Virus record (IMG/VR): IMGVR_UViG_3300040801_001492 | Coordinates: 37,446-101,445 of that record | Strand: one strand, 5' to 3' | From: a virus | DNA: 64,000 nt | Shown here: piece by piece, positions 1 to 64,000 of the stretch | How the letters are laid out: each line of letters starts with the position of its first letter | Position numbering within the stretch: position 1 is the first letter of the stretch | The notes under the pieces: generated by a model | What the model was told of the DNA's origin: nothing | The model's database searches: none | The model's input: only the letters and a program-made list of their open reading frames with translations | Made by a program: the position numbers and the translations under genes

Positions 1-141
1 CTTGATTTATATATAGATAAGAATCAACCATTTACTTTTTATAATTTATTTCATTCCAATGGATATTATTGGAAACCTTATAAAACAGAACCACGTCTTC
101 GTTGGTTAAGTAAGCATATTAAAAAAACATTAAAACAATAA
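1..141 (+). CDS. 3' end of hypothetical phage protein (partial)
   Basis: Frame 1 open from window edge: ...GYYWKPYKTEPRLRWLSKHIKKTLKQ*, stop TAA at 139-141, next ATG at 144. Confidence 0.6.
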   Translation, partial: LDLYIDKNQPFTFYNLFHSNGYYWKPYKTEPRLRWLSKHIKKTLKQ

Positions 142-143
142 TT

Positions 144-329
144 ATGGAAACATTTGAAGTATATTCTAAAATATTAGATGAAAACATCAAGAAAGATGTT
201 GTTAACTCACCTATCTGGAAAGAATGTTATCATCTAGAAGAAATTGACCCCGATGAAGACTTCTATTGTTATACTATCAAATTTGATGGTGTAAAACCTG
301 TTCAATGTACTAAATATAAAAAGATATGA
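144..329 (+). CDS. hypothetical protein
   Basis: 61-aa ORF, ATGA overlap with next gene. Confidence 0.6.
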   Translation: METFEVYSKILDENIKKDVVNSPIWKECYHLEEIDPDEDFYCYTIKFDGVKPVQCTKYKKI

Positions 330-715
330 AAAAATTATTATTCTTATTACTATTTATACCATTCTTTATAGGCTGTGAAAAAGAACCTATAGATGATGAG
401 GTATGTTGGGAATGTACTATTACCGAAACATTGACACTAAGTGATAGTGATGATTTACAGTATTTTCTTGACCAAGGATATACTGAGGACGATCTTATTT
501 GGCTAAAAGAAGTAAATACATACTGTTATAGTTCTTCTGCTCTTAATAACGAAGGATATACTGTAAAACAATGGGAATATATACTTGAAGATTCTTTTAA
601 TCATTACAGTTCTACAAGAGCAGGTGTACCTGTATATTTTCAAGACGATAGTTTTGTTTTCTCTAAAGTAAGTTATAAAGATAGAGAAGCAGAATGTGTA
701 TTAATAACCAATTAA
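326..715 (+). CDS. predicted lipoprotein
   Basis: MKK + hydrophobic stretch + FIG|C lipobox, followed by acidic EKEPIDDE. Confidence 0.7.
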   Translation: MKKLLFLLLFIPFFIGCEKEPIDDEVCWECTITETLTLSDSDDLQYFLDQGYTEDDLIWLKEVNTYCYSSSALNNEGYTVKQWEYILEDSFNHYSSTRAGVPVYFQDDSFVFSKVSYKDREAECVLITN

Positions 716-727
716 AACCATATAATC

Positions 728-997
728 ATGTTAAAAGTTAATAACCTTAAAGTAAGATGGGCACATAGGTTGCCGTCAAATAATATTGAAGGACTGTCTG
801 TATGCAATGTTTCTGATGAGAAAGAAACTATACTAGGCTCAGGTACATCAACCTGTTCTAAAGAAGATAATTTTTGCTATGATACAGGCCGTAAAATATC
901 ATTAGCAAGAGCACTTAAACAGTCTAATCTTTCTAAAAAAGAAAGAAATGAGATATGGGAAGGATATAGAAATATGACTGAAGAATTAAGATGGTAA
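728..997 (+). CDS. conserved phage hypothetical protein
   Basis: C-x3-D-x-F-x4-G-x2-I-S-L-x-R-A motif typical of a widespread small phage family. Confidence 0.6.
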   Translation: MLKVNNLKVRWAHRLPSNNIEGLSVCNVSDEKETILGSGTSTCSKEDNFCYDTGRKISLARALKQSNLSKKERNEIWEGYRNMTEELRW

Positions 998-1003
998 TAT
1001 ATT

Positions 1004-1366
1004 ATGAAAAAGATATTAATACCAGTTGAAACTAAAGACCGACTACCAGACAAAGATGGCGTTTATAGGACAGACCATGGCTTCGCTATTTTCAATAATG
1101 GCAAATTCACGTCATGTAAATACGGTGATGTTTTAACTTGGCTTGAAGAAGTGTCAGAGGAAGAATATTTGAAGCAGAAGATGAAGGAAGTAAATGATGA
1201 TAGCATTTATTCAATAGACGATATAAACGATCTACTTTATTGTATTCAGTCTTTTATTAGATCATTTTTCATGACTCAAAAATGGAATCATTTTAGAGAA
1301 AATTGGGATCATATTAAAAATGACAATACAATTCTTGGGGAATCAACACAGGAGGAAGAACAATGA
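1004..1366 (+). CDS. hypothetical protein (DUF551-like N-terminus)
   Basis: IPVETKDRLPDKDGVY start motif. Confidence 0.5.
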   Translation: MKKILIPVETKDRLPDKDGVYRTDHGFAIFNNGKFTSCKYGDVLTWLEEVSEEEYLKQKMKEVNDDSIYSIDDINDLLYCIQSFIRSFFMTQKWNHFRENWDHIKNDNTILGESTQEEEQ

Positions 1367-1461
1367 AATTTATTGACTATATAATAGAAAAGATAGTATG
1401 GTTAGCAATAATACTATTTATTGTTGCTATGGTAGTATCAATAATAAAAATATTTTGGTAA
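1363..1461 (+). CDS. small single-TM membrane protein (32 aa, not in ORF track)
   Basis: MKFIDYIIEKIVWLAIILFIVAMVVSIIKIFW*; ATGA overlap with upstream stop. Confidence 0.6.
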   Translation: MKFIDYIIEKIVWLAIILFIVAMVVSIIKIFW

Positions 1462-1462
1462 T

Positions 1463-1561
1463 ATGAATGGAGCTGATATATTCTTAATATTTATACTGAT
1501 ATGGATTATTGGTAATATTATTGCTATGATTATATCAGTAACTAAAAATAGATATAAATGA
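1463..1561 (+). CDS. small single-TM membrane protein (32 aa, not in ORF track)
   Basis: MNGADIFLIFILIWIIGNIIAMIISVTKNRYK*; ATGA overlap with 1558 gene. Confidence 0.6.
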   Translation: MNGADIFLIFILIWIIGNIIAMIISVTKNRYK

Positions 1562-1938
1562 AAGTAATAAAAGACTTTAAATTTAATATATATAAAGTAA
1601 CTACTGAAGATTTTACTGTTAAATGCAATAGAGCACCATTACCTGGTACTTGTGCTACAGATGTACTGATAGAATGGGAAAGAATTAATCATTCAGGTTC
1701 TGATAACAGTAAAAAATTAGCAGAAGCTATAAAAGCTATAGTTAATTATATTATTGAAGATGAAGAAATATATTGTATAGTATTTACTGATTCAGGTGGT
1801 TATGATAATATCTATTCTGTACTAACAGATAAATATTTTACTAAAAAAGAAGGATATACTGTTTTTCAGTATAGACCACATGGAAAAGATAAAGATTATT
1901 ATATGAGACATATAGTATATGTAAAACCTGAAAATTAA
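1558..1938 (+). CDS. hypothetical protein
   Basis: 126-aa ORF in tightly packed operon. Confidence 0.65.
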   Translation: MKVIKDFKFNIYKVTTEDFTVKCNRAPLPGTCATDVLIEWERINHSGSDNSKKLAEAIKAIVNYIIEDEEIYCIVFTDSGGYDNIYSVLTDKYFTKKEGYTVFQYRPHGKDKDYYMRHIVYVKPEN

Positions 1939-1941
1939 GTT

Positions 1942-2220
1942 ATGAAAAAATTTATACTAATATTTATAGGTATAGTTAGTATACTTATAGAATTTTTATT
2001 AATATTAGCTGTAGTAAATATTATTATAGCTGCTATAGGAAAACCATTATTGTTGTCTATAATATTATATGTAATAGCTATATTAATATTATTTTTGTTT
2101 GTATTAGGAGTAGTATTTATTAGTGAATATATTAATACAATTATTCAACTATTTAAATATGAAAAAGCATTGAAAAAACATAATGACTTTATTAATACTA
2201 ATTTAAAGAAAACTAAATAA
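1942..2220 (+). CDS. two-TM membrane protein
   Basis: Two long hydrophobic segments, basic C-terminal tail. Confidence 0.65.
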   Translation: MKKFILIFIGIVSILIEFLLILAVVNIIIAAIGKPLLLSIILYVIAILILFLFVLGVVFISEYINTIIQLFKYEKALKKHNDFINTNLKKTK

Positions 2221-2337
2221 AGATGTTATCTTTCGTTGTTTTGTAATAGTTTGCAATATGGTTTTTTTATAATCGTGTTACATTCTAAATAAATGGCGAA
2301 TTAAAGCTGGCTGCCTAGTAGGTAGTTTTTAAGGTTG

Positions 2338-2369
2338 AGAGGGGAAGACGGCAAACTTCCCCTCTTTTT
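2338..2369 (+). terminator. Rho-independent terminator
   Basis: AGAGGGGAAG-ACGGCAAA-CTTCCCCTCT hairpin followed by T run. Confidence 0.8.
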
Positions 2370-2390
2370 ATTAACTAAAAATTTATTAAA

Positions 2391-2576
2391 ATGAGAGATT
2401 CATTGAAAATTATGCTTTACCTTATTATGAGTGTTGTTATATTAGTCATAGTATGGGTTATTATCTGTCCTATTTTATTAAATGGAGAAACTGTTCTAGA
2501 AAAAGTAGGAGGATTTGTTCTTCTAATAGGTACTCCTGCTATTATATTATTAGCTTCAGATAGATTTATTAACTAA
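2391..2576 (+). CDS. two-TM membrane protein
   Basis: 61 aa, two hydrophobic helices. Confidence 0.6.
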   Translation: MRDSLKIMLYLIMSVVILVIVWVIICPILLNGETVLEKVGGFVLLIGTPAIILLASDRFIN

Positions 2577-2590
2577 CTAAATATAAAACT

Positions 2591-2773
2591 ATGAAAACTA
2601 CATCCGACGAAATGAAGAAAGCCAAACGTATAGCTATGCGTGATATGCTTAGCGAATCTGTTAGTGATAAGCTAGCAATGGGAGTTGTTAAACCTTTCTT
2701 TCTAATACATGAGAAAGATATTTTATTGTATTCTAAAAGTAATATAAATGAAACGTATCCATTATACCAATAA
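2591..2773 (+). CDS. hypothetical protein
   Basis: 60-aa ORF with A-rich Bacteroidota-type start context (TAAAACTATG). Confidence 0.55.
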   Translation: MKTTSDEMKKAKRIAMRDMLSESVSDKLAMGVVKPFFLIHEKDILLYSKSNINETYPLYQ

Positions 2774-3221
2774 AGACTATATAGACGTAACTAGAGAATA
2801 TCATTCAACTGATATGTGGCTTAAACCGATAGGATTATGGTATTCATTAGACTATGTATGGGAACAGGTATGTATTGGTTACAATGTACCTTGTGGTAAG
2901 AATAAACTTTTACTGGATATTATTGATGAAGGTATATTTATTATTGATTCATTAGATAAGCTAAGAGTATTTATAGATAAATATGCTGACCTAGATAAAG
3001 GATTTATTAACTGGACAAGTGTACAGAATAAATATGATGGTTTCGAAGTACGTAACTATAACTATATACTAAGCCAGATAAGAAAATATTATCCTTATGA
3101 GCTTGAATATATTTGGTTTAACTCACTTGATTGTGCTAGTGGATGTTTATGGAATTTGTCAGCAATTCATAGTATTACAAAATTAGAGGAAAGCTTACAG
3201 AAATCTGGGGTTTTCTCATAA
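2748..3221 (+). CDS. conserved phage protein, possible ADP-ribosyltransferase-like fold
   Basis: RIHYT...KPIGLWYS...W..V..KYDGFEV...DCASGCLWN motif order; fold assignment is inference. Confidence 0.4.
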   Translation: MKRIHYTNKDYIDVTREYHSTDMWLKPIGLWYSLDYVWEQVCIGYNVPCGKNKLLLDIIDEGIFIIDSLDKLRVFIDKYADLDKGFINWTSVQNKYDGFEVRNYNYILSQIRKYYPYELEYIWFNSLDCASGCLWNLSAIHSITKLEESLQKSGVFS

Positions 3222-3234
3222 AATATATATAATT

Positions 3235-3633
3235 ATGGAGAAATTAAAATTAGATGGCTACAAACATGATAAAAGACAATCATTACGTACTTTTATTACT
3301 AATTTTCTTAAAACCTATAATCGAGAATATCATACCTTATATGCAGAAGGAGAGAATGAAGGATTATTACAGACACCTTGGCGATGCTCACGTTCACTAG
3401 GTGATATAACAGCTATATGTAACTATTACTATCCTGATACAACGAAAGAGGAAGTAAAGGAAATACTATTAGGATCGGGTAAGAATCTAGTAGGACATTA
3501 TTGTAGTGATATACATAAAAGAGTGTATGAACATTTATCTATACATCCTGGTTGGGTTCAAGCTGATAATGGTATGTTTGATGAATATGGTGATGAAATA
3601 ACATATAATGACTATGAAGATAAGAATACATGA
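3235..3633 (+). CDS. hypothetical protein
   Basis: 132 aa; shares CxD[IV]xxRV[YF] and DE[YF]G with next ORF. Confidence 0.7.
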   Translation: MEKLKLDGYKHDKRQSLRTFITNFLKTYNREYHTLYAEGENEGLLQTPWRCSRSLGDITAICNYYYPDTTKEEVKEILLGSGKNLVGHYCSDIHKRVYEHLSIHPGWVQADNGMFDEYGDEITYNDYEDKNT

Positions 3634-4438
3634 TGAATTAAATTATCCTTTTAGTTCAATAGAAAAAGAATTATTTATAAGAGCACATGCTGACATAAAA
3701 AGTATACACTTAGCACACTCTGATAGTATAAATACCATTGATTTAATACGTAAAATATCTAAATATTTACATTTAACAGGCTTATATACTCTTTATGATG
3801 AAAAATCTAAATATATACTAGATAGGAAATTAACTGATATACAGTGGATGGGTTTACATACATTAGTAATACTTACTGTATCAGCATTAAATCAATATTC
3901 TGATAATATTATTTACTATAAACCAGGTAACCATATAGAAACTCCTTTTAGTACAACACTAACAACATTAGTAAAAGTATTAGATTATCTATGTGGTAAA
4001 ATATTCTATGTTAATGAAATTGAATATTCCGTATGGTTTAATATTTATCATAATATATTAGGTAGTATATTATGTCCTGATGTTGGTGCTAGAGTTTTCT
4101 TTAATGAGAATATATATATATCACTAGAATTAGTTAAAAATCTCCTTAGTCAGGATAATATAAAAGATATTTATAGAATTATATTAATAGAATCCGATGA
4201 ACCGAGTAAATATGCTCTTAGTTTAGGCGACCTTGATTATAGAGATGAATTTGGATATACAGTATATGATATATTAGATAGTTTAAAGAGAACTATTGTT
4301 TTTGATAAGGAGATAGATGATGATATGTATCATATAAATGAGGATGTTACTGGTATCCTTAAATGTAACACTAATATTATAAATTATACTAATTACGATA
4401 AAATGGTTAAAAAATATACAGATGAAAAGAAGACTTAA
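3608..4438 (+). CDS. hypothetical protein (possible distant paralogue of 3235-3633)
   Basis: 276 aa; CPDVGARVF...DEFG. Confidence 0.65.
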   Translation: MTMKIRIHDELNYPFSSIEKELFIRAHADIKSIHLAHSDSINTIDLIRKISKYLHLTGLYTLYDEKSKYILDRKLTDIQWMGLHTLVILTVSALNQYSDNIIYYKPGNHIETPFSTTLTTLVKVLDYLCGKIFYVNEIEYSVWFNIYHNILGSILCPDVGARVFFNENIYISLELVKNLLSQDNIKDIYRIILIESDEPSKYALSLGDLDYRDEFGYTVYDILDSLKRTIVFDKEIDDDMYHINEDVTGILKCNTNIINYTNYDKMVKKYTDEKKT

Positions 4439-5594
4439 AGAAAATATTGCAGATAATTCAGATGGAACAACTTCATTTACTACTTCCAATGGTGCAAGTT
4501 GGAATATATATGATGTAGAACAGGTTAAGTTTGATACTTTACAAGAATACTTAAAAGAAAGCAGAGAAGCAATGAAAATACAAAATTTTGAAGCACGACA
4601 ACCTTTTATACCAGAAGAAGCTGTAAAAGAAGAACCGAAAACCAAATTACCAAAGAAAGTGAGTAAGTTTATTAATGATATGAGAGAGAAATATGAGCAG
4701 TTACAGCAAAATAAAGAACTATCTGTATCTTCTTTGTCTAATAAAGAAAGCTCATTAGAAGATTTATTTGAAACAGATATATTGTCCTGCGTATATAATA
4801 GTTCTGTATCTTATTATCTATGGCATTCTTATCGAACTACTAAGAATCCTATATATTTATTAGCTCTTTTTATAGGTGCTAATATTTTAAGAACTGATAT
4901 ACACATTAGGATAGCTTACCAATGTGCATCTAGTTTACCTTTAGATGATAGTACAGAAAGTAAGAAAAAGTTTGAATCTGTTTTGAATAGAATATATGCT
5001 CCTGGTAATTTTGATAGACGTATAAGAGGATTATTAACAAGTATACCTGGATATAAGGCTAGTAGTGATACTGAACTAATAATAGATAGTAAAAACATGT
5101 TAGAAGATATTTTACCTATAATGTTAGAACATTTTAAAAATGGTGTAGTATATCCTGAGTTTAATATCAGCGATTACTATAGTTTATTAGAACTAAAACG
5201 TACAATACGTAAGTATAATATAACTACATGTAAGCTATTAGATAAAATATTATCTTTTAAAAAAAGCATGGAATTTGAATCTATTATAATGGGTTTAACT
5301 ATAGTATATATGCCCTATGAAAATATGATGATAGCATGTTTTGCTGAGGTAAATAATGTATTATCTTCTATTAAATTATCACGCCATCATATAAAAAGTT
5401 TTAATATGTTTTTGGAAAAATATAATACAAATAATTTGGTTAAGAGCAAAAAAAGTAGTATGTTAGAACCAGTAACTATTGATGGTAAGGTATATGATAA
5501 GCATATTATTAACCAAGCTATTGAAGATTCTTTAGATGATGTATTGTTAAATGTTGAAATAGAGGAGGAACTAAATGAAGAAGAAGAAAGCTAA
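4422..5594 (+). CDS. hypothetical protein
   Basis: 390-aa ORF with acidic C-terminus. Confidence 0.7.
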   Translation: MKRRLKENIADNSDGTTSFTTSNGASWNIYDVEQVKFDTLQEYLKESREAMKIQNFEARQPFIPEEAVKEEPKTKLPKKVSKFINDMREKYEQLQQNKELSVSSLSNKESSLEDLFETDILSCVYNSSVSYYLWHSYRTTKNPIYLLALFIGANILRTDIHIRIAYQCASSLPLDDSTESKKKFESVLNRIYAPGNFDRRIRGLLTSIPGYKASSDTELIIDSKNMLEDILPIMLEHFKNGVVYPEFNISDYYSLLELKRTIRKYNITTCKLLDKILSFKKSMEFESIIMGLTIVYMPYENMMIACFAEVNNVLSSIKLSRHHIKSFNMFLEKYNTNNLVKSKKSSMLEPVTIDGKVYDKHIINQAIEDSLDDVLLNVEIEEELNEEEES

Positions 5595-5718
5595 AAAGCC
5601 TATAATAGGTTTAGGTAAAAGTAGTTTACCTAAGGGACATCTTATATATGATGAGAATGAGTTAGAGAGAGAAACGCTTAAAATTAAATATTATGAGAGG
5701 ATTAAGATTAATTATTGA
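5575..5718 (+). CDS. small basic hypothetical protein (47 aa, not in ORF track)
   Basis: MKKKKAKKPIIGLGKSSLPKGHLIYDENELERETLKIKYYERIKINY*; fills gap and overlaps both neighbours. Confidence 0.5.
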   Translation: MKKKKAKKPIIGLGKSSLPKGHLIYDENELERETLKIKYYERIKINY

Positions 5719-6274
5719 TCTTACACGTGTAGTAGCTAATGAAATAACAATAACTGAGTATTTATCTTTATATTATATTAAACTAGTTAATGCAGGCGAA
5801 GATCATAAATTATTCTTTAAATCGTTTTTACCTTCTGATAAGGATTATACATATTTAGGACAGAAAGGATTTGTTGTCACATCTGCTTTTAGTAAGTCAC
5901 AATATGAACTAACAGATAAAGGTAGAAAACTATTTCCTAACATAGATAATTCATTTGAAGAATTTTATAATATGTTTCCACATAAAGTACCTGATAGTAC
6001 AGGGCACTATAGACCAGTATCTACTAAGGATATAACAAGTGTAAGTGCTCAGGCTACTCGTAAGCTGTGGAATAGAATAATTGGGTCTAATCCTTCATTA
6101 CAGGATAATATTATTGAAGGACTAAAGAAAGAGTTGAAATATAGAGAACGTAGTGGTACAATGATGTACCTTAATAATATAGATACGTGGTTACGTAATT
6201 ATACATGGGAAAAATGGTTAGCTGATATTAATGATGAGGAGAAAAATGTGAATGGTAGTATGACAAAAATTTAA
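5693..6274 (+). CDS. putative replication initiator / helicase-loader partner
   Basis: wHTH-like N-terminus (YELTDKGRKL), FEEFYNMFP and YLNNIDTWLRNYTWE motifs; directly upstream of DnaB. Confidence 0.55.
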   Translation: MRGLRLIIDLTRVVANEITITEYLSLYYIKLVNAGEDHKLFFKSFLPSDKDYTYLGQKGFVVTSAFSKSQYELTDKGRKLFPNIDNSFEEFYNMFPHKVPDSTGHYRPVSTKDITSVSAQATRKLWNRIIGSNPSLQDNIIEGLKKELKYRERSGTMMYLNNIDTWLRNYTWEKWLADINDEEKNVNGSMTKI

Positions 6275-6291
6275 ACTTTTTTAATTAAAAA

Positions 6292-6323
6292 TTTGTAATT
6301 TTCGCATATTTTAGTTATATTTG
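6292..6323 (+). promoter_or_regulatory. Bacteroidota sigma-A promoter (-33/-7)
   Basis: TTTG (6292-6295) + 20 nt + TATATTTG (6316-6323) upstream of helicase. Confidence 0.8.
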
Positions 6324-6347
6324 TAGAAAGATTTGTGGGGAGAAAAT

Positions 6348-7481
6348 ATGCACTATAAAGAGACGTTAAAACAATTACAGCTAAATAAACAGAAACGTTT
6401 AGCTGGTGATGTAATATCTATACCATGGTCATTACCTAGATTATCTAAGATATTACCTGGTATTGAAAAATCAAGATACTATTTAGTTACTGCAAGTGCC
6501 AAAGCAGGAAAATCGCAACTCACTGATTATCTGTTTGTTTACCAACCTATCGAATGGTTGATGAACAATATGGATTCTAATATATCACTAAAGATATTCT
6601 ATTTTTCTTTAGAGATGTCTATTAAGGCTAAGTTGCTATCTGCTATGTGCTATAAGCTTTTTCAGGAGCATCAGATTGTTATTAGTCCTCAGGATTTAAG
6701 TTCGGTATTTTCATCTTATATTATGGATGATGAAATTGAACAGCTTATTCAAGAGGAGAAATTTACTCATTGGTTTGATACATTAGAATCGGTAGTTACC
6801 TATCATGATGATGTACGCAATCCTTATGGTATATTTAAAGTAATAAAATCTTATGCTGAACATCCTGATAATGGTAGATACACATATAAATCTATACCAT
6901 GGCAGAATGATGACGGTACGTTTATTCAAAAGACAGTAAGGGATAAATATATTCCTGTCCGTCCTAATGAATATGTACTTATTATTGTTGACCATATAGG
7001 TTTATTACAGCCTAAGGCTGGTGATAATCTACACCAGGCTATTAGTGAGTTTAGTAGCGGATATTGTCTTGAGATGCGTGATAGATGGGGTTATTCGCCT
7101 GTAATAGTACAGCAACAAACAGCCGATTCTTCTAAGGCACAATTTACTGTCAGAGGAGATACTATTATAGATAAGATTAAACCTGATCAAGAAGGGCTGG
7201 CTGATAATAAATATACAGCCAGGGATGTAGACTTGATGATTAGTTTATTCTATCCTAAGAGATATAATATAAATTTCTATGAAGGAATAGATTTAACTAA
7301 GATCGGAGAGCAACATAGAGAGTTTGCAATTAATTTAAACAGAAATGGTATATCTAATGCATCATTACAGTTATTTTTTGTAGGTTCAAATTCTTATTTT
7401 GAAGAATTACCTAAGGAGATAAATGATTTTGATTATGAAAGATATAATCAACTGTTAACTAAAAATAAGAGGAATAAATAA
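6348..7481 (+). CDS. dnaB: replicative DnaB-like (SF4) helicase
   Basis: Walker A ASAKAGKS, FSLEMS, Walker B IIVDHIGLL, VQQQ; ATG at 6348 preferred over TTG at 6333. Confidence 0.85.
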   Translation: MHYKETLKQLQLNKQKRLAGDVISIPWSLPRLSKILPGIEKSRYYLVTASAKAGKSQLTDYLFVYQPIEWLMNNMDSNISLKIFYFSLEMSIKAKLLSAMCYKLFQEHQIVISPQDLSSVFSSYIMDDEIEQLIQEEKFTHWFDTLESVVTYHDDVRNPYGIFKVIKSYAEHPDNGRYTYKSIPWQNDDGTFIQKTVRDKYIPVRPNEYVLIIVDHIGLLQPKAGDNLHQAISEFSSGYCLEMRDRWGYSPVIVQQQTADSSKAQFTVRGDTIIDKIKPDQEGLADNKYTARDVDLMISLFYPKRYNINFYEGIDLTKIGEQHREFAINLNRNGISNASLQLFFVGSNSYFEELPKEINDFDYERYNQLLTKNKRNK

Positions 7482-7482
7482 T

Positions 7483-8187
7483 ATGTCAGAATTAATAGGA
7501 ATTGTAGGAGCAACTGGTACAGGAAAAAGTACAGCTATCATGCAAGACCCTGATTTAGGTATTGAAGGATTAAATCCTAAGGAAACATTTATTATCAATA
7601 TAGCAAATAAACCATTGCCATTTAAAGGATGGAAGAAACACTTTATTCCTTTGAATAAGGATGGGGAAGGAAACTTGCTTAATTCTGATAATCCAATAGA
7701 TGTACTAAAAGTACTGGATTATATAGATAAGGTAAGAACAGATATTAAATATATTATAATAGATGATTTTCAATACGTACTTGCCTTTGAATTTATGTCT
7801 AAAGCTTTAGAAAAAGGCTTTGACAAGTTTTCTATAATGGCAAAAAATGCTTTCGATATACTTAATAAAGGACGTAAGCTAAGAGATGACCTTAAAGTAT
7901 TTGTACTTACTCATTCAGAAGAGTATCAGAAAGATTTTGAAACTGTACGTAAGATGAAAACAATCGGCAAACTTTTGGACGATAAGGTAACATTGGAAGG
8001 CTTATTTACTGTATTATTATATACCCATTCGGAATGGGATGATAAGGCAGAAAAAGGCAGTTACTTCTTTGTTACTAATAGAACAAATGATTACCCCGCC
8101 AAGAGTCCTGTACGTATGTTTGATAGTATAAAGATACCTAATGATTTGGGCTTTGTTAGCCGTAAGATTGATGAATATAATAAATAA
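7483..8187 (+). CDS. Sak4-like / AAA_24 ATPase (recombination, strand annealing)
   Basis: GATGTGKS, IIIDDFQY, LTH, KTIGKLLD..TLEGLF, PAKSP. Confidence 0.8.
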   Translation: MSELIGIVGATGTGKSTAIMQDPDLGIEGLNPKETFIINIANKPLPFKGWKKHFIPLNKDGEGNLLNSDNPIDVLKVLDYIDKVRTDIKYIIIDDFQYVLAFEFMSKALEKGFDKFSIMAKNAFDILNKGRKLRDDLKVFVLTHSEEYQKDFETVRKMKTIGKLLDDKVTLEGLFTVLLYTHSEWDDKAEKGSYFFVTNRTNDYPAKSPVRMFDSIKIPNDLGFVSRKIDEYNK

Positions 8188-8204
8188 TAATTTAATTAAA
8201 AACT

Positions 8205-8816
8205 ATGAGTGGAATTAATTTTAACAATGAGAGCGAGTTTATTAATGAAGTGAGTATTTTTAACAATGGCGAACCAGGTATTGTTGAGAATGTTAAAGTG
8301 AGAGTAGAGGTGAAGTCTCCTGAAGATGAAGATAAGAAACCTGCATATAAGTTTATTGCTCAAGATAAGCATGGAGAGATTAACGAAGGATTTTTCTATT
8401 ATGAATCAGCCGAAGATAAAGGATTCAAGAATTATCAAGCACAGAGACTTATAAGGTTAGCTAAGGGAGTACTTGGGGATGATGTTGAATTTCCAGTTTT
8501 TAATACACCAAAAGAGGCACTAGATAATATTATGAAGATGGTTGCTAAAGGTTGTAAAGATAAATATTATCGTGTAGCTGTATGCTACGGTACAACCAGA
8601 AGGCCCGATTCATATCTACGCTTTAGATCATTTGGTCGTTTTATTGAGCCTATGTCGGTTGAACCGGCTACATTAAAGTTTGATAATAGCGATAATATGG
8701 TTAAGAAAGCTATAGAACCTACTAGTGAACAGTTGTTAGTACAACAGATGAACCAAAACCTACCAGAACAACCATCACCTTCTCCAGATGAAGAGAAGAG
8801 TGATCTACCGTTCTAG
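8205..8816 (+). CDS. putative single-stranded DNA-binding protein
   Basis: Follows Sak4-like gene; Pro-rich acidic tail ending DLPF. Confidence 0.6.
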   Translation: MSGINFNNESEFINEVSIFNNGEPGIVENVKVRVEVKSPEDEDKKPAYKFIAQDKHGEINEGFFYYESAEDKGFKNYQAQRLIRLAKGVLGDDVEFPVFNTPKEALDNIMKMVAKGCKDKYYRVAVCYGTTRRPDSYLRFRSFGRFIEPMSVEPATLKFDNSDNMVKKAIEPTSEQLLVQQMNQNLPEQPSPSPDEEKSDLPF

Positions 8817-8852
8817 GTAGAATATTTTCTCAGTATAATTATATAACCATTG

Positions 8853-8886
8853 AAAGTAGGCTCCTATATTGGGGCCTACTTTTTTT
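8853..8886 (+). terminator. Rho-independent terminator
   Basis: AAAGTAGGCTCC-TATATT-GGGGCCTACTTT hairpin + T run. Confidence 0.8.
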
Positions 8887-8898
8887 ATCTATCTATAT

Positions 8899-9948
8899 AT
8901 GGATAAATCAATTATTGATTTTAACGATCCTATCTATGCTAATAGGTCTTTTGTTACTAAAGAATCTTTATTGGAATATGTCAGTGAATATGATATTCTT
9001 AAGAATTATTATCCCGATATTGAACTAGGCACTGTAATCAATAGTCCTCTTCGTAAAGATAACCATCCTAGCTTTAGCTTATTCTATTCAGAAGCTAATG
9101 ATTGTATTCTTTATAAAGACCAGGCTACAGGTGATATAGGTAATATCTTCGATTTTATACAAAGACTATACAATATACCCAGTTATGCTGATACCTTAGA
9201 ACAGATAGCTACTGATTTTGGTATAGATAAATATTTTATTATCTCTAAACCAAAAACTAAAAAACTTAAGGCAACTAAAGCATATCACACGTCTTATAAA
9301 GAAACATATACGTATGAGCTTAAGATAGTAGCTAGAGACTGGAAAGAATCAGATTTAGTTTTTTGGGATTCATTTGGTATATGTCTGGACACATTAAAAC
9401 GATTTAATGTAGTACCTATAGAAGGTTATTATTCTAATAACCAAGGTACTTCTATTTATGTTAATACAAGGGATTTAAGCTATGCTTTTTTAGAATATAA
9501 AGATTTACAACTTACTTATAAGATATATAGACCATTTCAGAGTAAAGAACGTAAATGGCGAACTAATCATCCTTATGGTGTTCATCAGGGATATAACCAG
9601 TTACCTCATATAGGTGAACATCTGATAATCACCAAATCATTGAAAGATGTAATGTCTTTATATGATGTAGCATCTATTCCTTCTATTGCTATACAAGCAG
9701 AAACTAATTCTATTAAGCCTCAAGTTATGAATGAATATATCAGTAGGTTTAATAATGTTTATACACTCTTTGATACTGATATAACAGGATTAGAAAGTAT
9801 GCTTAAATATCTCAAAAAGTATAATATTATAGGTATTAGTATTCCTATAAAAAAATATCCATTAGCAAAAGATTTTAGTGACTTAGTAAAATTTTATGGT
9901 AGTGAAAAAGCATTATATTTCTTAAATAACAAATTAAAAATTTCTTAA
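8899..9948 (+). CDS. DnaG-type DNA primase (crAss-like)
   Basis: SPLRKDNHPSF zinc-ribbon remnant, TOPRIM ITKSLKDVM / FDTDITG / KDFSD; ATG at 8899 (the track's TTG start lies inside the terminator). Confidence 0.8.
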   Translation: MDKSIIDFNDPIYANRSFVTKESLLEYVSEYDILKNYYPDIELGTVINSPLRKDNHPSFSLFYSEANDCILYKDQATGDIGNIFDFIQRLYNIPSYADTLEQIATDFGIDKYFIISKPKTKKLKATKAYHTSYKETYTYELKIVARDWKESDLVFWDSFGICLDTLKRFNVVPIEGYYSNNQGTSIYVNTRDLSYAFLEYKDLQLTYKIYRPFQSKERKWRTNHPYGVHQGYNQLPHIGEHLIITKSLKDVMSLYDVASIPSIAIQAETNSIKPQVMNEYISRFNNVYTLFDTDITGLESMLKYLKKYNIIGISIPIKKYPLAKDFSDLVKFYGSEKALYFLNNKLKIS

Positions 9949-9950
9949 TT

Positions 9951-10655
9951 ATGGTAACAAAACTTATTTGTAAGACGCCTAAACATTATCAACTTACTGA
10001 AGGTAAAGTATATGAAGTAGTTGAATTTGTTAATGGTGAAACAAGTGTATTATTAACTAATGATTTAGGTGTTCTAAAACGCTATTCCATGAAACTTTTT
10101 GAAAAAGAAGTAAGTGTAGATACTCTGTTTGATGAAATAATAAAAGAACTTAATTTTAAAATGCCTGTTACTCGTCCTCAAGGCAATTCTTCAGTAATTT
10201 ACTTTGAAATTTTAGGACAACCTAATAATGGATTAACCTTATTTCGCTCACAGACAAGTTGTAGCGTAAAAGATATAGAAGGTATAAATTCATTGATAGG
10301 TAGACTAAGAAGACTTATAGATCAGTATTTAGATCATAATGATAAGGTTAAACTATTATCTGCTAATGACCGATATGAATTAAAGTCTATGTTAGGTACA
10401 GCATTGGCTGATAAAATAAACTGGACTGATATAATACAAGAAATAAAAGCAGTTACCTTTTATTTTGTTACTACTCACTATGATAAACAAGATGGTGAAG
10501 ATGTTTTTGGAGAAAATTTCAGAAATGTTTTAATGAAAACATTGCATTCTATATCTACTACACGTAACGAGAATATTAAAAATATAATAAGAAGAACTAA
10601 AAATTATTCAGGTCAAAATCTTATTGCATTAGTAATTCCAAATCCTATAAAATAA
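9951..10655 (+). CDS. hypothetical protein with N-terminal SH3-like (DUF6501-like) module
   Basis: LICK...LTEGKVYEV...LTNDLG...Y...LF. Confidence 0.55.
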   Translation: MVTKLICKTPKHYQLTEGKVYEVVEFVNGETSVLLTNDLGVLKRYSMKLFEKEVSVDTLFDEIIKELNFKMPVTRPQGNSSVIYFEILGQPNNGLTLFRSQTSCSVKDIEGINSLIGRLRRLIDQYLDHNDKVKLLSANDRYELKSMLGTALADKINWTDIIQEIKAVTFYFVTTHYDKQDGEDVFGENFRNVLMKTLHSISTTRNENIKNIIRRTKNYSGQNLIALVIPNPIK

Positions 10656-10662
10656 TAAAATT

Positions 10663-11451
10663 ATGAAAATTCCGAAGATTGGTATTCCATTTTGGAGAAT
10701 GGGAGATAATAGTTTAGGTGTAACATTGCCTTACTATACATATTTTGAACGTTTTGGTTATATTGTAGTGCTTAATCCCATGGTTGAACCAAATCAAGAA
10801 TTATATACTGATATTGACCTATTAGTATTGCCTGGTGGTGCTGATATACTACCAGAAAGGTATAATCATATGCCTAGCCTGTTTACAGGTAAGCCGGACT
10901 TGATAAAAGATTATTTTGATATGCATGTACTTCCTAGGTATATTGCTGATACAGATATTCCTATATTTGGTATATGTAGAGGTTTTCAATCTATAGCTGT
11001 ACATTTTGGATATCCATTAATACAGGATATGTATCATGAAACTAATAAACCCGATAAGAGGTGGGAAAATGTACATAAGCTGTCTGTTAATTCAGCTTTT
11101 GTAGAAGAGATGGCAAAATTTAACGAAAAAATAGAAGATAATTCTGATAAAATATATGATTCACTATATAATATTAAATTACCTTTTAATCGTGAATATG
11201 ACAAAATTAAGAAAAGAAATCTTATTACTTTTTCAGTTAATTCATTGCACCATCAGGCTGTATCTAGTACACAGATAGAAGAAGATAAATCTTTTAATAT
11301 TATAGCCAAGTATCAAGGTGCTTTTGCTCCTTTTATTGAAGCAATGGTTTCTGAAGATAGCAGAATAGCAGGAGTACAATATCATCCTGAAGAGCTGTTT
11401 GACGAACCAATAGCTAAGTATTTAATTTATAAATTATTATATAAAGTATGA
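10663..11451 (+). CDS. class I glutamine amidotransferase / peptidase C26 (PuuD-like gamma-glutamyl hydrolase)
   Basis: LPGGADI, nucleophile elbow GICRGFQ, VNSLHHQAV, GVQYHPE (Cys-His-Glu triad). Confidence 0.9.
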   Translation: MKIPKIGIPFWRMGDNSLGVTLPYYTYFERFGYIVVLNPMVEPNQELYTDIDLLVLPGGADILPERYNHMPSLFTGKPDLIKDYFDMHVLPRYIADTDIPIFGICRGFQSIAVHFGYPLIQDMYHETNKPDKRWENVHKLSVNSAFVEEMAKFNEKIEDNSDKIYDSLYNIKLPFNREYDKIKKRNLITFSVNSLHHQAVSSTQIEEDKSFNIIAKYQGAFAPFIEAMVSEDSRIAGVQYHPEELFDEPIAKYLIYKLLYKV

Positions 11452-11825
11452 AAAAAGAAAGAATTTTTGTTTATGGTACCTTACTAGAAGGTTGTGGTAA
11501 TCATCAATATTATCTGCGTGATGCTAAGAAACTAGGCGAACATATAACAGATTCACAATTTACTATGCTACATTTAGGTGGTTTTCCTGGAGTTATAGGA
11601 ATAGGTAATACAGCTATTAGAGGTGAAGTATATGAGATTACTGAAAATGAGTTTAGGGATATAGATGGTTTAGAAGGATATAATCCTAATAATCCTTCTT
11701 ATGGTCTGTATGATAGAACACAAATAAAAACTCCATGGGGTAATGCATGGATATACCTATATAATCATCGTGATAATCATCATTTTAATAAAATAACCTC
11801 AGGATCATGGAGAAACAAAGACTAA
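11448..11825 (+). CDS. gamma-glutamyl(amine) cyclotransferase (AIG2/YtfP/BtrG-like)
   Basis: IFVYGTL, GEVYEI, catalytic IDGLEG, YDR, AWIY. Confidence 0.9.
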   Translation: MKKERIFVYGTLLEGCGNHQYYLRDAKKLGEHITDSQFTMLHLGGFPGVIGIGNTAIRGEVYEITENEFRDIDGLEGYNPNNPSYGLYDRTQIKTPWGNAWIYLYNHRDNHHFNKITSGSWRNKD

Positions 11826-12601
11826 GAAAACGCCGTGTACAGATACGTACAAGAAATCATTCAGCTAGACCATTAAGGGGTAATATAATGGCTGACCGTT
11901 CAGCTATTGTACGATTAGGTTCACTTACTACATTAGAGGATGCCTATACAAGAAAGAAAAATCTTAATAATATTGTTGAGATAAATACTGTGGAAGCTGT
12001 ACAGAACAGTAGAGATAAATTTGCTATGAAAAAATGTTTTGATAATGCAAAAATCTCTCATGCAGACTATTACATTGATTCTACTAAAATAGATGATAGT
12101 ATAGATTATCCTATTGTAGCTAAACGTAGATTTGGTTTTAAAGGTAGAGGTATGTATCTACTATTTTCCAGAGGTGAATTTTTAAACTTTATGGAAAAGC
12201 AATATGATAAAGACTACTTCTTTGAAAAATTCTATAATTATGCACGTGAATATAGGCTACATATATGTAATGGTCAAATATTTATGGTGTGGCGTAAGTT
12301 ACGTAAGAAAGATGCTGAAGAAAGGTGGTATTTTAATGATTCTAACTGTAACTGGGTAAGTGAACAGCATGAGTTATTTAACAAACCAGTTAACTGGAAA
12401 GATATATGTAAGCATAGTATAAAGGCAATGAAAGCTGTTGGATTAGATTTAGGAGCTGTTGATGTGAGGGTACAATCTGATAAGCACGAAACACCGTTAT
12501 TTATTATTTGCGAAGTAAATAGTGCTCCTGCCTTAGGTAATAGGGGCATTGAAGAATATAAAAAACAAATCCAAAATTTTATTGATAATTATGAAAAATG
12601 A
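11807..12601 (+). CDS. ATP-grasp peptide ligase (RimK-like)
   Basis: N...DK, YPIVAK..G.KGRG, EYRLH, LDLGAVD, EVNSAP. Confidence 0.88.
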   Translation: MEKQRLRKRRVQIRTRNHSARPLRGNIMADRSAIVRLGSLTTLEDAYTRKKNLNNIVEINTVEAVQNSRDKFAMKKCFDNAKISHADYYIDSTKIDDSIDYPIVAKRRFGFKGRGMYLLFSRGEFLNFMEKQYDKDYFFEKFYNYAREYRLHICNGQIFMVWRKLRKKDAEERWYFNDSNCNWVSEQHELFNKPVNWKDICKHSIKAMKAVGLDLGAVDVRVQSDKHETPLFIICEVNSAPALGNRGIEEYKKQIQNFIDNYEK

Positions 12602-13487
12602 TATTTTTATTTTTGATAGTATAGGATCAGACCCTGAGTTTTTCTTAACTGATGAGAATGGTAAATATGTTTCTGGTGCTTTAGTCACTACAGGAGGTAA
12701 GCGTAAGCCGGAAAAATTAGATAAATTAGGTTTTAATATCTTTACTGATAATCTGGCAGTAGAAGGTAATATACCACCAGCATCAACATTTGATAAGTTT
12801 AATAATAATATGCTTAAGCTTATTGATTATATAGGTGAAAGAGCAGAACAGAAGAACCTTAGTGTAGCTCATGTTGGTCAGGCTGAGTTTAGTACAGAAG
12901 ATTGTAATAGTATACAAGGACAGGAATTTGCCTGCTCAGCATCATTATATGCATGGCAGGGTATATATTATAAAACATTTGATGCTGTATCTATCAATGC
13001 CTGTCGTACTACAGATTTTTCTAGAGATAGAATGAGAACAGCTGGTTTTCATATTCATATAGGCTATCATGTAGAAAATAAAACTTTTACTGATCCTTTA
13101 GTATATGACTTACTAGTGGCTAAAATATTTGACCTGTTTGTTAGCTTACCTACTCTTGAGATACAGAATAAAGAAACGTTCAGAGAAGAAAATTTTGGTT
13201 TATTAGGTAACTTTAGAAGCAAAAGATATGGTGTTGAATGTAGGTCGTTAAGCGGTTATTTTACTCATCCTACTTATTATAAATGGCTGTGGACACAGAT
13301 ACAACACATGTTTGAATATATCAACTCATTAAGTAAAGATGAGCTTACAGAGCTTCTGGAACTGCATATTTTTGATGCTCCTAATAAAGCTATGGTAAAA
13401 CAAGAGTTTGAGAAATTTTCACCAGAGACTCCTGATATGATACATCACTTTTCTAATTTAATTAATATTAATACTTATGCAATATAA
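12591..13487 (+). CDS. phiEco32-like COOH-NH2 ligase type 2 (glutamine synthetase/GCS fold)
   Basis: IGSDPEFFL, DNLAVEGN, RTAGFHIHIG, FRSKRYGVECRSLS; ATG at 12591. Confidence 0.88.
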   Translation: MKNDIFIFDSIGSDPEFFLTDENGKYVSGALVTTGGKRKPEKLDKLGFNIFTDNLAVEGNIPPASTFDKFNNNMLKLIDYIGERAEQKNLSVAHVGQAEFSTEDCNSIQGQEFACSASLYAWQGIYYKTFDAVSINACRTTDFSRDRMRTAGFHIHIGYHVENKTFTDPLVYDLLVAKIFDLFVSLPTLEIQNKETFREENFGLLGNFRSKRYGVECRSLSGYFTHPTYYKWLWTQIQHMFEYINSLSKDELTELLELHIFDAPNKAMVKQEFEKFSPETPDMIHHFSNLININTYAI

Positions 13488-15471
13488 TAAATACAACCTT
13501 ATTCTTCTTGTTATTGTTGTAATCTTCTATATCATGTTGCCTGAAGATATAACAGCTGCGTGTGGTTTATTTGCTTTCTTCGGTTCTAATCCTACCAAAT
13601 ATTTTAGCTGGAAAGATTTTAAGATATTAGGTGTTTTTAATGATGCCAGAGGTAATGATGCGTGCGGTATAACAACAAACGATAATGTACAGAAATATTG
13701 GCATCAGGGTATTGTTGAGTTTAAGGATGCTATAATAAAGAAAGAGATAATACACAATTTTACTGTTAAAGACCATATCTTAGGACATACAAGAAAAGCA
13801 TCTAGTGGAGGTAATTGTATAGACACAGCACAACCTTTAATATTCTATAAAAACGATGGCCCCCCATTATCGAAAGCATATAAAGATGAAAATTATAGGC
13901 TTTGGTTGAAAAAACAGCCTAAGAAAAGTATTGTTTTTAGTGGTATACATAATGGTACAATACATAATATAGATAAGTTAGCAGAAAAATATCATGTTAA
14001 AACGAAAGATAAGAATGACACTGCTATGTTATTTGAGATACTGTTTAAAGGACATTATGAAGTACTAACTGAATATGAAGGTACAGCATCATTAGTTTTT
14101 TATGATTACTATACCGAACAGATATATATCTGGAGAGGCGAATCCTTGGCTTACAGCAGTAGTGTTGCTGTTTCTGAAGAAAGACCATTATTTTATTATG
14201 CCCCTGCTAAGAATAATTTCTATTTATCTTCTTTAAAAAACTCATTACTATTTATAGGAGCTCCTGAGAACCATGCAATGGAAGTACCTTCTAATACTCT
14301 GTTTGTATATCATAAAGGAAAACTGGTAAGTAATGTAGCTTATGATAGGTCGAAAGCTAAACAGGTAGTTACATATTCTTCTACAGGTAATGCATGGAAT
14401 TACAGAGATAGTAATAATTCATGGGATAGGTATTCTGCAAGACATTATACGCCTGCTATACAAGGATTTCATAATAATAAGTATGGTAATAATAATACAA
14501 CAGATAAGCTACGTAAAGATGATACTAAGCGTCTTTATCTTGTAACATCTGGTTCATTCTCTAAAGGAGCTTATAGGCTAATAAATGAGAATGTAGCAGC
14601 TATTGCAATAAATAACCCACGCAGATTAGCTTTTTGTAAAGGTAGATATTGGTATGGTAATAATTTAGCACATGGTCTATTGCCTGTTAATACTTTAGGT
14701 ATCATACCACATAAAAAACAATTACCTCTAGCTATTTCTAAAGCTAAACTATATGGGTTTATTGAAGGTGTACTGGTAGAAGATTTAGCATCATATTTTA
14801 TTATGCAAGATACTTATAATAACATATTAGCAGATTTAATTGAAGCAGATAAGATTGATATAAATGATATTATTCTAAAAGAGAGGGATTTACTAGAAAA
14901 TTTAGCTTTCTTTACTGACCATTTTACTGATAGTATAGTATCAGTAAGTGAGATTGAAGCAGTTAAGTTTTTAAACAATCGTAATGAATATCATTATTAT
15001 ACAGGTGTTACACATCCTAAATTCTCTAATAGGAAATATGCTTTTGAAAATGGTGACCTTAATTACATAGAATATATGAGTAATATATCTTATGATCTTA
15101 ACCATACACAGGAAGATGTTACTGAAGTATTGGATTATATAGAAACACCTATGGAATTTTATGCAGAGAAAGGACAAGCTGAATCAGATATAGATGCTAT
15201 AGGTAGAATACTTATACAACAAAAAGACAAAGATATACCTATTTCTTTCTTTACTAAAGTTTTAAGAGGTGAAATAGAATATGATATAAATACTAGTCTT
15301 AAAGAAGAATTTCTTTTAGCTAAATCAATATATTATAAAACATTCTATTCACATCTAAAATTTAATAGATGTGATAAAGACCAGTGTAAAGACTGTTCTT
15401 ATTATGAGAAATATTTAGAATATTGTATACGTTGTGTACAAGAATCAAGTTTAAAAATTGTTACAAAATAA
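13477..15471 (+). CDS. class II (Ntn) glutamine amidotransferase with N-terminal leader and long C-terminal extension
   Basis: CGLF at aa 29, RGNDACG, GHTRKAS, HNGTI, NDT; Cys-rich C-terminus. Confidence 0.85.
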   Translation: MQYNKYNLILLVIVVIFYIMLPEDITAACGLFAFFGSNPTKYFSWKDFKILGVFNDARGNDACGITTNDNVQKYWHQGIVEFKDAIIKKEIIHNFTVKDHILGHTRKASSGGNCIDTAQPLIFYKNDGPPLSKAYKDENYRLWLKKQPKKSIVFSGIHNGTIHNIDKLAEKYHVKTKDKNDTAMLFEILFKGHYEVLTEYEGTASLVFYDYYTEQIYIWRGESLAYSSSVAVSEERPLFYYAPAKNNFYLSSLKNSLLFIGAPENHAMEVPSNTLFVYHKGKLVSNVAYDRSKAKQVVTYSSTGNAWNYRDSNNSWDRYSARHYTPAIQGFHNNKYGNNNTTDKLRKDDTKRLYLVTSGSFSKGAYRLINENVAAIAINNPRRLAFCKGRYWYGNNLAHGLLPVNTLGIIPHKKQLPLAISKAKLYGFIEGVLVEDLASYFIMQDTYNNILADLIEADKIDINDIILKERDLLENLAFFTDHFTDSIVSVSEIEAVKFLNNRNEYHYYTGVTHPKFSNRKYAFENGDLNYIEYMSNISYDLNHTQEDVTEVLDYIETPMEFYAEKGQAESDIDAIGRILIQQKDKDIPISFFTKVLRGEIEYDINTSLKEEFLLAKSIYYKTFYSHLKFNRCDKDQCKDCSYYEKYLEYCIRCVQESSLKIVTK

Positions 15472-15477
15472 AATATA

Positions 15478-16950
15478 ATGACAGCATATACAAAAGATAT
15501 AGACGCAGTAGTTACTACCGTACAAGGAAAGAAAACCTTACGCAAATATTGTCGTTATATAGGCAAAGAGTATCATGAGATTAATGTAGATTGTTTTAAA
15601 ATTAATGGTACATGGTATAGAACTAAAGGTGATAAAATTATTTATGATTATGAACTATATAAATGGAGACTTAAATCAGATGCTCCTTTTGTAAGAGGTG
15701 TAATTGATATTCTACCTAATAATGAATATCAATACGGTCATTTTACTCCTTTGAAAGGAAAAAATATTGATATTATGGTAGGTAAATCATTATATAGAAT
15801 AATGACTGGTATAGATATATCATTGATAGAAAAAGGTAGCCTTATTGAAGGTCGTAATGGTGTCTTCTATTCAGCTGAAATAAAAGATTCTTTTAAAAAA
15901 GAATTAGACCAGTATGTTAATATTGGTGGAAGACAAGCATCTTTTTATAATATATCATGGGATTATAGCTCTGAATATAATATACCTGAATTTCAAAATG
16001 TATTTAGTAATACAAAACTAAAAGGTAAACTATATAATAATTATTATAATTATCTAAAATATACTTTCGGGATTGAGTTTGAAACAGATAATGGTGCTAT
16101 TCCTGAGAGGTATCTTAGACCGATGGGTTTAATACCTTGTAGAGATGGTAGTATAGGTGGTTTCGAATATGTTACTGTACCGTTATATCAGGAGAAAGGT
16201 ATACAGGCTGTACATGAGCACTGTAAATTATTATCTTATTTTTGTGTTATCAATAAATATAATTCCGTACATCTTCATCTAGGAGGTTATCCTAGAACAA
16301 AAGAACATGTTGTGGGATTATATAGAATGTTAACATTTTTACAGGACGATATATATAAATTATTTCCTTCTGCATATAGAAATACTAGTTTATTTAAAAG
16401 ACGTTCTTATTGTGAGCCTTTAGCTTATGTACCAGGTTCGCAAGATATTGATAACTCATTAAGTAATATTATTGCAAGATTAGGAGGACGTTATGATGGT
16501 ACTTTACCAGAAGGTCAACATCATCCTATGGATTTTACAGGTGAACATAAGTGGCAAATTAGTCCTAGATATAAAATAATAAATCTTATTCCTCTAATCT
16601 GGGGTAATAGAGGTACTGTCGAGTTTAGAGTACACACACCTACTATAGATTTTAATAAAGTTATTTATTGGTTATTTATATGTTCAGCTATTTTACAATA
16701 TGCAGAACAAAAATATATGAAATTTACTGTACCAACAAATAATTTTCAAAAATCAGTATCGTTATCTAAGATTATGAAAACTGTTTATCCTCTTGATATA
16801 GCTAATAAGATTATTGACTATATAGATGTTAGGACAAAATACTATGCAAATGGTAATGATCCTTCAGGTGAACACGAAGTATTAGATGAGACTAAGCTTA
16901 GAACACTTCCTGTTAATAATATTAACCCTTTAATTAGAGTATATGAATAG
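15478..16950 (+). CDS. putative amidoligase (Amidoligase_2, GCS/GS fold)
   Basis: TFGIEFET, RDGSIGGFEYVTVPL, SVHLHLG, RYKIINL, GTVEFR. Confidence 0.88.
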   Translation: MTAYTKDIDAVVTTVQGKKTLRKYCRYIGKEYHEINVDCFKINGTWYRTKGDKIIYDYELYKWRLKSDAPFVRGVIDILPNNEYQYGHFTPLKGKNIDIMVGKSLYRIMTGIDISLIEKGSLIEGRNGVFYSAEIKDSFKKELDQYVNIGGRQASFYNISWDYSSEYNIPEFQNVFSNTKLKGKLYNNYYNYLKYTFGIEFETDNGAIPERYLRPMGLIPCRDGSIGGFEYVTVPLYQEKGIQAVHEHCKLLSYFCVINKYNSVHLHLGGYPRTKEHVVGLYRMLTFLQDDIYKLFPSAYRNTSLFKRRSYCEPLAYVPGSQDIDNSLSNIIARLGGRYDGTLPEGQHHPMDFTGEHKWQISPRYKIINLIPLIWGNRGTVEFRVHTPTIDFNKVIYWLFICSAILQYAEQKYMKFTVPTNNFQKSVSLSKIMKTVYPLDIANKIIDYIDVRTKYYANGNDPSGEHEVLDETKLRTLPVNNINPLIRVYE

Positions 16951-17206
16951 AGAAGAACAAATACAATATAGTAAAAATCTTGTTAGTAAAGAGCTTATAC
17001 TACTTTATGGAACTGCTATACAGGATTTATATGCTTATCAAGAGATGAATGATGATAATATTAATCCATTACGGCTATTTATTGAGAATGAGATAGAGAA
17101 ATGCGATTTGATAAGTGAAAATGAAAAATACTATAGCTTAACAGTAATTGATTCGTTAATTTTACATTTAATAGAACTAATAGAAGATGAAAGAAAAATA
17201 CAATAA
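16943..17206 (+). CDS. hypothetical protein
   Basis: 87-aa ORF overlapping both neighbours. Confidence 0.6.
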   Translation: MNREEQIQYSKNLVSKELILLYGTAIQDLYAYQEMNDDNINPLRLFIENEIEKCDLISENEKYYSLTVIDSLILHLIELIEDERKIQ

Positions 17207-18305
17207 TTTATTGGCTGATTATTTAGCAGAAAGACAAGTACTGAAAACACCTGAAGAATATTTTAAATATCCAGCACTATCTTCTTCTATAATAAAGAAT
17301 GTCTGTTATGATCCTTCTGTATTAGACAAGCCACGTGATACACTACCTAGCTTATATATGAATCTAGGTAGTGCTGTTGACCTAATGGTCACACAACCTG
17401 ATAATACAGAAGATATAGTTGTAATGGATAGTATACCCAGTGATAATAATATTCAAATGATTGAGTTAGTATTACAACATTATCCTGATATACAGTCTTT
17501 GGAAGAACTGAATGATGAACAGGTGTCTTATCTTTATGATACTATAGGTTCACGTGTTAATTGGGGTATAAAAGTTAAAAAAGATAAGCTGGTTGATTAT
17601 TCTAATGATTATTTTGTTAAGATAAAAAATAATAAAAATAAAATTATTTTAACAAAACCTTTATATAGCCTTGCTACAGATATAAGTTTAGCATTACAGA
17701 CATATCCTACTACCAAACATTTGTTTAATGGTAGTAATGAGAGGTTTACTATTTTTTATCAATATAAGGTAACATTTAGTTTTAGTGGTTTAGAATTTAA
17801 AAGTATGTTTGATATATTGGTTATAGATAATGTACATAAAACAATATCTATCTATGACCTTAAGGTAGGTGGTAATCCTTTTCTCAGTAGTTTTTATAAA
17901 TTCAAATGGTATTATCAGGCAGGATTATATCAATTAGCATTATCAAAACTAATGTTTGAATTTAAGAAAATATCAAATGCTCATAAATCTTTTGGAGAAG
18001 AATATAATGTTGAAGATTTTACTTTTATACATGTTAATACAAACAATATAAAACACATCTTCCAATATAGTGTACCTGAAGAACTACAAGATACAATAGT
18101 TAGTACAGGTTTATCAGAAGGGTTTAAATATATATATTCTTTACGTGGTATTATAAAAGCTATTAATTATTATATGGAAGCTGTAGAAGGAAATGAAAAT
18201 TCATCTGTTACATATGATAATGTTATGCCATATGTATTACATATAAATAAGGGAGTAATTCCTTTATTTTATTATATGGACACAGACCTAGGTATTTTGC
18301 AATAA
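17187..18305 (+). CDS. PD-(D/E)XK exonuclease (RecE/ExoVIII, DUF3799-like)
   Basis: ALSSSIIK, LGSAVD, KSMFD, IYDLK, YYQAGLY. Confidence 0.75.
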   Translation: MKEKYNNLLADYLAERQVLKTPEEYFKYPALSSSIIKNVCYDPSVLDKPRDTLPSLYMNLGSAVDLMVTQPDNTEDIVVMDSIPSDNNIQMIELVLQHYPDIQSLEELNDEQVSYLYDTIGSRVNWGIKVKKDKLVDYSNDYFVKIKNNKNKIILTKPLYSLATDISLALQTYPTTKHLFNGSNERFTIFYQYKVTFSFSGLEFKSMFDILVIDNVHKTISIYDLKVGGNPFLSSFYKFKWYYQAGLYQLALSKLMFEFKKISNAHKSFGEEYNVEDFTFIHVNTNNIKHIFQYSVPEELQDTIVSTGLSEGFKYIYSLRGIIKAINYYMEAVEGNENSSVTYDNVMPYVLHINKGVIPLFYYMDTDLGILQ

Positions 18306-18311
18306 TTTTAG

Positions 18312-18319
18312 TAACTTTG
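18312..18319 (+). promoter_or_regulatory. Bacteroidota -7 promoter element upstream of RNR
   Basis: TAACTTTG in intergenic gap; no TTTG at canonical spacing. Confidence 0.5.
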
Positions 18320-18334
18320 TATAAAAATTTTTAT

Positions 18335-20809
18335 ATGATATATACAAAAAAACATGTTTATGAAGAAACTTTAAAATTCTTTGATGGTGATGATTTAGCT
18401 ACTAATGTATGGATAGATAAATATGCTTTAAGAGATAAAAAAGAGAATTTCCTGGAAAATAATCCTATGCATATGTATGAACGTGTGGCATCGGAATTGA
18501 ATAGGATAGAAAGAACTTATGATAATCCTTTATCTTATGGTACTATACTTAGGTTACTATTAGAAAGGAAGTTTATACCTGCTGGTAGTAACCTTTTTGG
18601 TATAGGTAATGATTATCAATATACTTCACTGGCTAATTGCTTTGTTATAGGTAATACAGAAGATAGCTATTCAGGATTACTACAGACAGATGCTGAGCAG
18701 GCTCTTCTTATGAAGAGAAGAGGTGGTGTAGGACACGACATATCACACTTACGTCCTAAAGGTAGCTTAGTACAAAATGCTGCTAAAACATCAACAGGCT
18801 CAGTATCTTTTATGAATAGATTTTCTAATACTACACGTGAAGTAGGACAGGGAGGACGTAGAGGAGCGTTAATGCTTACCATGATAATTACTCATCCTGA
18901 TATATTTGATTTTATTACAGCTAAGGATGATTTAACAAAGATTACTGGTGCTAATATATCAGTACGTATAACTGATGAGTTTATGGAGGCTGTTAAAAAG
19001 GACAAGGACTTTGTTTTACGTTATCCACATATACCTAATCTAGAAGGTGATATTGATGAGCTTCCTTTGAATGAAACTATTACTAATAAGTATGGTTATA
19101 TGTTTCGTAAGATAAAGGCAAGACAATTATGGAATGTTATCATTAAACAGGCTCATAAAAATGGTGAGCCTGGCTTATTATTCTGGGATAATATAGTTAA
19201 TAATTCGCCTGCTGATTGCTACGAACAGTTTCAAACAAAATCAACCAATCCTTGCGGAGAGGTACCACTCTCATTCTATGATAGTTGCAGACTTGCTTCT
19301 ATGATATTACCTTCATATGTAGTTGATCCATTTACTAAAAATGCTAGATTTGATTTTGATTTATTTGCTGAGGATGTAGAGAAAGCACAGCGGTTAATGG
19401 ATGATACTATTGATTTAGAAAAAGAACGTATAGAAGCTATCTTAGAAAAGATAAATAAGGAGTATTCTGTTAATAATATTGAATCTGTACTATGGCAAAA
19501 AATACTAACATCATTATTAGACGGTCGTAGGACAGGCTTAGGTACTCTAGGATTAGCTGATGCATTAGCTATGCTTAATATACCTTATGGTAGCCCTGAG
19601 TCTATTAGAATAGCTGAGGATATACATAAATCATTAGCCTTAGGTTCTTATAGTTCATCTATTATATTAGCTAAAGAAAGAGGTTGTTTTACTGCTTATG
19701 ATTATAAGAGGGAAAAAGACCATATTTTTATTAGAAAAATATATGATAAACTATCTAACAAGCTGCAGAAAGAATATGAAAAGTATGGTAGACGTAATAT
19801 TAGCAATCTATCTATAGCACCTACAGGTACATTAGCTATCCTTACAGGTTATTCAAGTGGTATAGAACCTGTTTTTAAACTGTTTTATAACCGTAAGAGA
19901 CGGGTAGATGAAAATCATCCTAACAAATCCTTTAAAGACGATAGTGGTGACTGGTGGGAAGAATATAAAGTATTACATCTACAGTTTAAAAAATATCTTA
20001 AGCAGTTTGGTGATATAGATGAAAAAGATTTACATAAATATATAGAAAAATCGCCTTATTATAATGTTACTACTGAAGATATTTATCCTGTGGATAAAAT
20101 TAAGTTACAATCAGCTATACAACAATGGATAGATCATAGTATAAGTATTACACATAATGTTTCTGAAGATACTACTTATGAATCTATAGAAAGTATCTAT
20201 TTTAAGGCTTGGGAAACAGGATGTAAGGGTTCTACTGTATATAGGCAAAACAGCAGATTAGGTGTTCTTACATCAGGCAAACCTGAAGAGAAATTTAAAC
20301 AGCATGATTCAATAAAAAGACCTAAAGATGTACCATGTGATATTTACATACCTACCAGCAAAGGACAGAAATATGTCGTCTGTATAGGTATTATAGATAA
20401 TCATCCTTTTGAGATATTTGCTTTTGATTATGATGATAATTTTAAGATACCTGAAGATAAAGGTATTCTTAGGAAAGTTAAGAAAGGATATTATGATTTA
20501 ATTATACCTAATGGTAGCAATATAGTTATTAAAGATGTTACATCTAAGATGAGCCAGTCGGAAGAAGACCGTACACGTATGATTTCAACTGCCCTAAGGC
20601 ACGGTGCTGATATTAAATTTGTTGTTGAACAACTTAGAAAATCTAAAGGAGATATTACTACATTCAGTAAAGTTATTGCTAGAGTATTAAGTAAATATAT
20701 TAATTCAGGTACTTTACAAAAAGCTACCTGTCCTGTATGTAATGCTACGTTAGTTTATGAAGGCGGTTGTAATATATGTAAGAATTGTGGCTTTTCAAAA
20801 TGTGAATAA
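18335..20809 (+). CDS. nrdJ: class II (adenosylcobalamin-dependent) ribonucleotide reductase
   Basis: SLANCFV, GGRRGALM, TNPCGE, IAPTGT, SSGIEP, C-terminal TSCPD-like domain and CPVC..EGGCNICKNCGFSKC ribbon; no beta subunit gene nearby. Confidence 0.92.
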   Translation: MIYTKKHVYEETLKFFDGDDLATNVWIDKYALRDKKENFLENNPMHMYERVASELNRIERTYDNPLSYGTILRLLLERKFIPAGSNLFGIGNDYQYTSLANCFVIGNTEDSYSGLLQTDAEQALLMKRRGGVGHDISHLRPKGSLVQNAAKTSTGSVSFMNRFSNTTREVGQGGRRGALMLTMIITHPDIFDFITAKDDLTKITGANISVRITDEFMEAVKKDKDFVLRYPHIPNLEGDIDELPLNETITNKYGYMFRKIKARQLWNVIIKQAHKNGEPGLLFWDNIVNNSPADCYEQFQTKSTNPCGEVPLSFYDSCRLASMILPSYVVDPFTKNARFDFDLFAEDVEKAQRLMDDTIDLEKERIEAILEKINKEYSVNNIESVLWQKILTSLLDGRRTGLGTLGLADALAMLNIPYGSPESIRIAEDIHKSLALGSYSSSIILAKERGCFTAYDYKREKDHIFIRKIYDKLSNKLQKEYEKYGRRNISNLSIAPTGTLAILTGYSSGIEPVFKLFYNRKRRVDENHPNKSFKDDSGDWWEEYKVLHLQFKKYLKQFGDIDEKDLHKYIEKSPYYNVTTEDIYPVDKIKLQSAIQQWIDHSISITHNVSEDTTYESIESIYFKAWETGCKGSTVYRQNSRLGVLTSGKPEEKFKQHDSIKRPKDVPCDIYIPTSKGQKYVVCIGIIDNHPFEIFAFDYDDNFKIPEDKGILRKVKKGYYDLIIPNGSNIVIKDVTSKMSQSEEDRTRMISTALRHGADIKFVVEQLRKSKGDITTFSKVIARVLSKYINSGTLQKATCPVCNATLVYEGGCNICKNCGFSKCE

Positions 20810-20811
20810 AT

Positions 20812-21009
20812 ATGAGTAACTATAATAAAGTAATATGTCCTTTTTGCAACAAACAAATACCTTATATATATGAGACTGTTTATATCTATAAAAAAAAGAA
20901 AAGACGACGGCATAAGCCAAAGAAACAGAAAATAGTTGTAGGTATTGATTTCGAAGGACATAAAAATAACTGTTCTCAATACAGAGAATTTATAAATAAA
21001 AATAAATGA
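20812..21009 (+). CDS. small basic zinc-binding protein
   Basis: CPFC...H..NC with KKKKRRRHKPKKQK insert. Confidence 0.55.
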   Translation: MSNYNKVICPFCNKQIPYIYETVYIYKKKKRRRHKPKKQKIVVGIDFEGHKNNCSQYREFINKNK

Positions 21010-22985
21010 TTTATTATTTAGGAGTAGAGAGACAAGATAATCAGTTTGGAATAGCTACTATAGCTATGATATATGATTATTTTAAAGATAAGAAGGAGAT
21101 TGCTTTTGATACAGAAACGACAGGATTATCCCCGCAGGATAATTCTGTTCTTCTGTACCAATTAGGAGATGTAGATAATCAATTTGTTGTTAATGCTAAA
21201 GAATATGATTTATCTATCTTTAAAGATTTATTTGAAGATGAAGATAAGGTATTCTTAATGCATCATGCTGCTTTTGACTTAGGTTTTCTTTATAAGTATA
21301 AAATTCTACCTGTTAATATATGGGACACTTACTTAGCTGAAGCTGTTCTTTATAAAGGTAATAAGAAGATGCGTAAATCTTTAGATGAGGTAGCATATAG
21401 ATACTGTAAAACAACCTTAGATAAGAGTATACGTGGTATAATACATAAGGTAGGTATTACTTCTGAGGTAATAAAATATGGAGCTGATGATGTTGCTTAT
21501 CTACATAGTATTAAAAGACATCAATATGCACTATTAGAAAAGAAGGAATTATTACTGTCTATACGTCTTGAAAATGAATTTGTTAAAGCATTAGCTTATA
21601 CAAGTTTTTGTGGTATCTATCTTGATAAAAACTCTTGGATAGCTAAGTTTCAAGAAGACTACGATAGTATGTTGAAGTATAAGGAACAGCTTGATGATTA
21701 TATTATTGAACATGGTTATACTAAATATATAGACCAACAGCTATCATTAGATTTTGGTAATAGTAAAAAAGCATCTTGTCTTATTAATTGGTCATCACCT
21801 TTACAGGTAGGTTCGTTATTTAAAGATATAGGTATTAATATTATTGATGCTAAAGGTAAAGAGTCTGTTAATGTTAATAACCTAAAGTTTCAGGTAAATA
21901 AGTTTGATATTCTTCCTATTTATATGGAATATAAGAAGTATGAAAAATCTACTTCAACTTATGGTATGGGAGTATTAAAAACTATTAATTCTGTAACAGG
22001 CAGGATACATACTGTTTTTAGCCAAGTTAAAGATACGGGGAGAATTTCTTCAGGAGATAAAAAACGTGATAAAAATTCTATCAATTTACAGAATTTACCG
22101 GCAGAAGAACGTACTCGTAAATGTTTTCAAGCTCAGGGAGAAAATATTCTTATTGATGCCGACTATAGTGGTCAAGAACAAATTATCTTTGCTAATTTTA
22201 CTAAAGAACCTAATCTAATTAAATTTTATGAAAATGATTTAGGTGATATGCATAGCTATATAGCATCGTTAATCTATCCTGAACTACAAGGATTATCTCT
22301 ATCTGAAATAAAAGAAAAATATCCTCAGTTAAGACAGAATGCTAAGGCAGCCGGTTTTGCTATCAACTATGGGGGTAATGGACGTACTATAGCTAATAAT
22401 TTAAATATACCAGAGGAAGAAGGCAATGAGATTTATGAAAAATATTTTAAAGCATTTCCTCAGGTAGAAGAATATTTTAAGAGGGTTACTTATGATGCAC
22501 TTACTAAAGGACATATTTTAATAAATGATTTTATTAAAAGTAAATGTTATATTTTTCAGTATCATGAGTATCTTCAGTTAGTTAAACAGGTTAATCAGCC
22601 TGGTTTTTGGACTAATTATAGAGCATCTAAACAAAGTACTTTAACCAGAGAACGTGAATATTATAAAAGTATTGTAAGTAAATATTTTGGATTAAAGGGT
22701 GAATTTACTCGTATGTCTCTAAATTATCCAATACAGGGTACAGGTGCAGAAATGATAAAAATGGCTACGATATTTTTCTTTAATCATTTAGTAAAAAATA
22801 ATTTACTATTTAAGGTATATATAGTTAATCTTATTCATGATGAGATATTAATTGAAACACCTAAAGAATTAGCTGAAGAATTAAAAACAGTTTTACAAGA
22901 TTGTATGGAAAAAGCAGGTGGTTATTTTTGTAAAACTATACCAATAAAAGCAACACCTGTTATTTCTAATCATTGGACACATTAA
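21006..22985 (+). CDS. polA: family A DNA polymerase with 3'-5' exonuclease
   Basis: ExoI FDTETTG, motif A DADYSGQE, motif B RQNAKAAGFAINYG, NYPIQGTGA, motif C IHDEI. Confidence 0.95.
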   Translation: MIYYLGVERQDNQFGIATIAMIYDYFKDKKEIAFDTETTGLSPQDNSVLLYQLGDVDNQFVVNAKEYDLSIFKDLFEDEDKVFLMHHAAFDLGFLYKYKILPVNIWDTYLAEAVLYKGNKKMRKSLDEVAYRYCKTTLDKSIRGIIHKVGITSEVIKYGADDVAYLHSIKRHQYALLEKKELLLSIRLENEFVKALAYTSFCGIYLDKNSWIAKFQEDYDSMLKYKEQLDDYIIEHGYTKYIDQQLSLDFGNSKKASCLINWSSPLQVGSLFKDIGINIIDAKGKESVNVNNLKFQVNKFDILPIYMEYKKYEKSTSTYGMGVLKTINSVTGRIHTVFSQVKDTGRISSGDKKRDKNSINLQNLPAEERTRKCFQAQGENILIDADYSGQEQIIFANFTKEPNLIKFYENDLGDMHSYIASLIYPELQGLSLSEIKEKYPQLRQNAKAAGFAINYGGNGRTIANNLNIPEEEGNEIYEKYFKAFPQVEEYFKRVTYDALTKGHILINDFIKSKCYIFQYHEYLQLVKQVNQPGFWTNYRASKQSTLTREREYYKSIVSKYFGLKGEFTRMSLNYPIQGTGAEMIKMATIFFFNHLVKNNLLFKVYIVNLIHDEILIETPKELAEELKTVLQDCMEKAGGYFCKTIPIKATPVISNHWTH

Positions 22986-22995
22986 TAAATAAGTT

Positions 22996-23427
22996 ATGAA
23001 AACAAGAGAAGATTTTTGGGAAGTAGATAAGCAAATGTCAAAGAAAATAAGAGATGAAATTGAAAAAGAAGCATTAATCGAAAATAACAATCGTATACTA
23101 AACTTTATGGATTTTCTTTATGACCCTGTTACAGGTACTATGAGCACACGTAGTGGAATAAAAACAAATATTAAAGAATATATATTATGTACTTGTTCTG
23201 AACTAGAATCTCCTTGTAGCTATTGTAAAGGAAAAATTGATATGAAATTTAATTCTTCATGGGATTGGCTTATGCCTATAATTGAGGAAATATTTAATCT
23301 CGATAAAGACTTGTGGGAAGCAAGAGAAAACATAAAAGATGCATTGATGACTTTTAATATAGAAGAAACCTATTCTGAAGTTATTGAATTTATTAAGAGG
23401 TATAATAAAAATAAAGATGAAAACTGA
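22996..23427 (+). CDS. conserved phage hypothetical protein
   Basis: SSWDWLMPIIEEI motif, CTC..CSYC insert. Confidence 0.65.
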   Translation: MKTREDFWEVDKQMSKKIRDEIEKEALIENNNRILNFMDFLYDPVTGTMSTRSGIKTNIKEYILCTCSELESPCSYCKGKIDMKFNSSWDWLMPIIEEIFNLDKDLWEARENIKDALMTFNIEETYSEVIEFIKRYNKNKDEN

Positions 23428-24019
23428 AATATTACACGAAGATAGACAGAATATATTTTTTACCTCAGATTTACATCTAAATCATGAAAGAGTAATTGAA
23501 TATTGCAATAGACCTTTTTCTAATGTTATAGAGATGAATAAAACTATAGTAAATAACTGGAATAAGGTTGTTGATACTGGAGATATAGTTTTTGTATTAG
23601 GTGATTTTTCTTTTGGTAATCAGAAGACATGGTTATATTTTATTGAACAATTAGAAGGATTTATTTATTTAGTAAAAGGTAATCACGATAAAAGTATACC
23701 TAAAGAAAATACTAATCTTAATGATAAGTTCAAATGGGTTGATGGTTTTCTTAATACCAGAATAATAGATACTGAATTTGATGGTAATGAACAACGAGTA
23801 ACATTATGTCATTATCCTATGTTATCCTGGTATCATTCACATAAAGGAGCATGGCAACTATTTGGACATATACATTCGAATGATTATAATAAATTACTAC
23901 ATACAAAAGAATCTCCTTTTAAAACTTCTCAGTATGATGTAGGAGTAGATAATAATAATTTTACTCCTGTACATTGGAATGAAATAAAAAGTATATTAAC
24001 TAAACAAATAAGGTCATGA
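23417..24019 (+). CDS. calcineurin-like metallophosphoesterase
   Basis: TSDLHLNH, LGDF, GNHD, CHYP, FGHIH, DVGVD; ATG at 23417. Confidence 0.88.
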   Translation: MKTEILHEDRQNIFFTSDLHLNHERVIEYCNRPFSNVIEMNKTIVNNWNKVVDTGDIVFVLGDFSFGNQKTWLYFIEQLEGFIYLVKGNHDKSIPKENTNLNDKFKWVDGFLNTRIIDTEFDGNEQRVTLCHYPMLSWYHSHKGAWQLFGHIHSNDYNKLLHTKESPFKTSQYDVGVDNNNFTPVHWNEIKSILTKQIRS

Positions 24020-24183
24020 GTAAAGATGTAGCTACTTGTCCACTTTGTGGATCAGATTTACAAAAAATAAATGATATTACTTACGAATGTTATGAATGTA
24101 AAATAATCGTTACATTAGAAATTGATACAAGTAATATGGAAGACGAACCTGATTATATTAAAGGAGTAGACTATTATGATTGA
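24016..24183 (+). CDS. small zinc-ribbon protein (55 aa, not in ORF track)
   Basis: MSKDVATCPLCGSDLQKINDITYECYECK...; ATGA overlap with upstream stop. Confidence 0.65.
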   Translation: MSKDVATCPLCGSDLQKINDITYECYECKIIVTLEIDTSNMEDEPDYIKGVDYYD

Positions 24184-24382
24184 TAAAATAGATAAATTAC
24201 AAGATGTATTTGATAATGGATTAACCGAAGTATGGTTTGTATCTACTCCTACTGGTAAATTATATAAATATGTTGGCTCTATAAATAACGTATTACAAGA
24301 ATTTATAGTAGAAATTGATAAAAATAATGAAGAAGATATAAACATCTATGGTTCTGATACTATTTTGGAAATTTTTGCGTAA
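24176..24382 (+). CDS. hypothetical protein
   Basis: 68-aa ORF. Confidence 0.5.
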   Translation: MIDKIDKLQDVFDNGLTEVWFVSTPTGKLYKYVGSINNVLQEFIVEIDKNNEEDINIYGSDTILEIFA

Positions 24383-24494
24383 TTAGAGAAAAATGACTTA
24401 ACCAGATGGTTTCTGAGAGACTTTCTATATACCAGTAATGGTATTATATCAAAAAACATGAAAGTCTCTTAAATCGTCTTAAAATAGCTTTAAA

Positions 24495-24680
24495 ATGGAT
24501 TTAGATAAAAAAGAACTATATACAATAGTAATTTGGCCAGAATCACAATATTTTATAGGAAAACCACATTGTTACCTAATAAATGATGAGCATGGTTATA
24601 TAAATTTTGGAGATTCTGCTTATTTTGTTAGATTAGATATTTATGAAAATATGGGTGCTGATACAAAATTTAATAAGTAA
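24495..24680 (+). CDS. hypothetical protein
   Basis: 61 aa, WPESQ...C.LIN...FGDSAYFV. Confidence 0.6.
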   Translation: MDLDKKELYTIVIWPESQYFIGKPHCYLINDEHGYINFGDSAYFVRLDIYENMGADTKFNK

Positions 24681-24692
24681 ACAATAATAACT

Positions 24693-25106
24693 ATGAGAAT
24701 AATTAAATTTAGAGCTTGGGATGAAAATGCTGAGGTTATGTTTTACTCAGACCAAGACAAAGGAGATTATTATTTCTTTTTAGATACAGATGGGTTACAC
24801 GCTGGATGCCCAGAATTAACATATTCGAGTGGCCCTATGGAACCACCCCAGTACGAACACAGGGAAGTTGGCAATATCATGCAGTACACTGGGTTGTTTG
24901 ACAAGAACGGCAAAGAGATATATGAATCAGATATAATGATTGCTATGATAAACTCAACCCTTGCTGAAGCTGAAGTTAAGTTCTATAATGGTTGTTTTTA
25001 TTTACAGCACATAGGAGTTGAGAAAATGGCTGTGCCATTAGCTGAACAACACTATTGGCAAGAAATTATCGGCAACATATACGAAAATCCAGAATTACTA
25101 AAATGA
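24693..25106 (+). CDS. YopX family protein
   Basis: IKFRAWD, MQYTGLFDKNGKEIYESDI, EIIGNIYENPELL. Confidence 0.9.
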   Translation: MRIIKFRAWDENAEVMFYSDQDKGDYYFFLDTDGLHAGCPELTYSSGPMEPPQYEHREVGNIMQYTGLFDKNGKEIYESDIMIAMINSTLAEAEVKFYNGCFYLQHIGVEKMAVPLAEQHYWQEIIGNIYENPELLK

Positions 25107-25858
25107 AAACATTTGCAGTAGGAGATATTCATGGTGCTTATAAAGCATTACTACAAGTATTAGAGAAATCTAACTTTAGTAAACAAGAAGATAGATTAAT
25201 CTGCTTAGGTGATGTAGCCGATGGTTGGTCTGAAGTGCCTGAATGTTTTGATGAATTATTAACTATTAATAATCTTATCTATATAATGGGTAATCATGAT
25301 TTGTGGCTTTATGAGTGGCTCAAATTTGGTACTTCTCCTGATATATGGACTCAACAAGGTGGACAAGCAACTATTGATGCTTATATAAGACGATTTGAAA
25401 AAGAAGGTAATCAATTTGCTAAAAGTCATGAATATTTTTTACATAAAGCACCTCATTATTATATAGATGAAAAGAATAGACTATATGTACATGGTGGCTT
25501 TAATTGGCATATTCCAATAGAAGAAAATGAACCTTATGATTTAAGATGGAATAGACATGCTTATGAAACAGCCTGCATGTGGGAAACGTATAATAAAAAT
25601 TCATTATATAAATCTGATAAAGAAAAAGATTCTTTTAAAGATTATAGTGAAGTATTTATAGGACATACTGCTACTAATTATTCTACTAATTGGAGAATAC
25701 CAGCAACTGATAAACCTGTACATGTAGCTAACTTATGGAATCTTGACCAAGGAGCTGGTTGGGATGGTAAACTTACATTAATGAATGTAGACACTAAAGA
25801 ATATTATCAAAGTGATATAGTTACAACACTATATCCAGAATCAAAAGGAAGGAATTAG
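25103..25858 (+). CDS. Ser/Thr protein phosphatase-like metallophosphoesterase (lambda NinI/PrpA-like)
   Basis: GDIHG, LGDVADG, GNHD, VHGG, GHT, LDQGAG; ATG at 25103. Confidence 0.88.
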   Translation: MKTFAVGDIHGAYKALLQVLEKSNFSKQEDRLICLGDVADGWSEVPECFDELLTINNLIYIMGNHDLWLYEWLKFGTSPDIWTQQGGQATIDAYIRRFEKEGNQFAKSHEYFLHKAPHYYIDEKNRLYVHGGFNWHIPIEENEPYDLRWNRHAYETACMWETYNKNSLYKSDKEKDSFKDYSEVFIGHTATNYSTNWRIPATDKPVHVANLWNLDQGAGWDGKLTLMNVDTKEYYQSDIVTTLYPESKGRN

Positions 25859-25861
25859 ATT

Positions 25862-26299
25862 ATGAAAAAACTATTATTAACATTAGCAATTATTGCCTTG
25901 CCTTTGATGGGGTATGGGCAGATTATAAAAGTAGATGATGAATCTCATTTGGTTGTTGACAGTACCACATACAACCCAAAGACCAAGACTTTCTCTTTTT
26001 GGAGTGCGAACCAAGAATATTTAGTGATTAAAAAAGAGAAAACCACCTTTGTTGTTGATACCGTTGGCTCATCATGGAAGTATTATCATGGTGATCGTAT
26101 TATTCTCCAAGACCTAATAGACTATCAAGAGTATTGCTATAATGATAGTACTGTTAGCTGGGAATATCAATTTGAAGAGATTGATAAAGGAAGCGGAGTT
26201 GGGTTTACAAACTATAACAAACCAAAGAAAAGAGTTGTTAGGCACAAAATACCAACTTTCAACGGCTTTATTGAATGGATGAAAAATAAAGAGAAATGA
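25862..26299 (+). CDS. secreted protein (SPI signal, N-terminal Gln)
   Basis: MKKLLLTLAIIALPLMGYG|Q, matches the Bacteroidota Q-rule. Confidence 0.6.
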   Translation: MKKLLLTLAIIALPLMGYGQIIKVDDESHLVVDSTTYNPKTKTFSFWSANQEYLVIKKEKTTFVVDTVGSSWKYYHGDRIILQDLIDYQEYCYNDSTVSWEYQFEEIDKGSGVGFTNYNKPKKRVVRHKIPTFNGFIEWMKNKEK

Positions 26300-26592
26300 A
26301 ACAATATAAATTAACAATGGATGATGTTGTTAACTGGTGGCTAGATAAATATCATAATACTAATATTAAAAAAGTTATTTCTGACCATCCTGAATGGGAT
26401 ATGGATAATTTTGATTCACATATTTTTTATGAAGAATATCAAGTAACACAGGAACAACATGATGAATGGAGAGAATGGTTAGTTAAGAGATTAATGAAAG
26501 AATATAAATTACCACGTAAGGCAGTAGAAAAATTTTTATGGTCTATATATCTAAATTCTGCTCCTATGGTAAAAAATGAAAACAATGAATAA
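26296..26592 (+). CDS. hypothetical protein
   Basis: 98-aa Trp-rich ORF. Confidence 0.65.
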   Translation: MKQYKLTMDDVVNWWLDKYHNTNIKKVISDHPEWDMDNFDSHIFYEEYQVTQEQHDEWREWLVKRLMKEYKLPRKAVEKFLWSIYLNSAPMVKNENNE

Positions 26593-26830
26593 TAAACAAA
26601 AATATTATAAATATACTATTACACTTAGTCCTGTTTATTCAGAAAGAGTAAATATGGACTATGGGTATGGACATGGATTTGTTATATATATGGATAATAA
26701 ACCACAAGTTATATATAGTCATATATTTGAATTTTGGACTGAAGATAAATTTGCCGTAAATGATCTTTTAAAAAAAGTATGTGGAACAAAAGGTATTATT
26801 GCTATAAATGGAGATTTTAAAAACAAATAA
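26576..26830 (+). CDS. hypothetical protein
   Basis: 84-aa ORF. Confidence 0.55.
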   Translation: MKTMNNKQKYYKYTITLSPVYSERVNMDYGYGHGFVIYMDNKPQVIYSHIFEFWTEDKFAVNDLLKKVCGTKGIIAINGDFKNK

Positions 26831-26835
26831 AAGCA

Positions 26836-27066
26836 ATGAGTAAAAAAATTACAATTACATTAAGCGATAAAGCAGAAGAATATTTTAATGAGGTAATGTA
26901 TTCCTTACCAAAAAATGATGATGGTACTGGTATATGTACACAAAGTCAAGCAATAAATCATGTTTTAGAAGCAGCATATGACTTTGAACAAACCCAAGGA
27001 ATTGATATATTAGGCTTTATTTACTGTAGAGATAATGAAGAAAAGTTAAATAATGAAATTTGGTAA
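26836..27066 (+). CDS. possible ribbon-helix-helix DNA-binding protein
   Basis: KKITITLSD beta-ribbon pattern, TQSQAINHVL second helix. Confidence 0.45.
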   Translation: MSKKITITLSDKAEEYFNEVMYSLPKNDDGTGICTQSQAINHVLEAAYDFEQTQGIDILGFIYCRDNEEKLNNEIW

Positions 27067-27090
27067 TTACAGATATTTTTTATATCTTTG
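27059..27090 (+). promoter_or_regulatory. Bacteroidota sigma-A promoter for the tRNA
   Basis: TTTG (27059-27062) + 20 nt + TATCTTTG (27083-27090). Confidence 0.8.
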
Positions 27091-27099
27091 TATAACTTA

Positions 27100-27172
27100 A
27101 GCGGGTTAGAGGAGATGGCTACCTTGTGAGTCTCATAAGCTCAAGACGCAGGTTCGAGTCCTGCACCCGCTA
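27100..27172 (+). tRNA. tRNA with CAU anticodon (Met, initiator-like)
   Basis: Full cloverleaf AGCGGGT/ACCCGCT, GAGG/CCTT, TGAGT-CTCATAA-GCTCA, GCAGG-TTCGAGT-CCTGC; CCA not encoded. Confidence 0.92.
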
Positions 27173-27212
27173 CATTAATTACCTCCATAGTGATTAATAC
27201 CAATCTCAAATG

Positions 27213-27247
27213 AAAATACCCCAACGTAATGCTGGGGTATTTTTTTT
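27213..27247. terminator. terminator at junction of convergent arms (probably bidirectional)
   Basis: AAAATACCCCA-N9-TGGGGTATTTT hairpin with T run 3' and A run 5'. Confidence 0.8.
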
Positions 27248-27274
27248 AACTGAGAACGTGTTTATATATAGAGA

Positions 27275-30200
27275 TTAGTATGGACTTTTCTGAAACTCAT
27301 CATATAGTTCGAATAGTCGTTCTAACTGTGCACCACCATATGCCCATTGTATAGTATAATAAAAGGCTGGTGTCCTATCATAAGGACTATTTTCACCTAA
27401 TATAAAGTCTCTTCCTTCATCGAAAGTATTAAATAGTGTCTGTTTAGTAGATGATAATAGTGATGCTAATGGAACAGGATTCTGCATCAGCCTAAGAAAC
27501 TCATCGGGATTCCAAATAAACATTAATTCAGAATCACCTTTAGCAACCATTTTAAATAGTGTACGTGTAAACCAGTTATCCATATATCTAGGTTCACCAT
27601 CATCACCATCGCCTCCTAAGAAGAGCAACAATGCAGCGAAAGATAATATAGTTCTTATTTCAGCCAACATAGCACGTATCTGTCCTTCCTTCATCTCAAG
27701 AAAATCATCAAAAGTAACTTTACCTTGTAGTTCAGGATTTTCTAACATCCATTGCTGGTATCTACGCTGTGCTCTTCTAATGTTAGTACGTACTCTACGT
27801 GTCTTACCTGTAGGGTCAGTATATACTTCACCTAATACATTACGTAATCCACCAAAGGTTATTAGGTCTAAAGTAGCTTTAGCTAAATTAGGTGCTAATA
27901 CCTGTCCTATAAATTCGTTAAACTTAAAGCCTGCCTGTAATTCACTATCACTTAATTTGCTTAGTTCATCTTTACCAGGTATAATCTCTGAAAAAACAGC
28001 TCTAAACCTACCCCAACGAGCAGCTTGTATATGGTCATCAAAAACTAAATCACCAAACCGTTCACGTACAATACCAGGCATCCACGATTTAAAAGCCATC
28101 ATAACATTTAAAGCTAAAGACATATCTGACTTAGCTATATCTTCCTGTGATAATGAACCAATAGTATTATCAGATGTTCCTTTAACAGCATTTCTAAATT
28201 GTATGTAATTATCTAAGTTTAATCCATCAATAGATACCTTACCTGTTTCTTCATTATACTCAACAATATCTATAAGAGGTTTTACATCTTTAACATCCTG
28301 TCCAGGACGGTTTAATCTTACTAGATTACCGTCTTTATTTATACCGTAATTATGCATCATAGCTATAAGAGTAGCATCGTTATGATTTTCATCAACCTTA
28401 CGTAAAGGCATAAATAATGTTCTGGGGTCAATAACTTTACTTACTCTATTAATAGATTTTTGAAACTTTAACCTATCTATAGGGTCTTCTGCATATACAT
28501 CAAATAATTTACAAGCAGCTTTTACACGTTTATAATCAGTTGCCATAAGCTTATATGCTTTATTCATCATATCACGTGTATAAGACATACCTTTTAATCC
28601 CTCAAAATAAGCAGTTACCTTACTAGCTATAAAAGCACCTGCAGAAGGTATTATAGCAAAAGATAAAGCACGCTTACTATGATACTGCTTAAGGTCGGTT
28701 ATTAGCTTAACTGTATTAATCTTCTTAGACAAACTCTTTTCTTTAAACTTAATACCGTATAAATAATAGTCTATATAGTCTTCTAATAACTTATACGTAT
28801 CTGTAGAAAATCCTACTTTAGTAGCTATCTTTTTTAGTACTCCTTTAACACGTCTACCTGTCTGTGTAGTTATTTCGGTACCTTCCTGTGCTGCAGAAGG
28901 ATTACCTATCAGTCCTTTTAAACCTAATATAGTAGGCTCTATCTCAGACATCAGCTCATAGTTCTTTACTACCTCAGCAAAAGCTATTAACGAAGATGAT
29001 AGGTTATATGATTTCTGCATCAGGTCTATTTCACCGTTTCTATTACGTAAAGGATTTTTAAACAATATAGGTATACGCCTTTGAATACCATTCTCATCAT
29101 AGTCAGCTAAGTATATATCTTCTTCACGTACCTTGAATGAATCAAAAAATTCTCTGAACATATGCATTACACCACCTCGTTCACGTCCTATATAGTCGGA
29201 TGCTTCTTTTCTAATATTAGGAATAAAGTTAGGCGGTAATTCAGATATATTATCTATCTTAAGAATATGCCTGAAAGCATTCATATATTTGATATAAGTA
29301 CTATAGTAGCCTAATAAGGGCTTATTCGCTTCCAAATATTTATATTCTTCAGACTTATATCTATCTTCTACTTCGGGTTTAATCTTAAGATAAGTAGTAT
29401 TATTAGGATTAATCCATGCTTTATCTGACTTAAGTAAATTATTATTTTCTACCCACCTATTTAATCTATTTTTATACTCTCTCTCCTCTGGGAATCGTGC
29501 CTTATAAATAGCCTGTATTCTCTCATATCGTTGTTTATAAGTCTCCTCATTGAACTTCTTTTCATCTATATCATAAATAGTCTTAAGTATAGGTGCTCCT
29601 TCCTCAGGAGACATAAGACGTGCTTTATTAACCTTATCCCAAAACTCTTTATCATATTTACTAATAAGATTACCTGTTTCAAAGTTAATCATCTTATCAA
29701 AAGCAGCCTGTCTGGATAAACCATTATTAGATGCCCATTGAAATAAAGCTTTCTCTTTATCAGCAATCTCCTCACCTACAGACTTAACATATTGTCTTGT
29801 TTTATGTATCTGTGTCTGTATAAGCTTCCATACCTGTTTAAATACAGGGTTTTGTATTTGTGATATACGGTTAAAGTTCTGTGTAATAAAGTTTAATTCT
29901 TTTTGTGGAGCTAAACCACCTTTAGGTGTCTTATATTCGCTGGGTATATCTTCTAATATACGTTGTTCAATAATATCATGTAGTTTAGCCTTAATAGAAT
30001 GAACAGCACTAAATGCTTTATCTCGCTTTTCGTTTAATACTTCATACAACTCAGGTTCACGTTTCTGCATATCTTCGAAGTAATCAAGGGTATTATCCAT
30101 TAATTCAGTATATACATTAACCTCATCATATAACTCTTGTAACTCACCTATTTCAGGATAATTATTATTAAGTTTACCATCGGGTGTATATTTATGTTCA

Positions 30201-31351
30201 GCTAAAGCCTGTTCTGTCTCATCTAATATCTGATAGATAGATATGAATATATCTGAAATATCAGCTTTCATAATAGTTTTTTGAGTAGCACGTGTAATAG
30301 ACTTAATCTTAGCTTCTAACCGTTCTCTTTCTAATATAGTAATACCTGATTCAGACTGTTTCTTCCTAAGCTTATTAACCAGCTTCATCTGCTTTTCAAG
30401 AAGAGTATTCAATCTCTCATATTCAGTTAGCTCACCTGCTATAGGCACCTGTCTTAAATATCTACTGGCATATTCACCTATCTCTACCTTATCTAGCTCA
30501 GTAGAAAAGTAGTTATAATCACCTTGTAAATCTTTACGCAGCGGTTTAAGTCGTATATGTACAGGTATAAGACGGTTCTCTCTGAAAAACTTCACGCCGA
30601 ATCTTTCCTCATAAATACGCTTATATTCAGACATATTGAGATTATAATCCTCTATATCAGAAGTACCCATAAGCTCATCAATAAGCTGTTCACCTTTGTA
30701 ATTATCTCCGTGGGAATGTTTTATCTTGAAATCATAATTAATAGCTGAACCATCTGAAAACAATGCAAATACATCAGTTGTACCGCCTCTATTATGTACA
30801 GGATCAATGACTCCATTCTCAGAATAGATATGCACCTGTCCTTTAGGATCAATTTTCTTTTGTATATCTTTAATCTGCTTAACTACATCCTGTACACCTG
30901 TTTTTAAAGCCTCCAGATGATTATCCGACATCCTAAATATATCATGATTAAGTGCTTCTTTACGTATCTCAGTTAGATTACCTTTATTATTACCATAGAA
31001 ATCTATTAACTGACTTAATACTCCATGGAAGAATATACCAGCTTTACGTTTCTTAATATTATCAGGTCTTTGGTTTATCTGCTTGGCTTTGATAGCACCA
31101 CCTACTCTACTCTGCCATGCTTTCTTACCTAGCTCAGATACTCGCTTCTCTATAGGTACATCAAAGAAAGTATAATATGTATCATCAGGATCATCTTTCC
31201 TATGGTGTAGTATTAGATTCTCCTTAACATAATCTATACGAGCTTTTATCTGCTCTACAGAATCATCAGGCTTAGGATTAAATAATGTCCCATAGTTTCT
31301 AACAATATTCCTTACTTCTTCAGCACTTCTATTGGTTTCTATACAACTCAT
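27275..31351 (-). CDS. large virion cargo/ejection protein with N-terminal PD-(D/E)XK-like domain
   Basis: G..FH, SE...GGTTD...YDFK; mostly helical; hydrophobic segment near C-terminus; directly downstream of vRNAP. Confidence 0.65.
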   Translation of the reverse strand: MSCIETNRSAEEVRNIVRNYGTLFNPKPDDSVEQIKARIDYVKENLILHHRKDDPDDTYYTFFDVPIEKRVSELGKKAWQSRVGGAIKAKQINQRPDNIKKRKAGIFFHGVLSQLIDFYGNNKGNLTEIRKEALNHDIFRMSDNHLEALKTGVQDVVKQIKDIQKKIDPKGQVHIYSENGVIDPVHNRGGTTDVFALFSDGSAINYDFKIKHSHGDNYKGEQLIDELMGTSDIEDYNLNMSEYKRIYEERFGVKFFRENRLIPVHIRLKPLRKDLQGDYNYFSTELDKVEIGEYASRYLRQVPIAGELTEYERLNTLLEKQMKLVNKLRKKQSESGITILERERLEAKIKSITRATQKTIMKADISDIFISIYQILDETEQALAEHKYTPDGKLNNNYPEIGELQELYDEVNVYTELMDNTLDYFEDMQKREPELYEVLNEKRDKAFSAVHSIKAKLHDIIEQRILEDIPSEYKTPKGGLAPQKELNFITQNFNRISQIQNPVFKQVWKLIQTQIHKTRQYVKSVGEEIADKEKALFQWASNNGLSRQAAFDKMINFETGNLISKYDKEFWDKVNKARLMSPEEGAPILKTIYDIDEKKFNEETYKQRYERIQAIYKARFPEEREYKNRLNRWVENNNLLKSDKAWINPNNTTYLKIKPEVEDRYKSEEYKYLEANKPLLGYYSTYIKYMNAFRHILKIDNISELPPNFIPNIRKEASDYIGRERGGVMHMFREFFDSFKVREEDIYLADYDENGIQRRIPILFKNPLRNRNGEIDLMQKSYNLSSSLIAFAEVVKNYELMSEIEPTILGLKGLIGNPSAAQEGTEITTQTGRRVKGVLKKIATKVGFSTDTYKLLEDYIDYYLYGIKFKEKSLSKKINTVKLITDLKQYHSKRALSFAIIPSAGAFIASKVTAYFEGLKGMSYTRDMMNKAYKLMATDYKRVKAACKLFDVYAEDPIDRLKFQKSINRVSKVIDPRTLFMPLRKVDENHNDATLIAMMHNYGINKDGNLVRLNRPGQDVKDVKPLIDIVEYNEETGKVSIDGLNLDNYIQFRNAVKGTSDNTIGSLSQEDIAKSDMSLALNVMMAFKSWMPGIVRERFGDLVFDDHIQAARWGRFRAVFSEIIPGKDELSKLSDSELQAGFKFNEFIGQVLAPNLAKATLDLITFGGLRNVLGEVYTDPTGKTRRVRTNIRRAQRRYQQWMLENPELQGKVTFDDFLEMKEGQIRAMLAEIRTILSFAALLLFLGGDGDDGEPRYMDNWFTRTLFKMVAKGDSELMFIWNPDEFLRLMQNPVPLASLLSSTKQTLFNTFDEGRDFILGENSPYDRTPAFYYTIQWAYGGAQLERLFELYDEFQKSPY

Positions 31352-31359
31352 AATAATTT

Positions 31360-34300
31360 TTAATCAATTCCACACATTTGTTCAATCTCTCCTTGTGTTA
31401 GTCCGTCTATGAAGGCTAACTTCTCATACCTACCTAAATAAGCTTTATCAGGATAATACTTATCAAAGTTTCTCAGTAAATCTTCAGAAGTAAAACCTGT
31501 ATTATCAGGTTCTTTCTGTATCTCTTTAGCATTAGTTTCTGCTATACTTTCTTTTATAGCTGAACTATCCAGTCCAGATTCTTTAGTTACACGAAGAACA
31601 TATCTACCCCTAGCCTCACCCGGTCTTTCTGTTAGCATAGTTTTAATGTTAGATATATCATCAAATCTTTGTTTAACTAACTCAGCAGACCTGCTATCAT
31701 CAAAATATTTAATCTTAGTGTTGTTAACTATTTGGTCAGCATTAAAGTTATTCCATAATAATATGCCATTATTAGATGTTTTCATCATCCTATCAACATC
31801 AGTAAAAAAATTTAAATCAGTAATAGGTTCATTTAATGTTAAATAATCAACAAAAGAAGTAACATCTCCTTTATTAGTTTGTTTCTGCATATCTAATAAG
31901 GCTTGTCCTAATGCTTCACTAATTTTATTATCTTTTATTAGTTGTTTTACTTCTTTAAGAGATACTCCTTTAAATTGAAATTCAGATGGAGTATACAACC
32001 CCATTTCTGTTTGTCGTAATTGTTCAGTTTCATAACGATAAAATTTATCATATTTCTGGTCGTCTTCATGTTCTAATCGCCATATTTTACGTTTTTCTTC
32101 CATAGGAAGTTTTCGAAACTCTTTTTCTATTTCACTACGTGTCAGATTTGCAATTACCATATCATCTAATGCCTGATACATATCTACCTCATCTAATAAA
32201 TAATCCTGGAATAATCCCATCATCATCTCATCACTACTAATATCTGTTTCTGTTACACCAACCACTTCATTAATATAAAGAGTAGATGCTGTCAATACCT
32301 GTCCTAAAACTGTATCATCAACTATTGTTTTAGTTGTATTAGCAAACATACTCTGGAAGAAGTTTATAATATCGTTGACTATTCTGGCAAATATGTTTTG
32401 CTTATTATCAACAACTTCTTCTTCAGTAAGAGCAGGAATAGTTTTTAATTCTTCCTGTACTTCTCTATTAGTAAGTGAATATGATATAAGCTCTATAGGG
32501 CTATTTACACGCTTTTTAAAGTCTTCTGACAACTGTTCTTCATAAGACCTTACATGCTTATATAAACTGTTCATACGCTCTTTAAAAGCGTTATTATTGA
32601 TATACTGATAAAGAGTAGCACCGTGTAGTACTTCATGTAGTACAGTTTCTTCAAAAGCATCTGTATTAAGGTCACTACGATAATGAACAGTAGGATTAGT
32701 ATATCCTCTACCAAAAGTAAAAGCACCATCATACTCAAATTCTTCAGCAGCCTGCTCATTCAGTTTCCAAGGTATAGTAGTTATCTGTTTAAGGTTAGTA
32801 GCTAAATCTTTATATAAATCATTTTCGCTCTCCTTTTCTATAATACGAAGCATCCTATTAACACTAACACCTTTATCTAGATACTTCCTATACTTATTAT
32901 CACCTGTAGTATTATCTGCATTTATCTTAGTAGGATAAGGCAATCCTTTGCTTTTCTTAGCTTCAATCTGTAATAGCTCATTAACATTTTTTTCATCATA
33001 ATCCTTAACATCTTCACTGCTAGCTAATATATCTTCTGCATTAACAGTAGCAAAAGCAGTAGGATCATAGTTATTAGCAGGAAGTATACTCTTTACTTCT
33101 GATGTCTCTGAAGGATAAAACTCAATAAACCTATTTTGTTCACCTAGCTTAGGTATAAGTTTAAATGTTCTACCGCTAACACGCTTATAAAGCAGTACTT
33201 CTCTAGCAGCTGATTCATCTTTACCTTTATAGTTAGAAGGATTTTCTACATATACATCAGCAGTAAAGTATTCCTTACCATCATAGAATCCTTTAGTATC
33301 TTCGTATATCTCATATCTATCTTTTATATTCTTACCTTTATACCAGAAAGCAAAGCTTGTACGTGGTATAAGTTTAGTATTATAAGCATTATTTTGATAC
33401 ATCTGTGTAAGGAAATTATTTATTACTTTCTCTTTATTCTCCATACTTAAACCGTTATACATACCTATCACCTGAGAAGCAAATGGCATGAATATTCTGT
33501 TAGGTATAAGATGTAGATAGGATAATGGACTACGTTGCATACCATTCTGCCATAGACTATGGAAGATGAGATGTTCTACAAACTGAGCCATATCAGGAGT
33601 AGCTTCATTCCATAATGAATATATATCTCCTTCAATAGCATCAGACTCATGTACATCATAATTCTTTTGGAAGGTAGTTACACTGTTTACTTTAGATGTA
33701 GTCTTAGTCTTATGTACCTTACTATTAATAAGAGGCTTAAGCTCTTTTAAAGCTATATGTTCAGTATTAGTTCTTTCAAGCTCTAACAGCCTATGAGGTA
33801 TAGAGTTATCACCTGTAAATAATCCTTTATATATATCCTGCAATTCGAAGGTATCTGTAGAAACGGCTGCAGTAATCAAGAATGTAAAGAACTGTAGTTT
33901 GACATTATTACTTATCTTATCAACATCTTTAGGATCATTCTTTAATCTCCAATCCTTCAACTCTACCGATAGGTTCTCAAACATCTCAGTAAGCTGTGGG
34001 TCTTGTAGTAATAGTGACGACCATGCATACATATTAGGTATATTCTCACGTGTCCATGCCTGTTCAGTAAGAATAGAATTATTAAGAGCTTCTTCTATAG
34101 AAGGTATATCAAATAGTTTACTGATAGACCTATACCTATTGAAGTTCTCTGCTACTATACCAGTATAGTGCTTAGCTAATGTTGAGGTTGAGTCAGGACG
34201 TAATATCCTATTAACAGAAGACATCTGCCTACCTAATAGCTGATAAGACATAAAGTTATCTAGTGCTTGTATCTGTAGCTCAACAGACTCATTATTAATA

Positions 34301-37300
34301 TTACTAAGTTGTTTCTTTGTTAAATACTGGTAATTATATTGTTTCTTCCGCTTATTATACTTATCTATTACTGCATCAGGCACTGGTTGGTCACCATAAG
34401 ATAGTATCTCCTCAATAGCTGATGTTAGTGTTTCAGTATATCTCAAAGGTACGTTCTTAAGCTTAGACTTGCTTGTGTTCTTCTTATTAACCAGTTCAGT
34501 TAATGCAGCAGCATACCATTCATCCCTATTCTTTCTCTTAGAAGATGAGAACTTCTTCTTGCCGAAGTAATCCTTATAAGGAGCATGGTTATAGAAAGGC
34601 TCTGTCATATGAAAGTTCATATTAGCCCTTCTTATCTTAAGGTAATCTTTAACTACATCCGAAGTAAATAGATAAGCGATAGATTCTATCCCTACACCTT
34701 TCTTTATACCTGTTCTATTAAGAGCAGCTACAGCATTGAAAGTAAATGAATCTGTTAATCTAAAGATAAAGTCATCTTTTCTAACATCAACAAAAGCATT
34801 TAAAAACTCAGAGAAGTTATCACCTATATTATAGCCATCACTATCTTCTAACAGTCCTACATTATAACCAGTATCAGTCTCCTGTCCACTAAAGAACAGA
34901 GGTATAAGATTATTTAACCTAATAGGATTGCTTTGTGTAAAAGCATGTGTAGTGTTCTGTACAGCACCTAACGCTATATTTTGTTTACCACCCCACATCT
35001 GTAATGCTTTCTGTGAATTAAACCAGAAGGCTAATAGGTCAGCCTTATTTTCACTGTGCATAGCCTCTTCAACAGGAGTAAGCTTACGTCCTTTATATGC
35101 TTTATCTACAACTTTCTTAAGGTTATCTGATGTATTAGGTCTAACTAAATCTTCAAACCTACCAGGATGTAATAGTGTCTTAAATATTATCTCATTGATA
35201 CGGTTTTGCTTATTCTTATTGCTGTCTTGACGTACAGGACGCTTCATCCTATCTTTTAAATCATACTCATTCAGATAAGTAGTTAGTTTATCAACGTCAA
35301 AGTCAGAACCTGATTTAACTGTTATCTCAGGTGGTAACACAACCTTAGCACCATGATAGTGAGGTAAGAACTCCACTATCTCCATTGATTCTAATGAATT
35401 AATACTCTGACTAGGTATTCTATTAGCTGGTATATTAAGCATCTCAAAGAAATCTTCGCCTAACAATTTAGTATCTCTTTCTCTGATAGCCACATTAAGA
35501 ACAGTAAGACCACCTAATGATTTAACCCAAGGAATCCATGCTGTAGGCAAAGAAACCATAACCTGCATAGCTTTTATTTCACCACCTTCATTACGATAAA
35601 ACTTAAGTTTACGATTACCTTCTCTATATCTCTTCAAATCATCATATAGTAATGAAGATTCTTGTATAAACATCTCACCGAAGTTCTTACGCTTGATAAC
35701 ATTATTCGCTACAGAAGCAATAAGTATTTCCTCTATCTTATCACTGGTAGTAAGCAAATCAAAGATAGTATGTTCTGAGTTCATTACTATCTCAATAGCA
35801 TCAATAACATTATTAGGCATAAGCCTATTCTCAAACATATCAACTATCTTAGACTTGAACCTATCTTTATTCTCCTTAGGAAGAGTATATAAGCCAGATT
35901 CTTCATTATAAGCGATACCTAAATCATCTAGTAATGTACTTCTATTGTCAGCTACTATCTCATTAACTAATTTCTTATATTCAGATATTTCAGGCATCAG
36001 GTCTTCACCTACACCTTGAACAGGTACACCTAGTTCCATCAGGTTAGCAAACTCAAGCTTATTTCTTTGCACTGAGTTAGTTACTTTACCAGACTCTTCA
36101 TCATGCACATCCAGCTGTATACCAAAATCATCATAGCTTAGTGATTGAATAGTGTATTCATCATCTTCTAATTGAGGAATACTACCATCAGGATTAGTTA
36201 ACATAGTAATCTTCTCAGCACTGGTAAAAGTAAGTATACCTACCTGTGAACTGAGCATATTTAGATATGTATTGAATATTTCACCATCAGGTATAGCTGA
36301 AGGAAAGATAGGTGCAGTAGATGTTTTAAAATACTGATTAACAAAGATACCATCCTGATTAGCTATTCGACCAAAACCCATAGGTTTAATAATAGGTAAG
36401 GCCGCTAAGTCAGCTATATCAATAACTTCACCTCTATACATAGGTTCAGTAGGTACTTTATTATTTGTATGTTCACTAAAGACACCATCAGTAAAGACAG
36501 ACTCATCAATATCAAATATTGTCGATGGTTTATCTAATAACCTTAGAGCAAACTTCTGCATCTCATACTGATAAGTACGCTCCTGTGCTTCGCCCCACAT
36601 ACCATTCCTTACTAATATATCTCTATATTCATCCAGAGTAGCGTATGACTGTGCATCGGTAGACATTATATCTTTATAAGCATCATGTATAGTAGATAAA
36701 TCTTTATTATTGACTACTACATCATCAACTACAATCTTATCAACAGTACCCATAACACCATCAGGATTAAGTCTATCACGACCATCCAAACGTGGATATA
36801 GCTCATTGAGAAGAGTATTTACTGCTAATGAGTTGTTTGTTCTGTACTTAGTAGAAGCAGCACCTGTTGTACGTGTATGGAACTCATTGAAGTCTTTGTA
36901 TGATGCTATATCACCAAAGAATAGTTTAAGCTGTTCAGTAACACCTACATACTGGTTATATAATGCCGTAAGCAGCATACGATTAAGGTCACCTTGTGGT
37001 AAGGCACCTGAATAATCAAATTTCATACCCTGCTCTTCTAACCATTGTGGGTCAATACCAGGCACATAATTACGTTCTTCTATACCAGTAGAAAAAGTTT
37101 TCGTTTCTGTATAAATAATATTATCTTCACGGAGAGAATATAAAGTTTTCTCCATCAAATCATCTATAAACAAATCAAATGAACCATCAAGATAGTTACT
37201 ATACTTATTAATAAATTGGTCAGCTAATCCAACTAGATATTCAGGATTAGTTTGTGCTTCTGTTGTAAGGTTATGGTCTACATTGGTATTAAAAAAATCT

Positions 37301-40300
37301 TCTAAAGCAGGAGGCTTTAGCCTAACCTTATCAGGAGCCATACGATAGATAAACTCAAAAGCACGTAATGTCTTTATATTATCTCTATAGAAACGCAGGT
37401 CACCACCAAAGTTTACTGGGTCTGCAAAATATGCAAATGAAGTAACTAGCTCGTCTTTTAGATAATTAGCTAACATCTCTTTGAAGGCATCTCTTGATAC
37501 GTTATCTACTGGTCTACCTACTTTAAGAGCATAGACTGGCTTACGTTCAGCAGCCTGTAATAAAGGAATATAACCTCTTAATATAGCATTGAAAGAAGCT
37601 CTCTTGTAGTCACCATGATTAGCTTTATTCATATCAGAAGAGTTACCTTGCTGTGATTTAACACCTTTAAGAACAGCTAATTCTATCTTCTGATTATTAT
37701 TTAATACTGCATCTACCCATTGTGAATGTAGAGTAAATAGGTTACCTCTTGTTCCGTCATAAGGCTGTAGATGTTCAACAGCTTCGGGTATAACAACTTC
37801 ACCGCCTTCTCTATAGATAGAGTTAAGTGCGTTTACTGTAGCTGATATATTTGAATTAAGAGCTATACTGTACTCAGGGTCACCATTCTGGTTAAAGTAC
37901 ATCAGGTCACTATCATTCAAGAAGAAGTTCTGTGCATAGTCAACTAATGAATCCAGCTCTTTCTGATTCTTAATAACACGCTTATCATATAGGTCTGATA
38001 AAGCTATATGTTTATTTTTTATCTCACTAACTTCTCTATATAAAGTATCTAGATAATCATTTATAAGCTGCTTATTGTAAATATCTTTCTTGTTATCAGA
38101 TATAAGAATACCTAACTTATCTAATACCTTAAGATTTTCATCTAATCTATTATCCGAGTCTTTATTATATCTTAAGTTAGCTTTATAGTCTTTTTTAAAT
38201 TCTTCTATGTTAATCTGATAATTACCATTACTATCTCTTGATGAATAGGAGTTTTTCTTACCAACAGATACCTGTGCATTATTCTGCCACTTATTCTTAA
38301 TCAGGTAGCCTTGCTTATCAGATGCTGCATTAAGTAGCTGAAATGAACCATCGTGATTAAATAGTGCTATCAGAGGAACATTCTTATTATTAGCAAATGA
38401 CTTGAAGAATGCATTCTGTAGGTTAAATTCAGAACGTGATAGTCCTTGTTCACCTAACCTTAGCCTTGTGATAAGAGTATCTAATTCAGGAAACTTAGGT
38501 ATTAATAATTCCAGCTTTCTATGCATCTCATCTAAAGTATACACATTAGCAAGTTGGTTCTTTAATATGTTTAATACACGCCTAAAGGCTGCTGTTGACT
38601 TAGCACCGTATTCAGATATGACAGGTGTAGTCTTACCATTAATATAGTTAACATCAGTTAACCCTGCTATTAACAATCTTACTGGTTCAGGAACAATTTC
38701 ACTTAGGTCTACTTCATAGCTTTCTTTATATGAATAGGTATCACCTACTCTATCATCTTCCTCAGTAACTTTAGCTAGCTGTATACGATACTGCTTAAGG
38801 AAACGCTTATGTTCCTTAACAAAGTCAGTCCAGTTATTAACAATAGTATCAGCCATAGGCTTACTTTCAGAAACACTATCCTGAAGAAGCATATACTGAA
38901 CTTTTATATCTCTGTATATATCACTTACATTACCTTCTAGGTTATATAAAGCTTCTGCTCCATACTTATCAGAACCAAACAGCCTCTGGAAGAACCTAAA
39001 GTTTATATCTCTTAAGAAGATATAGGACTCTTTCTCCTTAACATTAGCTATCCTATCTAAGGTAGTACGTGTCTCTCTCTGTGGTGTTACAAAACTACCC
39101 ATACGAAGACGCTCAAAGCGTTCAATCATAGGTAGGTCTGCTTTACGGTTTATATTAAGTACGTTTAATATAAAATCTAATAGCTTAGTAAACCATGATT
39201 TCTTAAGTTGTGCTTCCTCTGATTTACCAAACCTATAATGCTGAGGAGCTAACATATAGATACGAAATTCTTCAGCAAGAATTTCTTCTACTTCAGTATC
39301 TGTTAGTTCTTCATTACCTAATCTTTTCTTTGTTAGCGTATAGAGATTATTTACTTCCTCATCAGACATAAAGACCTGACTAAAGACGTGCCACGCCTCA
39401 TGTATAACAGTACCTTTAGCGGCATCGCTGCCTATCAATACTAATGAACTATCAACTAGCTTACCCCATACATCAGGTAAAGCATCAGTTACTTCTATTG
39501 GGAAGTTAGGAAATCTCTCTCTAAACCATGCTAACTGCTCATCTATCTGTTCACGTTCATAGTTATCTACTATACTACGTGACCTATCAAGTTGATTATT
39601 ATTTATCTTAACAAAAGCCTTAGCCTCTTTCTTAGCTGCATCTAAGTCTTGATATGTATCTAACAAGATTTTTTGCTGAGCATCGCTTAATGAGCCCCAT
39701 GCATCTTCCTCATTAACATCATCAACCTGAGTCTTCTCTTCATGTGCTAACGTACCATCAGTTAATCCTGATGTTTCTTGAGGAGCCTTCTTTTGGAATT
39801 TCTTCATATCTATCTTACCAACAGCTTTAGGCTTTTCTTCCTTTTCTTTAGGTTTTAGAAAACCTTGTAGTTTAGCTGCGTTCTCAGCAACCTTAGTTTT
39901 CTTATCAATTTGCTTCTGTTCGGCTCTATTCTCTTTAACTTCACCGGGTGTACTGAGCTGTATAGACTGGTTAATATATAATGGATTATTAACTAACTGA
40001 TAAGGATTTTTTACATCTGTCTTTCTTACATTAACAGTACCTTTAGGAGTATTACTCTTCTTATTTGAGAATAAAAATCCTTTATAACCACCGTCTTTAG
40101 TATTCCATGTCTTAGTAGTAAGCTTTTGTTCACCGTTGACGGTAATAACATCATACTCAATAAAAGTATTATTATCTTTAAGCAGCTTATTATTAAAATT
40201 CCACATCTTATTAGACAGGAACTGCTCTAATGCTGCAGTAGCCTCAACATCATTAATACCTTCAGGTGTCATCTGATATTCACCAAATACTACACCTCTA

Positions 40301-43300
40301 ATACCCGTCTTCTGTCTCTTACCAGATTCGTAAGGACGTAAAAAGAAAAACCTATATCTTGAATCTTCTGAGTTCATGTAAAGAGTATTCTGTATGAACC
40401 TCTCTATACCGCTTGCCTCAGAGGGATTTTCTATAGCATACTTTATAAGATTAACAAACCTCTTAACCGAATTAGTTTCTCCTAATGTCTTAGGTTTAAT
40501 AGCCTCATACCTATTCATAAACATAGCATAGGCATAACCACTCCTAAGACCATACTTAGCACCACTAATATAACGCTCTGTATGCTCATTATATAGATGA
40601 TCGCCTTTCTTATGTGTAGCTATAGTAACAGTCAGCTCATTAACATTATCTATACCAAAAGCAGATAATACATCCTGCTCTTGTAATAAATTTTCACCTT
40701 GTTTATTTTTTACAACTTTTACACCAGGATTGATATGGCTAATCTCAAAGGTATATGTCTTATTATACATATCTTCTCTGAGAGCAGTATATTCCTTGAT
40801 AGACTCAGCTAACACTTCATTTGCATATGTTTCAGCATCTGCATTAGACGCACCTGGATTCTTATCTTTAAAAGATTCTTTTAGTTTATCTAACGAAAAT
40901 CTTTCCTTACCTAATCCAGATGTAGTTGTTTTTGGTAATGGGAAGGAAGCATATATTATATTTTTTAAATTATCAACATCTAAACGACCCGATTCACTTA
41001 TTAAGGTAGGTTTACCATTCTCTCTGGTATAAACAACCATCTTAATATCTTCCTTAACAGATGTGGGAATCTCTGAGCCATACTTATTTACAGCCTCATC
41101 ATAAGTAACAGTTTTCTTTTCTGTTTTTAATTTTACACTACTATCATAAAACTTAAGCTGCTTACGTAAGATATTATCCGGCTCTAGTTGAGCAACCTGA
41201 TCAAAAGAGACTGACTTAAGAAGATAGAGATGTTTCTTATTATTATCTACTTTATAAGCATAGTTATTAACGAATGAATACCACCTACCTAAGTCAGGAA
41301 AATCTTTTATATCATTTTGATTGCCTTGAGATACTAGCCACGAATCCATACCAAAGAAAGGATGCTTAGCACTTTCATGCTCTTTAGCTACTTCTTTCTG
41401 TACTTCATGTGTCTCTGTTAGGTACTGCTCAGGTGACTCCTTAGCACCTTTCTCCTGCTTATCACGTATGATAGACGTTTCTTTCAAAGCAGTCTCATAT
41501 AGCTTCGTAATGCCTCCTAATAGCTTTGTTGCATTCTGCAGCTGCATAGAGTATTCTCTACTGAGAGGTTGTAATTCTTCTAAGTCATTATTTATTCTAT
41601 CTACTATAGCCTGTTCATCAGCTATCATAGCTTCTAGTCTTGCTATATTTTCTGGTAACCGTCCTAAGCGTTCTATAGCTTCGGGGTCAATCTTCTCAGC
41701 CTGTATACCTATATTACGCCATTGTGATGGTGATAATGTTTTACCAGCACCTAGCTTTTCATATTCACTACCACTAAGTTTTTTCTTCTGTGACATAGTA
41801 GTAGCAATAAGATTACCTATACGGTCTTCTTGCTCTATAGGAGTAAGAGTATTATCTGCTCTTATATCAGCTACCTGGTCAGCTATACCTAAGATATTAG
41901 CTGCTGTAGTATAATACCCCTTAAGAAGACCACGTAGCTTATTAAGGTGCTTACCTGTAATCTGCAGTCCTGCTCTACTAAGTTCTATCTTATCATCTGT
42001 ATCAGTAGCTAACTCTTGTAGCTTACTTCTAATATCATCAAATTGAGAAACATATTCTAATCCTTCTCGCTCTACATTCTCTTTCTCACGCTCTAACAGC
42101 TCTATCTTCTGCCTGAAAGCAGCTACACTATTTTCAAGTGTATTAATATTTTCTTGTATAGTAGTAGCTTCTCTGAGAATCTCATCCATATTCATAAACA
42201 TCTTATGAACAGTCTCTCCTTGATTACGTAGAACTTTAATAAGCTGTACCCTATCTGTCTTCTTAGAAGTGAGTAACGAACCTGTCTTTTTCAGTCCATC
42301 TAACTCTTTCTTAGCTAGTTTATCTGTCTGTTCATATAGATATTCTAAATATTCCTGTGCCCTTAGTATACGTTCTTCACGTGACTGTATCTGATTCTTA
42401 TAATCACTAATAAGAAGATTAATACCTCTAACAAATGTATCACGCCTAAGTTCGTTCTTTACTTCCTGAGGCGTCTTAATTATATCTATTCTATCTATTT
42501 GATAGCCTGCACCTTTATATTGATATGTATTATCACCGTTTATATAAGCAGTAGATAAACTAGGCTTACCTTCAACAACATTACCTTCAGTATCTAATTC
42601 ATCAACCTTAGTAGCTACTACTTGCATACTACCTCTAGTTGAAGGATCATCTGTTTTTACACGTACAGTATGCTTAAGCTTATTACCGTCCTTATCCGTT
42701 AATGATAATAGCATCTCACCTGAATGAAGTATAGGTACACCACCTACCTCACCAGCTTCAGTAGCTTGGTTAAATAATCCTTGCAGATTCTCGTCTAACT
42801 TAAGAATCTCATTCTGCTTATGTGTCTTACCTGCTAAATCTGAATCAGCATTTTGTATATCTTTAGTTTGGGTAGTAAACTCATCATATCTCTCCTGTAG
42901 CTTACTCTTAGTATATAAGTCACGTAATGCACCATAAGACTGTTCTAACGACTGCCTATGAGCATCAATATTTTCTATTGCAATATTTATATCATTGATT
43001 TCTGTCTGTGACAGCTTAGATTTATTATTCTTCAGCTCCTCTTTGAGGTCAGTAACCATCTGTTCAGTATAACCATCTTCAGTTGAACTGATAGATATGT
43101 TACCTGTATTAGCTTTATAGTTAGATAGGTTATTAAGAAGCTCATTAATACGCTTACTATGGAAGTCAGACATAAACTCCAATGATAACTTCTCATGCTT
43201 AATCATATTAGAGAATTGATTAAACACATCTTGCTGTCCTTTCTTAGGTTCTATGTTAAGAGTAAAAGGATGGTTACTCTCTACTCGTCTATGTATCTTA

Positions 43301-45099
43301 TCTAACCTCTCAGCAGTATCTACTAGTTCTTTACGTATTTTATCTACATTACCCACAATACCTTCTTCTTCCAGTTGCTTAGCATCAACCTCAGCCAAAT
43401 GGTTAATATGTGCTTTAAGAACATCTAATCCACCTTCAACCTGTAAGAATGGAAGCATATAGTTAGAGTTAATCATAAACTTAGCCTGTGCAGCCGCTTC
43501 AGCATCATTACGCTCCATAGCACCTATAGCCATCTGACGCATTAACTCCATCTTCATAAAAGATTCTCCAGCCTGCTTAACCTTAACAGGGTCTATCTTA
43601 TAACTACCATCTGCCTGTACTATCTTCTGTCCAGCTAACTTATGTCCTTCAGGATAAACTTCAGCTAAATCATTTATTGTTCTTGTATAGTTAAGGTAGT
43701 TTTCTCTCATTAGAGTTTGTAAACCAGGTGCATCCTTACGTTCTTGTTGACCAAAGAACCGTCCTAATGCTCCAGGTTGACGTGCTTGCTGTCCTTTAAG
43801 TACTCTCTCTTCCTGACGTATATCACGTGCTGTCTGAAACATACCCATACCACCACCTAAAACAGTACCTAAGAAGATACTCTTTTGCATCTCTACATCA
43901 GTAAGGTTATCTACATAAGCCTTGAGAGTGTTTATTAAACTACTGGCTAATTCTCTATCTTCACCTTCAGCAGCTTGTTTAATAGAAGCTTTACTGGCTG
44001 CATACTGCATACCTTCTTCCCAAAAGCCTTCACGTACTAAGTTTTGTAAAGCTGTCTTAGTATATCTGCCTGCTTGCTGTCCTTTAGTTAGTGGATTGAA
44101 TTGTGCTAATACTTCAGCAAAGTCTTCACCGAGTACTCTGCTTAAAGCACTTTTCTTAGCTCCTCTGGATATAGCGGTTGCTGATTTAGCAGTAGGACTG
44201 AAAGCATTAAACAGCCATTTCTGCTCGAATACATTAGAAGCTAATAGTATTCCAAAGTTTTTATTTAATGTACCTACAGCTGCTTCACCTGCTAGCTCAG
44301 GATTATTATACTGAACCATAGCATCTTTATATGCCTCTCCTGCTTCTGCAGCCGATTCAAACAATGTATTAAGTGTAACAGCTAAAGCATCATTAGTATA
44401 CTTAGCCATATTACCAGCATTAAGCCCAACCTTACCAGCTAACTTAGCTCCCTTACTACCAGTAGTAAATGATTTACGAATAGCATCACTGGTCTTCATA
44501 AGACCTGTTAATCCTTCACCTACTTTTAAAGCTCTTACAGCCTGACCCGGTGCTAACATAGCCATTAAGAAACCTACACCATCAGCACCTTCATTAGCCC
44601 AAAATTGAGAAGAAAATATATTATCTAATAAACTACCTTCACTGATAGCTTTCTTAGCAAATACAGGAAATCTATCCTTAGCTGATTCTTCTATATCTTC
44701 AACAGAGTTTATCCAAGCATTATCCACCATACGACCTATCTCACCCGCATCAAAACCTGTGGCAGCCCAATCAACGGCTCCTGTTAAATATCCAGGCATT
44801 TTAGCTATCTCAGATGTAGCTTTAATAGCTATTCTAGGTACAAAAGTAGCCCATCTCTGTCCTCCTGTTTGTGCCTGTGCTAATCTCTCAGGCACATCAT
44901 ACGCACTATATAAAGGCCCCAGTCTTCTAGCAGTTGACCTATGTATTCCCTGTGTAGGCTCAACTCCAGGCATAGAACCATAAGAAGCTAGTTTATTTAC
45001 ATCTAGATTTAAATCTTGTACTACTTTATGGAATACATCAGGATTAAATTTAGTATTTGATTCCTGTTGTAATTTTTTGGTGGATTCGTATAAAGCCAT
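31360..45099 (-). CDS. giant virion RNA polymerase polyprotein (crAss-like vRNAP) with two zincin motifs
   Basis: NRIPSQ and GSDFDVDKL (35290-35304) catalytic motif; HEAWH (39388-39402) and HEVLH (32623-32637); Gly/Ala-rich N-terminal region. Confidence 0.88.
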   Translation of the reverse strand: MALYESTKKLQQESNTKFNPDVFHKVVQDLNLDVNKLASYGSMPGVEPTQGIHRSTARRLGPLYSAYDVPERLAQAQTGGQRWATFVPRIAIKATSEIAKMPGYLTGAVDWAATGFDAGEIGRMVDNAWINSVEDIEESAKDRFPVFAKKAISEGSLLDNIFSSQFWANEGADGVGFLMAMLAPGQAVRALKVGEGLTGLMKTSDAIRKSFTTGSKGAKLAGKVGLNAGNMAKYTNDALAVTLNTLFESAAEAGEAYKDAMVQYNNPELAGEAAVGTLNKNFGILLASNVFEQKWLFNAFSPTAKSATAISRGAKKSALSRVLGEDFAEVLAQFNPLTKGQQAGRYTKTALQNLVREGFWEEGMQYAASKASIKQAAEGEDRELASSLINTLKAYVDNLTDVEMQKSIFLGTVLGGGMGMFQTARDIRQEERVLKGQQARQPGALGRFFGQQERKDAPGLQTLMRENYLNYTRTINDLAEVYPEGHKLAGQKIVQADGSYKIDPVKVKQAGESFMKMELMRQMAIGAMERNDAEAAAQAKFMINSNYMLPFLQVEGGLDVLKAHINHLAEVDAKQLEEEGIVGNVDKIRKELVDTAERLDKIHRRVESNHPFTLNIEPKKGQQDVFNQFSNMIKHEKLSLEFMSDFHSKRINELLNNLSNYKANTGNISISSTEDGYTEQMVTDLKEELKNNKSKLSQTEINDINIAIENIDAHRQSLEQSYGALRDLYTKSKLQERYDEFTTQTKDIQNADSDLAGKTHKQNEILKLDENLQGLFNQATEAGEVGGVPILHSGEMLLSLTDKDGNKLKHTVRVKTDDPSTRGSMQVVATKVDELDTEGNVVEGKPSLSTAYINGDNTYQYKGAGYQIDRIDIIKTPQEVKNELRRDTFVRGINLLISDYKNQIQSREERILRAQEYLEYLYEQTDKLAKKELDGLKKTGSLLTSKKTDRVQLIKVLRNQGETVHKMFMNMDEILREATTIQENINTLENSVAAFRQKIELLEREKENVEREGLEYVSQFDDIRSKLQELATDTDDKIELSRAGLQITGKHLNKLRGLLKGYYTTAANILGIADQVADIRADNTLTPIEQEDRIGNLIATTMSQKKKLSGSEYEKLGAGKTLSPSQWRNIGIQAEKIDPEAIERLGRLPENIARLEAMIADEQAIVDRINNDLEELQPLSREYSMQLQNATKLLGGITKLYETALKETSIIRDKQEKGAKESPEQYLTETHEVQKEVAKEHESAKHPFFGMDSWLVSQGNQNDIKDFPDLGRWYSFVNNYAYKVDNNKKHLYLLKSVSFDQVAQLEPDNILRKQLKFYDSSVKLKTEKKTVTYDEAVNKYGSEIPTSVKEDIKMVVYTRENGKPTLISESGRLDVDNLKNIIYASFPLPKTTTSGLGKERFSLDKLKESFKDKNPGASNADAETYANEVLAESIKEYTALREDMYNKTYTFEISHINPGVKVVKNKQGENLLQEQDVLSAFGIDNVNELTVTIATHKKGDHLYNEHTERYISGAKYGLRSGYAYAMFMNRYEAIKPKTLGETNSVKRFVNLIKYAIENPSEASGIERFIQNTLYMNSEDSRYRFFFLRPYESGKRQKTGIRGVVFGEYQMTPEGINDVEATAALEQFLSNKMWNFNNKLLKDNNTFIEYDVITVNGEQKLTTKTWNTKDGGYKGFLFSNKKSNTPKGTVNVRKTDVKNPYQLVNNPLYINQSIQLSTPGEVKENRAEQKQIDKKTKVAENAAKLQGFLKPKEKEEKPKAVGKIDMKKFQKKAPQETSGLTDGTLAHEEKTQVDDVNEEDAWGSLSDAQQKILLDTYQDLDAAKKEAKAFVKINNNQLDRSRSIVDNYEREQIDEQLAWFRERFPNFPIEVTDALPDVWGKLVDSSLVLIGSDAAKGTVIHEAWHVFSQVFMSDEEVNNLYTLTKKRLGNEELTDTEVEEILAEEFRIYMLAPQHYRFGKSEEAQLKKSWFTKLLDFILNVLNINRKADLPMIERFERLRMGSFVTPQRETRTTLDRIANVKEKESYIFLRDINFRFFQRLFGSDKYGAEALYNLEGNVSDIYRDIKVQYMLLQDSVSESKPMADTIVNNWTDFVKEHKRFLKQYRIQLAKVTEEDDRVGDTYSYKESYEVDLSEIVPEPVRLLIAGLTDVNYINGKTTPVISEYGAKSTAAFRRVLNILKNQLANVYTLDEMHRKLELLIPKFPELDTLITRLRLGEQGLSRSEFNLQNAFFKSFANNKNVPLIALFNHDGSFQLLNAASDKQGYLIKNKWQNNAQVSVGKKNSYSSRDSNGNYQINIEEFKKDYKANLRYNKDSDNRLDENLKVLDKLGILISDNKKDIYNKQLINDYLDTLYREVSEIKNKHIALSDLYDKRVIKNQKELDSLVDYAQNFFLNDSDLMYFNQNGDPEYSIALNSNISATVNALNSIYREGGEVVIPEAVEHLQPYDGTRGNLFTLHSQWVDAVLNNNQKIELAVLKGVKSQQGNSSDMNKANHGDYKRASFNAILRGYIPLLQAAERKPVYALKVGRPVDNVSRDAFKEMLANYLKDELVTSFAYFADPVNFGGDLRFYRDNIKTLRAFEFIYRMAPDKVRLKPPALEDFFNTNVDHNLTTEAQTNPEYLVGLADQFINKYSNYLDGSFDLFIDDLMEKTLYSLREDNIIYTETKTFSTGIEERNYVPGIDPQWLEEQGMKFDYSGALPQGDLNRMLLTALYNQYVGVTEQLKLFFGDIASYKDFNEFHTRTTGAASTKYRTNNSLAVNTLLNELYPRLDGRDRLNPDGVMGTVDKIVVDDVVVNNKDLSTIHDAYKDIMSTDAQSYATLDEYRDILVRNGMWGEAQERTYQYEMQKFALRLLDKPSTIFDIDESVFTDGVFSEHTNNKVPTEPMYRGEVIDIADLAALPIIKPMGFGRIANQDGIFVNQYFKTSTAPIFPSAIPDGEIFNTYLNMLSSQVGILTFTSAEKITMLTNPDGSIPQLEDDEYTIQSLSYDDFGIQLDVHDEESGKVTNSVQRNKLEFANLMELGVPVQGVGEDLMPEISEYKKLVNEIVADNRSTLLDDLGIAYNEESGLYTLPKENKDRFKSKIVDMFENRLMPNNVIDAIEIVMNSEHTIFDLLTTSDKIEEILIASVANNVIKRKNFGEMFIQESSLLYDDLKRYREGNRKLKFYRNEGGEIKAMQVMVSLPTAWIPWVKSLGGLTVLNVAIRERDTKLLGEDFFEMLNIPANRIPSQSINSLESMEIVEFLPHYHGAKVVLPPEITVKSGSDFDVDKLTTYLNEYDLKDRMKRPVRQDSNKNKQNRINEIIFKTLLHPGRFEDLVRPNTSDNLKKVVDKAYKGRKLTPVEEAMHSENKADLLAFWFNSQKALQMWGGKQNIALGAVQNTTHAFTQSNPIRLNNLIPLFFSGQETDTGYNVGLLEDSDGYNIGDNFSEFLNAFVDVRKDDFIFRLTDSFTFNAVAALNRTGIKKGVGIESIAYLFTSDVVKDYLKIRRANMNFHMTEPFYNHAPYKDYFGKKKFSSSKRKNRDEWYAAALTELVNKKNTSKSKLKNVPLRYTETLTSAIEEILSYGDQPVPDAVIDKYNKRKKQYNYQYLTKKQLSNINNESVELQIQALDNFMSYQLLGRQMSSVNRILRPDSTSTLAKHYTGIVAENFNRYRSISKLFDIPSIEEALNNSILTEQAWTRENIPNMYAWSSLLLQDPQLTEMFENLSVELKDWRLKNDPKDVDKISNNVKLQFFTFLITAAVSTDTFELQDIYKGLFTGDNSIPHRLLELERTNTEHIALKELKPLINSKVHKTKTTSKVNSVTTFQKNYDVHESDAIEGDIYSLWNEATPDMAQFVEHLIFHSLWQNGMQRSPLSYLHLIPNRIFMPFASQVIGMYNGLSMENKEKVINNFLTQMYQNNAYNTKLIPRTSFAFWYKGKNIKDRYEIYEDTKGFYDGKEYFTADVYVENPSNYKGKDESAAREVLLYKRVSGRTFKLIPKLGEQNRFIEFYPSETSEVKSILPANNYDPTAFATVNAEDILASSEDVKDYDEKNVNELLQIEAKKSKGLPYPTKINADNTTGDNKYRKYLDKGVSVNRMLRIIEKESENDLYKDLATNLKQITTIPWKLNEQAAEEFEYDGAFTFGRGYTNPTVHYRSDLNTDAFEETVLHEVLHGATLYQYINNNAFKERMNSLYKHVRSYEEQLSEDFKKRVNSPIELISYSLTNREVQEELKTIPALTEEEVVDNKQNIFARIVNDIINFFQSMFANTTKTIVDDTVLGQVLTASTLYINEVVGVTETDISSDEMMMGLFQDYLLDEVDMYQALDDMVIANLTRSEIEKEFRKLPMEEKRKIWRLEHEDDQKYDKFYRYETEQLRQTEMGLYTPSEFQFKGVSLKEVKQLIKDNKISEALGQALLDMQKQTNKGDVTSFVDYLTLNEPITDLNFFTDVDRMMKTSNNGILLWNNFNADQIVNNTKIKYFDDSRSAELVKQRFDDISNIKTMLTERPGEARGRYVLRVTKESGLDSSAIKESIAETNAKEIQKEPDNTGFTSEDLLRNFDKYYPDKAYLGRYEKLAFIDGLTQGEIEQMCGID

Positions 45100-45100
45100 A

Positions 45101-46765
45101 TTACTGTTGAGTTGTTAATGCTAATTTATTATAAAGAGAAGGATTATTTCTTATAATTTGTATATATGTATTATACATATCAGGATTAGATTCTAATAAA
45201 GTTGATAAATAATTAACAAAAGAAGGTAAAATACTTGGTTTTAAATCTGATATATATCCTACTGTTTCTGCTACAGTACCTGGGTCTTGAACAAAAACAC
45301 GTGCTGATTTAGATTCATCATCTTTTGTTGTACCTGTAATACCTAACATAAGACCTGCTTCTGGATTCATTGCAAATTCTTGAACTTGAATATCATCTTC
45401 TATTTGTTTTAAATTATCTTTGCTAGTTTTTTCTACAGGTTCAAAAGCTTCCTGATCTCTTAATATACTAAACCCTTTCTGCATGGAACTATTAATTTGG
45501 GTATTTATTTTTTTAATATCTGTAATCATATCAGGATTAGCAGAAGCTATGTCGCTAAATTTCCAAGTCATTATACGTGTATCAGGACTACCATATCTAT
45601 CTTTCATTTTATCTACTAAACGCCTTCTTAAAGCATCGCCTGTAATTTGCTTTTGTTCTATATCACTTAATTTAGATGTAATTACATCTCCTATTCCTGG
45701 AATGTTACCAAATAAGGCTTTTGATGCAATTAATTGTGAAAACTTTTGTGAATCTTTTCTTACTTCCATCAGGTCATCCACAGAACTAATATCTTCTAAT
45801 CCTAATTCTTTACCTAATTCTCTAGCAGCTTCATTAGCTTCAGTTCTCCAGGCTGGATTAGTTATAAATTCCTTATCTTTTATATCTATACCAGCATATC
45901 CAGCTGGTATAATTGGATTAGCTCCTTCTGGTACATTATCTGCTTCTCTTGCAGCTATAGGAATATAATCAGGATTCTGCATATAATCAATTCTTGTCTG
46001 TCCTATAGCTGAATAAGCACCTTGCTGTATAGCATCCATTACTACATTCTGGTCTAGATTAGCTAACTCAGGCATACTAGCTTGTATTTGATTAACCATA
46101 GCCTGTCCTTCAGGAGTCTGTAGAAAGTCTCTAACCTGGTCTTCATCCTGAAAGCCATACTGTATAATAGATTGTATAAAAGGCTGATTAGCTGAACGTG
46201 ATAATCCAGCATCTCTTAGTGTTTTAGATAGATTACTAAATACTGCTTCTGAATTTTTAACAATATCATTCCTATTAATAGGAGTAAATCCAAAATCAGC
46301 TCCTTGCTGCCATTCATCAAAACCTACCTGAGCAGGATTCTTAGTTGATAGGAAGTTAGCACCTAACTGCTGCCTCATTTGATTATACTGGTCTACTGCT
46401 TGAACTTTTTGTTTGTTATATCTATAGAAAGGATGTGACCTTTCTTTGGCTATCATAGATACTAATTCAGGGGCTGCTGCACTATAATCACCTTTATATT
46501 TGTTTTGTACAACATCAGTAATACCTTCTTCGAAGTCTGATATTTTTTTCTCTAATAGATTAGGATCATAAGTCTCTAAATCACCTATACGTGCCTTTTC
46601 TTGAGCTACAGCACCTACGGCAGTATCAAAACGCTCTTGTCTGCCTGCTACAGCTTGTAAAAATTTATCTTCAGCTTCAGGATTATACATTGAATATATC
46701 TCTGATTCTCCTTGCTGTGCATACCTATAAGGATTATATCTACCTGAATAAAAGTTCTGTCTCAT
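45101..46765 (-). CDS. virion cargo/ejection protein
   Basis: 554 aa, helical, Gln-rich, apparently Cys-free; between cargo gene and vRNAP. Confidence 0.55.
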   Translation of the reverse strand: MRQNFYSGRYNPYRYAQQGESEIYSMYNPEAEDKFLQAVAGRQERFDTAVGAVAQEKARIGDLETYDPNLLEKKISDFEEGITDVVQNKYKGDYSAAAPELVSMIAKERSHPFYRYNKQKVQAVDQYNQMRQQLGANFLSTKNPAQVGFDEWQQGADFGFTPINRNDIVKNSEAVFSNLSKTLRDAGLSRSANQPFIQSIIQYGFQDEDQVRDFLQTPEGQAMVNQIQASMPELANLDQNVVMDAIQQGAYSAIGQTRIDYMQNPDYIPIAAREADNVPEGANPIIPAGYAGIDIKDKEFITNPAWRTEANEAARELGKELGLEDISSVDDLMEVRKDSQKFSQLIASKALFGNIPGIGDVITSKLSDIEQKQITGDALRRRLVDKMKDRYGSPDTRIMTWKFSDIASANPDMITDIKKINTQINSSMQKGFSILRDQEAFEPVEKTSKDNLKQIEDDIQVQEFAMNPEAGLMLGITGTTKDDESKSARVFVQDPGTVAETVGYISDLKPSILPSFVNYLSTLLESNPDMYNTYIQIIRNNPSLYNKLALTTQQ

Positions 46766-49005
46766 TAGTCAGTATTTTCATAATATTTCAAACCTACATC
46801 ATATGGATCGCCTTTAAGCCAATTCCAAGTATTATAATCGTCAGGACGTGTTACTCTAGCATTAGGAGCTAACATCCTTAGTGTATCATATCCTCTACGA
46901 TAAGCGGCATTATCTGCAAAATAACTAGCTGCAGTCCTTGATAAGGCAGCTGCAGGATTACTAGCTACTCTCTGTGCCCTGTAAGCATTCTCTATCTCAG
47001 CATTCATAGCAGCTTCTTCAGCAGCTAACTGAGCATTAGTCTTATTAGCTTCCATGCGTAACATGGCATTAGTATTTACTTCATCTTGGAAGCTCTTAGA
47101 CCTACTCTGTCCTAATACTCTATTGACACCTGTATTAGCTGTAGTAGTAGTTCCTACTGTCTGTGTAGCATTAAGACCAGCATTACGAGCAGCCATAGCA
47201 TTCATTCTACGAGCCATAGTAGCATCTTCTTCCATTGTTAGTCTATCTCTAGCATAATTTACTCTTTCAGGAGCCATACGTCCTAAGTTAACTTTATTAG
47301 GCTTATTACGTGCTAAAGCTACGCTTTCTGCTATAGAACCAACACCTGATAATATATGTCCTAATGGACTAAGTGAAGGATTTTCTTCAGTACCACGTAC
47401 ACCTGCGTTAGGATCAATATCATCTTCCATACCTACTAAACTTGAAGTATCAATAGGAGCATTATCTAACCTAGGTGCTAATGGTTTAGGAGCTTCCACT
47501 CTATCTATAGTAGGAGCAGAGGCGGTAGGTGCAGTTAATGCATCATAGCTTCTTAAGGAAGCAAAATCAAATTCAGGTAATCCTATAGGCATATCTATAT
47601 TATAAGTTTGCATAAACCTTTCATTAGGACTAAGCTTTAAACGACTACCATAGTCTCTTTGCCCATATGGTATATATTCTGGTAAATCTATATAATTACC
47701 GTCTTGTTTCTTCGGAAGACATCCACCCTTCTTCATCTGAGTAGACTTCTCTTTCTCAGCATTATATAATTCTTGTGCTACTTTAGCATCAGTAAATTTT
47801 TTCTTTACAGCCTCATCAAGTAATGGATCAAATTTAGCCATACTTTGGTCTGTATTAAGTTTATATTTTTTACTCATCTTTCTTAAATCTTTAGCAAAAC
47901 CACTTTCTTCTGAGAAGACATAGGGAGCTTCTGCTTCAGGATCAAACCATACAACTTCTTTATCTTCGGTCATAGCTACTGGATGATTTTTAGTAATAGA
48001 TATAGGATTACCGTTCTTATCTACAGGAATACCACCACTTGAATCATCGTGTGAATCACCATCATAAGTTAACATACCGCCATATTTAGCTGTAGGTAAG
48101 TTATTTAATCTCATATTTAAATGTCTATTATGTTGCATTTCAGTTGCCATATCTTCTATACGCTTACGTTCACCTCTCTGTCCTAAGAAAGCTTGTGCTA
48201 ATCCAATGACACCAGTACCAATACCTTTCTTTAAAGCAGCAGTATTAGATTCCTTCATATAAGCATTAGGATCAATCCTACCACTATTTATCATATCCTG
48301 CATAGCCATATCGTTTTGACCAGCCCAAGTGTCAGTTAATTGCTCTGTTAGATTGATACCCATTGACATAAGGTTACCACCAAACTCATATTCAGGTTCC
48401 CAACCATGTGCTATAGCCTGAAAATATTTCTTTTGCTTATCTGTTAGTTGTCTTCCATGAGGTGGATTTTTTAACATCTCTTTAGCTTTTTGTGGTGATA
48501 TAGCTCCACCCTTAGCTTTATTCTCTATGATAGTATCATAATCATAAGCAGGATAGGCAAATTCCTTACCTGATGTTTTATCTATACCTGTAGTATATCT
48601 CTTTGGCTGCACAGGAAGAGTTTTAACATACTCAAATTCAGGGTATTTCTTATATACATCTGGTGTTAATTCATAACTTTGTCCTGACATTTCATATTTA
48701 TCAGGATACCTTTTAAATTCACTATATAGTGTTTTAGCAATCTCTAACGGATTAGTCTCCAAAGGAGCACTACTAATATCTAAATTATTGATAGGTTCAT
48801 CCAATAGAGGCCCCCCATCTTGTTTATCCCATTTACTAGCATTACGAGCAAAATTAGCTTTCTTCACCATAGCTGGTGAATATCTGCTTTTATTTGCTAA
48901 TACTGTCCTAGCAAACTCCTGTACACCTTTACCTCTCTTTTTAGCAGCCTTGGTAAAGGTACCTCTCTTAGAAGGTTTTATATTGATTTTACTTTTATTA
49001 GCCAT
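46765..49005 (-). CDS. virion cargo protein with basic N-terminal domain and repeated xxxGG motifs
   Basis: KINIKPSKRGTFT..KKANFARNASKW domain, GDSHDDSSGGIPV domain, Ala/Asn-rich C-terminus; ATG at 49005. Confidence 0.65.
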   Translation of the reverse strand: MANKSKINIKPSKRGTFTKAAKKRGKGVQEFARTVLANKSRYSPAMVKKANFARNASKWDKQDGGPLLDEPINNLDISSAPLETNPLEIAKTLYSEFKRYPDKYEMSGQSYELTPDVYKKYPEFEYVKTLPVQPKRYTTGIDKTSGKEFAYPAYDYDTIIENKAKGGAISPQKAKEMLKNPPHGRQLTDKQKKYFQAIAHGWEPEYEFGGNLMSMGINLTEQLTDTWAGQNDMAMQDMINSGRIDPNAYMKESNTAALKKGIGTGVIGLAQAFLGQRGERKRIEDMATEMQHNRHLNMRLNNLPTAKYGGMLTYDGDSHDDSSGGIPVDKNGNPISITKNHPVAMTEDKEVVWFDPEAEAPYVFSEESGFAKDLRKMSKKYKLNTDQSMAKFDPLLDEAVKKKFTDAKVAQELYNAEKEKSTQMKKGGCLPKKQDGNYIDLPEYIPYGQRDYGSRLKLSPNERFMQTYNIDMPIGLPEFDFASLRSYDALTAPTASAPTIDRVEAPKPLAPRLDNAPIDTSSLVGMEDDIDPNAGVRGTEENPSLSPLGHILSGVGSIAESVALARNKPNKVNLGRMAPERVNYARDRLTMEEDATMARRMNAMAARNAGLNATQTVGTTTTANTGVNRVLGQSRSKSFQDEVNTNAMLRMEANKTNAQLAAEEAAMNAEIENAYRAQRVASNPAAALSRTAASYFADNAAYRRGYDTLRMLAPNARVTRPDDYNTWNWLKGDPYDVGLKYYENTD

Positions 49006-49011
49006 AATTTG

Positions 49012-49043
49012 CAAAGTTATAAATTAAAAATGAATTTTCCAAA
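49012..49043 (-). promoter_or_regulatory. Bacteroidota sigma-A promoter driving cargo/vRNAP operon
   Basis: Minus strand TTTG + 20 nt + TAACTTTG, 6 nt before ATG. Confidence 0.8.
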
Positions 49044-49100
49044 TATTTTCGTATATATTTTATGTATGGTTTTCTTAGGTTTCCTAAGATTTTTATTAGG

Positions 49101-52100
49101 TTATCTTAATTTTGTAGGAAAATAATACGTTGTTACATCTCCTAACTTGAAAGTATTATTATCACTATTATCATATGTTAACTTAACTTTCATGTAAGTA
49201 TCTCTAAATCTGCCGTTATCAGCAGCACTAAGTTTACCACCATTAGTATTATAGTGTCTTATATTATTATATCGCCATTCTCTAAATCTCCTTGATAAAG
49301 CGTTAGCAGTATCTGTCTCTATATCTAATGCACCTGTATACTGGTAACTTGTATATGCCTGCAGAGTACTGAATGTATCAGTTAACTGTTCTACTTCTGA
49401 AGCATTAAGAGATACAGACAGCCACTTCATCAAATCAAACCTAACAACTTCATGTTGTCTAGGATTAATAATTAATGTAATAGTTGAATCATCCGCAGAT
49501 GCCCCATAATAAGAAGCGTAATTACCTTCGTTATGTTTATGAAAAGCAGAATCTGATAAGACCAAGCTGTCTGGGTTCGATAGGAGCGTTTTCCTGAACC
49601 AAATGAAGTCTTTTGGTACATAGGTATAGAATCCAGTGAAAGTGTCTGTAAAGCCGTTAAAAACGATTACAGAGCTATCTATATCACTATTACCATCCTC
49701 TATGTAAAATAGTACTTCTCTATTAGCAGCATCATAACCTGTAATAGCATCATCAATAGTATTATTTTCGAAGTAAGACTTTAATCCTTTGGTATCTGAT
49801 AATGACTCTATCTTATCAGTAATACGTCTTATAGAGCAGTTATAGTCGTCTACATAATACAATCCTAAATCCGTTGGTATAATACCTTTATGAATAGAAG
49901 AACCTGATGTAGTACTGATATAGTCATACCTCTGAAGTACTCCACCTGTACCTAATCCTAAAGTTGAAGTGTTTTGTGTCTGTACAACTTCTCTTTCTAA
50001 TACAGATAGGAAAGATATAGCTTGTGGTTGAAAAGATATTACTCTATTATCTTTATGTAAGATACGTGTAATACCACCATATTGAGTATCTAAAATCAAA
50101 TGATTGGCTAATGAAAACTTAAGCCAGCTATCAGAATATTCATTCGGTGTTTTTAACTGAGAAGACATAACTTTAGTATCTTCTACTATAGTATCAGAGA
50201 AGCCAAATGGTTTAGGCATATACTGATGTGACATATCATAAGCCGAATAAGCATTATTATATCTATATAAGTTACCTACATTCTCAGGATAAGTGGTAGG
50301 AAACTGACTAATACCTATAGATTCTACTTCTGATAAATAATATAAAGGAACATCAGCAGCTGCGGCTCCTGTAGGATTAGTAAAATAATTAGTTAATAAG
50401 TCAGAACGGTAATTAAGATTAATACTTGTTTCTACAGGAAATTGTATTAAACTTTGAATAGACTTTCTTGAATCTCCTGTATCTTCTTCTTCATCTATAA
50501 AAGCATATAGGTATGAAAACATAGATATATATGTATCACCGCCATATGTAGTTGTATCTTGTGTACCGCCTGATGTATCTTTAGCTATAAATTCTCCACA
50601 AGGTATATAAGTATTAACACTTCTATTTTCAAAAGTATTACCACCATAAATAGAAGTGCCTAATGGTACTCTATAAACACCTAATATACCTTCATAAATA
50701 CCACCAGCATTAAACTTACTAGTATCTAATGTAGATGTTATATCTAAATTAATTAACATAGCTGTTCCTTTAAAACCGAAGCTAGAATCATTATTATAAA
50801 AATCACTTGTTCGGTTATAATAAGGTATACTATCTATTGTATGTGCAGGCGGGTCTTTAAATTCAGGAGTAGTTAATAACCACTCATCACTGCCTGCTCT
50901 AAACTCAGAACGTGTATTTGTACTAAATGTATGTATAGTAGCATCATCATAATAAAATACCCATGTTGTATCTTCGTTATCATCTACTAAAGTATGGTGA
51001 TCATCTAGAATACCAGGAAAATCTAAATTACCCAGAAATTCTAAAAAACCATTTTCAGACATGGACATGTTTTTATTAAAAACTACTTCTGGACAAACGA
51101 AGTCTACTAAATCTTGATTCATACCGTCTGATTTAGCATCACCTGCTACTTCAAATTCAGGTGGTGTATCATCATCAGCATCATATCTATCAATATCTAT
51201 TAAACAGAATGAACTATAATGTATATTTCCTGAATCATATTTAAAGGTAGGATTAATAAATCCCATGCCTTTAATAGTTTTATCATTGTCTTCCCTATTA
51301 ACACGTACTATTCTAAAACCTGATATTTCTGATTTAAAATCAGTAGGTAGTTCATCCCAGTCAATAGTAAATTTAACAGCTAATTTACTACCATTACCTG
51401 CAGACGCCATATAATTAAGTTCTTCCCAATTAGGTGTTCTAATATCAGCTATCCATTTAACAAACGAAGACCTACCATATGTATCATAGAAGACAATACC
51501 AAACCTATATACCTCATCTCTGGCATATCCTACTTCTTCATAAACTACTTCAGGATTATCATAGGCATCAGAATCAGCATCAGGTTTCCAGTAAGGAAAG
51601 CTAGTATCTGTATATTGTGTACCTAAATCAAATGTATCTGTAGCAAATTCATAGGAGATAAAAGGGCCTGTACCGCCTAAATCAGCCGTAGCAGGAGCAG
51701 CAACTATTTCTTGGTATTTATACTGATAACCTGAAGTATCATCATTAGATATATCATTATATGCATTATAACAATCGTCTTCTTCAGGTACTAAAGTATA
51801 ATCGGGGCCTGAGCCGCTGTCAATAATTATCTTATCAGAACTATCTTGATTAACCGCACATTCAGGTGTATTAGCAACTGATGTATAAGTATAATTATAA
51901 GTATACATCATTTCATCTACTACAATAGTACTAGCTGTACCTGTATAATTAGCAGAAGGTTCACTGCCAGGTAAATAACCAGTTCCTTGTATTATGATAT
52001 AATGAGAACCTAAATAATCACTATATGTAGTAGAAGATAATCCTGATAAATCTAATACAGCAGTATCAGTACCTCCATCAATATCTATAGTTAAAGAAGG

Positions 52101-53498
52101 CTGTAAATTACCTACAGAAGATGTTACTATCTCAGTAAAAACAAAATTTAATACTGCACCTCCTACAGGATTAGCTAAATCTTCCGCATCTACTTCTATA
52201 TATATTTGCCAATCTCCTGCTGTATTTAGATAAGTATTACCATTAGCTAATGTAGGATAATCATTACCATTAGCTGCCGCTACAGGATCGGTTGTTTCAT
52301 CTAGTGTCTCCGAACCATTAGTAGTAGTACCACTAGCTTTCCATGCCCAGCGATATGCCCTGGTATCTAGAAAATTCATAACACCTGCTCCTGCAGTATA
52401 AGTATCTAAATATAGTTGGTCTACATCAAACCATTCCTCAGTAATATTACCTGCTAAGAGATAATTATTTTTATTAACAAGAGTCTGTGGTATGAAATTA
52501 TTACGAAGTATCTGAAACTCTTCTAAAGCAAGCTCACCTATCTGATAACCATAATCAACAGCATAGATAGTATCACTGGCTATAGACATCTCAGTAACTA
52601 TACGTACAGTAGGTACATTACCATAAGCCTGATAATCTAAAGCTACAATACGTATCTTACTAAAATCAGAATAGTCACTTTCTAAACTAATAGTTATATT
52701 AACACATTTATTGGTATTCTCTTCGGGTTCACTACCACCAAACCTATTAGTATCAGATGAAGGGTACTCAGCCGAAGTAAGATTAAACATACCACTGGCG
52801 GGAGAAAACATAGTCTCCGTACCATTTACTGAATATAATTGGTAAGCATATTGTACCCTACCAGACTTAAGAATACCACCGGTACCTAGCTCTAAGTCAA
52901 TAGTACCATAAGTATGCTCAGGAAGAATCCTCAACCTATCAACATCAAGTGATTCTAAAGGATTAGTATCATCGTTATTTACTATATTAAGATGATAGAG
53001 GTTGTTATAACCATCAGTCCAGTATATCTTATGTACGGAGGAATTTTCGTAGTTAGCTACTATATCTTTAATAGGATAAGTTTCACTAAATCCTAGGTCT
53101 GATTTGTAAATTAAACTATCACATTTATTAGTACCACCATCATCATAAACAGCATAGGTGCCATTAAAGTAATAAGTATCTGTTAATACTATATTCTGAG
53201 CTTCTTCTAATTCATCAATAGGTATCTTATATATCCTATCAGGATTAGTTTCACCGCATGTAGTAATAATAATTAAATCGCTTCTAGATACTACCCATCC
53301 GAGAAGAGTTCCTGTATTAGGTATAGTAAATGAAGCTGAAGTACCAGGTGTATTAACTAAGTTACCTGAAGCTAATCCATCAGAATCATCTGATATAACT
53401 CTAAAATTCTCCAAATCAAAATAGTGAGTATTATCATATTTTGTTGGAGCAGTATCTTTATCTAATCCACCAATAAAAGTATTAACAAACTTTTCCAT
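49101..53498 (-). CDS. tail stabilisation / muzzle protein (crAss-like)
   Basis: NTFIGGLDKD start, G.VQYAYQLY..NG.ET, DTRAYR, GYARDEVYRFGIVF, YGGDTYI, RRFREWR, GRFRDTY. Confidence 0.8.
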   Translation of the reverse strand: MEKFVNTFIGGLDKDTAPTKYDNTHYFDLENFRVISDDSDGLASGNLVNTPGTSASFTIPNTGTLLGWVVSRSDLIIITTCGETNPDRIYKIPIDELEEAQNIVLTDTYYFNGTYAVYDDGGTNKCDSLIYKSDLGFSETYPIKDIVANYENSSVHKIYWTDGYNNLYHLNIVNNDDTNPLESLDVDRLRILPEHTYGTIDLELGTGGILKSGRVQYAYQLYSVNGTETMFSPASGMFNLTSAEYPSSDTNRFGGSEPEENTNKCVNITISLESDYSDFSKIRIVALDYQAYGNVPTVRIVTEMSIASDTIYAVDYGYQIGELALEEFQILRNNFIPQTLVNKNNYLLAGNITEEWFDVDQLYLDTYTAGAGVMNFLDTRAYRWAWKASGTTTNGSETLDETTDPVAAANGNDYPTLANGNTYLNTAGDWQIYIEVDAEDLANPVGGAVLNFVFTEIVTSSVGNLQPSLTIDIDGGTDTAVLDLSGLSSTTYSDYLGSHYIIIQGTGYLPGSEPSANYTGTASTIVVDEMMYTYNYTYTSVANTPECAVNQDSSDKIIIDSGSGPDYTLVPEEDDCYNAYNDISNDDTSGYQYKYQEIVAAPATADLGGTGPFISYEFATDTFDLGTQYTDTSFPYWKPDADSDAYDNPEVVYEEVGYARDEVYRFGIVFYDTYGRSSFVKWIADIRTPNWEELNYMASAGNGSKLAVKFTIDWDELPTDFKSEISGFRIVRVNREDNDKTIKGMGFINPTFKYDSGNIHYSSFCLIDIDRYDADDDTPPEFEVAGDAKSDGMNQDLVDFVCPEVVFNKNMSMSENGFLEFLGNLDFPGILDDHHTLVDDNEDTTWVFYYDDATIHTFSTNTRSEFRAGSDEWLLTTPEFKDPPAHTIDSIPYYNRTSDFYNNDSSFGFKGTAMLINLDITSTLDTSKFNAGGIYEGILGVYRVPLGTSIYGGNTFENRSVNTYIPCGEFIAKDTSGGTQDTTTYGGDTYISMFSYLYAFIDEEEDTGDSRKSIQSLIQFPVETSINLNYRSDLLTNYFTNPTGAAAADVPLYYLSEVESIGISQFPTTYPENVGNLYRYNNAYSAYDMSHQYMPKPFGFSDTIVEDTKVMSSQLKTPNEYSDSWLKFSLANHLILDTQYGGITRILHKDNRVISFQPQAISFLSVLEREVVQTQNTSTLGLGTGGVLQRYDYISTTSGSSIHKGIIPTDLGLYYVDDYNCSIRRITDKIESLSDTKGLKSYFENNTIDDAITGYDAANREVLFYIEDGNSDIDSSVIVFNGFTDTFTGFYTYVPKDFIWFRKTLLSNPDSLVLSDSAFHKHNEGNYASYYGASADDSTITLIINPRQHEVVRFDLMKWLSVSLNASEVEQLTDTFSTLQAYTSYQYTGALDIETDTANALSRRFREWRYNNIRHYNTNGGKLSAADNGRFRDTYMKVKLTYDNSDNNTFKLGDVTTYYFPTKLR

Positions 53499-54262
53499 TA
53501 ATAATTACGTTTTGAGCCTGAATATTTAAATCCAGAATAAAAATGTTCCATATAAGGATGAGGTGCTTTCCATCTGTTAGCCAATGTCTGCATACGTGAT
53601 GCGTCGGGCATAAGACCAGCACCTTTAGCTGAACCTACATTGAATAAGTAATCCTGCCTTATTATTTCGTACTTTCTCTCACTAAGTAAATCCTGCATCA
53701 TCATCTTGAAAGCCATCCTTTCGGCACAATAACTTGTTACTGCCCTAAGATACTTAACATCATCAGGTAAGGTAGGAAGACCAGATTCTATATCTACAGG
53801 AAAAGCTTTGTAAGACAGCTCTACACGACCTGTAGTAAAAGCAGTATATATATAGTTACCCTGTGTTTTATATCTATATAGCTCAGGATAATTATCATCG
53901 AAAACAACAGTATAAAACTCCTCACCTGTAGCAGGATTAGTATCTGTTGCTACCTCTGTTTCGGTAGACATATATTCATTACTTGACAGGAAGAATAGGT
54001 CAGTTACTTCAGTCATCATAGTACCTGTAGTATACTCACGTACACCACTAAGCTGATACAGGTCGTGAGGAAGTAATCCTCTGTTCTCAGCTATAGTAAC
54101 TACATAATCCTGTACATCCTTTAAAGGGTCTAAAATACCTATTAGACCAACAGCTTTCCATATATATTCAGAAACACTTGTTTTATCTACCGATTGAAAA
54201 CCATATTCTTCATGTAGTTGTTCAATGATATATTCTATTGGTTGAACTTTACCGCTTATCAT
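53498..54262 (-). CDS. tail tubular/ring protein
   Basis: GNYIYTAF..G.VELSYKAFPVD..GLP.LPDD motif; upstream of muzzle gene. Confidence 0.7.
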   Translation of the reverse strand: MISGKVQPIEYIIEQLHEEYGFQSVDKTSVSEYIWKAVGLIGILDPLKDVQDYVVTIAENRGLLPHDLYQLSGVREYTTGTMMTEVTDLFFLSSNEYMSTETEVATDTNPATGEEFYTVVFDDNYPELYRYKTQGNYIYTAFTTGRVELSYKAFPVDIESGLPTLPDDVKYLRAVTSYCAERMAFKMMMQDLLSERKYEIIRQDYLFNVGSAKGAGLMPDASRMQTLANRWKAPHPYMEHFYSGFKYSGSKRNY

Positions 54263-54798
54263 TATTCAAAAAAATTAAGGTGGTTTACTTTACTTGCTCT
54301 ACTTAGTATCTGATCGTTTGTTCTTGTCATATCAATATAATATGCTGTTTGATTAGGTACAGTCGAAGTAAGCTTCTCCCAGTACCATACATACCTATAA
54401 CCATCTGTATGTTCATTAAGCTCTCTTATAACAGGTTTATTTTTTATTTTTTTTAACTCTTCAGAAGACATACCTGGATAACGTTCTTGCCATAGTTTCT
54501 TAGTGGCTTTCCAGTCAATAGATAATCTACGTGTATCTAATTCACCGTTCTCATTGATAGTAGGCTCAACATATTTTTTCTTTATACGAAGATAGCCTAA
54601 ATTAGCCGGTAACCTAAACTGTAGATTATCCAACACTATCATCTTAGCTATCTCAGTGAATACTTCCTTGTATAAAGCCTTTACTTGCTTTTTAGATAAA
54701 TAACTCTTATCTTTATATAAAGACTTATAGTATTTGTAAATATCATCAAAGCTATAATCAGCTATTACTCTACTCTTACCTCTTCTGTACGCTAGCAT
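54262..54798 (-). CDS. IHF/HU-like protein of crAss-like structural module
   Basis: FRLPANLGYLRIKK, IDWKATKKLW, NEHTDGYRY.WYW; ATG at 54798. Confidence 0.65.
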   Translation of the reverse strand: MLAYRRGKSRVIADYSFDDIYKYYKSLYKDKSYLSKKQVKALYKEVFTEIAKMIVLDNLQFRLPANLGYLRIKKKYVEPTINENGELDTRRLSIDWKATKKLWQERYPGMSSEELKKIKNKPVIRELNEHTDGYRYVWYWEKLTSTVPNQTAYYIDMTRTNDQILSRASKVNHLNFFE

Positions 54799-55483
54799 TA
54801 CTATCCGATTGTAAATTATCTTCACTATCATCTTTCTTATCCTCAGCCTGCATAAGAGTAAGACCAAATTTTTCCTGCACAATTAATGTCTTCAGCTGGT
54901 CTATCATTGATTTATTGATAGGATATTCATCATCATATGTCCATGTAGCATCAGCAAACTGTGCTGCCTCAATAGGGTTTTGAAAAACCCCTCTTATATG
55001 TACATATGTATTTGTTAGGTGATAACCTGATTTGCTTATCAAGTATAACCTCTCACCCATAGTAAAGGCATATACCATATGAGAGTTGAAGTGTCCATTA
55101 CCAGATACTAAAGCCTGCTCATAAGGAACAACCTTATAATGCTCTGTAAGCTTATCAGGAGGCCCCACACGTGTAAACGTGCCTGTGCCATCCCTACGCT
55201 CTATAGTAGCTGGTATATCAACTGCTGTACGTAGCATATACCTATAATCAGTTATACTTAAATCATTAGCTGATACTTGTTCAAGAGCTACTGTACCTAA
55301 GTCCTGTACAATATTATTATCTATACCTGTAAAAGGCTTAGTAAAGGCTTGTTTAAGTAGACGTGCTCTCTGTGACTGAATCCAGTCTATAACTAGCCTT
55401 CTATCTACAGGATCGGTTAACTTAAGCTGTGCTCTTCGTAACTCTAATAATTCAAATACTAACTGATTTAATGTTGTTGTCAT
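54776..55483 (-). CDS. tail ring/adaptor structural protein
   Basis: RRLVIDWI..QRARLLKQ, IRGVFQNP, YPI..SMID. Confidence 0.65.
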   Translation of the reverse strand: MTTTLNQLVFELLELRRAQLKLTDPVDRRLVIDWIQSQRARLLKQAFTKPFTGIDNNIVQDLGTVALEQVSANDLSITDYRYMLRTAVDIPATIERRDGTGTFTRVGPPDKLTEHYKVVPYEQALVSGNGHFNSHMVYAFTMGERLYLISKSGYHLTNTYVHIRGVFQNPIEAAQFADATWTYDDEYPINKSMIDQLKTLIVQEKFGLTLMQAEDKKDDSEDNLQSDSNASVQKR

Positions 55484-55486
55484 GTT

Positions 55487-56110
55487 TTAAAATTTAAAAG
55501 ATGCATTAAAACCTATACCAGGCTGTACTTTAGTTGTTTCATTGTTATAAAATAGTCCACCTGATACACCATATATTGTTCTCTTCTTTGTTGCTACAGA
55601 TAGATTGATAGCTGCTAAGTGGCTATTATCGAAGATATACATATACTGTATACCACCATATATTCCTGTAGTAGGTACTTCTACCTCTACTTCCTTAATA
55701 ACAGGTTTTTCTACCTCTATTGTAGTAACATAATTTTCTTTGTACACCTCAGAGTTCCAACTTCGTATTATATGATCTGTAAACCACTCATCATGTAGAA
55801 AAACTGAGAAGTATTCGGTATTTAATGTATCTGATATAACAGTACCATCTTCCATAGGTTTTTCTATATAAGCAGTATCCTGTGGTAGATATATAGTATC
55901 TGCAGGCATACTTAAGTAAATAGTATCTCTTATAGTATCTACAACGATAACAGGTGGTTTATTAGCTATAGCTACTAATGAATCATAGAAAGCTGTATTA
56001 ACAACTGATTCATCATCTTTAATCCACTGAAATCTATTGTATTTACCAAATAAGATTAAGGCAGCTATTAATATAACTGCACCTATAATACTACTTATTG
56101 TCTTCGTCAT
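55487..56110 (-). CDS. membrane-anchored protein, spanin candidate
   Basis: N-terminal TM, DTI-rich stalk, C-terminal amphipathic beta-strands ending in Phe. Confidence 0.5.
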   Translation of the reverse strand: MTKTISSIIGAVILIAALILFGKYNRFQWIKDDESVVNTAFYDSLVAIANKPPVIVVDTIRDTIYLSMPADTIYLPQDTAYIEKPMEDGTVISDTLNTEYFSVFLHDEWFTDHIIRSWNSEVYKENYVTTIEVEKPVIKEVEVEVPTTGIYGGIQYMYIFDNSHLAAINLSVATKKRTIYGVSGGLFYNNETTKVQPGIGFNASFKF

Positions 56111-56288
56111 CTTTTTGAAGTTCTCTGATTTGTAATTCTATATATTCTAAAACCCCCTCTAACTTAGATACAAGTTTATTGGCTTCTACGAATTTATTTC
56201 TGTACTTTATATATTCATTCTCTAGTTCTTTTAAAGTACTTTGTTCTTCAACTTTCTCTTCTTTTTTAGTAATCTTCTTTTCTGTCAT
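56091..56288 (-). CDS. small coiled-coil protein
   Basis: 65 aa with heptad pattern. Confidence 0.6.
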   Translation of the reverse strand: MTEKKITKKEEKVEEQSTLKELENEYIKYRNKFVEANKLVSKLEGVLEYIELQIRELQKDDEDNK

Positions 56289-56411
56289 AATTTCTAATTT
56301 TTACTGTTATTTAATATTTTTGTTTATCCGTATAGTGGCTCGTTAACCGAGTTATATAGAGTAATAGTATTGTTTTATCCTCATTTTATAAGTAAATTAG
56401 ATACATTATCA

Positions 56412-58319
56412 TTATAGTGTACCTACATATTGACCCCCAGCTCCTACAAAATATATTTGCTTGTTTTTACTCATAACAGCATAAGTAGGGTTGTTTATTC
56501 TACTATCTAATATATCCCATGTATCTCCACTATCCCTAGAAAGATATATATAATTATCCCCCCCAGCTTTACCAGTAACCAAAATATAAGTTCCATCCAT
56601 TGATACCGATACAGAATTCCAAGCAACATTAATATCTCCAAGAGGCCTTAATTCCTCCCATGTTTCCCCTAAATTTTTAGTAACCCATAACCTATTTCCC
56701 TTTTCTCCCATTACTATAACTGACCCATCACTACTCATATCAATATGACTTACACTAAAATGCATTGAAGTACCCCCAGAACTTATTACCCAATTATTTC
56801 CCCCATCAATTGATATCCATATATTGCCCATTATCTCTCGTATTATTAAAATAGTACCATCATAATTTATTCCCATTCCCCACCAATTACCATTGGCATC
56901 CCCTTTTGGTTGTACTTCATTAAATGATACCCCATTATTAGTTGAAATATATAATCTATGTTCTGATGCAAATATTGTATTCCCATCACCACTAATTTTT
57001 GAACCGTACCAATCTTTTGAGATATCTCCAGCTGGTTGAACTTCATTCCAAATATTTCCTGAATCAAGAGATAAATATAATCTTTTATTGGGACTAGTAT
57101 GGCCAACTATAATTTTGTCACCTAGATATGATATTCCTCCGCAAATATATCCACTTAAAGTTTCCCCAATAGGTTTTACTTCATTCCAACTTTCCCCATA
57201 ATTATAAGATATCCAAGGAAACCCAAAATCATCAGTCTCTGGAGTCAATAGCATATTTGAACCAGTTTCGTTTATAAGAGTTAATACTGATTGATAAAAA
57301 TGATTTCCTCCAATTAAGTATACTTCTTCCCAAGATACAGCAGAATTAATTGATAAAAATATCTTATTACTCTGACTTGCCACAATTATATGTGTTCCGT
57401 CATCACTCATTGAACAATCATACCAACCATAATTAACATCACCTGCTGGTTGTATTTCATTCCAAGAAGCTCCACTATTTGTAGATATATAAGCACGTCC
57501 GCCATTCCTTAATGCTATTATTGTAGTTCCATCTGAACTTATAGATACTCCTGTCCATATAAGATCACCTGCAACTGGAGAAATTTCACTCCAATTCTCT
57601 CCGCTATCTATTGAGAGATAGACACCTCCATCATAAATACAAGCAATCATCTTATCACCATCTGGACTTATATCACATGAAAACCAACACCCAGATTCTG
57701 TTGCAAGAGGAGTTCTTTCGGTCCAACTACTTCCACTGTTAGAAGAAGTATATAATTTACCAGTACTGGCATTATCTTCACTTAATAAAATATCACTACC
57801 AGTATAACTAATAGCTACATATCCCCAAAATTTTGTTGCGTCACCGGCTGGTTGTATTTCAGTCCAATTATCTCCACCATCGGTTGATATATAAGCACGC
57901 CCACCATATGCTGCTGCAATTAAAATACTACCATCCCCACTAACCCCGGTACATTTCCATTCACCAGTTCCTCTTCCAGTAATTTTAGACCATGTATCAC
58001 CACTATTTTTAGATAAATAAAGATAATCATTATTAGCACCTACTAACATAACAGAACCATCATCACTACAAGCGCCACTAAGCCATAATTTATCTTTATC
58101 TCCATCTGGTTGGATTTCGTTCCATGAAATACCATAATCAGTTGAAATATTTAATCTGCTACCATAAATACCAACAATCATAGTAGAACCATCTCCTGAA
58201 ATAGCTGTTCCATTAATAATATAATAATAATTCAAAGGATTTATTATAGCAAATTCAGTCCAATAACGGCTCCAACTGAACTGCTGACTGTTATATAAAA
58301 AACTAGGATTAAGTAACAT
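56412..58319 (-). CDS. BNR/Asp-box repeat beta-propeller protein (putative receptor-binding/glycan-interacting)
   Basis: About 14 repeats of S-x-[DN]-x-G-x-x-W, often followed by E[IV]QPAGD. Confidence 0.8.
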   Translation of the reverse strand: MLLNPSFLYNSQQFSWSRYWTEFAIINPLNYYYIINGTAISGDGSTMIVGIYGSRLNISTDYGISWNEIQPDGDKDKLWLSGACSDDGSVMLVGANNDYLYLSKNSGDTWSKITGRGTGEWKCTGVSGDGSILIAAAYGGRAYISTDGGDNWTEIQPAGDATKFWGYVAISYTGSDILLSEDNASTGKLYTSSNSGSSWTERTPLATESGCWFSCDISPDGDKMIACIYDGGVYLSIDSGENWSEISPVAGDLIWTGVSISSDGTTIIALRNGGRAYISTNSGASWNEIQPAGDVNYGWYDCSMSDDGTHIIVASQSNKIFLSINSAVSWEEVYLIGGNHFYQSVLTLINETGSNMLLTPETDDFGFPWISYNYGESWNEVKPIGETLSGYICGGISYLGDKIIVGHTSPNKRLYLSLDSGNIWNEVQPAGDISKDWYGSKISGDGNTIFASEHRLYISTNNGVSFNEVQPKGDANGNWWGMGINYDGTILIIREIMGNIWISIDGGNNWVISSGGTSMHFSVSHIDMSSDGSVIVMGEKGNRLWVTKNLGETWEELRPLGDINVAWNSVSVSMDGTYILVTGKAGGDNYIYLSRDSGDTWDILDSRINNPTYAVMSKNKQIYFVGAGGQYVGTL

Positions 58320-58321
58320 AA

Positions 58322-58804
58322 TTATACTGTTTGATAATCTTGTACTGCATTAATATAAAAATAGTCTCCATCATAGAAGATACTAAATATATCAGTTGAA
58401 CTAGCTGCTGCTGTAACTGTAAACTCACTACCACTAGGAAACTTACAATCAGTTGAATTAAAAGCCATAGTTCTACTACCTATACTATCTTGATGTACAA
58501 TTAGCAAATAAGAACCTATAACTGCATTAGAGATGTTAATAGAGGTTACATTACCTGTTAGTGTCAATTCAAAAATACAGTTCTTAGAAGCGTCTATATT
58601 AACTGTAGCAGCATAATCTAGCTCAGTAATCTCCTCTACACCGACAGCTTGCTTAACATATAAAACAGTACCATCATCATTCTCATGGAATTTATTATTC
58701 ATAAACTCCGCAAGAGCATTTGTCCAGTCTTTTAAAACAGCTTTAGAATCTCTTTTATATTTCTTAAGACTAAAGTTGTTATTTACTTTAAACAAATTAT
58801 TCAT
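58322..58804 (-). CDS. tail-fibre-associated beta-sandwich protein
   Basis: LTLTGNVT...LIVHQD..GSRT...TDIFSIFYDG pattern seen in phage tail-fibre proteins. Confidence 0.5.
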   Translation of the reverse strand: MNNLFKVNNNFSLKKYKRDSKAVLKDWTNALAEFMNNKFHENDDGTVLYVKQAVGVEEITELDYAATVNIDASKNCIFELTLTGNVTSINISNAVIGSYLLIVHQDSIGSRTMAFNSTDCKFPSGSEFTVTAAASSTDIFSIFYDGDYFYINAVQDYQTV

Positions 58805-58826
58805 CGTTTTTATCTTTATTCAATAT

Positions 58827-59030
58827 TTATTTGTTAGGTCTTTTCCTAAACCATTCTATAATATCATATAAGGCAGCTACCCAAATAAGCAATCCACCTG
58901 CTAAGAATAATATAGTGTCTAAAAATAGAAGTACTCCATTATCCTTCAATCCCCATAATCCCAATACTGTTAAAGAAAATATAGGAGCAAGGAGTAACCT
59001 AAACCAAAAGTTTTTTAATAATTCTTTCAT
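58827..59030 (-). CDS. two-TM membrane protein
   Basis: 67 aa, two hydrophobic helices, basic C-terminus. Confidence 0.6.
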   Translation of the reverse strand: MKELLKNFWFRLLLAPIFSLTVLGLWGLKDNGVLLFLDTILFLAGGLLIWVAALYDIIEWFRKRPNK

Positions 59031-59049
59031 AATTTTAATTTTTTAATTG

Positions 59050-59313
59050 TTAACTAGCCTCTTTCAGTTCGTCTACAGTTTTACGTGTATCTGTCAAGAC
59101 TTTTCTTAATTCTCTAAATTCTTTACCCAGCTTTTTAATACTCATATTAATCTCACAAAGAGCTTTAGTCATTTCATCAAAGCGTTCTTCATTAGCATTA
59201 TCCCATAGGTCTAATACCCGCTTAATAGCATGTAAGTCACCACTCGTCAATGTCATCTCTTGTTTTGTCTTATCGCTGATAGGTAAATTCTCTAAATCGT
59301 ACTTATCACTCAT
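59050..59313 (-). CDS. coiled-coil hypothetical protein
   Basis: 87 aa, heptad-rich C-terminal half. Confidence 0.6.
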   Translation of the reverse strand: MSDKYDLENLPISDKTKQEMTLTSGDLHAIKRVLDLWDNANEERFDEMTKALCEINMSIKKLGKEFRELRKVLTDTRKTVDELKEAS

Positions 59314-59359
59314 TTTTTTGTAATCCTTTTTATATCTATTTGTAAATTCATTGTATCCA

Positions 59360-59770
59360 TTATCTGTCTGAGACTATCTCCCCTAAATTCTCTCGTCCGT
59401 TTTTTTTTATATCCCATATCTCTATTATCTCAAGTACCTCCTCTGTGCTTACTGCATGGTCTAACATGAACTGTTTGAGGTTATCATCTGACTTTAAAAG
59501 GTAATCAGCCTTAGTATTCACCCTATCTACTTTCGTATCCACAACCCTTACCTGACGAGAGAGTGAGCCTATGGAGTCCATCACAAGGTCAAAGTTCTGC
59601 TGAAGTTCTCTGAACTCCTGTGACTGCATCTCCATATCCTCATTGGCCTCATGTCTACCTATTATCCAGTTGTTGTAAACAGCTATCCCTCCTGCCACGC
59701 TGACAACAGTACCAGCTATCACCGTTGCTGTCTTAGCCCATGTTGTCATCTTTTTAAACCACTTCCACAT
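59360..59770 (-). CDS. N-terminal TM + coiled-coil protein (holin/spanin-like), possible -1 frameshift extension to 59310
   Basis: TM at aa ~12-33, coiled coil, A9 run at 59400-59408. Confidence 0.65.
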   Translation of the reverse strand: MWKWFKKMTTWAKTATVIAGTVVSVAGGIAVYNNWIIGRHEANEDMEMQSQEFRELQQNFDLVMDSIGSLSRQVRVVDTKVDRVNTKADYLLKSDDNLKQFMLDHAVSTEEVLEIIEIWDIKKNGRENLGEIVSDR

Positions 59771-59773
59771 ATA

Positions 59774-60136
59774 TTATAAAAGGTTTTGTATTATTATCAT
59801 TGTTCCTGCAAATATACACATTATTCTACCAAAGAGCATAGCCCAGCAAGGAGGGTTAAATAGCATAACAAACTTATCCCATAAAGATGTTGTTCCTATA
59901 AGGCATATTGGTAGTTTTCTTGTTATGTTGTATGTGACATCAAATAAACCCACTCTTAGTAGTATATAAGAGGCTATGAGCCACTCAAAGCCCTCTGTGT
60001 AGTATAAGGGTACTAAGAGCAGAGATAATACGCTGAGGGCTCTTAAAACATGCCCTACGGTCTTTCTATTACTATCATTCAAAGCATCTCCTGATGCTCC
60101 GAGTAATATGTTTAGTATGTAAAGAATTAGTATCAT
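59774..60136 (-). CDS. multi-TM membrane protein
   Basis: Three to four hydrophobic segments, FD..YN..R.LP...IG.TS.WD motif. Confidence 0.65.
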   Translation of the reverse strand: MILILYILNILLGASGDALNDSNRKTVGHVLRALSVLSLLLVPLYYTEGFEWLIASYILLRVGLFDVTYNITRKLPICLIGTTSLWDKFVMLFNPPCWAMLFGRIMCIFAGTMIIIQNLL

Positions 60137-60447
60137 TTGATTATTGTTTTATCGTCAATGGGTTTAATATCTATTGGCTTGACATCAATAGGTACTTTCT
60201 GTACTTCCAATTCTTTGACTGTTTCTTCATCAAGAGCATCTTTTGTAAGAGGCACTTTGTCTGTCTTGAGTATATTGACAAGCAGTTCTTTTGTGTCTGC
60301 CTCTTTAATCTCCGTGTTGGGAGGAAAGAATGTTCTTGACCAGAAGTTCTGCTTTTCAAGTGTACCCCTCCAAACGTCATCAGGCTTTTTGTAGAAGAAG
60401 TATTTTCCTCCACTTACCTTTACTGCATCTTTTATTTCGTCTGCCAT
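60133..60447 (-). CDS. hypothetical protein with C-terminal [VK]PID repeats
   Basis: KVPIDVKPIDIKPIDD. Confidence 0.6.
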   Translation of the reverse strand: MADEIKDAVKVSGGKYFFYKKPDDVWRGTLEKQNFWSRTFFPPNTEIKEADTKELLVNILKTDKVPLTKDALDEETVKELEVQKVPIDVKPIDIKPIDDKTIIK

Positions 60448-60451
60448 AATA

Positions 60452-63040
60452 TTATCCGCTTAATGTTACTTGTTTAATTGAAATATTGTCTATGTAAACG
60501 CCTCCGTTGTTTGTTGCACTTAACTCTCTTGCATTTATATATCTAAAATTAGCACTATATGTAAAATATACTGTGGATTCTTTATATGTTGTATCACCAG
60601 CATATAATACATCTGAATACCATCCGCTTGGACTTGTACCAGATAAACCCATTTGCACCCTCCAGCCTCCACCTGTACCAATATGTCTATAATTTATAAT
60701 AACCCTATAAATATTTCCTTCTGTGTATAATGATTCTAAATCAACTTTAATATTTGCCTCATTGGTGGGCGTCGTATTACTTTCCACTTTAAGAGCATAA
60801 CTCCCTGCTTGAACATTCACAGATTCAACCGACAATACAGCGTTATTAGCAGCCGTCCACCCCGTTGTGGCATTATACTCACCCGTAATCTTCTGAGCCG
60901 ATATTGCCTCAGCCACGTAAGCCACAGGAATAATAAAGCTGTCTAAGTCCTCACCCTCTTCGGGCAGTACGTAATGAGTGCCTGTGTAATTGGTTGAGCC
61001 TGCTATCTCTTTGGTGACGGTGAGCTTGTGGCATGAAAAGTTATCTATGTCGCCTATGAAGTCTGCGTCTGCTCTTATGTATATTCTACGAGTTGCACTT
61101 GGATCATCTTCTTTCATAACAAAAGTATAAGTACCGTTTGCGTTAATACTGGTAGAAATATAAGTTAATGAACTTGTATATATTCTTTCTATACTACCAG
61201 CACTATAATTAGAAACTGTAAACTTTACAATAGCTGCTTCTCCTGCGACTATTCCTGTGATCTGTTGTAAATAACTACCACTTGCCTGACTCCCATCACA
61301 ACTCACAACATTACTCAAAGCCCCAGCACCATCAACCCCGGGATGCCATCCAATTCCCTCAGTCCATTCTGTTAAACTACAACTCTGTGCACAGTTGCCC
61401 CCTGTGGTTTCGGCTGAACCATACCCTGAAGTGTCGAGTGACGAACCGCCAGCATCAAGCTCAAACGTATCACCTGAGTTATTAGTCAGCTTCCAGTACT
61501 CGCCATTCAATTCAGTCATCTCCGATAGTCCTGAAAAATATATTACATCACCATCTGCATAGCCATGATCTGCATCAAAAGTAACCACTCCGGGATTGGC
61601 TTTTGTTATGCCTGCCACTCCTTTAGCTGCTGCTTTGGTAATATCTGCAAAACCTCCATCAGTAACAAGGTCATCGCCTAAGACTTCTATTTCTTTGACT
61701 GAGACGTTGTCGATGGTGATGTCGCAAGAATCACCACTTGCAGACCTTATGTAAAATCTGTCAGCGGATGACCTAAATACCACAGATGTAGTTCCTGTCC
61801 CCGTTATAGTAGTATCAAGGGGGAACAATCCGCCACCAGTATTATACACCCATAGTTCACCACTCGTTACATCTGTGACATCAATGGAAATAATATAATA
61901 TTTACCAACGTTTAATACTATTTGAGACATATATAAATTTCCACCATCACTAACAATTCTACATTTTCCACTATCTTCTGTAAAGTAATTACCAGCATCT
62001 TCTCCAGTAATACTCCACCCATCAGGGTCATCCCCCGTCCAAGCCGAAAAATCACCATTGGTAACCTCTTCACTCCCCAAAGGCAACATCTTCGTTATAT
62101 CCTGCCCCTGTGTGACCTGTGTGCCTCCATCAATAGTAGCCGCATAATCTGCAAAAGCTGTAATGTCTTCCGTTGCATTGTCATTGGCTGCATTAAGACT
62201 TGTGTAAAGCTCATCACCCAGCACATCATTAAGAGTTATGGTGTTGCCGTTTGCCAGTAAGGTGTTAAGGTCATCATTGCTATCTGCTGTGCGGTGGGCG
62301 TTTGTGCCGTCTACTCGTATTGTGCAGTTGGTGCAGGTCTTGAGTGATGCTATGGCGTTGTCTACTTCTTGGGCTGTCCAGTTGTTGCTAAGAAAATTAA
62401 TAGCAATACCTGAAACCGCCCATGCAGGTGTGTTATTAAATGAAACGTCTGTGGAATAACAATTTATACGGTCATTAATAGATGTTAAAGAATTCCACCC
62501 AGACACATCACCATAAACATCAGTTCCCGTAAGAAATAAAATCTCTAAAGATGTTAAAGCATTCCACCCAGACACATCACCATAAACATCAGTTCCTCCA
62601 CAATTTATGTATGTTAAAGACGTTAATACAGACCATAATGACATATCTCCTGAAACACTTGTCACTCCACAATTAATATAAGTTAAATTAACCAACTTAC
62701 TCCAACTTGATACATCACCACTTACAAAAGCCTGACTGCCTATGTCAATATAAGTTATATCCGTATCATCACCACTTACCCAAAACTTATACTCTCCTGC
62801 TGAAGAATATGAACTGGTCTTGGTGATTAACGTGCTGTCTTGACCAACCACTTCTTCACTTGTGCCATCGCCCCAATAGATTTTTATTGTCTTGGTTGAG
62901 GGGAGTTTAAATTTGAAGTCGAACTGTGTGGCTGTGTAGTCAATGGTTAGGGCTATGTTGGCTGATAAAAAGCCGCCTTTTTTCTTCCTATTAAGTGGCA
63001 GTGGCCCCACGTTAGGGCTATGTCTTAGTCTATGTAACAT
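60452..63040 (-). CDS. modular tail/receptor-binding protein: PKD-like + LRR + CBM-like jelly-rolls + FCCH-like domain
   Basis: IYWGDG, 23-aa LRRs, NGDFSAW...IDNVSVKE / IDNFS / IDNISIKQ CBM-like units, ITKANPGVVT..HG...GD.I. Confidence 0.65.
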   Translation of the reverse strand: MLHRLRHSPNVGPLPLNRKKKGGFLSANIALTIDYTATQFDFKFKLPSTKTIKIYWGDGTSEEVVGQDSTLITKTSSYSSAGEYKFWVSGDDTDITYIDIGSQAFVSGDVSSWSKLVNLTYINCGVTSVSGDMSLWSVLTSLTYINCGGTDVYGDVSGWNALTSLEILFLTGTDVYGDVSGWNSLTSINDRINCYSTDVSFNNTPAWAVSGIAINFLSNNWTAQEVDNAIASLKTCTNCTIRVDGTNAHRTADSNDDLNTLLANGNTITLNDVLGDELYTSLNAANDNATEDITAFADYAATIDGGTQVTQGQDITKMLPLGSEEVTNGDFSAWTGDDPDGWSITGEDAGNYFTEDSGKCRIVSDGGNLYMSQIVLNVGKYYIISIDVTDVTSGELWVYNTGGGLFPLDTTITGTGTTSVVFRSSADRFYIRSASGDSCDITIDNVSVKEIEVLGDDLVTDGGFADITKAAAKGVAGITKANPGVVTFDADHGYADGDVIYFSGLSEMTELNGEYWKLTNNSGDTFELDAGGSSLDTSGYGSAETTGGNCAQSCSLTEWTEGIGWHPGVDGAGALSNVVSCDGSQASGSYLQQITGIVAGEAAIVKFTVSNYSAGSIERIYTSSLTYISTSINANGTYTFVMKEDDPSATRRIYIRADADFIGDIDNFSCHKLTVTKEIAGSTNYTGTHYVLPEEGEDLDSFIIPVAYVAEAISAQKITGEYNATTGWTAANNAVLSVESVNVQAGSYALKVESNTTPTNEANIKVDLESLYTEGNIYRVIINYRHIGTGGGWRVQMGLSGTSPSGWYSDVLYAGDTTYKESTVYFTYSANFRYINARELSATNNGGVYIDNISIKQVTLSG
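62480..62596. repeat. 48-bp direct repeat (69-bp period) within LRR region
   Basis: 62480-62527 and 62549-62596 identical except one base; encodes GTDVYGDVSGWN[AS]LTS. Confidence 0.9.
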
Positions 63041-63043
63041 ATA

Positions 63044-63361
63044 TTAATCTTTTACGTCTTTTATTTTCTTCCTAATAACATTATATATAGCCGAAGCAAG
63101 ACCTAATCCTAATAGCCATGCAACAGTTAAATCTCCTACCTTGGCTACAACAGGTGGTACCATCTGTATAGCATCTATTGTTATATCATTAGATATAACT
63201 AATATTAGTAATGATATGTCTACTAATAGTATAACAGCAAGCTCAGGCCAGTTATCTCTTAACCAGAATATAGGACTAAAACTTACATCTTTCTTTCTCC
63301 TGTTCGCATACCTATTTAAAAAGTAAATCAGTATACCTAATATGTTCATTAATATTTTCAT
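63044..63361 (-). CDS. three-TM membrane protein (holin-like)
   Basis: Three hydrophobic segments, basic C-terminus. Confidence 0.55.
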   Translation of the reverse strand: MKILMNILGILIYFLNRYANRRKKDVSFSPIFWLRDNWPELAVILLVDISLLILVISNDITIDAIQMVPPVVAKVGDLTVAWLLGLGLASAIYNVIRKKIKDVKD

Positions 63362-63999
63362 TTCTTTATGTATATTTTGCCTTTAATAAATGTTACATTC
63401 CCGTCACCGCCTATTATAACTCCTCCTTTGCGTGTTGTAAAACTTACATTGTCACCATAAGAGGTATCTGCTTCATTGGTAGCATAAGCCCTAACGTAAT
63501 ATGTTGTTCCCTCGTCAAGCCCTGTAATGGTAGAGGTAAAGCTCCCTGTGCCAGCACCTTCTTCTGTCTTATCATCTGCTGTTGTGGGGTCTGTTGACGT
63601 AGACCAGCATACGCCTTTTTGACTTACCGTTCCACCACCATCATCATTATTATTACCTATTACAATACAGCCCGTAGTGCTTATGTTGTATGCTTGTCCT
63701 GTTGAAACTGATGGTGCTACCGCAGGGTCTTGTGCTGAATATTCAAATGCTCCTAAGTCTGGCTCATCACCACTAAAGTCAGTTGAATCAATTATTATAC
63801 TTGCCACTATTGTATCAGTCCCTGCATCAATAGCATATGATGTTGATGCTAACTTCAAGAAGTCCAATTCGGGTAACGAGCCGTCAGATTGCCTTGCGCC
63901 CGTTAACCCCGTACTGTCAACTGATATAAAATCAGCATCCGTTATTGTAACCGCCCCTAAATCCCAATCATTATACTCATGTGTATATAGCCCCCCTGA
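63358..63999 (-). CDS. C-terminal part of PL9-like beta-helix lyase fused to FN3 domain (runs off window edge)
   Basis: Frame open to 63999: NDWD...DFISVD..L.GARQSDGSLP..FLKL...AIDAG...PDLGAFE, then FN3 GVCWS...ITGL..GTTYYVRAYATN. Confidence 0.65.
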   Translation of the reverse strand, partial: SGGLYTHEYNDWDLGAVTITDADFISVDSTGLTGARQSDGSLPELDFLKLASTSYAIDAGTDTIVASIIIDSTDFSGDEPDLGAFEYSAQDPAVAPSVSTGQAYNISTTGCIVIGNNNDDGGGTVSQKGVCWSTSTDPTTADDKTEEGAGTGSFTSTITGLDEGTTYYVRAYATNEADTSYGDNVSFTTRKGGVIIGGDGNVTFIKGKIYIKK

Positions 64000-64000
64000 A

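Follow-up and report, generated by a model that had tools for sequence, protein, structure and literature searches.

Phages have been known since 2009 to carry the phiEco32-type amidoligase cassette, also called the "gamma-glutamyl amide" cassette (Iyer et al. 2009, cited in PMC10580990; Hardies et al.), and, in line with what the earlier note on this DNA had stated, no product has been demonstrated for it, PMC5498523, PMC4819975 and PMC10580990 offering hypotheses only. In phiEco32 the cassette occupies genes 77–88 and shares with the locus described here a COOH-NH2 ligase (L; gene 86), an amidoligase (A; 84), an Ntn amidotransferase (N; 83), an ATP-grasp enzyme (G; 80) and a gamma-glutamyl cyclotransferase or GGCT (Y; 77); there, too, it adjoins primase/helicase. 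The order L-85-A-N...G...Y of phiEco32, with several small ORFs interspersed, differs from the co-directional order C-Y-G-L-N-A of the window (i.e., the whole 64,000-nucleotide stretch of viral DNA analysed). Furthermore, phiEco32 lacks a recognisable counterpart of C, a C26-type hydrolase gene, the corresponding position being taken by gene 85, which has no Pfam match, and its A lacks an N-terminal domain of ~190 residues. The kinship with phiEco32-like cassettes that had been proposed is nevertheless borne out by the identity of the families and by the match between L and the product of gene 86 (28.9% identity over 84% of the length).

The cassette is also carried by two crAss-like phages of the Steigviridae. 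In the cultured Cellulophaga phage phi14:2, genes g037–g041 follow the primase in the order Y-G-L-N-A, as in the window, and are annotated as GGCT, S6 glutaminyl transferase, COOH.NH2 ligase, aminotransferase and amidoligase; its A is about 28% identical to that of the window over 90% of the length, and its N also bears a hydrophobic leader, of 31 residues. Unlike the window, phi14:2 has no C26 gene; UDG and RusA separate its cassette from the exonuclease, and it encodes ThyX, which is missing from the genome of the window. In the human gut crAssphage cr108_1 the cassette (gp028–gp034) lies between primase and UDG/exonuclease and keeps the window's relative order of G, C, L, N and A, with two copies of a family of ~300 amino acids lacking Pfam and PHROG matches (family X) between G and C; A is 30.8% identical to that of the window, GGCT is absent and N begins at Met-Cys. 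The cassette is thus already annotated in both phages, and the copy in the window adds no new principle.

A likeness of another kind is found in the pathways of butirosin (BtrJ/BtrG), ergothioneine (EgtA/EgtC) and putrescine (PuuA/PuuD), each of which pairs an ATP-dependent ligase with an enzyme that removes the gamma-glutamyl group. In these carrier pathways the ligases have ATP-grasp or GS/GCS2 folds and the removers are GGACT-like, Ntn or C26 enzymes; the window cassette has a remover of each type. The pathway-specific partners, namely the acyl carrier protein BtrI, EgtB/D/E and PuuB/C, on the other hand, did not come up when the cassette and the genes around it were scanned against Pfam and PHROG. 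The resemblance is one of logic, with neither close sequence relationship nor membership in these pathways.

Gene content and genomic setting

The identity of the genes, the presence of family-conserved catalytic residues, the co-occurrence of the genes and their operon arrangement are demonstrated here, and the window cassette is the phiEco32-type amidoligase cassette as carried by a crAss-like phage, a known kind and not a new system. The source virus record (101,445 bp, 99% complete) is that of a crAss-like phage, of gut or environmental origin. The six plus-strand ORFs span positions 10663–16950 and encode three ATP-driven amide-bond ligases and three glutamine- or gamma-glutamyl-cleaving enzymes, all retaining the full set of catalytic residues conserved in their families; the description of six contiguous or overlapping genes with intact motifs therefore holds for ORFs, families and residues alike, and so does their placement inside the replication module. 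Indeed, the order along the window is helicase, Sak4, primase, cassette, PD-(D/E)XK exonuclease, ribonucleotide reductase and DNA polymerase, the primase and the exonuclease being the immediate flanks. Neighbouring cassette genes overlap by 4–19 nt or are separated by a 6-nt gap, and a consensus scan revealed no plus-strand terminator between about 8900 and 19148; given these overlapping or abutting genes and the lack of a predicted terminator, the cassette appears to form one transcription unit with the primase and exonuclease genes.

The first gene, C (10663..11451), encodes a Peptidase C26/class I GATase-type hydrolase of 262 amino acids, PuuD/SpuA-like, as judged from Pfam (PF07722, Peptidase_C26, 2.9e-26, 93.1 bits; PF00117, GATase, 2.1e-13) and from motif conservation. 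Its closest solved chains are Lin1909 (3fij, 2.9e-11) and the P. aeruginosa "probable glutamine amidotransferase" 7d4r. The nucleophile elbow G103-x-C105-x-G107 and H241-P-E243 are kept across 66 homologues, so that the Cys-His-Glu triad of the C26/PuuD-like class I GATase fold (C105, H241, E243) is present; C could instead be an ammonia-donating class I GATase. The second, Y (11448..11825), is an AIG2/GGACT-like gamma-glutamyl(amine) cyclotransferase of 125 amino acids (PF06094, 6.4e-22; PHROG 2520, 3.9e-22) in which Y9-G10-x-L12 and E76 are kept across 38 homologues.

The ATP-grasp amino-acid ligase G (11807..12601, 264 amino acids; PHROG 2599, 1.1e-28) is taken to start at the ATG at 11807 because the basic N-terminus is conserved. 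It has no Pfam match, whereas a profile of its family matches solved ATP-grasp enzymes at 1.7e-12, and K106, E148, R150, D219, E236 and N238 are conserved, K106, D219, E236 and N238 being the catalytic ones. Its similarity to the NCBIfam RimK_fam and MptN models (about 2e-8) lies far under the curated cut-offs, with 33.6 bits against 143.4 for TIGR00768 and 33.8 against 350 for MptN; identification as a RimK-family alpha-L-glutamate ligase was rejected on these scores, the ATP-grasp assignment stands, and the placement of G in a subfamily is weakly defined. L (12591..13487) is a COOH-NH2 ligase type 2 of the phiEco32 type, GS/GCS2-like (PF14395, 2.3e-6, 27.5 bits with the cut-off at 25; PHROG 3815, 4.6e-38); its ORF opens at a TTG at 12549, but the alignment of homologues begins at the ATG at 12591, from which the invariant residues E16, E58, H154, E216 and R218 are numbered.

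The last gene, A (15478..16950, 490 amino acids), is an Amidoligase_2, i.e., a GS-fold carboxylate-amine ligase (PF12224 over residues 228–405, 2.1e-9, 38.1 bits with the cut-off at 22), and carries at its N-terminus an additional beta-rich domain (residues about 10–135). Neither A nor L has a sequence match in the PDB. The AF2 model of A (mean pLDDT 85.1) aligns (VIA-align) with YbdK-like 1tt4 (Z 11.7, rmsd 4.3, 236 aligned residues) and, across residues 177–476, with GS, GCL, Dop and PafA at Z 10–11 (Dop: Z 10.4, rmsd 5.0, 231 aligned; PafA: Z 10.2, rmsd 4.7, 218 aligned), as well as with the gamma-glutamyl-amine ligases 8wwu (1-naphthylamine GS, Z 10.9), 4hpp (GS homologue, Z 10.7) and GmaS 9qur (Z 9.2); Foldseek finds the same GS/GCL/YbdK/Dop/PafA-like fold at E 2.6e-5. 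Characterised enzymes of this fold are known to activate the gamma-carboxylate of glutamate. The invariant residues of A are E200, E202, D223, H265, H267, R364, E382 and R384, among which E200, E202, H265, H267, E382 and R384 are catalytic.

N (13477..15471, 664 amino acids) is an Ntn (class II) glutamine amidotransferase (GATase_6, 2.5e-8, 34.4 bits against a cut-off of 27). A conserved hydrophobic leader of 28 residues (13477–13560) stands ahead of the catalytic Cys29 (TGT at 13561), with which the Ntn domain begins, extending to about residue 290. The profile of N matches PurF/GlmS at 3e-16, position 29 falling on their Cys1, and the model aligns from residue 29 onwards with both PurF 8w7d (Z 22.8, rmsd 2.8, 218 aligned) and EgtC 4zfj (Z 20.2, rmsd 2.5, 199 aligned). 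C29, G30, R58, G59, N159, G160 and D181 are invariant across 25 homologues, and the glutamine site is complete, with R58 for the alpha-carboxylate, N159-G160 for the oxyanion hole and D181 for the alpha-amine. The Ntn domain is followed by a linker (residues about 300–379), modelled with low confidence and presumably disordered, and by a poorly conserved C-terminal domain with a CxxC-x9-CxxC motif (about 15385–15435). No recognisable synthase domain is found in N; residues 300–664 give no family matches, are modelled with low to moderate confidence and have no clear structural match. The ammonia-donor role assigned to this enzyme by the earlier note is kept as one of two: to judge from the models, with PurF at Z 22.8 and EgtC at Z 20.2, N may donate ammonia or may hydrolyse gamma-glutamyl amides as EgtC does.

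Distribution and architectural types

Co-occurrence of the genes in other genomes, the absence of which had been named beforehand as a ground for refuting the proposal, is found: of 84 related loci surveyed, 64 have L, N and A together, and in 54 the three genes follow directly upon one another. N and A are adjacent throughout the 84, with 6 nt between them in the window. All 64 loci with L, N and A also carry C and/or Y (C only in 34, Y only in 14, both in 16); G is found in 47 loci and the full six-gene set in 16. Dozens of unrelated contigs hold these genes together in a conserved order, which indicates that their grouping is not due to chance. The core of the cassette is L-N-A together with one or more enzymes that remove the gamma-glutamyl group. 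The co-occurrence of C or Y with L, N and A is due in part to common descent among the contigs sampled.

Two mutually exclusive architectural types exist, one having family X and an N that starts with Met-Cys, the other having GGCT and a leader-bearing N and no family X. The latter comprises the window, the cultured phi14:2 and 19 other contigs, all with GGCT and all devoid of family X. The cassette is restricted to phages: a search of 185,579 species genomes gave only 11 matches, all on MAG contigs, several of about 100 kb. It is among the most widespread phage-specific enzyme sets awaiting a product; in a tblastn search L alone matched 227 phage records, phiEco32 gene 86 among them. Identification of the product would give a function to genes of coliphages, of Pseudomonas phages that are candidates for therapy, of marine phages and of crAss-like gut phages, and three constraints are now available for this: the L-N-A core with its remover, the existence of two exclusive types, and phi14:2 as a phage in culture whose cassette is of the leader type.

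A possible gamma-glutamyl carrier route and its rivals

The reading that we favour, and to which we give roughly an even chance, is that the cassette encodes a short biosynthetic route in which glutamate would be attached for a time, as a gamma-glutamyl group, to carry or protect an intermediate. In the order of steps, with the substrates and product that we infer, L and A would activate a carboxylate, most probably the gamma-carboxylate of glutamate, and couple it to an amine, a chemistry modelled on GS, GCL, PuuA, GmaS and PafA; G would add another amino acid; N would deliver glutamine-derived ammonia to a ligase or trim a gamma-glutamyl amide in the manner of EgtC; and C and Y would split off the gamma-glutamyl group, yielding glutamate or 5-oxoproline and freeing the finished amine, amide or peptide. 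An obligatory remover expressed along with its ligases is typical of carrier or protecting-group pathways such as Btr, Egt and Puu, and it is because a gamma-glutamyl-removing enzyme accompanies the ligases in every locus with L, N and A, and is co-expressed with them, that the carrier route is preferred to regulatory writing and erasing. Accordingly, of the two readings offered by the earlier note, the data lean to the protect–deprotect route rather than to a complete write/erase system. On the other hand, the cassette encodes no oxidase, decarboxylase or transferase, nor any other enzyme that could act on the carried amine after its ligation and before its release, so that the chemistry leading from "protect" to "deprotect" is hard to picture.

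In the published interpretation, given by Iyer et al. 2009 (cited in PMC10580990) and reflected in the name "peptidoglycan modification cassette" used in PMC5498523, the ligases and amidotransferases would alter stem-peptide precursors, for instance by amidating or extending the D-iso-Glu or mDAP carboxylates of UDP-MurNAc-peptide or lipid II, and the wall so changed after infection would exclude superinfecting phages or tune lysis. We consider this unlikely: the leader of N could anchor the enzyme at the inner membrane face, where lipid II is synthesised, but most N proteins lack it (see below), and none of the six proteins matches a Mur-ligase or other cell-wall-enzyme family in Pfam. Glutamine- and ATP-dependent amidation of stem peptides is an established reaction (MurT/GatD; AsnB-type LtsA), which counts for this interpretation, whereas enzymes of the GGACT type act on L-gamma-glutamyl amines and are not known to attack the D-iso-glutamyl linkage that peptidoglycan contains, which counts against it. 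Lipid II amidation of the specific MurT/GatD type was rejected, the Pfam search of the six proteins and their neighbours giving no Mur ligase family and the ligases being of GS fold and ATP-grasp type. Reversible protein tagging, in which the ligases would mark some protein of the host or the phage with glutamate or a short peptide and the three amidases would edit or remove the mark, after the model of RimK-like C-terminal polyglutamylation or PafA-like isopeptide ligation, is improbable; peptide tagging is said to have been considered for such ligases by Iyer et al. in 2009. The fold of A does resemble Dop and PafA, and G has its weak RimK-family matches, but GS, GCL and GmaS lie within 1.5 Z units of Dop and PafA, which score no better, no conserved small tag protein was found (the last residue of an 87-residue ORF after A, at 16943–17206, is Q, but the 84 loci contain no homologue of it), and writers and erasers expressed from one operon would bring a lytic phage no obvious regulatory gain. 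Pup-type tagging (PafA/Dop) in particular was discarded, the similarity of A being at the level of fold only and no conserved tag with a C-terminal Gln or Glu being encoded nearby.

Less probable still is the handling of amines, whereby the GS-fold ligases would gamma-glutamylate amines, polyamines of the host among them, and the hydrolases would free them, for a Puu/Pau-like control of free polyamines during replication and packaging of phage DNA. In favour of it are the proximity of C to PuuD-type hydrolases (3fij, 7d4r), the match of A to gamma-glutamyl-amine ligases and the fact that gamma-glutamyl amines are substrates of GGACT enzymes; yet neither L nor A shows close sequence similarity to PuuA or PauA, the oxidase and dehydrogenase steps of Puu are missing, and the ATP-grasp ligase and the Ntn enzyme would be left without a role. 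The decoration of phage bases with amino-acid-derived groups, finally, we regard as highly improbable. The position of the cassette between primase and exonuclease/UDG in about 50 crAss-like contigs, and beside primase/helicase in phiEco32, could point to such a DNA or nucleotide modification, and amino-acid-derived thymidine hypermodifications have reportedly been described in other phages by Lee et al. in 2018; but phage replication modules often house unrelated metabolic genes of middle expression, none of the six proteins matches a nucleic-acid-binding family, and the genome, 99% complete, encodes no thymidylate-synthase-like (PF00303), ThyX (PF02511) or TGT/DpdA (PF01702) protein. With all three of these entry-enzyme families missing, the known routes of hypermodification, from 5-hydroxymethylpyrimidines or through 7-deazaguanine, were rejected.

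The leader of the Ntn amidotransferase

Whichever reaction N catalyses, a free N-terminal Cys would require processing in the window protein, since 28 in-frame codons precede Cys29 and no start codon adjoins it. Among 65 scored homologous N proteins, 45 start directly with Met-Cys and have no leader, whereas the window and 20 related loci have a hydrophobic, signal-anchor-like leader with basic residues mostly coming after it. The sequence, devoid of charge ahead of the hydrophobic stretch and mostly basic behind it, suggests an N-out/C-in topology. It is conceivable, albeit decidedly unlikely, that the leader-type N is a zymogen tethered to the inner face of the cytoplasmic membrane and activated or released by self-cleavage at Cys29. 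Were this so, the substrate of the pathway would be membrane-associated, as lipid-linked wall precursors are, and the idea of cell-wall modification put forward in 2009 would gain its first concrete testable handle.

Gene content and setting of the cassette

The six open reading frames of the cassette lie on the + strand at 10663-16950 and either overlap by 4-19 nt or are separated by 6 nt. The C26 hydrolase C (10663-11451, 262 aa; Peptidase_C26 2.9e-26, GATase 2.1e-13) is followed by the GGACT/GGCT cyclotransferase Y (11448-11825, 125 aa; GGACT 6.4e-22) and by the ATP-grasp ligase G (11807-12601, 264 aa), which has no Pfam match and only weak RimK/MptN matches, being recognized through PHROG 2599 (1.1e-28) and through the match of its family profile to solved ATP-grasp enzymes (1.7e-12). 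Then come the COOH-NH2 ligase type 2, L (12549 or 12591 to 13487; COOH-NH2_lig 2.3e-6, PHROG 3815 4.6e-38), the Ntn glutamine amidotransferase N (13477-15471, 664 aa; GATase_6 2.5e-8) and the Amidoligase_2 protein A (15478-16950, 490 aa; Amidoligase_2 2.1e-9). Alignment of homologues places the start of L at ATG 12591 (298 aa) and not at TTG 12549, and that of G at ATG 11807, because the basic N-terminus encoded from there is conserved.

Residues invariant or nearly so across 19-71 homologues per family are retained by every one of the enzymes: C105, H241 and E243 in C; Y9-G10 and E76 in Y; K106, D219, E236 and N238 in G; E16, E58, H154, E216 and R218 in L; C29, R58, N159-G160 and D181 in N; E200, E202, H265, H267, E382 and R384 in A. 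The six reading frames and their conserved residues thus bear out the description, given in the earlier note, of a six-gene cassette with intact motifs.

The window, bases 37446-101445 of a virus record of 101,445 bp that is estimated to be 99% complete, bears crAss-like hallmarks: its minus strand has an ORF of 4579 aa, and its GC content is 0.27-0.40. On the + strand a DnaB-like helicase (6333-7481), Sak4 (7483-8187) and a primase (8869-9948) precede the cassette, and a PD-(D/E)XK exonuclease (17187-18305), ribonucleotide reductase and family A DNA polymerase follow it. The orphan ORFs that flank it on the same strand, of 234 aa (9951-10655, after the primase) and 87 aa (16943-17206, before the exonuclease), were set outside the cassette because neither has a family match or a homologue in the 84 related loci surveyed. 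The 87-aa product is acidic, and its ORF runs into both neighbors, overlapping the amidoligase gene at its end and the exonuclease gene at its start; small ORFs precede the exonuclease genes at the matching position in phages cr108_1 and phi14:2.

The six genes appear, from their arrangement, to form one transcription unit. A simple terminator scan revealed a strong terminator-like hairpin with a T-run (8852-8893; 13 pairs, 6 of them G-C), at which a transcription unit may begin, and the cassette is probably co-transcribed with primase and exonuclease, since this strong terminator (8852-8883) is followed by no other on the + strand until 19148. The hairpin overlaps TTG 8869, the opening codon of the primase ORF, whose true start is probably further downstream.

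Structural features of the amidoligase and the Ntn amidotransferase

In the AlphaFold2 model of A, built from a 24-row alignment (mean pLDDT 85.1), residues 177-476 match the YbdK-like 1tt4 (Z 11.7, rmsd 4.3, 236 aligned) and, at Z 10-11 (Foldseek E 2.6e-5), glutamine synthetases (GS), glutamate-cysteine ligases, 1-naphthylamine GS, Dop and PafA. Sequence searches of the PDB with the profiles of A and L gave no meaningful match. Residues 10-135 (15505-15885) are modeled as a confident beta-rich domain (pLDDT >90) that is common to the crAss-like and Lbo-JY46 homologues but is not found in that of phiEco32. Whole-model fold searches of A were dominated by the GS-like domain, and protein atlas look-ups of A 1-190 and N 375-664 were not usable, all scores being <0.8 and all TM-scores <0.3. 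A complex prediction for N 29-540 and A 1-475 scored 0.00 ("no answer"), which speaks neither for nor against binding. Fusions of N and A, or other Rosetta-stone forms, were also sought; the search with A gave a single longer protein, of 920 aa, whose extra N-terminal part belongs to no Pfam family and bears no similarity to N, and the candidate was rejected.

In the model of N (mean pLDDT 65.9) the Ntn domain, residues 29-290, is confident and matches PurF 8w7d (Z 22.8), TsnB9, GlmS, AsnB and EgtC 4zfj (Z 20.2). PurF, GlmS and AsnB are ammonia donors while EgtC trims a gamma-glutamyl amide; the fold alone therefore fits either role. Residues 300-379, modeled with very low confidence, are presumably disordered, and the C-terminal part, for which there is no structural match, shows little conservation. 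A zinc-ribbon-like CxxC-x9-CxxC motif occupies residues 637-653 (about 15385-15435), and similar Cys-rich tails occur in several homologues that have an N-terminal leader (loci L008, L010, L050, L068).

All Ntn matches begin at model residue 29. The catalytic Cys29 (TGT 13561) is preceded by a strongly hydrophobic in-frame leader of 28 codons (MQYNKYNLILLVIVVIFYIMLPEDITAA; 13477-13560), whose Kyte-Doolittle mean over 14 residues peaks at 3.5. A start codon directly before Cys29, even a non-canonical one, was ruled out, since two Ala codons, GCT and GCG, come before it; the closest possible starts, ATG 13534 and TTG 13537, lie 9 and 8 codons upstream. Fourteen distinct hydrophobic leaders were found in related loci, each hydrophobic from its first residues with no charge before, and in 12 of the 13 other than that of the window basic residues follow the hydrophobic stretch. 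The set includes the cultured phage phi14:2, where the GenBank CDS of g040 takes in the leader. The position of the leader before the catalytic Cys and the similar leaders of 13 other sequences imply a propeptide that would need removal, and perhaps a membrane anchor. Leader, distribution and Cys-rich tail, as read from sequence, suggest that N could be a membrane-tethered, self-activating amidotransferase.

Relatives and possible function of the cassette

Megablast against 50,697 phage records found no close DNA relative of the cassette. At the protein level A matches only three phages, cr108_1, Cellulophaga phage phi14:2 and Leptolyngbya phage Lbo-JY46, all having the cassette in essentially the order of the window and the first two, both Steigviridae, directly 3' of the primase; in these two a uracil-DNA glycosylase gene occupies the post-cassette position, where none is found here. 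Among the 227 phage records matched by L are those of phiEco32, of PaP3/LUZ24-like Pseudomonas phages and of phages of Aeromonas, Vibrio, Proteus and Rhizobium. The relatedness to phiEco32-type cassettes claimed earlier holds, in that phiEco32 genes 77-88 comprise L, A, N, G and Y, adjoining primase/helicase. A scan of prokaryotes (one genome per species) points to an A subfamily that is essentially phage-borne, since only 11 relatives were found in 185,579 species, all on MAG contigs, several of them ~100 kb long.

For a survey of co-occurrence, IMG/VR was scanned with an alignment of four A sequences, which gave 79 loci; 84 loci in all were then searched with iterated profiles of each of the six proteins. 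L, N and A occur together in 64 loci (consecutively in 54), of which 50 also have C, 47 have G and 30 have Y, and all six genes co-occur in 16; the crAss-like arrangement primase ... L-N-A-exonuclease recurs in ~50. Every one of the 64 loci has at least one gamma-glutamyl remover, namely C only (34), Y only (14) or both (16).

Of the six enzymes, three are ATP-dependent amide ligases, which represent two folds, and three come from families that cleave the gamma-amide of glutamine or gamma-glutamyl compounds. Characterized GS-fold ligases activate the gamma-carboxylate of glutamate, and in the pathways that pair a ligase with a remover (BtrJ/BtrG, EgtA/EgtC, PuuA/PuuD) glutamate is a transient carrier or protecting group. 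Because ligases and an obligatory remover are likewise co-encoded here, a short biosynthetic carrier route is favored by analogy, with about equal measures of confidence and doubt; it would release a modified amine, amide or peptide together with glutamate or 5-oxoproline. Between the two readings offered previously, the remover found in 64 of 64 loci thus favors protection-deprotection, whereas regulatory writing and erasing is less attractive, since writers and erasers would be produced together during a lytic infection and the 84 loci show no conserved gene for a tag or target alongside the cassette.

The cassette itself is already known, the window holding a further copy: a seven-gene "peptidoglycan modification cassette" is conserved in RIO-1, phiEco32, 7-11, PA11, tf, MR299-2, LUZ24, PaP3 and CW02 (Duhaime et al. 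2017, PMC5498523), and the proposal of Iyer et al. 2009, cell-wall modification against superinfection, is repeated in later papers, which describe the function as still to be explored (PMC10580990). No paper reporting a cassette product was found, in keeping with the earlier statement that none has been demonstrated. Cell-wall modification is considered unlikely, protein tagging distinctly improbable and a role in polyamine metabolism slightly more so. Modification of DNA, for which a place among replication genes might speak, is very improbable, in that thymidylate-synthase-like (ThyA-like), ThyX and TGT/DpdA genes are all missing from the nearly complete (99%) genome; the related phi14:2 encodes ThyX.

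An additional family and two types of cassette

In 38 of the 84 loci (L001:4129-6048, L011:5234-7086, L035:5859-6698 and 35 others) the gene of C is directly preceded, often in two copies, by that of an additional family, X, which is absent from the window. Its proteins, ~260-330 aa long, share invariant Cys, Asn, Arg and Glu residues; searches, made with the family profile in the case of the PDB, gave no Pfam, PHROG or PDB sequence match. Family X and the leader type of N never occur together in the 84 loci: the latter is confined to cassettes without X and with GGCT (20 of 20 loci and the window), while the Met-Cys type of N accompanies X in 36 of 45 loci, a split that may simply mark two clades.

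Follow-up and report, generated by a model that had tools for sequence, protein, structure and literature searches.

The crAss-like phage that carries the window, a stretch of 64,000 nucleotides, encodes an enzyme of the glutamine-amidotransferase type that is made with a 28-residue leader masking its catalytic cysteine. The open reading frame lies on the plus strand at 13477-15471, as do its two neighbouring genes, and its 664 codons are opened by an ATG at 13477 that places 28 residues ahead of Cys29. The Ntn active site of the class II amidotransferase type needs a free alpha-amino group on that cysteine. In our preferred reading, to which we give an even chance of being correct, the protein would be exported by the Sec pathway and cleaved after Ala28.

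The catalytic domain has a class II (Ntn) glutamine-amidotransferase fold that extends from residue 29 to about residue 300 (13561-14376) and includes R58, N159-G160 and D181. In a phmmer search residues 29-185 aligned to positions 1-154 of the mature PurF protein of B. subtilis (1ao0/1gph), with Cys29 on Cys1, and the Pfam GATase_6 profile gave 34.4 bits where the cut-off is 27. The AF2 model of the protein (pLDDT 85) matched PurF, AsnB and GlmS in Foldseek with E values of 1e-9 to 1e-7. Across 73 aligned homologues C29-G30, R58-G59, H158-N159-G160 and D181 are invariant. We regard R58, N159-G160 and D181 as the probable equivalents of R26, N101-G102 and D127 in PurF, an assignment based on motif and position, the pairwise alignment being unreliable near an insertion. 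Cys29, whose TGT codon is at 13561-13563, occupies the position of the Ntn nucleophile according to the PurF alignment and its invariance in homologues, and would be the N-terminal residue of the mature enzyme. With this Cys, the Arg-Gly, HNG and Asp motifs, the modelled fold and the HMM score, the domain has the predicted characteristics of the class II (PurF-type) enzymes.

The leader is encoded by codons 1-28 (13477-13560) and has three parts. Its n-region, M1-N7 (13477-13497), contains one Lys and is the weakest basic n-region of its clade, in which the mean is 2.24 Lys/Arg. The hydrophobic core that follows, L8-L21 (13498-13539), is 14 residues long by hydropathy and coincides with a modelled helix: residues 2-20 are helical in the AF2 model with pLDDT values of 79-88, and the Kyte-Doolittle value of 3.17 for a 15-mer in the core is the highest within the replication module. 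The c-region, P22-A28 (13540-13560), has seven residues, beginning with Pro and then Glu-Asp; its -3 residue is Thr, its -1 residue is Ala, and the predicted cleavage site falls between A28 and C29. No other hydrophobic segment is present anywhere in the protein. The preferred start codon (Met1, 13477-13479) has an AT-rich, Shine-Dalgarno-free context like those of other gene starts in the window, homologues start at the equivalent position, and the ATG overlaps the stop (13485-13487) of the upstream COOH-NH2 ligase gene by 11 nt. The only further in-frame starts upstream of Cys29 are ATG 13534 (Met20) and TTG 13537; the codons GCT GCG TGT stand at 13555-13563 and the one directly before Cys29 is not a start codon. 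An earlier note had read the leader (beginning MQYNKYN), the GCT GCG TGT junction and the lack of a start codon abutting the Cys in just this way, and its view that the gene encodes an Ntn amidotransferase with its catalytic Cys behind a leader is borne out by the alignment to Cys1 of PurF, the GATase_6 score, the fold match and the invariant sites.

Leaders of this kind are widespread among the homologues. A profile search returned 981 clusters at E<=1e-30, and we sampled the family as 168 proteins, made up of the best 150 of the profile search and the homologues from the first search, taking representatives with less than 50% mutual identity. Approximately 70% of these proteins (about 118) have a hydrophobic leader that abuts the Cys, and approximately 20% start Met-Cys; the leader was found in 21 of the 30 proteins of the window clade and in 97 of the 138 from the wider family. 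The same layout is present in 66 DNA loci, taken from IMG/VR and metagenomes, that were inspected independently of gene callers, and its recurrence in both samples indicates that it did not arise by chance. Upstream of the Cys codon there are 27-63 open codons in leader-type genes compared with 1-13 in most Met-Cys genes. The ATG before the hydrophobic stretch is often the only start (L004, L010, L011, L037, L040, L048 and L067), so the leader must be translated in such relatives. Leaderless proteins account for 33 of 138 elsewhere in the family and for none of 30 in the window clade, where no DNA locus places an ATG immediately ahead of the Cys codon, and in that clade the leader appears to be obligatory. 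The question raised in the earlier note of whether homologues keep the hydrophobic leader can therefore be answered in the affirmative at both the protein and the DNA level. The finding that it had named as fatal to its proposal, translation from the internal Met combined with a hydrophobic stretch that is not conserved, was not made, since the stretch is conserved and the leader is necessarily translated in relatives.

The family has two classes of leader that keep the same register and differ in the distribution of charge. Among the 25 distinct DNA-level leaders of the window clade, with starts chosen conservatively, Lys/Arg stand at 2.24 in the n-region versus 0.24 in the c-region, the n-region having more in 20 leaders and the c-region in one, while Asp/Glu in the c-region stand at 1.2. 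Seventeen of the leaders have Ala at -1 and eight have Gly; at -3, Ile is found in 16, Ser in five and Thr in four. The core has about 15 residues, or 19-20 in some cases, and the c-region has 7-9. An n-region rich in Lys/Arg combined with an acidic c-region, and with Ala/Gly at -1 and Ile/Ser/Thr at -3, makes up the pattern predicted for Sec and signal peptidase I, as called here by a script that applies the positive-inside and (-3,-1) rules. The window leader has the n-region, core, c-region and -3/-1 residues of a signal peptide, and suitable -1 and -3 residues are present in 25 of 25 clade leaders. In the wider family the charges lie on the other side, with Lys/Arg at 0.20 before the core versus 1.84 after it and more after it in 91 of 97 leaders; most have a Lys-Pro-Lys motif following the helix and no N-terminal charge. 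In 62 of the 97 the -1 position is taken by Asn, Tyr, Phe, Gln or Met (Asn and Tyr being common), which fails the signal peptidase I rule. By the same script these leaders fit a predicted N-out/C-in anchor and are not suited to signal peptidase I. The Pro at -7 is retained in both classes, with Lys-Pro-Lys becoming Pro-Glu-Asp in the window clade. The charge bias of the window clade is found in 20 of its 25 leaders versus three of 97 in the wider family. The Fisher tests used in the analysis ignore phylogeny.

In the preferred reading, the pre-enzyme would start at ATG 13477 and its first 28 residues would serve as a Sec-type signal peptide. The leader would direct the nascent chain to the inner membrane, translocation of the protein would follow, and host signal peptidase I would cut between Ala28 and Cys29, with self-cleavage as a possible backup. 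The cut would free the alpha-amino group that the Ntn active site requires. The mature enzyme, with its two domains, would then work on the periplasmic side of the envelope as a glutaminase or as a hydrolase of gamma-glutamyl amides. Since cleavage would free the amino group of Cys29, activation of the enzyme would be coupled to its export. We infer the membrane insertion, the export, the cleaving enzyme and the substrate. The first of two options in the earlier note, a 28-residue membrane or export leader cut at T-A-A/C, is thus backed as far as sequence allows by a stretch that is conserved and a leader that is translated in relatives. A link from the leader to an envelope substrate is plausible for the window clade only, because the wider-family leaders have the opposite predicted topology and leaderless cytoplasmic forms exist.

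The confinement of signal-peptide anatomy to the window clade and the apparently obligatory leader there argue for export, and the CxxC tail would suit disulfides as well as a zinc site. Several properties of the family and its gene neighbourhood point the other way. Leaderless forms, which are necessarily cytoplasmic, and N-out/C-in forms are found in the same cassette, and a periplasmic member would alter the logic of the pathway; the partner enzymes are ATP-dependent ligases that have no signals. The mature proteins are Cys-rich with CxxC pairs resembling zinc ribbons, which is a cytoplasmic trait, and the n-region in the window has just its one Lys. Basal members of the clade whose leader is still N-out (P0020, P0044, P0046 and P0047) already possess small -1 residues, so the evidence from this position is not independent of ancestry. 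We rate at a little under even the broader proposal that one crAss-like clade turned an Ntn pro-sequence into a true Sec signal peptide, such that host signal peptidase I creates the catalytic N-terminal Cys and the periplasmic enzyme targets an amide of the envelope, such as a gamma-glutamyl or amidated position in peptidoglycan, while sister clades use an inverted, self-cleaving tether.

It is possible, although we hold this more tentatively, that the protein is a membrane-associated zymogen that cleaves itself and works in the cytoplasm. The leader would then only target or tether it, the thiol of Cys29 would attack the Ala28-Cys29 bond in an N-to-S acyl shift, and the enzyme would be released on the side of the membrane where glutamine, ATP and the partner ligases are located. 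An N-to-S acyl shift is known in other Ntn hydrolases and has been proposed for the propeptides of PurF and GltB. Since it extends the N-terminus and stops right at the nucleophile, the leader has the form of a self-processing propeptide, and self-cleavage is the parsimonious mechanism for the family as a whole: the wider-family leaders need processing of another kind because 62 of the 97 have -1 residues that signal peptidase I would not accept and because their charge bias places the catalytic domain inside. A large hydrophobic residue at -2 is common to both classes (Leu in 87 of 97 in the wider family; Leu, Tyr, Ile, Met or Trp in 24 of 25 in the clade), and in the wider family the spacing from leader to Cys is fixed (27 +/- 2 residues, Lys occupying -8). 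Met-Cys forms that lack a leader occur here and there over the tree, forcing at least 18 changes, which argues that the mature enzyme functions in the cytoplasm. The cassette and the C-terminal domain are identical between the two classes, and the Cys-rich mature proteins with their zinc-ribbon-like tail are likewise consistent with self-cleavage there. However, such a mechanism leaves unexplained the reversal of charge in the window clade (20 of 25 versus three of 97), the acidic c-region and the absence of leaderless members. Moreover, a leader with two to six Lys/Arg before the core cannot insert N-out, and the standard rules would have the domain translocated in any case.

We consider it improbable that the leader is an uncleaved signal-anchor, behind which Cys29 would stay internal and the domain would either be inactive as an Ntn enzyme or serve in some other chemistry, such as binding or scaffolding. 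The sequence itself gives no proof of cleavage and some clade leaders have cores of 19-20 residues, but the mean core of about 15 residues is short for a stable anchor, the catalytic positions C29, R58, N159-G160 and D181 are invariant in the 73 homologues, and in leaderless forms the Cys becomes residue 1 once the Met is removed.

Translation from Met20 (ATG 13534-13536), the second option in the earlier note, seems to us more doubtful again. It would yield a hydrophilic propeptide of nine residues (MLPEDITAA), comparable to the 11-residue one of B. subtilis PurF, the hydrophobic codons upstream being untranslated. This ATG is in frame, nine codons ahead of the Cys, and a gene caller chose it as the start in the public gene call (P0002, 645 aa). 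However, Met20 is lacking in the closest homologue, P0003 (51% identity), and in the remainder of the clade; in relatives no start codon separates the hydrophobic core from the Cys; and the short called starts of P0008, P0014, P0016, P0019 and P0038 conceal longer leaders that are basic and hydrophobic (L093, L097, L005, L103 and L105). An overlap like that of ATG 13477 with the upstream stop is usual in this operon, and the AT-rich context of this codon is that of the other starts. The nine-residue propeptide is disfavoured on these grounds, starts of this type being gene-caller truncations: callers shorten leaders in genes of this family, as they did at Met20 here. A near-cognate start directly before the Cys was also considered and was rejected, the -1 codon being GCG here and GCN or GGN in the clade. 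A lipoprotein signal, with Cys29 diacylglycerol-modified and the leader removed by signal peptidase II, is scarcely credible: Ala/Gly at -1 followed by Cys looks superficially like a lipobox and a true lipoprotein is encoded elsewhere in the phage (326-715), but because of their charged c-regions none of the leaders, whether from the clade (0 of 22) or the wider family (0 of 95), satisfies a PROSITE-style lipobox rule that this control lipoprotein passes, and acylation of the thiol would destroy the conserved nucleophile.

PurF of B. subtilis (glutamine PRPP amidotransferase) and GltB, the large subunit of glutamate synthase, share the Ntn fold and the position of the catalytic Cys with the window enzyme and have, like it, an N-terminal extension that ends at the nucleophile and whose removal is needed for activity. 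The propeptide has 11 residues in PurF and about 36-42 in GltB and is in both cases hydrophilic and cytoplasmic, whereas the extension in the window is a predicted membrane-inserting hydrophobic helix with signal-peptide anatomy; the acceptor-side domain is also unrelated to theirs, being neither a PRTase nor a synthase. The same two-domain enzyme is encoded by Cellulophaga phage phi14:2 (Crassvirales) as gp051, annotated as 'glucosamine-fructose-6-phosphate aminotransferase', at the same cassette position between primase and Amidoligase_2, and this is the only cultured phage found to have a leader-type gene. Its hydrophobic leader of 31 residues abuts the Cys but is of the opposite class, its N-terminus being uncharged, its helix followed by Lys-Lys-Arg-Arg and its -1 residue Ser, and it is predicted to be N-out/C-in. 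The amidotransferases of the uncultured crAss-like phage cr108_1 and of the phiEco32 type are the same enzyme in the same cassette, with a Cys that must become residue 1, but they have no leader and exposure of the Cys is handled at the level of translation, cr108_1 starting Met-Cys. The gamma-glutamyltranspeptidase of E. coli, a Sec-exported periplasmic Ntn hydrolase that cleaves gamma-glutamyl amide bonds, resembles the export model of the window enzyme, although it belongs to another Ntn family and its Thr nucleophile is exposed by internal autoproteolysis and not by removal of a signal peptide.

Among the open reading frames of 10663-16950, as classified with Pfam and PHROG, the GAT-II gene is flanked by genes for a COOH-NH2 ligase, an Amidoligase_2 protein, an ATP-grasp ligase, a gamma-glutamyl cyclotransferase and a C26/class I amidotransferase, and this synteny is retained in 84 related loci. 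Iyer, Abhiman, Burroughs and Aravind are said to have predicted in 2009 (Mol Biosyst 5:1636) a phage cassette of amidoligase, GAT-II, ATP-grasp and gamma-glutamyl cyclotransferase genes, which the gene set in the window matches. In later papers the predicted role of the cassette is cited as being cell-wall modification or the exclusion of superinfection (PMC10580990, PMC11318856). The searchable literature, Iyer et al. (2009) aside, does not mention a leader on the GAT-II enzyme of the cassette, and for penicillin V acylases a literature search for a Cys exposed by removal of a signal peptide yielded nothing usable. The immediate neighbours, the phiEco32-type COOH-NH2 ligase gene upstream (12549-13487) and the Amidoligase_2 gene downstream (15478-16950), encode no hydrophobic segment, and with no hydrophobic or signal sequences in the other cassette proteins the leader is the only hydrophobic segment of the cassette. 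The two-domain enzyme occupies the same six-gene cassette in its leaderless and in its N-out/C-in forms. A second membrane segment in the leaderless forms, which would favour a function at the membrane, was sought and was found in none of the classes.

Ntn amidotransferases are described in textbooks as cytoplasmic enzymes in which the nucleophile is exposed by removal of the Met or of a short soluble propeptide. The large phage family represented by the 981 clusters (E<=1e-30) mostly hides its nucleophile behind a predicted membrane-inserting helix, and the window clade has remodelled that helix into an apparent export signal. If export is true, it would provide the first localisation, or physical, clue to the target of a widespread amidoligase/gamma-glutamyl cassette, whose substrate has to our knowledge never been found and has been an unsolved problem since 2009. 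It would also represent a new way to couple the activation of a zymogen with membrane targeting, and an exported member of this fold would be the first of which we are aware. Because gene callers routinely shorten these genes, and the public call of the window gene starts at Met20, database entries understate the leader.

Beyond the catalytic domain, a variable linker of low confidence (residues 302-345, 14380-14511; pLDDT <50, in a gappy and unconserved block of the alignment) leads to a family-specific C-terminal domain (14512-15468) that was modelled with a pLDDT of 85 and a pTM of 0.87. This domain had no match in Pfam or PHROGs and a profile search of the PDB was empty; the best E value from Foldseek against the PDB was 1.3, the best Z score from VIA-align wide was 2.1, and the ESM Atlas gave no usable match. 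A BFVD search found the domain in cr108_1 and phi14:2, with no other matches. Amidotransferase (rather than hydrolase) activity is putative, the C-terminal domain being unlike any known synthase or acceptor domain. The mature proteins of the window clade are rich in Cys (mean 11.8), and a CxxC...CxxC tail, formed in the window enzyme by C637, C640, C650 and C653 (15385-15435), is present in 26 of 30 clade members versus 16 of 138 proteins elsewhere in the family. To judge from its spacing, this tail may be suited to disulfides and is equally compatible with a zinc site.

The open reading frame at 13477-15471 (plus strand) lies in a segment of a roughly 101-kb crAss-like phage genome that is AT-rich (GC about 30%), and it encodes a 664-residue protein. 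Exactly as the earlier note had described, a leader runs straight into a cysteine. Its n-region (M1-N7) contains one Lys, its hydrophobic core spans 14 residues (L8-L21), and its c-region (P22-A28, Pro-Glu-Asp...Thr-Ala-Ala) ends right before Cys29 (TGT, 13561-13563). Residues 29-185 align with mature B. subtilis PurF residues 1-154, Cys29 falling on Cys1 (phmmer), and the Pfam GATase_6 score exceeds its threshold. The AF2 model (pLDDT 85) places a helix at residues 2-20, a compact domain at 29-300, a disordered linker at 302-345 and then a second compact domain; in Foldseek the 29-300 domain matches PurF, asparagine synthetase and GlmS (E ~1e-9). C29, R58-G59, H158-N159-G160 and D181 are invariant across 73 homologues. 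By every sequence and structural measure used, the 29-300 domain is assigned to the class II amidotransferase fold, with predicted ammonia transfer or mere hydrolysis, and Cys29 to the Ntn nucleophile position. The active site looks intact and, because an Ntn site requires a free Cys alpha-amine, residues 1-28 would have to be removed. Propeptides adjoining the nucleophile are known in PurF and GltB but are soluble, whereas this leader is hydrophobic; periplasmic Ntn hydrolases such as gamma-glutamyltranspeptidase are also known, yet these come from other families, and internal autoproteolysis is what uncovers their nucleophile. The literature searched, the founding 2009 paper apart, yielded no account of such a leader, hydrophobic or signal-like, in these phage proteins.

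The C-terminal domain (residues 346-664; window 14512-15468) is a confident independent fold (pLDDT 85, pTM 0.87) that resembles no solved structure (best Foldseek E 1.3, best VIA-align Z 2.1), has no match in Pfam, PHROG or Atlas, and was found again only in homologous phage proteins (cr108_1, phi14:2). It may represent an undescribed fold, and is likely to be the substrate-binding half of the enzyme.

The earlier note had proposed asking whether homologues keep the leader, and most do. A word-index search gave 31 homologues and a full profile search 981 clusters at E<=1e-30; among 168 proteins from the former and from the best 150 of the 981 clusters, in which the catalytic Cys was placed by motif, 118 carry a hydrophobic leader (about 22-46 residues) that stops right at the Cys, 33 begin with Met-Cys and the remaining 17 have short or odd N-termini. 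Walking upstream from the Cys codon in DNA (75 IMG/VR and 72 metagenome loci), we met a stop mostly within 1-13 codons in Met-Cys genes and 27-63 open codons in leader-type genes, where the ATG immediately preceding the hydrophobic stretch is often the sole start. On these reading frames, the leader is judged to be translated. Leader and Met-Cys forms numbered 29 versus 46 in IMG/VR and 37 versus 35 in metagenomes, both sets being redundant in human-gut contigs. Short database N-termini were gene-caller truncations in all five cases checked against DNA (P0014/L097, P0016/L005, P0019/L103, P0038/L105, P0008/L093). Called starts lie systematically at ATG, GTG or TTG within or after the core (P0002, P0008, P0010, P0014-P0016, P0019, P0037, P0038), so databases hide the leader. 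Between close relatives (L057, L058, L060, L076/L079) leader DNA is far better conserved than mature-domain DNA, synonymous sites included: codon differences were 1/28 in the leader versus 37/100 in the first mature codons for L057/L058, and 0/30 versus 12/100 for L076/L079. Such a bias suggests that the nucleotides themselves are under additional constraint, for example as a translation initiation region or recombination boundary.

Two classes of leader occur. In the wider family its length is nearly constant (27 +/- 2) and the hydrophobic run begins at the very start, followed by Lys at -8, Pro or Lys at -7, Lys at -6, Leu at -2 (87/97) and Asn, Tyr, Ser or Ala at -1. In raw counts that ignore phylogeny, as do all charge and -1 figures here, Lys/Arg averages 0.20 ahead of the core against 1.84 downstream, the downstream side being the richer in 91/97; by the positive-inside rule this bias predicts an N-out/C-in tether. 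The -1 residue is Asn, Tyr, Phe, Gln or Met in 62/97, which excludes signal peptidase I as the processing enzyme there, and self-cleavage is the economical explanation. N-out leaders also carry Asn near position 3, Lys-Pro-Lys exactly 8-6 residues ahead of the Cys with Leu at -2, and, in 35/95, His inside the run (e.g. L037:5977-6057, L048:5920-6000); so strict a design suggests that the cleaved peptide, or its docking, is functional in itself.

The window clade comprises 31 rows nested within the family (SH-like support 95; 99 for the nine-row subclade holding the window protein) in a quick FastTree tree with midpoint root. Across its 25 distinct DNA-level leaders, with starts chosen conservatively, Lys/Arg averages 2.24 ahead of the core against 0.24 downstream (richer ahead in 20/25, downstream in 1/25), the c-region averages 1.2 Asp/Glu, and every leader has Ala or Gly at -1 and Ile, Ser or Thr at -3. 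In the same register as the wider family, Pro -7 is kept and Lys-Pro-Lys becomes Pro-Glu-Asp. Because small residues at -1 are seen as well in basal members of the clade whose leaders are still N-out, this feature is older than the charge reversal. No leaderless form was seen among 30 clade proteins or at any clade DNA locus, versus 24% elsewhere.

A primase and an exonuclease/RNR/PolA block flank a cassette of six genes, in which this gene comes fifth: a C26/class I amidotransferase (10663-11448), a gamma-glutamyl cyclotransferase (11448-11822), a RimK-like ATP-grasp ligase (11807-12598), a phiEco32-type COOH-NH2 ligase (12549-13484), the leader-bearing gene and an Amidoligase_2 (15478-16947). 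The gene set is that of the phage cassette reportedly predicted by computation in Iyer et al. 2009. In clade relatives an extra gene-sized gap of about 1-1.4 kb separates the ATP-grasp and COOH-NH2 ligase genes (L004:3815-5098, L005:3682-5057, L006:4131-5078); in the window, which lacks it, the two overlap at 12549-12598. None of the other cassette proteins has a hydrophobic segment. Later papers (PMC10580990, PMC11318856) go no further than naming cell-wall modification or superinfection exclusion as the possible role of the cassette.

For the window clade we lean, with belief and doubt evenly balanced, towards export with cleavage by signal peptidase I, because this clade alone combines three independent Sec signal-peptide hallmarks and its leader is seemingly obligatory. 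Self-cleavage yielding a cytoplasmic enzyme is possible, if clearly less probable. In its favour, the mature enzyme is alike everywhere, leaderless cr108_1 and N-out phi14:2 (gp051) share the C-terminal domain, and the cassette is common to all three classes, with ATP-dependent partners; leaderless forms are dispersed over the tree (at least 18 forced changes; FastTree, midpoint root), and proteins of the clade are rich in Cys and end in a CxxC...CxxC tail resembling a zinc ribbon. Export and cytoplasmic self-cleavage are compatible as to the cutting agent and differ in the enzyme's final location. An uncleaved anchor is improbable. Still more so is a start at Met20, from which the earlier note had, as one of two options, derived a nine-residue propeptide: the public 645-residue call beginning there (P0002) is the same kind of truncation as those checked. 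A lipoprotein signal can practically be dismissed, as every leader of both classes fails the lipobox rule.

Besides ATG 13477, the only in-frame starts are ATG 13534 (Met20) and TTG 13537. A Shine-Dalgarno-like motif precedes just 3/41 gene starts across the window; starts lie within A/T-rich tracts, often as ATG AAA, in keeping with a Bacteroidota host. With the window Shine-Dalgarno-free in this sense, Met1 and Met20 cannot be told apart as starts by their ribosome-binding sites.

Other predicted export signals occur in the window. A small plus-strand frame (326-715) has a textbook lipoprotein signal: its n-region has Lys-Lys, the core is hydrophobic and the lipobox closes with Ile-Gly-Cys. 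The acidic residues after that Cys resemble the Bacteroidota surface-lipoprotein export signal, and the product could serve in superinfection exclusion or be a surface protein. Another (25862-26299, plus strand) has a classical signal peptide with Gln after the likely cleavage site (...Gly-Tyr-Gly/Gln). Under the Bacteroidota 'Q-rule', Gln follows the cleavage site in signal peptidase I substrates, so this residue fits a Bacteroidota host.
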